Assembly (NCBI GenBank): GCA_031370645.1
Contig: JANMQV010000166.1
Location: forward strand, 1-22,277
Direction of reading: 5' to 3'
DNA length: 22,277 bases
Source: Candidatus Eiseniibacteriota bacterium
GTDB lineage: Bacteria > Eisenbacteria > RBG-16-71-46 > SZUA-252
Made by a program: the position numbers and the translations under genes. The first letter of the stretch is position 1. Each line of letters begins with the position of its first letter. Of this stretch, positions 1 through 22,277 are shown piece by piece. The notes beneath the pieces were generated by a model. That model was not told the origin of the DNA and did no database searches. It worked only from the letters and a program-made list of their open reading frames with translations.

Positions 1-405
<405 letters not shown>

Positions 406-412
406 CGAACGT

Positions 413-441
413 AGCCTATCGAAACAGGTCTCGGGGCGCAA
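413..441 (-). promoter_or_regulatory. Putative sigma70/sigmaA promoter of groEL
   Basis: Minus strand TTGCGC-17 nt-TAGGCT, ending 7 nt before the CIRCE, the usual layout for HrcA repression. Confidence 0.7.
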
Positions 442-470
442 CCCCGAAGTGGGGCGCCCAAGGGCGCTCC

Positions 471-1274
471 TTACCGCTTCTTTTGCTTGGACTTACCGGC
501 TCGGCTACCGCGCCTGGCCTTGTCACGCAGATGGAGCGCCAGGAGCCCGTGGAGCGTCAAATCGAGATCGACGTGATCGATCGTCTCGGAGTGGGGCGCG
601 ATCGCGGAGGCGAGGCCCCCGGTGGCGATGACGGTGGGGCGGATCCGCTCTTCGCGCGCGATCAAGCGGACGATCGAATCGACCTGCCCGACGGCGCCGT
701 AGAAGACACCGGACTGAAGACTCTCCTCCGTCGTTCGGCCGACGACGCGCGCGGGGGGCTTCAGCTCGAAGGCTCCGAGGCGCGCGGCGCGGCGGATCAA
801 CTGCTCCGCGCCGGTCACCACACCGGGCACGATGACGCCTCCCCGATAGCGCCGCCCGGTCAACAGCACGTCGAAGGTCGTCGCGGTGCCGAAGTCGACC
901 ACGATGGCCGGCGCCTTGTAACGTTCGAACGCGGCGACGGCGTTCGCGATCCGGTCGGCGCCGACGGCGGTCGGGTCGAGGTACTCGATCGCGAGTCCGT
1001 GGGCGCTTCGAGCGCCGACTTCGAGCGGCGCCTTCCCCGTCACCGCGCGTGCCGCCTCGACGTAGAGCGGCGTCTGCGGCGGAACCACCGAGGCGAGCAC
1101 GACACCCTGGAACCGCTTCCCCTTCGCCTCCGGGAAGACCTGCTTCAGGAGGAGGGCCACTTCGTCGGGCGTGCGGCGCGTCTCGCTGCTCACGCGGAAG
1201 GAACGAACGAGCCGCTTTCCGTTGAAGAGACCGAGGGTGACGTCGGTGTTGCCGATGTCGATCGCGAGAAGCAT
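471..1274 (-). CDS. coaX: Type III pantothenate kinase
   Basis: MLLAIDIGNT, ASVVP, VGADRIANA, VVDFGTATTFD, GGVIVPG and ATGG motifs. Confidence 0.97.
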   Translation of the reverse strand: MLLAIDIGNTDVTLGLFNGKRLVRSFRVSSETRRTPDEVALLLKQVFPEAKGKRFQGVVLASVVPPQTPLYVEAARAVTGKAPLEVGARSAHGLAIEYLDPTAVGADRIANAVAAFERYKAPAIVVDFGTATTFDVLLTGRRYRGGVIVPGVVTGAEQLIRRAARLGAFELKPPARVVGRTTEESLQSGVFYGAVGQVDSIVRLIAREERIRPTVIATGGLASAIAPHSETIDHVDLDLTLHGLLALHLRDKARRGSRAGKSKQKKR

Positions 1275-1290
1275 GTGCAGCCTCCCGGGG

Positions 1291-2016
1291 CTAGCCCCAG
1301 ACGGTGGGTTCGTCGGCGCGGCGACCGCGCACGCGCCAGAGGACCCACGCCATGAAGACGGAGATGAAATAGAGAATGATCAGGGGCGCGGCGAGAATGA
1401 GCATCGAAGGGCCGTCCCCCGGCGTGACCACCGCGGCACCGACCGCGATGAAGAAGATCGCATGCCGCCATCCGCGCGCCAGAAGTCGCGGCGAAACCAT
1501 GCCGAACCACGCGGCGAGACAGATGATGAGCGGCATCTGAAACAGGAGCCCGCACCCGGCCGCCAGCTTCACCGTGAAGTCGAGGAGCGACGTGACGGAG
1601 ACGCGCGCCTCCATCTGCGGCGTGGCGAAGGAACGAAGCATCGTTACCATGGCGGGGAGAAGGAGTTCGAGCGCGAAGAGGACGCCGCTGTAGAGGAGGA
1701 ACGCCGAGGCGACCATCCAGGGAATGGCGAAGTGCCGCTCCGTCTTCTTGAGGCCCGGCGCCACGAACCACCACGCTTCGAGAAAGACATAGGGAATGGC
1801 GACGAGCCCGCCGGTCCAGAGCGCCACCTGCATCCGCGCCGAGAACGCTTCGCCCGGCGTCAGCGCGAGCGCGCGCTCGCCATGAAGCAGATAGGAGATG
1901 AGCGCGTCGAGCAGGCGGTCGGAGAATGCCCACGCCACCGCGATCAAGATCACCGCCACGACGGCCGCACGGCCGAGCGACCGGCGAAGTTCGTCCAGGT
2001 GATCGAGGAACGACAT
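1291..2016 (-). CDS. tatC: Twin-arginine translocase subunit TatC
   Basis: MSFLDHLDELR, FVAPGLKKTER, FQMP and VTPGD motifs, about six hydrophobic segments; SD AAGGAG upstream. Confidence 0.95.
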   Translation of the reverse strand: MSFLDHLDELRRSLGRAAVVAVILIAVAWAFSDRLLDALISYLLHGERALALTPGEAFSARMQVALWTGGLVAIPYVFLEAWWFVAPGLKKTERHFAIPWMVASAFLLYSGVLFALELLLPAMVTMLRSFATPQMEARVSVTSLLDFTVKLAAGCGLLFQMPLIICLAAWFGMVSPRLLARGWRHAIFFIAVGAAVVTPGDGPSMLILAAPLIILYFISVFMAWVLWRVRGRRADEPTVWG

Positions 2017-2066
2017 CGCCCGCTCCTTGGCAGACGTGGCGGCGGCAGCGATGACCGGTCCCGGAT

Positions 2067-2516
2067 CTATTTCAGGAGCGCTCGTAGCTCCTCCAGGAAT
2101 TGATTCAGGTCCTTGAAGTGCCGGTATACGGACGCGAAGCGGACGTAGGCGACTTCGTCCAGTTGGTGGAGCGCGGACATGACCCGCTCCCCGACCTCGC
2201 TCGTCGCCACCTCCTCGTTTCCCTGCCGGAGAAGATCGGCCTCCAACTGATCGACGATCGCGTGGAGTTTCTCCGCGGGAATCGGCCGCTTCTCGCAGGC
2301 GCGAAGGAGCCCGTTCAAGATCTTCTCGCGACTGAATGGCTCCCGCCGGCCGTCCTTCTTGATCACGAGGAGCGGCGTCATTTCAACGGTCTCGTACGTC
2401 GTGAACCGCCGCTGGCACTTGAGGCACTCGCGGCGACGGCGGATCGCCTGCCCCTCCTTCGTGGAGCGGGAGTCGATCACCTTGTCCTCGAGATGCCCGC
2501 ACGACGGACACTTCAT
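2067..2516 (-). CDS. nrdR: Transcriptional repressor NrdR
   Basis: MKCPSC...VIDSR...[10 protein letters not shown]...RFTTYE Zn ribbon, ATP cone and [10 protein letters not shown]. Confidence 0.98.
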
Positions 2517-2519
2517 CGG

Positions 2520-3317
2520 CTAGCGGCCTTCCGGTTCGACGGGAATCTCGCCGGCGACGAGCGTGAGGACGATCCCCTCGGCGTCGCGGACCGAGATGGC
2601 GCCGCTCTCGGTGTAGCCTTCCACGGTCCCTTCCACGCGATGGCCACCCGAAGTGACCACGACGGCCGAGCCGGGGCGCGGCAGCCGCGCCTTCACGGCG
2701 CTCCAAAGTCCGGAGAGATCGCCCGCCCTCGCGCGAGCGAGGTAGCTTTCAAAGCGAGAGAGAATTTCGCGCAACAGTTGATCGGGATCGAGCGCGCGTC
2801 CGTCGGCCGCGATCCGTAGCGACGTGGCGATCCGCTGAATCTCCTCGGGCCACGCCTCGACGGTTTGATTCACGTTCACCCCGAAACCGATCACGAGCGG
2901 CGTTCCGGCCGGCGTGGCATGGCCCACGCGCGTCTCCGCTAAGATGCCGCAGACCTTTCGCCCGCGGTGTAGCACGTCGTTCGGCCACTTCACGTCGAAG
3001 CGTTCCCCGGGGACGAGCCGCTCGGCCGCTTCCGCCACGGCGCACGCCATGGCCATCCCGAGTTGCGGATACCGAGCGAGCGGGACCGCGGGCCGGAGGA
3101 GAAGCGAGGCGAGAAGCGAATCGCCCGGCGCGTCCCACCAGGTGCGACCCTGGCGGCCGCGCCCCGCGCTCTGATGACGCGTGATGACGAGCAGCCCTTC
3201 GGGCGCGCCTTCGGCGGCGCGACGAAAGGCCTCGTCGTTGGTCGATGGGAGCGACTCATGCCGCTCCACCGGAATACCCAAGAACGTGATCGGGAGCTTC
3301 ACCTCCGCCCTAGTCAC
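2520..3317 (-). CDS. birA: Biotin--[acetyl-CoA carboxylase] ligase, no N-terminal HTH
   Basis: STND, QSAGRGRQGRTW, KWPND, KVCGILAE and GVNVN motifs; overlaps the nadC stop. Confidence 0.95.
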   Translation of the reverse strand: MTRAEVKLPITFLGIPVERHESLPSTNDEAFRRAAEGAPEGLLVITRHQSAGRGRQGRTWWDAPGDSLLASLLLRPAVPLARYPQLGMAMACAVAEAAERLVPGERFDVKWPNDVLHRGRKVCGILAETRVGHATPAGTPLVIGFGVNVNQTVEAWPEEIQRIATSLRIAADGRALDPDQLLREILSRFESYLARARAGDLSGLWSAVKARLPRPGSAVVVTSGGHRVEGTVEGYTESGAISVRDAEGIVLTLVAGEIPVEPEGR

Positions 3318-4188
3318 CCTTCACTACCTCCGCGCCGACGGCGTCCATCATGAGAGAGAGGTCGATGGCCGGCGCCGAATGCGTCAGCGCGCCGACCGAG
3401 AGAAACGAGACGCCCGGAAGGGCGAACTCGCGGATATTCGATAGTTTCAGCCCGCCCGAGACCTCGATCACGAGCGGTTTCTTCCCCTTCCGGGACGCGG
3501 CGAGCCGCTTCAGCGCCCGGGCGAGCCCCGGCGGGTTGAAATTGTCGAGGAGGATCCGGTCGACGTCGAGCGCCGCGGCCTCCTCCGCCTCTTCTTCGGT
3601 GCGGGCCTCGACGACGATCGGGAGTCCGCTCTCCGCGGCGCGGGCTCGCCTCACGGCCTCCGTGAGACTCCCCGCGACGCGAATGTGGTTCTCCTTGATC
3701 ATCACGGTATCGAAGAGGCCATAGCGGTGATTCATGGCGCCGCCCGCGATCACCGCGAATTTCTCGAGCAGGCGGTGGCCCGGCGTCGTCTTCCTCGTGT
3801 CGAGGATCGTGACGCCGGTTCCCTCCACCGCGCGGACGTACGCCCGCGCTTGCGTGGCGACGCCCGAAAGGCGCTGGAGGAAATTGAGCGCCACGCGTTC
3901 CGCGCTCAGAATCGCTCGGGCCTTCGCCCTGATGACGCAGAGGCACATCCCCTTCGTGAACGGGGCGCCGTCCTCCAGGTGCCAGTGGATCTTCGCCGCG
4001 GGGTCGAGTTCCTTGAACGCCAGCCCCGCGACCGGTCCTCCGGCCAGCACGCCCTCCGCGCGGGCCTCGATGTGCGCGAGCGCGGGGAGTTCAGGATCGA
4101 CGATGGCTTCCGTCGTTACGTCCCCGCCCCCGAGGTCCTCGGTCAGAGCGAGTCGGACGAGCGGGAGCGCGATCGCTTCGAGGCGCAC
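3310..4188 (-). CDS. nadC: Nicotinate-nucleotide diphosphorylase (quinolinate phosphoribosyltransferase)
   Basis: [49 protein letters not shown] and SVGALTHSA motifs; GTG start with SD AGGAG. Confidence 0.97.
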
Positions 4189-6298
4189 CAGGAATCTCCT
4201 TTCTCGCCATCAGGCGGAGTTCATCCAATCGGTCGCGGAAGACGGCGGCGACTTCGAACTCCTCGCGCGCCGCGGCCTCCAGCATCTCGCGTTCCAGATA
4301 GTCGATCATCGCGTCGGGAGTAAGGTTCGCCACCGACGCCGGCAGAAGCTCATCCACGCCCATCGGCGCGCTGGCATCGGCAACGGAGGTGGAGAGCATC
4401 ACCTCCTCCACCGACTTCACGATCGTCATCGGCGTGATTCCGTGCTCTTGGTTGTAACGTTCCTGCACGACGCGACGCCGGTTCATCTCGCTGATGGCCC
4501 GCTGCATGCCGCCGGTCATCCGGTCGGCGTAGAGAATGACCTGCCCTCGAACGTGCCGCGCGGCGCGACCGGCCGTCTGGATGAGCGACGTCTCCGAGCG
4601 GAGGAAGCCCTCCTTGTCGGCGTCGAGAATCGCGACGAGCGACACTTCGGGGAGATCGAGCCCTTCGCGCAGGAGATTGATTCCCACGAGGACGTCCACC
4701 TTCTGGAGCCGGAGCGAGCGAAGGATCTCCATCCGCTCGATCGTGTCGATGTCGGAGTGGATATAGCGGACTTTCACACCGGCCTGGAAGAGATAGTCGG
4801 TCAAGTCCTCCGCCATCCGCTTCGTCAGCGTCGTCACGAGAACTCGCTCGCCGACCTCCACACGCTTCTTGATCTCCTCCAAGAGATCGTCGATCTGTCC
4901 CTTCGTCGGCCGGACCGTGAGGCTCGGATCGATGAGGCCGGTCGGGCGGATGATCTGCTCCACGATGACGCCCCCGGACTGCTTCAGTTCGAAATCGCCG
5001 GGGGTCGCGGAGACGTAGATCGTCTGGCCCATCAACTGGCTGAACTCATCGAAGCGAAGCGGCCGATTGTCGAGCGCCGACGGAAGGCGGAAGCCGTGAT
5101 CCACCAGCGTCTGCTTCCGCGAGCGGTCGCCTTCGTACATGCCCCCGATCTGAGGGATCGTGACGTGCGATTCGTCCACGATCAGGAGGAAGTCGTCCGG
5201 GAAGTAGTCGATGAGGCACTGGGGGCGCTCCCCCTGCTTTCGACCCGACAGGGGGCGGGAGTAGTTCTCGACGCCGGGGCAGTAGCCGATCTCCCGCAGC
5301 ATTTCGAGATCGTATTCGGTTCGCATCTTGAGGCGCTGGGCTTCGAGCAATTTTCCTTCTCGCTCGAATTGTTCGAGCCGCTCGCTCAACTCCTCTCGGA
5401 TCGCCTTCACGCCCTCCTGGAGCCGCGTCGGATGGGTCATGAAGTGCTTCGCCGGGTAGATGGCCGCGATCCGGACCAGCTGCTGCGTCTTCCCCGTCAG
5501 CGAATCGATGATGGCGATCCGCTCCACCTCGTCGCCGAAGAGTTCGATCCGGAGCGCTGTTTCCTCGTACGCCGGATGAACCTCGATCACGTCGCCCCGG
5601 GCGCGGAACGTGCCGCGCTTCAACTCGACGTCGTTCCGCGAGTACTGGCTGTGAACCAAGCGCTGCAAGATCGACTCGCGCGAGTGCGTCTCCCCCACCT
5701 GGATCAGGATCATCTCGCGTCGGAAATCCTCCGGCGCGCCGAGACCGTAGATGCAGGAAACCGACGAGACGATGATGACGTCCCGACGCTCCAGGAGCGC
5801 GCTCGTGGCCGCCAGGCGCAGGCGATCGATATCGTCGTTGATGGAGGCGTCCTTTTCGATATACGTGTTCGTCTGCGGGACGTACGCCTCCGGCTGGTAG
5901 TAGTCGTAATAGGAGACGAAGTAACCGACCGCGTTGTCCGGGAAGAACTGCTTGAACTCGCCGTAGAGCTGCGCCGCGAGCGTCTTGTTGTGCGAGATGA
6001 CGAGCGTAGGACGCTTCACCGCGGCGATGACATTCGCCATGGTGAACGTCTTCCCCGAGCCGGTGACGCCGAGGAGCGTCTGATACTTGTCGCCGCGCTC
6101 CAGCCCCTCGATCAGTTCCGTGATCGCCTGCGGCTGGTCGCCCTGCGGCTCGTAGGGCGCCTGGAGCCGGAACGCGGCGGGTACCGCGCCCGGCTCGTCC
6201 CGGATCAAGAGCGCGCGCGGCCGGACAGGCTCCCCCGCCGGCTTGGGGGTCGCTTCGGGCCCCGGCGCCGAACCGCTGTCGCCGGTGCTCGAGATCAC
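4091..6298 (-). CDS. uvrB: Excinuclease ABC subunit B
   Basis: [45 protein letters not shown] and QTAGRAAR motifs plus a C-terminal UVR coiled coil. The exact start is uncertain. Confidence 0.98.
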
Positions 6299-7755
6299 GA
6301 CCTCGTCCGAAGCGTGTACGTCACGGTGACCGGCTTCTCGGGCGCGCAGCGGACCGTGAATTCGAAGGTCGTGGCGTCCTTCTTCACCGACGGATGGCTC
6401 TGGTTGATCAGCGACCAGTCGCCGCCGGCATGCTCGGAGATCGTCACGTCCACCGCCTCGGTCTTGTGATTCCGAAGCGTGATCTCGAACGACTGCTCCG
6501 TGAGACGCGGCGTCACCTGGCGGAAGTCGGCCTGCTTCCGCTCCACGCCGATGTCGAAGGCGTTCCCAACGCTGAGACGAACCTTCTCGTTCTTCGGCGT
6601 GTGCTTGATCCGGTCCTCGCCCGCCAGTTCCAGCGACCCGTCCTGGTCGCGCTTGAAGATGCGCGCCACGCCCTCCGGAAGCGGCATGCCGAGCCCCGCC
6701 GCCTGAGAGTTCTCGAACTCGATCGTGACCATGGCGTTGTCGTTGTCGCGCGCGGCGTCGTAGGTATAGCGCTTGGAGGTCTTCACGCCCTCGGCGCTCA
6801 GAAGCCCCAGTTGTTTCACCTCGTTGTTCGAAATGGTCGCGCGGATGGGGACTTCGTAGAGGTGGTATTCGAAGAAGGCGCGCTCCTGGATCGATGCCGC
6901 CTTCATTTCATACGCGCGGGAGATGCCGCCGTCGTACATCGGCACCGGCGTCTGCGCCCGGTGAATGCTCCCCGCCACGAGCTTGATCTTCGCGTCGTCG
7001 TAGGTGGCGCCCGAGCGGTTGTCGACCGAGGCCCAGCCTTGGAGATCGAGGCTCGTTTCGGCGGCGTCGAGGACCGCGACGTATTCCGCGTGCCACGAGA
7101 GCCCGCCCGTCATGTAGGAGACCTCGAGCGGCTGCTCTCCGGCGGCGTCCGCGCGGAGCCGCCAGACGAGCGTCGGGCGGGTGATGAGTCCCTTCGGAAC
7201 TTCCTTGAGCCCCACCTGACGGACTTCGGCTCGGTTGAGGAGCGTCAAGCCGCCAGCGGGGTCCTGGAGCACGAGCGAAGTGCCGTCGTGCGAGAGGAGC
7301 GTGCCGTGGCGGATCTGGTCGTCCTTCGTGGCGACGTCGATCGGCAGATCGATGTAGCGGTCGAGCAACTTCTCGGTGTTCACGAGATCGAAGCGGTAGT
7401 CCTGCCAGAGGATCTCGATCGCCGAGCGGCCCAGGGCGCGAAGATGGACCGAGGTCGGATCGATGGACGAGGCGACGTCGGTGAAGCGGATATCCGACAC
7501 GCCCGAAGCGAGCGTGAAGGGACGCTTGTCCTTTACGACGCCGAGGTTGTCGTTGTAGACCGTCACGGCGACGTCGCGCGCCGCCTGCTTTCCGGTAGCC
7601 GCGGCCGCACCCGGCGCGCCGGAATCCTTCTTCCCGCGCGGCTGCGCGTGGGCCCTCGTCGCCGACCCGACTCCCGTCGTAAGCAAGGCCGAGAGCGCCA
7701 CCATGGCCGTCGCCCGCCGCATCCCTTGCCGCCCTCCCTGGCGTGTCCGTTTCAT
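6295..7755 (-). CDS. Secreted DUF4139/DUF4140-type protein
   Basis: Signal peptide ending [61 protein letters not shown] and GNAFDI motifs typical of this family. Has 4-nt overlaps with valS and uvrB. Confidence 0.8.
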
Positions 7756-10394
7756 CCCAAGACCTCCAAGTTCTTTTCGAGTTTCTCTTTCGTGTCGCCC
7801 AGCATGACGAATTTCTCCCGCTCCCGCTCCACGACCTCCTTCTTCGCCTTCGCGAGGAAGTCGTCGTTCTGCAACTTCCGGCGCGTGGAATCAAATTCCC
7901 GGAGCACGCGCTCGTATTCCTTCTGAAGCCGCTGACGTTCGAGGCCCACGTCGATCAATCCCTCCAACGGGAGAAAGACCTCGTGCTGGCGGACCACCGC
8001 CGAGGCGACGATCTTCGGCTTCGCCACCTCGGGACCGACTTCGAGCGTCTCCCCCTTCGCGAGGAGGAGGATCAGGTCGCGCTGGCGCCGGAGCGTGTCG
8101 GCGTCGGGGCCCGAGGCGCGGATGAGGATCGGCGCCTTCCGGGCCGGCGGAATGTTCATCTCCGAGCGAAGGTTTCGCACCGCCCCGACAATCTCCTTCA
8201 GGAGCACCATGCTCGCTTCCGCCTCCGGATGCGACGAGCCGCGCGCGGGGACCGGCCACTCCGCCACTTCCACGTCGCCGTTCGTCCCGGGGAGCGCGTG
8301 CCAGAGTTCCTCGGTCAAGAAGGGCATGAAGGGGTGAAGCATTCTCACGACGTGGCTGAAGACGGTTTGAATCGTCGTCCGCACCGCGAGCGCGTCCGGC
8401 GTATCGGCCGCGGCGTAGAGGCGCGGCTTCGCCATTTCGAGGTACCAGTCGCAGAATTCGCGCCAGGTGAAGTCGTAGAGATCCTTCGCCGCGTCGCCGA
8501 TCCGGAACGCGCGAAGATTCTTCGTCGTGGAGCGGACGGTCGCGGCCAACGTGCTCAGGATCCAGAGATCGGCGTCCGTGTAGTGCGCCTTCGCCGCCGC
8601 CTCGTCGGGTGTGAACCCCTCCAGGTGCGGATGCACGAGCCGGAACGCGTTCCAGAGTTTGTTCGTGAAGTGGCGCCCGAGATCCACCTTCTCGTCGGAG
8701 AAACCGTGGATGTCGTTCCCCTGCGGCGATAGCAAAATCAGCGTGTAGCGAAGCGAATCGGCGCCGAAGCGGTCCATCAGCTCGATCGGATCGCTCGAAT
8801 TGCCGAGCGACTTCGAGAGCTTCCGCCCCTGGGCGTCCCGCACGATTCCGTGAAGAAACACCACCGGGAAGGGGCAACTCCCCATGAATTCGTACCCCGC
8901 CATCACCATGCGCGCGACCCAGAAGAAGATGATGTCGGGCCCCGTCACCATGACGCTCGAGGGGTAAAAGCGCTTCAAGTCCTCCGTCTGCTCCGGCCAG
9001 CCGAGCGTGGAGAAGGGCCAGAGCCAGGAGGAGAACCAGGTGTCGAGCACGTCGGGATCCTGCTCCAGCTTGGTTCCGCCGCACTTGGGACAGGCGCGCG
9101 GAGTCTCCACTTCCACGATCTCGGTCTTGCACGCCTCGCAGGTCCAGACCGGCACGCGGTGACCCCACCACAACTGGCGAGAGATGCACCAATCGCGAAT
9201 TCCCTCGAGCCAGCGGAGATAGACCTTCTCCCAGCGGCGCGGCAGAATCGTCAGCTCGCCATTCTCGATCGCCGCGTAGGCCGGCTCGGCGAGCGGCTTC
9301 ATTTTCACGAACCACTGAAGCGAGAGGTAGGGCTCGACCACCGTGTCACAACGGTCGCAGTGCCCCACCGAGTGGCGGTGCGGCTCCACGCGCGCGAGGA
9401 GGCCGCGATCCTTCAGCGCCTCCACGATCCGCTGCCGCGCTTCCTCGCGGGAGAGACCCTGGAAGCCGCCGGCGTTCTCGTTCATGACCGCCCCTTCGTC
9501 CATGATCGTGATGAACGGGAGGTCGTGACGCTTCGCCATCTCGAAGTCGTTCGGGTCGTGCGACGGCGTGATCTTCACGGCGCCCGTCCCGAACTTCGGA
9601 TCGACCGACTCGTCGAGGACGATCGGGATCTCGCGTCCCAGAAACGGAAGGACGAGTGTCTTCCCGTGGAGCGGCGCGTAGCGTTTGTCGCCCGGGTGAA
9701 CGGCCACCGCCACGTCGCCGAGCATCGTCTCGGGGCGCGTCGTGGCGACCGTCACGCTCTTCTTGGAATCCTTGATCGGATACTGGATGTGGTAGAGCTT
9801 GCCATCCGTCTCGACGTGATTCACTTCCTCGTCGGAGAGCGCGGTGCGGCAGCGGGGACACCAGTTGATGATCCGGTTCCCGCGATAGATCAGGCCCTTT
9901 CGGTAGAGGCGGACGAACACTTCGCGCACGGCGAGCGAAAGCCCTTCGTCCATCGTGAAGCGCTCGCGCGACCAGTCGACCGAATCGCCGAGCCGCTTCA
10001 TCTGTTCGGTGATGCGCTCGTGGTAGGTCGCCTTCCAGCGCCACACTTCCTCCACGAACGCCTCGCGCCCCACGTCGTGACGCGACTGCCCGCGTTCCGC
10101 CAGACGCTTCTCCACCACGTTCTGCGTCGCGATCCCCGCGTGGTCGGTGCCGGGTAGCCAGAGCGTCGGCTCACCCATCATCCGATGCCAGCGCGTCAGG
10201 AGGTCCTGGATGGTATGGTCGAAGGTGTGTCCGAAGTGGAGGCTCCCCGTCACGTTCGGGGGCGGAATCAGGATGACGAAGGGCGTGCCCGCCCCGTCCT
10301 TGGGCGCGAAGTAGCCGCGCTGCTGCCAGTGGGCGTACCAGCGGCCCTCCACCTCTTTCGGATCGTAATTCTTGGGTAGTTCGGTGCGGCTCAT
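7752..10394 (-). CDS. valS: Valine--tRNA ligase
   Basis: PPPNVTGSLHFGH, GTDHAGIATQ, ATTRPETMLGD, WCISRQLWWGH, DVLDTWFSS, KLSKS and a C-terminal coiled coil. Start placed at ATG 10394 (MSRTELPKNYDP) because the longer start at 10487 lies inside the promoter. Confidence 0.98.
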   Translation of the reverse strand: MSRTELPKNYDPKEVEGRWYAHWQQRGYFAPKDGAGTPFVILIPPPNVTGSLHFGHTFDHTIQDLLTRWHRMMGEPTLWLPGTDHAGIATQNVVEKRLAERGQSRHDVGREAFVEEVWRWKATYHERITEQMKRLGDSVDWSRERFTMDEGLSLAVREVFVRLYRKGLIYRGNRIINWCPRCRTALSDEEVNHVETDGKLYHIQYPIKDSKKSVTVATTRPETMLGDVAVAVHPGDKRYAPLHGKTLVLPFLGREIPIVLDESVDPKFGTGAVKITPSHDPNDFEMAKRHDLPFITIMDEGAVMNENAGGFQGLSREEARQRIVEALKDRGLLARVEPHRHSVGHCDRCDTVVEPYLSLQWFVKMKPLAEPAYAAIENGELTILPRRWEKVYLRWLEGIRDWCISRQLWWGHRVPVWTCEACKTEIVEVETPRACPKCGGTKLEQDPDVLDTWFSSWLWPFSTLGWPEQTEDLKRFYPSSVMVTGPDIIFFWVARMVMAGYEFMGSCPFPVVFLHGIVRDAQGRKLSKSLGNSSDPIELMDRFGADSLRYTLILLSPQGNDIHGFSDEKVDLGRHFTNKLWNAFRLVHPHLEGFTPDEAAAKAHYTDADLWILSTLAATVRSTTKNLRAFRIGDAAKDLYDFTWREFCDWYLEMAKPRLYAAADTPDALAVRTTIQTVFSHVVRMLHPFMPFLTEELWHALPGTNGDVEVAEWPVPARGSSHPEAEASMVLLKEIVGAVRNLRSEMNIPPARKAPILIRASGPDADTLRRQRDLILLLAKGETLEVGPEVAKPKIVASAVVRQHEVFLPLEGLIDVGLERQRLQKEYERVLREFDSTRRKLQNDDFLAKAKKEVVEREREKFVMLGDTKEKLEKNLEVLG

Positions 10395-10477
10395 CGTCCC
10401 TCGAAGCGGACTGGGGGGTCGTGCGCGGGCCATCCCGCACGTCGGCGCTAACTTCCACCATTCCAAGAGAATGAGGA

Positions 10478-10506
10478 AATGTAGCATAGGGGTTTCGAGG
10501 GGTCAA
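10478..10506 (-). promoter_or_regulatory. Putative sigma70 promoter of the valS operon
   Basis: Minus strand TTGACC-17 nt-TACATT with an extended -10 TG. Confidence 0.75.
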
Positions 10507-10657
10507 ACTGGGGGACCGGCATTCCCGCCCAGAGGGGGCCGCATGGAACGCCGAAGGAGGGGCTAAAGCTGGCGGCGCCACACGCCGATTCATCGCTAGG
10601 TCCAGGAGAGCGCCGGGGCGCCCCTCCTGTCGCGGCAACCTCCACGAGGTAATCGAC

Positions 10658-12064
10658 GTGATTTCAACGTGCTCTGGAATTAGGTTCAGTCGCCGCGCGA
10701 TGGGCGTGCTTCTCGCCGCGGTAGTTGCGGTCGGCGTGTCCGGCGAGCGCGCCGACGCGCAGTCGCTCGATGCCCGCCGGCTCGGCATGGGCGGGGTCGT
10801 CACGAGCGACATGGCCGCGGCCCGCGGGGCGAACCTCGCCTTCCGCGCCGTGCCGAAGGGACACAGCCACGGATCGATCCCGCTTCCGCTCGGACTGATT
10901 CAGTTGGCGTCGGATCCACCGGAGTTCGATTCCAGTTCGCCCGACTTCAACGTCTTCGAAATCGCCGATCTCATCACGAACCCTCCGCTGACCCTTTCGC
11001 TCAGCCGCCCCGATCCGGTATCGAGCGACATCAAGGTCTATATCGCGCAGGACTCGCTGAGCATCGATCTCGAGGATCTACGCCGCATCATCCCCGAGTC
11101 TTCCCTCCAGAACGGCGGCGTGACGCACTTGCCGGGGTTGGGCTTCGGATTTCGTAATGCGTTCGCGCAGTTCGTCCCGGTCGTCCATGTGCAGAACGAG
11201 CTGGAATTGGACAACGCGCTGCGTGGCGTTCTAAGAGACGCCGAGCCGTTCACGACCCGGACCCGCTACGGCCTCACCGACGTCGGCGTGGCGCAAGGCG
11301 CGCTCTCGTTCCAGGTGGGGCTCGCGTATCGCGCGTTTCACCGTACGGCGCCCGGCGTGGGCGAGGAAGAGGACGAAGGGGACGAGGATCCGCGCCGAAA
11401 CGGGTCGACGTCGCTCTACGTCGGCGCGGGGCCGAAATATCTCTACGGCATCGCCTACGGCGACGTGCGCGCGGTCGGCGGCGCGACGACCGGCGATACG
11501 CTCCTCGGGAGCGGCGACCCGGTGTCGCTCGACGTCGCGGCGCGGACCCGCCATGCCATCGTGGGCGGCGACGGCGGCTCCGGACACGGCAAAGGCGCCG
11601 ACGTCGGGGTCGTTCTCTACCACCGGAATTTCGAACTCGGAATCGGCATGAACGATCTCTCGAGCGAGATATCGTGGAAGGTGACCGAACGGCGGCACGT
11701 CTACAACGACTCGCTCAACGAGTTCACGACGACCGAAGTCGCCTCCGACCGTGACTTCACAAGCCGGATCCCGGTTACGACCACGATCAACGTCGCAAAG
11801 CGGTTCGGCGAAACGACGATCGCGGCCGACATCGTGGACGGACCGATTGCGACCTCGATTCACCTCGGGGCGGAGATGTGGCTGGGGCCCCTGGTGGCGG
11901 TGCGGGCGGGGACCTATCGCGACGCGAACGACCAGTGGCAGATGGCCATCGGCGGCGGCGTCAAACTCGGCGGCATCGGGCTCGACCTGGCGATCGCCTC
12001 CCACCAGCGCTACGTCGAAGAGAAGCGCGCGGTCGAGATGGCCGCTTCCCTGACGCTCTACTAG
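10658..12064 (+). CDS. Outer-membrane beta-barrel protein (FadL/PorV/TraF/DUF5723-like)
   Basis: Signal peptide ending ADA followed by QSLDARRLGMGGV; amphipathic strands (GADVGVVLY, FELGIGMNDL, HLGAEMW, VRAG, IGLDLA); terminal aromatic residue (SLTLY); SD GAGGT 7 nt upstream of GTG. Confidence 0.7.
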   Translation: MISTCSGIRFSRRAMGVLLAAVVAVGVSGERADAQSLDARRLGMGGVVTSDMAAARGANLAFRAVPKGHSHGSIPLPLGLIQLASDPPEFDSSSPDFNVFEIADLITNPPLTLSLSRPDPVSSDIKVYIAQDSLSIDLEDLRRIIPESSLQNGGVTHLPGLGFGFRNAFAQFVPVVHVQNELELDNALRGVLRDAEPFTTRTRYGLTDVGVAQGALSFQVGLAYRAFHRTAPGVGEEEDEGDEDPRRNGSTSLYVGAGPKYLYGIAYGDVRAVGGATTGDTLLGSGDPVSLDVAARTRHAIVGGDGGSGHGKGADVGVVLYHRNFELGIGMNDLSSEISWKVTERRHVYNDSLNEFTTTEVASDRDFTSRIPVTTTINVAKRFGETTIAADIVDGPIATSIHLGAEMWLGPLVAVRAGTYRDANDQWQMAIGGGVKLGGIGLDLAIASHQRYVEEKRAVEMAASLTLY

Positions 12065-12073
12065 GAGATCCCG

Positions 12074-12625
12074 ATGCGACGCCTCGTCCCGACCCTGTTC
12101 GCGCTAGCGCTCCTGACGGCCGGCTGCGGCGACCGGAGCCTCATCCTGACGGTCAACGTGCTCTCATTCCTCGATCCTTCCGATGTCTCCGCCAACTACT
12201 CCGTGCCGGGAGGCCTCCCGTCGGCGACCGTGGACGTGGCCGACCAGACGGTGAATCTGCTCCAGGGCGTGGAGGACGTGACCGACATCGCGTCGGCCAC
12301 CCTCGACATCGCCGCGACCTTCGACAATGTGACTGGGACGGCGAGCGGAACGCTCCTCCTCTACGCCGTGCCGAGCGACTCCGCCTCGCCCTTCGCCTCC
12401 GCGCCGATCGCTTCGATCCCGATCGTGCTCACGCCCGGAACGATCTCGAACGTGAGCACGCGCGTCTCCTCCGACGCGCTGGCGGCGGCCCTGGTGAGCG
12501 ATCGCGCGCGGATCGGAATCCGAATCTCGCTCGACACCTCGGCCACGCCGCTCCTCCAGACGGTCTCGGGGACCGAGACGATCACGCAGCTCCTCGCCAC
12601 CGTGGTGACGAAGAAGCAGCTCTAG
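12074..12625 (+). CDS. Uncharacterised lipoprotein, Ser/Thr/Ala-rich and predicted beta-rich
   Basis: MRRLVPTLFALALLTAGC lipobox; SD AGGAG; starts 9 nt after the OMP stop. Confidence 0.75.
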   Translation: MRRLVPTLFALALLTAGCGDRSLILTVNVLSFLDPSDVSANYSVPGGLPSATVDVADQTVNLLQGVEDVTDIASATLDIAATFDNVTGTASGTLLLYAVPSDSASPFASAPIASIPIVLTPGTISNVSTRVSSDALAAALVSDRARIGIRISLDTSATPLLQTVSGTETITQLLATVVTKKQL

Positions 12626-12640
12626 CCGGGCGCCGCGCCG

Positions 12641-13750
12641 CTAGCGGACGCGGCGATGATTCGTCAGGAGCATCTCGCAGACGACGGGCCCCGGGTCGAA
12701 GGGAATCACCTCGCGCGATTTCGCCTGCGCGTTCCTCACCTCGCGGATCTGAATCGAGATCCCTTCCGCTCGCGCCATCCCCGGATCCTTGATCTCCTTC
12801 TCGCTCACCCCGTGATATCCCGCTGCCGTGAAGAGAATGGCGGCCGACCCGAACGCCCACTCTTCCCCGTTCGGCTGGCGCTGTTTTTGGGTCATCCAGA
12901 AGAGATTCTTCCAGGTCCGGGCGTAGAAGGCCCGGAGGGAGTCCTGCGTCCCCGGCACCCAATAGGCGCGCACCCGGGCGTTCGCGTCGTCGAGACCGCC
13001 CGCCGTCATCCACTCGGCGATCCCGGCCGATTCCCGCATCGACAAGACTGCCTTCGGGGGCACCGGGAATGTCTCCCACTCCGAGAGGAGGCGGAGCAGC
13101 GGGCTGTCCTTCTTCTTCCCCGCCCGAAGCGTGCGAAGTGCTCCGGCATCGTCTCCGCTCAGCATCTGGTAGGTCGCGAGCGCCGTGCGGTAGGCATTGG
13201 AGTCGGGGGCGAGTTCCACCGCCTTCCCCGCCGCCTCGAGCGCCTGCGGCAACTGGGAGCGCTTCGGATCGATCGCCAGTTTGTCGTAGATCGGCTCGAA
13301 GAGTCCGTAGACGAGCGACTTCCAGTAGTAGACCTCGGCGTTTTTCGGCTCCCGCTTGGTCGCCTCCTCGAGACGCGCCAGACAGTCGGCCACCTTCTTC
13401 TTGGAGTCGGCCGCGCGCGCGAAGTGGTCGAGCGGCATTCCCGCTGAATCGACCGGCGCTTGCTGAGGCGAAAGCGCCTCCTCCGCGAGCCGAAGCTTCA
13501 CGAAGATCAGGACCGCGGGGACGTCGTCCTTGTGTTTCGTGAGGAACGCGGCCGTCCTCCCTCGTGCCGCCACGACGAGCCGAGTCAGCGATTCGGGGTC
13601 GCTCGGCGTAAAGCCGCGGACGAGCGAGTCCGCCAGGGCGCGCTCCGTCGCCAATTCCTTGGTCGACGCCGGGCCGCGTGAACAGGCGCCAACGATCAGC
13701 GTGAGGGCTGCCACCATGCCCCACACTGGGGTCATCCACGAACGACGCAC
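12641..13750 (-). CDS. Putative lipoprotein with TPR-like repeats
   Basis: LIVGAC lipobox; TPR-like segments EPKNAEVYYWKSLVY and AVELAPDSNAYRTALATYQ; GTG start with SD GGAGG. Confidence 0.7.
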   Translation of the reverse strand: MRRSWMTPVWGMVAALTLIVGACSRGPASTKELATERALADSLVRGFTPSDPESLTRLVVAARGRTAAFLTKHKDDVPAVLIFVKLRLAEEALSPQQAPVDSAGMPLDHFARAADSKKKVADCLARLEEATKREPKNAEVYYWKSLVYGLFEPIYDKLAIDPKRSQLPQALEAAGKAVELAPDSNAYRTALATYQMLSGDDAGALRTLRAGKKKDSPLLRLLSEWETFPVPPKAVLSMRESAGIAEWMTAGGLDDANARVRAYWVPGTQDSLRAFYARTWKNLFWMTQKQRQPNGEEWAFGSAAILFTAAGYHGVSEKEIKDPGMARAEGISIQIREVRNAQAKSREVIPFDPGPVVCEMLLTNHRRVR

Positions 13751-13763
13751 GAAACCTCCCGCG

Positions 13764-13792
13764 TTGCGGTTCCTTCGAGACTCCCCTAGGAT
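13764..13792 (+). promoter_or_regulatory. Putative sigma70 promoter of the HD/FolE-like/GT2/TrxB-like operon
   Basis: TTGCGG-17 nt-TAGGAT ending 9 nt before ATG 13802. Confidence 0.6.
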
Positions 13793-13801
13793 CAGGAGTC
13801 G

Positions 13802-14401
13802 ATGAGTGACGTCCTAAACACGCCTTCCGCAAACGCGGCAACCGGACTTCTCGACCGCGAGCGGGTGCTGGCGCTCCTTCACGAGTACACCGAGGGACCC
13901 GGCCTCCGCAAGCACGCAGTCGCGGTAGAGGCCGCCATGCGGGCGTACGCCCTTCGGGGTGGTCACGACGAGGCGCTCTGGGGCGCGACGGGACTTCTTC
14001 ACGACATGGACTACGAGAAGCACCCGACGCCCGAGGAACACCCGCGCGTCGGCTGCGGCATTCTGGAGGAGCGGGGCTACCCGGCCGATTTGATCGAGGC
14101 GATCTGGGGCCACGCCGCCTACAGCGGCGTCCCGCGCGTGACGCCGATGGCCAAGACGCTCTTCGCGGTGGACGAACTCTGCGGCCTGATCACAGCCACA
14201 GCGCTCGTCATGCCGAGCAAACGCCTCGCCGACGTGACGCCGGAGTCGGTCGTGAGAAAGATGCGGACCAAGGGTTTCGCCCGGTCCGTGAATCGCGATG
14301 AAATCGAACAGGGCGCCGCCGACCTCGGCGTCCCCTTGGAGGAACACGTGACTTTCGTTCTCACCGCCATGCAGGGCGCCGCCGAGCGCCTCGGACTATG
14401 A
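13802..14401 (+). CDS. HD/HDIG-domain metal-dependent phosphohydrolase
   Basis: RKHAVAVE, GLLHDMDYE, EEHP, GHA, LFAVDELCG and FARSVNRDEI motifs. Confidence 0.9.
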   Translation: MSDVLNTPSANAATGLLDRERVLALLHEYTEGPGLRKHAVAVEAAMRAYALRGGHDEALWGATGLLHDMDYEKHPTPEEHPRVGCGILEERGYPADLIEAIWGHAAYSGVPRVTPMAKTLFAVDELCGLITATALVMPSKRLADVTPESVVRKMRTKGFARSVNRDEIEQGAADLGVPLEEHVTFVLTAMQGAAERLGL

Positions 14402-15012
14402 GCCCCGCGAAGAAGAAGCCAGCGAAGCACAAGTCGGCGAAGCGGGCGAGCCGCCGCCAACTCCGTCCCGGAACGCCCGACGTCGCCGCGCTCACGCGGT
14501 TTCTCCATTCGATCGGAGTCGATACCGAGCACGACGACGAGTACTCGCTTACCGCACCGCTCCTGGCGGAGCTGCTATTCGAACGGACAGCCGGATTGCG
14601 CGAGGAGCCGCCGATGCTTCGCCCCCTTCCCTACCGCGGACGGCCGGGCGAGACCGTGGCGATCGAGGCGATGTACTTCTACGGCCTCTGCCCTCATCAC
14701 CTCGTTCCCTACTTCGGCGAAGTCTCGGTCCGCTACGTGCCGCGCCAGCGCCTCTGCGGCGCAGGGGCGCTCGTTCGCGCGGTCCGCGCGCTCGCGACGG
14801 TGCCGCGGCTCCAGGAAGACCTGACGCAGGAAATCGCCGATCTCGTGGAGCGCTCGCTTGAGCCGCGAGGAGTCTACGTCCACGCCGCGGCGCGCCATCT
14901 CTGCATGGAGCTCCGAGGAGCCGAGGGACGGGCGCGACTCGTGACGGAAGCGCGTCGGGGCGACCCGATCATCGCGTCCGGCGAGAGCGGAGCGGCACGG
15001 CGGCGCCGGTAG
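14398..15012 (+). CDS. GTP cyclohydrolase I (FolE)-like protein, divergent
   Basis: CPHHLVPYFG, YVP, RLQEDLTQEIA and HLCMELRG motifs of FolE; lacks the TPxR and GLSK motifs and the C-terminal helix. Confidence 0.85.
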   Translation: MSPAKKKPAKHKSAKRASRRQLRPGTPDVAALTRFLHSIGVDTEHDDEYSLTAPLLAELLFERTAGLREEPPMLRPLPYRGRPGETVAIEAMYFYGLCPHHLVPYFGEVSVRYVPRQRLCGAGALVRAVRALATVPRLQEDLTQEIADLVERSLEPRGVYVHAAARHLCMELRGAEGRARLVTEARRGDPIIASGESGAARRRR

Positions 15013-15016
15013 CGGC

Positions 15017-15751
15017 GTGGCCTCGATCTCGATTCTCCTCCCGACCCGCGACCGCCCCGAGTTCCTCCTCGAGGCGCTCCAATCGGCCCGGCAGCAGACG
15101 CATCCCGAATTGGAATTGATCCTCATTCGAGACGGTGGGGCGGCGCTCTCAGACGCCGTGCGCGCCGTGCTCGACGGATTCGAGTTCCCCGTGACGCTCG
15201 TGGAGCACGATAGCGAAGCCGAGGGGGCGGCGCGGAGCCGAAATCACGGCGTGGAACGCGCGCGCGGCGACGCGATCGCGTTTCTCGACGACGATGACCT
15301 CTGGGAGCCGCGCCACACCGCCGCCCTGGCGCAAGCGTTCGACGTCGACCCCGCCGCCGACGTTCTCTATTCCGACGCCCGCGTGGTGAAGGAGGAGACG
15401 GGCCAGGTGCGGCGCATCGCGCGAGACTTCGACGGCGGGCACTTCACGCGGGACGGCTTCATCCCCCCGAGCAGCATGGCCGCGAGGCGCGGTGTGTTCG
15501 AGCGCTTCGGGCGCTTTGATTCCGAGTTCACCTACTCCGAGGACTGGGAGTGGCTGATCCGCGTTCACCGCGGCGGCGGAAAGTTGAAGCGCGTACGAGG
15601 CGAGACGGTGACGATTCGAATTCATCCCGGGGGGCTCTCGGCCCTTTCGCCGGAGCGGCTGGCCGAACGGCGCCGCTGCCTGGCGCTGATGTCCGAGCGT
15701 CACGGTCTCGGGCCGATCGAACCGAAGACGTTCTGGGAGATCGCGACTTAG
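15017..15751 (+). CDS. Family 2 (GT-A) glycosyltransferase
   Basis: SILLPTRDR, IRDGG, GAARSRNHGV, IAFLDDDDLW and EDWEW motifs. Confidence 0.92.
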   Translation: MASISILLPTRDRPEFLLEALQSARQQTHPELELILIRDGGAALSDAVRAVLDGFEFPVTLVEHDSEAEGAARSRNHGVERARGDAIAFLDDDDLWEPRHTAALAQAFDVDPAADVLYSDARVVKEETGQVRRIARDFDGGHFTRDGFIPPSSMAARRGVFERFGRFDSEFTYSEDWEWLIRVHRGGGKLKRVRGETVTIRIHPGGLSALSPERLAERRRCLALMSERHGLGPIEPKTFWEIAT

Positions 15752-15753
15752 GC

Positions 15754-16746
15754 ATGTCTCGGGCTTCGCGCACTTCCCCGGCGGTGAAGCGTGCTTCCCC
15801 CAAGCCCGCGCGTCTCGACGTCGTGGTGGTCGGCGCCGGGGTGGCGGGACTCTCCACGGCCCTCTGGCTTCGCGATTTCGGGCTCGACGCGCTGCTGATC
15901 GAGGAGACTTCGTGCCCCGGCGGACAGGTTCACGAGATCCACGCCGCCATTCCCAATTACCTCGCCACGTTCGGCTGGGACGGCGCCCGTCTGGCTGGCG
16001 CGGCGCTGTCGGACGCACGCACGGCGGGGCTCTCGATTCTCGTGGGGGCGCGCGTCACGCGCATCTCCACAAGTGGACGTTGGGTGGAACGCGCCGCGGA
16101 CGACGCCGGTGGCGCGGTCCGAGTTCCGGCTCGGGCGGTGGTACTCGCGACAGGGTTGCGACGTCGCACACTCGGCGTTTCCGGGGAGACCGAGTTTCGC
16201 GATCGCGGCATTTCCCACTCGGCGAATCGTGACCGGGATCGATTCGCCGGGAAGCCGGTTGTCGTCGTTGGCGGGGGCACGGCCGCCGTCGAGGACGCGC
16301 TCCTTTGCGCGGAGCGCGGCTCCGACGTCACACTTCTCCATCGTTCCGCGACGTTCCGCGCGCGGGCCGACTTCCTGGAGCGCGCGCGCGCGAATTCTCG
16401 GATACGATTCACGACGGATGCGGCCGTGACGGGCATCGATGGAACTGACGCGGTGGAGTCGGTCACCTATCGCCTGCGCGGCTCGCGCGCGGACGTACGC
16501 ATTCCCTGCGCCGGCGTCTTCGTCCGGATTGGGTGGGAACCGCGAACGGAACTAGTGCGGAAGCAAATTCGCTGCGACCGCGGCGGTTTCATCCGCGCGG
16601 GCGCGGCCGGCGCCACGAGCGCGCCGTGGGTCTTCGCGGCCGGCGACGTCTGCGCGCCACGCTGTCCCTCGATCGCGAACGCGGTCGGGCAAGGCGCGGC
16701 CGTCGCCTGGGAGATCGCGCGGCGGTTGGGGCGCGTTCGGGGGTAG
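15754..16746 (+). CDS. Thioredoxin-reductase-like FAD/NAD(P)H oxidoreductase lacking CxxC
   Basis: DVVVVGAGVAG, GGQ, VLATG, VVVVGGGTAA, HRSATFRA and VFAAGDV motifs. SHSANRD sits where TrxB has SxCxxCD. Start placed at ATG 15754, 2 nt after the GT2 stop. Confidence 0.88.
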   Translation: MSRASRTSPAVKRASPKPARLDVVVVGAGVAGLSTALWLRDFGLDALLIEETSCPGGQVHEIHAAIPNYLATFGWDGARLAGAALSDARTAGLSILVGARVTRISTSGRWVERAADDAGGAVRVPARAVVLATGLRRRTLGVSGETEFRDRGISHSANRDRDRFAGKPVVVVGGGTAAVEDALLCAERGSDVTLLHRSATFRARADFLERARANSRIRFTTDAAVTGIDGTDAVESVTYRLRGSRADVRIPCAGVFVRIGWEPRTELVRKQIRCDRGGFIRAGAAGATSAPWVFAAGDVCAPRCPSIANAVGQGAAVAWEIARRLGRVRG

Positions 16747-16759
16747 CGGCGGCGGCGGC

Positions 16760-17686
16760 CTAGTAGATGTTCCGCCCCCTCGGTGCCAGCACCGCCAGGG
16801 TGCCGAGAGCGACCAAGGGGCCCGTTAGGTATCCCGGATTCGGCCCCAATCGAATCCCGAAGTGGAGCGTCGTCTCCGAAACAGTGTAATTATCGGGGTA
16901 AAAGCTAACGGTATACCGGCTGACCGTGTACTGGTGCCGTTCGAGGCGCGTGAAAAACGAAGCCGCACCCGCGGCCGAAATCGCCACTTCTCCGAAGTAC
17001 GGAACGCCCCGTTCCTTTCGCGTGGCGGTGTCAATGTTCTGATAGAGACCTTGAGTGGTCTCGATGGCAATCCAGTCGCTCAGATATCGCCGAACGCGAA
17101 CCCCTGCGGATAGCGTTCGATACTCCTCGGACGATTCCATGAACTGTACGACTCCTCCCAATCCCCATCGGGGGGAAAGGTTCTTCATTCCCCCAATCCC
17201 CGTCGTCAGCAACGTGGAGCTTCTCCCCGTGTTGGTCGTCCCGCCAGCGCGGGAGCCAATCCCGAATTCGAGAACGAGGTAACTCCGGCGTCGCCGCTCA
17301 GGCGTCGAGTGAAACGGCCGCATCACCCAGGAAGCAAAAGAACGATTCTCTTCGGGACTTGGAACTCCGAACGACGACCGCCTTCGAAGCATCGAGTCGA
17401 GTCGATCAATCCCTTCCGCATCTTTGATCGATCGGATCTTATTGGCCGTGAGGTATCCCGTCTCACCGGACGGTGTGCGATACCGGAACGAGTCCATGCT
17501 CCAGTAGGAGACATAGACGGCCTCGAACCCGGGGCCTTTCACGAGATAGATGGTCAGCGTCGATTCGGGCGGGGCCGTGGAATCTGTAGTGAACGGTTCG
17601 GCGGCCGCGGAAGCGAGCGTCGATCGCAGGGGAATGAGAAAGGCGAGGAGAACCCCTAGGCAGAAGATGGTGCGAGAGCGGCGCAT
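16760..17686 (-). CDS. Secreted or membrane hypothetical protein with a beta-barrel-like C-terminal domain
   Basis: Signal peptide; SD GGAGG; amphipathic strands; hydrophobic C-terminal segment; homologous to 18617-19270. Confidence 0.7.
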   Translation of the reverse strand: MRRSRTIFCLGVLLAFLIPLRSTLASAAAEPFTTDSTAPPESTLTIYLVKGPGFEAVYVSYWSMDSFRYRTPSGETGYLTANKIRSIKDAEGIDRLDSMLRRRSSFGVPSPEENRSFASWVMRPFHSTPERRRRSYLVLEFGIGSRAGGTTNTGRSSTLLTTGIGGMKNLSPRWGLGGVVQFMESSEEYRTLSAGVRVRRYLSDWIAIETTQGLYQNIDTATRKERGVPYFGEVAISAAGAASFFTRLERHQYTVSRYTVSFYPDNYTVSETTLHFGIRLGPNPGYLTGPLVALGTLAVLAPRGRNIY

Positions 17687-17771
17687 CGGACCTCCGGGCG
17701 CCGGGGCGAGGCGGGGGTGATTCTCGGGGCGGCGCGAGATGCGCTGGACGGGTCAGCCATCCAGCCGCTAA

Positions 17772-17780
17772 ATCCTAGCA
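17772..17780 (-). promoter_or_regulatory. Possible extended -10 promoter for 16760-17686
   Basis: Minus strand TGC-TAGGAT in the intergenic region; the -35 match (GTGGCG) is poor. Confidence 0.4.
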
Positions 17781-17799
17781 CCACCAACGACGGGCGCCA

Positions 17800-18612
17800 C
17801 TACTTCGCGTTCAGATACTCCCTAAGGAGGACCTGCCACCGGGCAGGCTGCTCCAGGGTCGGCAGGTGCGCGGTTCCCTCGATGATTTCGAGCCGCGAAC
17901 CCGGGATTTCAGCGTGAACCCTTCGCGCGACGCCGAGCACGTGCGGCACGTCGATTGACCCCGCGACGATGAGCGTCGGAACCTTGATCTCACCGAGCCT
18001 CGCCCGCGTCGGCGGCACGAGGCGGTCGAGTTTCACCCCGTCGGGCGTGGGGTTTTCGAATGCGAGATGCTGCATGACGCCGACAAGCCGCCGTACCTCG
18101 GGATTCACCTGGTCCGGCGTACGATGCGGCCCGTCCACCCACATGCGGAGATTTTCCTCCGTGGCCCCGTCCAAGTCGCCACGCCCCAAGGCCGCTTCCT
18201 CCCGCTCGCCGAAGGCACGGATCTCCGGCGACTCGCCGCCGTCCCCGATGCTCGGCGAGATCAACACGAGGCACTCCACCCGCTCCGGATGCGCCAGCGC
18301 CACGTCGAGCGCGACGTTCGAACCAAACGAGCAGCCGACCAGTGTCGCCCGCTCGACGTGGAGCGACTCCATCACCGCCAGAACGTCGCCGTGATACGAA
18401 AACTTCTCCGCCACGAGCTGAGTGCGCCCGAATCCGCGCAGGTCGATCCGAACGACGCGATTCGTTTTCTGAAACGCCGTGAACTCGGCGTCCCACATGC
18501 GCGAGTCGGCGACGCCCGCGTGCAGGAACACGATCGCGGGGCCGGTGCCGGCGGACTCGGCCCAGATGGAAGCGCCGGAGACGGCGATCAGCATAGCGAG
18601 AGCGGAATCCAT
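17800..18612 (-). CDS. Alpha/beta fold hydrolase
   Basis: VFLHAG, DLRGFG, GCSFG nucleophile elbow, PTLIVAGSID and TAHL motifs. Confidence 0.93.
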   Translation of the reverse strand: MDSALAMLIAVSGASIWAESAGTGPAIVFLHAGVADSRMWDAEFTAFQKTNRVVRIDLRGFGRTQLVAEKFSYHGDVLAVMESLHVERATLVGCSFGSNVALDVALAHPERVECLVLISPSIGDGGESPEIRAFGEREEAALGRGDLDGATEENLRMWVDGPHRTPDQVNPEVRRLVGVMQHLAFENPTPDGVKLDRLVPPTRARLGEIKVPTLIVAGSIDVPHVLGVARRVHAEIPGSRLEIIEGTAHLPTLEQPARWQVLLREYLNAK

Positions 18613-18616
18613 CGCG

Positions 18617-19270
18617 TTAATCGTACCCCGTCGCCGAAAGCGCGACGATCACGACCGCAATGAGAACGACGAATCCCACACCTCCCGCGGCGCCGAGATA
18701 GGAGCCGCCCTTCACGCCGAGATGCCACGTCGTGACGCCCTTGGGGGCGAGCGTCCCGTCTAGGCGCATCGGTTCGATCGTGCCGGTCCAATGCTGGCCC
18801 CGGAGCGTGAACGTGAAGATGTCCGCCGTCGAGATGCCGATTTCAGCCCATGGCGCGGCCGCTCCGAACCCGCCGCCCGGATCGACCGATCCCAGAACGT
18901 CGACGCCCACCGTGAGATCGGAGGCGATGTCCTGGGCGAGCCAACGCCGGTAGCGGACACCGGGGCCGAATCCGACCCAATCTCCACCGGCGCCGAGGTG
19001 GACCAATCCGCCGATGGCCGAGCGCTCGTTACGGTTCTTCATGTATCCCAGATCGACGGTCAGGAAGAGACCTCGTTGGCGATACGGCTGCGCGTCGCGA
19101 TTCAGCAGGTAATGCGCGCCGAACTCCGTGATGAGGAACGACCGGCATTCGGGGAGCGGGCGGCCGCGCCAGAAGAATCGGCCGACGCGCGTGGAGTCGT
19201 GATCGCCGGCCGTGGCGGCCGACGCGAGAAGAAGGAGCAGAACCGGAAAAACAAAACGGGCGACGCGCAT
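18617..19270 (-). CDS. Secreted or membrane hypothetical protein, beta-barrel-like with a C-terminal hydrophobic helix
   Basis: Start at ATG 19270 with SD GGAGG gives signal peptide MRVARFVFPVLLLLLASAATA; paralog of 16760-17686. Confidence 0.72.
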   Translation of the reverse strand: MRVARFVFPVLLLLLASAATAGDHDSTRVGRFFWRGRPLPECRSFLITEFGAHYLLNRDAQPYRQRGLFLTVDLGYMKNRNERSAIGGLVHLGAGGDWVGFGPGVRYRRWLAQDIASDLTVGVDVLGSVDPGGGFGAAAPWAEIGISTADIFTFTLRGQHWTGTIEPMRLDGTLAPKGVTTWHLGVKGGSYLGAAGGVGFVVLIAVVIVALSATGYD

Positions 19271-19316
19271 GATCCCTCCGCGCGCCGCCCGGATGCGGGA
19301 AACCGATGCCGCCGGT

Positions 19317-19874
19317 CTAGACGCGCTCGACGAACGATCCATCGCGCGTATCGATCTTGACCCGATCGCCGACGGACATGTGCTGCGGGACTTTCACCAT
19401 GTGCCCGGTATTCAGTTTCGCCGGCTTCGGCGACGAGGAGACGGTGGCGCCCTTCATGACCGGATCGGTCTCGATGATCTCGAGTTCCACGAACATCGGG
19501 AGATCGACCGCGACGGGCCGACCCTCATAGTACGACATCTCGACCGTCATCCCCTCCACCATGAACGAGACGGCCTCGCCGATCTCCTCGGCGGTGAGAT
19601 TCACCATCTCGTAGTTCTCCGTGTTCATGAAGGTGAAGTCTTCGCCGCTCCGGTAGAGATACTGAAGCGGGTGGTGCTCCAGGTCGGCGCGGTCCACCTT
19701 GTCTTCCGACCGGAACCGGTGCTCCGCCTGCGAGCCCGTGACGAGATTCACCATCTTGGTCTGCACCATGCCGCGCCAGTTTCCCGGCGTGACGTGGATG
19801 ACGTTCACCACCCGGCACGGGTTGCCGTTGTGCAGGATGACCATTCCGACTTTCATTTGCGTGGCAGGAATCAC
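19317..19874 (-). CDS. efp: Translation elongation factor P
   Basis: GTG 19874 with SD AGGAG gives 185 aa; HVTPGNWRG, QYLY, FMNTENYE, KGAT, KPAKLNTG, VP and IDTRDGSFVER motifs. Confidence 0.96.
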   Translation of the reverse strand: MIPATQMKVGMVILHNGNPCRVVNVIHVTPGNWRGMVQTKMVNLVTGSQAEHRFRSEDKVDRADLEHHPLQYLYRSGEDFTFMNTENYEMVNLTAEEIGEAVSFMVEGMTVEMSYYEGRPVAVDLPMFVELEIIETDPVMKGATVSSSPKPAKLNTGHMVKVPQHMSVGDRVKIDTRDGSFVERV

Positions 19875-19915
19875 GACCAGAATCTCCTCGGTTAGCGTCT
19901 TCGTGGAAGCCCGAA

Positions 19916-19944
19916 AGTATAGAGGAGAAATGGAGGTCGCGCAA
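19916..19944 (-). promoter_or_regulatory. Putative sigma70 promoter of efp
   Basis: Minus strand TTGCGC-17 nt-TATACT. Confidence 0.75.
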
Positions 19945-19977
19945 CCCGCCCCAGGGACATCGCCCGCGCGGCAAGGG

Positions 19978-21234
19978 TCACGCGTAGCGGTCGGGGCGAA
20001 GGAGCGCGGGGTCGAACGATGGCGGTTCCCCGAGCAAGAGTTGCGCAAGCAACTGACCCGTGGCGGGCGCCATGCTGAGTCCCATCATCGCGTGCCCCGC
20101 GGCCACGCCGAGATTCTCGTAGCGCCGGGCCTTCCCCACATAGGGGAGGCCGTCGGGCGAGCAGGGACGAAGCCCGCACCACGCCTTCACGCCCACGAAG
20201 TCCGCGTCGCCGAACGCCGGCAGAAATTGGCGGAGCGATTTCTGAATTCCACGCAGCCGGGCGGGATTGATCGAAAGATCGTGGCCGGTCAGTTCCATCG
20301 TTCCGCCCACTCGAAGCGTGCTCCCCATCGGCGTGAGCGCCACGCGAGCCTCGTGGAGGAGCACCGAGCGGCGGATTCGCTCGCGCGGGCGGGGCATCGT
20401 CATGCTGTAGCCCTTCCCCGGCTCCATCGGCAAGCGGACGCCGAGTTGCCGCGCCAGGAGCCCCGACCAGGAGCCGGCGGCGATCACGAACGCGTCCGCT
20501 TCGATCTCTCCCTGCGCCGTGCGCGCCGCGCGAACCGCGTGCCCCTCCGTCCGCCAGCCGGTCAATTCGGCGTTCCAGACGAACCGAGCGCCCGATTCCG
20601 TGACCCAGCGCTCCAGCGTGTTCACAAACCGCTGCGGCGTCACGTGGGCGTCGAGCGGATAGTAAACACCACCGACGATATCGAGCGTGAGGTCGGGCTC
20701 GAGCGCCGAAACACCCTTCGCGTCGAGCACTTCGACCGGCTGGCCGAGTTCCTTCGCGCGCTCCGCGACCCTCGACTCCTCCTCCAAACCCCGTTCGGTT
20801 CGAACGAGATTGAGCGACCCCTCCGTCACGAGCTCGAAATCGTTTCCGGCCCGCTCCGCCATGCGGATGAAGAGTTCCCGGCTCCGCATCGTCAGTTCCT
20901 GTATCACCGGCCCCGCGGCGCGGGCGCGCGAGGGAGTGGCCGCGCGCCAGAAGCGCCAGGCCCACGAGAGGAAATGGGGATCGAGGCGGGGATGAACGTA
21001 GAAGGGGCTCTCGGGATCGCCGAGCCAGCCAAATGCCTTCTGGACGATTCCGGGAGAAGCGAGCGGGAAGACATGACTCGGCGAAACATAGCCGGCGTTT
21101 CCAAGCGAGCAGGAGTCGCGATCGGGGCCGCCTCGTTCCAGAACGGTGACGCGGCAGCCCCGTTCTTGAAGCGCCTGGGCGCACGAAAGGCCAACGACTC
21201 CTGACCCGACGACGACGACGTGGCGTGGATTCAT
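19978..21234 (-). CDS. FAD-dependent D-amino acid dehydrogenase/oxidase (DadA/DAO family)
   Basis: VVGSGVVG, SLGNAG, PLASPG, AAGSWS, PGKGYS, GLRPCSPDGLPYVG and GHAMMGLSMAPATG motifs. Confidence 0.9.
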   Translation of the reverse strand: MNPRHVVVVGSGVVGLSCAQALQERGCRVTVLERGGPDRDSCSLGNAGYVSPSHVFPLASPGIVQKAFGWLGDPESPFYVHPRLDPHFLSWAWRFWRAATPSRARAAGPVIQELTMRSRELFIRMAERAGNDFELVTEGSLNLVRTERGLEEESRVAERAKELGQPVEVLDAKGVSALEPDLTLDIVGGVYYPLDAHVTPQRFVNTLERWVTESGARFVWNAELTGWRTEGHAVRAARTAQGEIEADAFVIAAGSWSGLLARQLGVRLPMEPGKGYSMTMPRPRERIRRSVLLHEARVALTPMGSTLRVGGTMELTGHDLSINPARLRGIQKSLRQFLPAFGDADFVGVKAWCGLRPCSPDGLPYVGKARRYENLGVAAGHAMMGLSMAPATGQLLAQLLLGEPPSFDPALLRPDRYA

Positions 21235-21241
21235 CGGGGCG

Positions 21242-21751
21242 CTAGTCGTGATCTCCGTCTTTGTCGCCCGATGAATCTACCGTGGCGGGTGATTCGCCTC
21301 CGCCCGGCGTCTTCCCCGCCGCGGCGGGGGCGCTGACGTGTCCGGCGCCGTGGATGAAGACCAGCTTCCCGCCCAGATGCCCCGTCCGGACAACTGCGGC
21401 GGCCGCCATGACGGCGATGAGCGCGGCGAGCCATTCACCGCGCCGTTTGGCGTGCGTCGCCCACGCGAGGAGCGAGGAGAGACCGAGGAGGCCGAGAACC
21501 CAGAGGCTCGACTCTTCGTGCTCATCAACCGCGGCCTCGGGAACGTGCGCCTTCTCGGCCCGGTCCCCGGCGCTCTGTCCGCTGAAATAGGCGGCCACGG
21601 CGCCGAGTAGCGCGATAGTCAGGAGCATCGGCGCGAACCACCGGAGCCATTCCTTGCGGAAGGTCAGGTAGACGACGGCGAACAGCGCGCCAACGACGCC
21701 GAGCGCAATCGGAAAATGAACCAGTGCCGGGTGAAGCTCGAGTCCGAACAT
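21242..21751 (-). CDS. DUF2231-like four-helix membrane protein
   Basis: LHPALVHFPIAL, HEE and TGHLGGKLVF motifs with four hydrophobic segments. Confidence 0.8.
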   Translation of the reverse strand: MFGLELHPALVHFPIALGVVGALFAVVYLTFRKEWLRWFAPMLLTIALLGAVAAYFSGQSAGDRAEKAHVPEAAVDEHEESSLWVLGLLGLSSLLAWATHAKRRGEWLAALIAVMAAAAVVRTGHLGGKLVFIHGAGHVSAPAAAGKTPGGGESPATVDSSGDKDGDHD

Positions 21752-21778
21752 CTTCCTCCTTCTGGCTCCCCTTTGCCG

Positions 21779-22276
21779 CTAGAGCCCGTACGCCCGCCTC
21801 AAGATGGCCATGGGGTGGACGACGGGCCGTTTCAGCCCGTTCGCGATCTGAATATTGCACGTACCGCAGCCCGTGAGCACGTATTCGGGCGCGGCGCGGC
21901 GGATCTCGGCGAATAGCGGATCGCCGATCGCCTGCGCGCGATCGTAATTTTCGGCGCGCATCCCGTAGGTCCCCGCGATGCCGCAGCAGGAGTCTTCGAT
22001 CGGGCGGACTTCGACCCCGGGGATGAGCCTCAAGAGCCGAACCGGATCCTCGCCGATCCCCTGCGCGACCGAGTGACACGCTTGATGATAGACGACCGAC
22101 ATCGGCGTCGGACGGAAGTCGGTGCGAAGTTCCCCTCGCTCGTGGAGTTTCCAGAGGTATTGGTGGACGTCGAGCGTCGCATCGGAGACGCGGCGCGACG
22201 CTTCGTCGCCAAGAATTCGCGGGTAATCCTCGATCAACGCGAGACCGCACGACGGGGCGCTCGCCACGATGGTGAA
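21779..22276 (-). CDS. CCG-domain Fe-S oxidoreductase (GlpC/HdrB-like), C-terminal part
   Basis: SAPSCG, YHQACH, SCCGIAGTYG and TGCGTCNIQI motifs; the frame stays open to the window edge. Confidence 0.88.
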   Translation of the reverse strand, partial: FTIVASAPSCGLALIEDYPRILGDEASRRVSDATLDVHQYLWKLHERGELRTDFRPTPMSVVYHQACHSVAQGIGEDPVRLLRLIPGVEVRPIEDSCCGIAGTYGMRAENYDRAQAIGDPLFAEIRRAAPEYVLTGCGTCNIQIANGLKRPVVHPMAILRRAYGL

Positions 22277-22277
22277 A

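Follow-up and report, generated by a model that had tools for sequence, protein, structure and literature searches.

A probable GTP cyclohydrolase I variant, single-copy and without Arg65 and the C-terminal helix, in a family of Candidatus Eisenbacteria

Few enzymes of cofactor synthesis are as conserved as GTP cyclohydrolase I (FolE). In canonical FolE, Arg65 is contributed by another subunit, and to our knowledge both this residue and the C-terminal helix generally count as universal features. QueD uses the triphosphate, and the archaeal route proceeds via MptA with the HD-domain protein MptB. For the Thermus thermophilus enzyme, a paper on Plasmodium falciparum GCH1 names Lys134, Arg137, Arg183, and Arg64 as phosphate ligands and reports that complementation of folE-deficient E. 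coli by P. falciparum GCH1 was unaffected when its C-terminal helix had been deleted (PMC4005822). According to a second paper, which together with the first supplied our list of phosphate ligands, R216 of the human enzyme is a ligand of the beta and gamma phosphates (PMC7750480); PMC6718149, PMC4790348, and PMC9862521 speak of the triphosphate site only in general terms. In Chlamydia, as described in a further paper, RibA plus TrpF reach dihydroneopterin monophosphate directly, and FolE and FolQ are bypassed (PMC4161248).

The window analyzed here is a stretch of 22,277 nucleotides from a Candidatus Eiseniibacteriota genome, in which the FolE-like open reading frame of an initial annotation proved to be real and as described (Table 1). 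In a Pfam profile search, residues 31-188 of its product matched PF01227 (GTP_cyclohydroI) with 110.6 bits (cut-off 27 bits). All NCBIfam cut-offs for FolE were missed (NF006826, 115.2 versus 162 bits; TIGR00063, 95.6 versus 181.6 bits). The best solved relatives in HMMER alignments were all FolE, and the top Foldseek matches to an AF2 model (pLDDT 82.9) were GTP cyclohydrolase I without exception (E about 1e-15, TM 0.58-0.64). The core is 26-37% identical to other FolEs, which share 30-51% among themselves. The only other Pfam match was a weak one to the QueF model PF14489 (19.3 bits, cut-off 27.3); together with a similarly sub-threshold match to TIGR03139 (30.4 bits, cut-off 86.9) it spans residues 86-163, and PF02649 (FolE2/MptA) gave no match. 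As the catalytic core is kept and Arg65 and the last helix are lost, the protein is an unusual FolE variant and does not represent a new type of enzyme. In this clade, automatic annotation as "GTP cyclohydrolase I" depends on sub-threshold similarity.

Table 1. Features of the FolE-like locus; positions are those of the window, canonical residues carry E. coli numbers.
Feature	Position	Strand	Remarks
HD/HDIG phosphohydrolase gene	13802..14401	+	stop overlaps the FolE-like start (ATGA)
FolE-like ORF	14398..15012	+	204 aa plus stop; single-copy GTP cyclohydrolase I ortholog of family f1
N-terminal Lys/Arg-rich tail, residues 1-26	14398..14475	+	predicted to be disordered; length and sequence not conserved
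TAPLLAE	14551..14571	+	replaces canonical TPxR(V/I)Ax; Pro63 to A53, Arg65 to L55
GLCPHH	14683..14700	+	Zn ligands Cys110 and His113 and catalytic His112 kept; Ser108 to Gly, Glu111 to Pro
GAGALVRAVR	14758..14787	+	Ser135 to Gly, Lys136 to Ala; Arg139 kept (R127); R130 family-invariant
PRLQE	14803..14817	+	guanine-anchoring Gln151-Glu152 kept; Gln149 to Arg (R137)
RHLCMELRG	14893..14919	+	catalytic His179, Zn ligand Cys181, and phosphate ligand Arg185 (R173) kept
Short disordered C-terminal tail, ends RRRR	14962..15009	+	occupies the site of the canonical central-bundle helix
Family-2 glycosyltransferase gene	15017..15751	+	GTG start 5 nt past the FolE-like stop
Thioredoxin-reductase-like flavoprotein gene	15754..16746	+	probable ATG start 3 nt past the glycosyltransferase stop

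Motifs were placed by HMMER alignments to solved FolEs and by MAFFT alignments to E. coli FolE from NC_000913.3; canonical sites carry the numbers of the E. coli literature and residues of the window protein their own. The comparison comprised 32 sequences of family f1, to which the window protein belongs, and 70 non-f1 FolEs. Every motif listed in the initial annotation was found where it had been put. Those said to be retained are CPHH in place of CEHH (C98, P99, H100, H101), QE (Q139, E140), and HxC...RG (H167, C169, R173, G174). They comprise the Zn ligands Cys110, His113, and Cys181 (C98, H101, C169), invariant in all f1 sequences covering them, and the equally invariant catalytic His112 and His179 (H100, H167) and guanine anchor Gln151-Glu152. 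All 32 f1 members keep every catalytic, Zn, and guanine residue and also Arg139, and position 185 is Arg in 29 of them, Lys in two, and absent from one truncated sequence. An alignment of 27 family sequences contains 37 invariant columns, which include every catalytic residue.

The two stretches described as changed, TPHRIAK to TAPLLAE (Arg65 to L55, Lys68 to E58) and GLSKINR to GAGALVR (Ser135 to G123, Lys136 to A124, with Arg139 kept as R127), were also read correctly. Of the four residues described as lost triphosphate contacts, however, two mean little: position 68 is occupied by K/R/D/Q/S/E/N in ordinary FolEs and position 135 by Gly in 15 of 52 FolEs from other phyla, so that the loss of Lys68 and Ser135 tells little. 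Arg65, invariant in the 70 non-f1 FolEs, is Leu in all 32 f1 sequences; Glu111 is Pro and Lys136 is Ala or Ser in every one of them, and Arg (R137) stands throughout in place of Gln149, which does not vary elsewhere. Since the same states recur at positions 65, 111, and 136 in all 32 sequences, these changes are not due to chance. Of the phosphate ligands named for T. thermophilus (PMC4005822) and transferred by a constant offset from the Zn ligands, Arg137 and Arg183 are kept in the window protein and Arg64 and Lys134 are lost, which leaves two of four residues (R127, R173) of the basic triphosphate patch of FolE. By its spacing from the Zn Cys, human R216 is the equivalent of Arg185. At fixed f1 positions, three basic residues were lost (Arg65, Lys136, and a basic residue at 102) and three were gained, namely the new invariant arginines R63, R68, and R137.

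The last helix, which had been reported missing, is indeed absent: of the 179 positions of the Pfam profile, only 4-162 are matched, the AF2 model shows no helix after the strand formed by residues 180-188, and the C-terminal helix, which in FolE forms the central five-helix bundle, is lacking in 27 of 27 aligned relatives. The protein begins with the basic tail and ends in RRRR, as annotated. In the AF2 model, pLDDT is 48-57 over residues 1-20 and 53-64 after residue 188. Among the 27 family members the N-terminal tail varies from 7 to 139 aa and the C-terminal tail from 3 to 20 aa, and several members are nearly tailless.

The HD phosphohydrolase gene adjoins the FolE-like gene in 27 of 28 f1-type loci. 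It is found in 127 of the 151 genomes of the phylum, in other families elsewhere in the genome, including families with a canonical FolE; f7, a family with FolE, yielded no HD gene. A gain of the HD gene together with the change in FolE was rejected, as the gene is phylum-wide and only its adjacency is specific to f1. No solved relative of the HD neighbor was found, and in the ESM Atlas it fell only into generic "HD domain / metal-dependent phosphohydrolase" clusters. The glycosyltransferase gene is present in 23 of the 28 f1-type loci. The thioredoxin-reductase-like flavoprotein (196 bits versus a TrxB cut-off of 343) is encoded next to FolE in 24 of these loci and in four of six loci of the sister family f2. 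A promoter and terminator scan of positions 12500-17000 gave nothing exceeding the shuffled background. An antisense ORF at 14575-15126 is not distinguished from the sense frame by its codon-position GC; nothing but its open frame speaks for it, only the sense frame has homologs, and it was regarded as spurious.

The initial annotation had described the loss as selective, and this agrees with intact metal and guanine sites in a gene under strong purifying selection. The dN/dS comparison that it had proposed gave values of 0.046-0.064 against four close relatives (L002-L005), i.e., no decay; they equal or undercut those of the neighboring genes, and the reading frame is intact in all relatives. 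The source genome, which is 95% complete, has a single PF01227 match. Across the phylum, which is widespread, uncultured, and found in soil, 139 of 151 genomes contain such a match, almost always one per genome. PF01227 scores are graded, with 230-265 bits over the full profile for canonical members, about 166-187 bits for f2, where the helix region is missing, and 86-133 bits for f1, the lowest in the phylum. The f1 stem branch carries 1.68 changes per site, and P63, R65, S108, E111, K136, and Q149, invariant or near-invariant elsewhere, changed together on it. The FolE-like gene is a fast-diverged FolE ortholog and not a paralog, which is supported by the order of FolE followed by the thioredoxin-reductase-like gene in f1 and in four of six f2 loci. 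The nearest named relatives of f1 are Ca. Eisenbacteria MAGs.

The source genome encodes FolB, FolK, FolP, QueD (98.9 bits, equivalog cut-off 89.25), and an adjacent QueE-like radical-SAM protein, beside which the window protein is the sole GTP cyclohydrolase I candidate. FolE2 (PF02649) was found neither in this genome nor in any of the 34 family genomes, of which 34 contain FolK and 31 PTPS/QueD. This argument from pathway context is weakened by two families, f10 (three genomes, 90-98% complete) and f17 (one genome, 97%), which have FolB and FolK but neither FolE nor FolE2. From these it follows that a FolE-independent source of dihydroneopterin exists in the phylum. Both FolE and QueD are missing from f10 (0/3 each) and both are kept in f1, which fits a FolE supplying QueD. 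Extra stand-alone GTP cyclohydrolase II matches, which are not copy numbers and whose co-distribution is confounded by shared ancestry, occur in 16 of 32 genomes of f1, 43 of 60 of f2, all three of f10, and the one of f17; otherwise they appear in one of six (f7) and one of two (f16) and in none of 47 genomes from eleven families, almost all with canonical or near-canonical FolE. The extra match in f1 is of the same kind as in f10 and f17. In genus g2 of f1, no more than one GTP cyclohydrolase II match is present in 10 of 11 genomes, which nevertheless keep the same FolE-like gene.

Taken together, the window ORF probably, if by no means securely, encodes the organism's only GTP cyclohydrolase I, which would still act on GTP through a remodelled phosphate site. 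An ordinary reaction with a rebuilt phosphate site is favored by the sole FolE-family gene and the pathway genes, a pattern seen across the family. Also in its favor are the unimpaired complementation by helix-deleted P. falciparum GCH1 and the equal number of basic residues lost and gained. The data establish the homology, the residue states, the single copy, the selection, and the pathway context; we infer that GTP is still the substrate and that the gained arginines take over from those lost. The imidazole ring of GTP would be opened by a water molecule activated by the Zn held by the equivalents of Cys110, His113, and Cys181, with the guanine held by Gln151 and Glu152 and with His112 and His179 serving ring opening and rearrangement. 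The product, dihydroneopterin triphosphate, would pass to FolB, FolK, and FolP after dephosphorylation and directly to QueD. The phosphate-binding surface was probably rebuilt on the f1 stem, where Arg65, Lys136, and the basic residue at 102 were dropped, R63, R68, and R137 (in place of Gln149) gained, and Arg139 and Arg185 retained; the central C-terminal helix was lost before this stem and is already degenerate in f2. On the other hand, six site changes on one branch are a lot for an exactly unchanged reaction, the lost Arg65 is one of four named phosphate ligands and otherwise invariant, and every NCBIfam cut-off for FolE is missed.

The initial annotation had argued for a changed substrate rather than decay. 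Decay is contradicted by the data, and the pathway context favors the ordinary reaction over a new substrate. It is conceivable, although rather unlikely, that the chemistry is the same and that phosphate specificity or product has changed, with GDP, GMP, or guanosine as substrate or with release of a mono- or cyclic-phosphate pterin. In its broader form, equally doubtful, the f1 enzyme would be a triphosphate-independent cyclohydrolase whose substrate is GMP, GDP, guanosine, or the monophosphate that GTP cyclohydrolase II produces. In either case FolB would receive dihydroneopterin (mono)phosphate straight away without a dedicated, FolQ-type pyrophosphatase, and the translationally coupled HD phosphohydrolase might take part. 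The enzyme would then have arisen as part of a broader rewiring of the first folate steps in the phylum, which would also have produced the FolE-less f10 and f17 and would accompany the extra stand-alone GTP cyclohydrolase II genes. Such a change would be consistent with the loss of two of four named phosphate ligands, with the ATGA-overlapping HD gene that lies beside FolE only in the Arg65-less family, and with the Chlamydia precedent (PMC4161248). However, Arg139 and Arg185 are kept, the latter equivalent to the human residue that binds the beta and gamma phosphates (PMC7750480); QueD, which uses the triphosphate, is present in 31 of the 34 family genomes; the HD gene is phylum-wide, occurs elsewhere in genomes with canonical FolE, and was not found in f7; and the triphosphate site could simply have been rebuilt with the new fixed arginines. 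Far less probable is a role in the second half-reaction only, i.e., Amadori rearrangement and ring closure of the ring-opened monophosphate from GTP cyclohydrolase II, in the manner of Chlamydia TrpF (PMC4161248). A substrate with one phosphate would match the reduced basic patch, and half of the f1 genomes have the extra GTP cyclohydrolase II match, but the other 16 of 32 do not, and the Zn triad for the first, hydrolytic half is invariant.

An unlikely alternative, less credible than an altered phosphate specificity, places the protein outside folate synthesis, e.g., only in the 7-deazaguanine branch or in making an unknown product of the operon of HD, FolE, glycosyltransferase, and flavoprotein genes, with folate precursors supplied by a FolE-independent route as in f10 and f17. 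Besides these two families, the long stem branch followed by strong constraint, the tight and conserved four-gene operon, and the confinement of extra GTP cyclohydrolase II matches to families with diverged or missing FolE (f7 and f16 excepted) point in this direction. Yet genus g2 keeps the FolE-like gene with mostly one GTP cyclohydrolase II match, every residue needed for the full FolE reaction is kept, the operon neighbors have no known pterin function, and the co-distribution is subject to the reservations given above. A non-catalytic or nucleic-acid-directed function is very improbable, whether the protein would join a second T-fold protein in a hetero-oligomer or act on guanine in RNA or DNA by means of its basic tails. 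Both variants had been suggested initially, and the tails and the weak QueF-model matches agree with them; the genome, however, has no second FolE homolog to pair with, the tails are not conserved among the 27 family members, and the QueF scores stay below the cut-offs. A decaying gene or pseudo-enzyme, finally, can hardly be reconciled with the data: it would account for Pfam scores lower than in any other family of the phylum and for the missed NCBIfam cut-offs but is contradicted by a dN/dS of about 0.05, the intact frame in all relatives, and the invariant columns with all catalytic residues.

Among the matches listed in the literature on GTP cyclohydrolase I, T-fold, paralogs, and FolE, no title or abstract described such a variant, and those listed for Eisenbacteria and folate contained just one mention of either term. 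Here, a whole bacterial family has a sole FolE without Arg65 or the C-terminal helix that is under strong selection. Family f1 can be regarded as a natural experiment on rebuilding the triphosphate site and the oligomer core, and together with the FolE-less relatives that keep FolB and FolK it points to undescribed variation of the first folate steps.

Compared with known systems, the protein shares its T-fold with QueF and QueF-like proteins, which are homologous, but keeps the Zn and His motifs of FolE and not the catalytic set of QueF. The Chlamydia RibA/TrpF and archaeal MptA/MptB routes illustrate that the first folate steps can use other phosphate states; similarly, an HD phosphohydrolase gene adjoins the cyclohydrolase gene here and extra GTP cyclohydrolase II matches occur in the same lineages, but nothing ties the window protein to these routes, and a FolE2/MptA homolog is lacking. 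With the P. falciparum helix-deletion construct (PMC4005822) it has the absence of the last helix in common; that construct was made in the laboratory by truncating an enzyme that is canonical in other respects, whereas the loss in the window protein is natural and combined with substitutions close to the active site. Canonical FolE (GCYH-IA) of E. coli, T. thermophilus, L. monocytogenes, M. tuberculosis, and humans has the same T-fold core, the Cys/His/Cys Zn triad, both catalytic His residues, the Gln-Glu guanine anchor, the equivalents of Arg139 and Arg185, and a single-copy housekeeping position in a genome with FolB, FolK, FolP, and QueD; the window protein differs by Arg65 to Leu, Pro63 to Ala, Ser108 to Gly, Glu111 to Pro, Lys136 to Ala, and Gln149 to Arg. 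The FolE of sister family f2 is likewise single-copy and followed by the thioredoxin-reductase-like gene, and it already shows a degenerate C-terminal helix region, Gly or Ala instead of Lys136, and Val instead of Glu111, but in contrast to f1 it retains Arg65, Pro63, Ser108, Ser135, and Gln149.

The FolE-like ORF (Table) encodes a protein matching PF01227 (Pfam GTP_cyclohydroI) with 110.6 bits over residues 31-188, corresponding to profile positions 4-162 of 179. All curated NCBIfam FolE cut-offs were missed, the best result being 115.2 vs. 162 for NF006826, and TIGR00063 was matched with 95.6 vs. 181.6. The nearest solved proteins were GTP cyclohydrolase I throughout, headed by the Listeria enzyme (4uqf, 6e-21) and followed by those of M. 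tuberculosis, T. thermophilus, rat, human, and E. coli. An AlphaFold2 model calculated with 27 relatives as input (mean pLDDT 82.9) predicted a T-fold core with no helix beyond the last strand (180-188), and the Foldseek matches of this model were FolE without exception.

Coordinates of the genes discussed (plain numbers refer to the window; G000, the window's own genome; C, contig; L, locus)
Feature	Position	Strand	Length
FolE-like ORF	14398..15012	+	204 residues
First ORF upstream of the HD gene	10658-12064	+	468 aa
Second ORF upstream of the HD gene	12074-12625	+	183 aa
TrxR-like flavoprotein	15754-16746	+	
QueE-like radical-SAM gene and adjoining QueD	G000:C234 (L084:768-1851)		
Stand-alone GTP cyclohydrolase II	G000:C61:2183-2926 (L109:1384-2130)		248 aa

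Residues are given below in three-letter code for the literature numbering of E. coli FolE (reference from NC_000913.3; encoded-protein position minus one) and in one-letter code for the window protein. The initial annotation had described a protein with intact Zn and guanine sites that has lost triphosphate ligands, and this observation is correct and non-random. The motifs CPHH (C98, P99, H100, H101), QE (Q139, E140), and HLCMELRG (H167, C169, R173) are all present. TPxRxxK is changed to TAPLLAE, replacing Arg65 by L55 and Lys68 by E58, and GLSKxxR to GAGALVR, replacing Ser135 by G123 and Lys136 by A124 and retaining Arg139 as R127.

These changes were evaluated in an alignment of 102 FolEs, comprising 32 sequences from the window's own family within the phylum (f1), 17 from other families of the phylum (which are numbered f2-f17), 52 from other phyla, and the E. 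coli protein. Within f1, Leu at position 65, Pro at position 111, and Ala or Ser at position 136 were found in 32/32 sequences and Gly at position 135 in 28/32. Arg65 is invariant in all 70 FolEs outside f1. Position 68 varies freely outside f1, and 15 of the 52 sequences from other phyla have Gly at position 135, so that relevance to phosphate binding is confined to the losses of Arg65 and Lys136; the proposed loss of triphosphate ligands holds for these two and carries little weight for Lys68 and Ser135, both of which vary in ordinary FolEs. A column scan revealed further substitutions fixed in f1 (Ala for Pro63, Gly for Ser108, Arg for Gln149, and Glu for Lys/Arg102) at sites with little or no variation elsewhere, as well as two invariant arginines gained in f1, R63 and R68. 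Altogether, the loss of three basic residues is matched by the gain of three, which at the sequence level suggests that the basic surface was rebuilt and not simply reduced.

The FolE-like gene is not decaying. Pairwise dN/dS values (Nei-Gojobori, four close relatives; dS was saturated in more distant pairs) were 0.046-0.064, compared with 0.054-0.111 for the neighboring HD gene and 0.099-0.154 for the glycosyltransferase gene, and 37 columns, including every catalytic residue, are invariant among 27 aligned relatives. The view that ligands were lost selectively rather than by decay is borne out by these data. Two more specific proposals found no support. The N-terminal basic tail varies from 7 to 139 residues and the C-terminal tail from 3 to 20 among the 27 relatives, several of which are almost tail-less, and both tails of the window protein are predicted to be disordered. 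The tails are therefore no conserved functional element, which argues against guanine in nucleic acid as substrate. A role as subunit of a hetero-oligomer is unsupported, as PF01227 was matched only once in the own genome (3.0 Mb, 247 contigs, 95% complete).

The gene is a member of a tight row of four. The stop codon of an HD/HDIG phosphohydrolase gene overlaps its start (ATGA), a family-2 glycosyltransferase gene starts 5 nt past its stop, and the probable start of the TrxR-like gene lies 3 nt past the glycosyltransferase stop. The TrxR-like (thioredoxin-reductase-like) protein scored 196 bits, well short of the TrxB cut-off of 343. The HD gene adjoins FolE in 27 of 28 f1-type loci; it occurs phylum-wide (127/151 genomes), located away from FolE in other families. 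The HD protein, for which no solved or named close relative was found, could act on phosphates of the FolE product. Most f1-type loci also share, upstream of the HD gene, two ORFs without Pfam or NCBIfam match (48-88% identity). Across the window (1-22277), the surrounding housekeeping genes encode NadC, UvrB, valyl-tRNA synthetase, EF-P, a biotin/lipoate ligase-family protein, a DAO-type oxidoreductase, and an alpha/beta hydrolase, and these surroundings place the FolE-like operon in the core genome rather than on an island. The GC content is even (0.62-0.69).

Database searches yielded 139 relatives, those with a label being GTP cyclohydrolase I of Candidatus Eisenbacteria. A scan with one genome per species gave 28 loci with the same gene type (52-93% identity), 22 of them labeled Ca. 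Eisenbacteria. The other six (L008, L010, L013, L014, L023, L027) stem from MAGs labeled Hyphomicrobiales, Acidobacteriota, Bacteroidota, Limnocylindrales, Dormiibacterota, or Binatia; they show Eisenbacteria-type synteny throughout their extent and are probably mis-binned contigs. Within the phylum, a Pfam scan detected FolE in 139/151 genomes, nearly always as a single match. Three f1 genomes had none; the adjacent HD gene was missing as well from two of these, and a contig end cut the HD match of the third, so that these absences look like assembly gaps. Scores formed classes by family: 230-265 bits over the entire profile for canonical FolE (f3, f4, f5, f6, f12, f13-f16, and most of f9), 190-215 bits (f8 and f11), 166-181 bits at full length (f7), about 166-187 bits with a profile end at 164-172 (f2), and 86-133 bits with an end near 163 (f1).

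The residue states parallel this series. Replacement of Glu111 is already seen in f2 and f7, and that of Lys136 in f2, f7, and f8; Arg65, Pro63, Ser108, and Gln149 are altered in f1 only. In f2 the C-terminal helix has degenerated. Because P. falciparum GCH1 still complemented folE-deficient E. coli after deletion of this helix (PMC4005822), the natural absence of the helix from f2 and f1 is compatible with activity. A maximum-likelihood tree of 35 sequences recovered f1 as monophyletic (100/100), with a stem length of 1.68 changes per column, the other inner branches measuring 0.03-0.7. Mean core identity was 26-37% between f1 and every other group, and 30-51% among the others. The f1 gene order is FolE, glycosyltransferase, TrxR-like flavoprotein, and a TrxR-like gene also follows FolE in 4/6 f2 loci, a shared order indicating a vertically inherited FolE ortholog and not a paralog. 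One FolE of f11 (L097, genome G032) carries C-R-D-H in place of CEHH, changing catalytic His112 to Asp, and Asp at the Arg139 position, yet is of full length (191.9 bits).

The own genome contains FolP, an adjacent pair of FolB and FolK, a QueD above its equivalog cut-off beside a QueE-like radical-SAM protein, and tRNA-guanine transglycosylase; FolE2 and QueC (PF06508) were not found in this 95% complete assembly. In f1 as a whole, FolK is present in 34/34 genomes, FolE2 in 0/34, and PTPS/QueD in 31/34. Taken alone, this gene set means that the FolE-like protein must supply the pterin precursor. Three f10 genomes (G025, G027, G072; 90-98% complete) and one f17 genome (G107, 97%) possess FolB and FolK, and neither FolE (Pfam and f1-family profiles) nor FolE2 was found in them; QueD is also missing in f10. 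A FolE-independent dihydroneopterin source therefore exists in the phylum, and the gene sets suggest that f10 and f17 start folate synthesis independently of FolE. Such a bypass has been described in Chlamydia, where, according to a passage of PMC4161248, GTP cyclohydrolase II and promiscuous TrpF make dihydroneopterin monophosphate, circumventing FolE and FolQ. All four f10/f17 genomes have two GTP cyclohydrolase II (PF00925) matches. At least two matches, which do not equal copy numbers, occur in 16/32 genomes of f1, 43/60 of f2, 3/3 of f10, 1/1 of f17, 1/6 of f7 (including the unpublished genome G015), and 1/2 of f16, and in 0/47 genomes of the eleven remaining families, nearly all with canonical or near-canonical FolE, a pattern confounded by common descent. 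Redundancy of this kind could explain how FolE came to drift, or was lost, in these lineages. The additional GTP cyclohydrolase II of the own genome is a stand-alone protein (219 bits), and folate genes were not found beside it. GTP cyclohydrolase II forms at least two paralog classes, with about 63-95% and about 54-63% identity.

The FolE-like protein is a strongly derived yet constrained FolE ortholog. [quoted passage not shown] Two findings favor a functional FolE in f1: 10/11 genomes of genus g2 of this family combine a single GTP cyclohydrolase II match with retention of the FolE-like gene, and FolE and QueD share their fate, being lost together in f10 (0/3 each) and kept together in f1. 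An altered phosphate specificity or product appears unlikely, and a shift away from folate supply more unlikely still; both are retained because an otherwise invariant ligand was lost and because FolE is dispensable in this phylum, as relatives show. Of the changed substrate proposed initially, the selective ligand loss is real, but the ordinary GTP reaction is held to be likelier.

The P. falciparum GCH1 paper (PMC4005822) names Lys134, Arg137, Arg183, and Arg64 as phosphate ligands of T. thermophilus GCH1. Based on a constant offset from the Zn ligands, two of these four are lost and two kept in the window protein, and one of the two retained ligands is the equivalent of human R216, a residue described in PMC7750480 as binding both the beta and the gamma phosphate.
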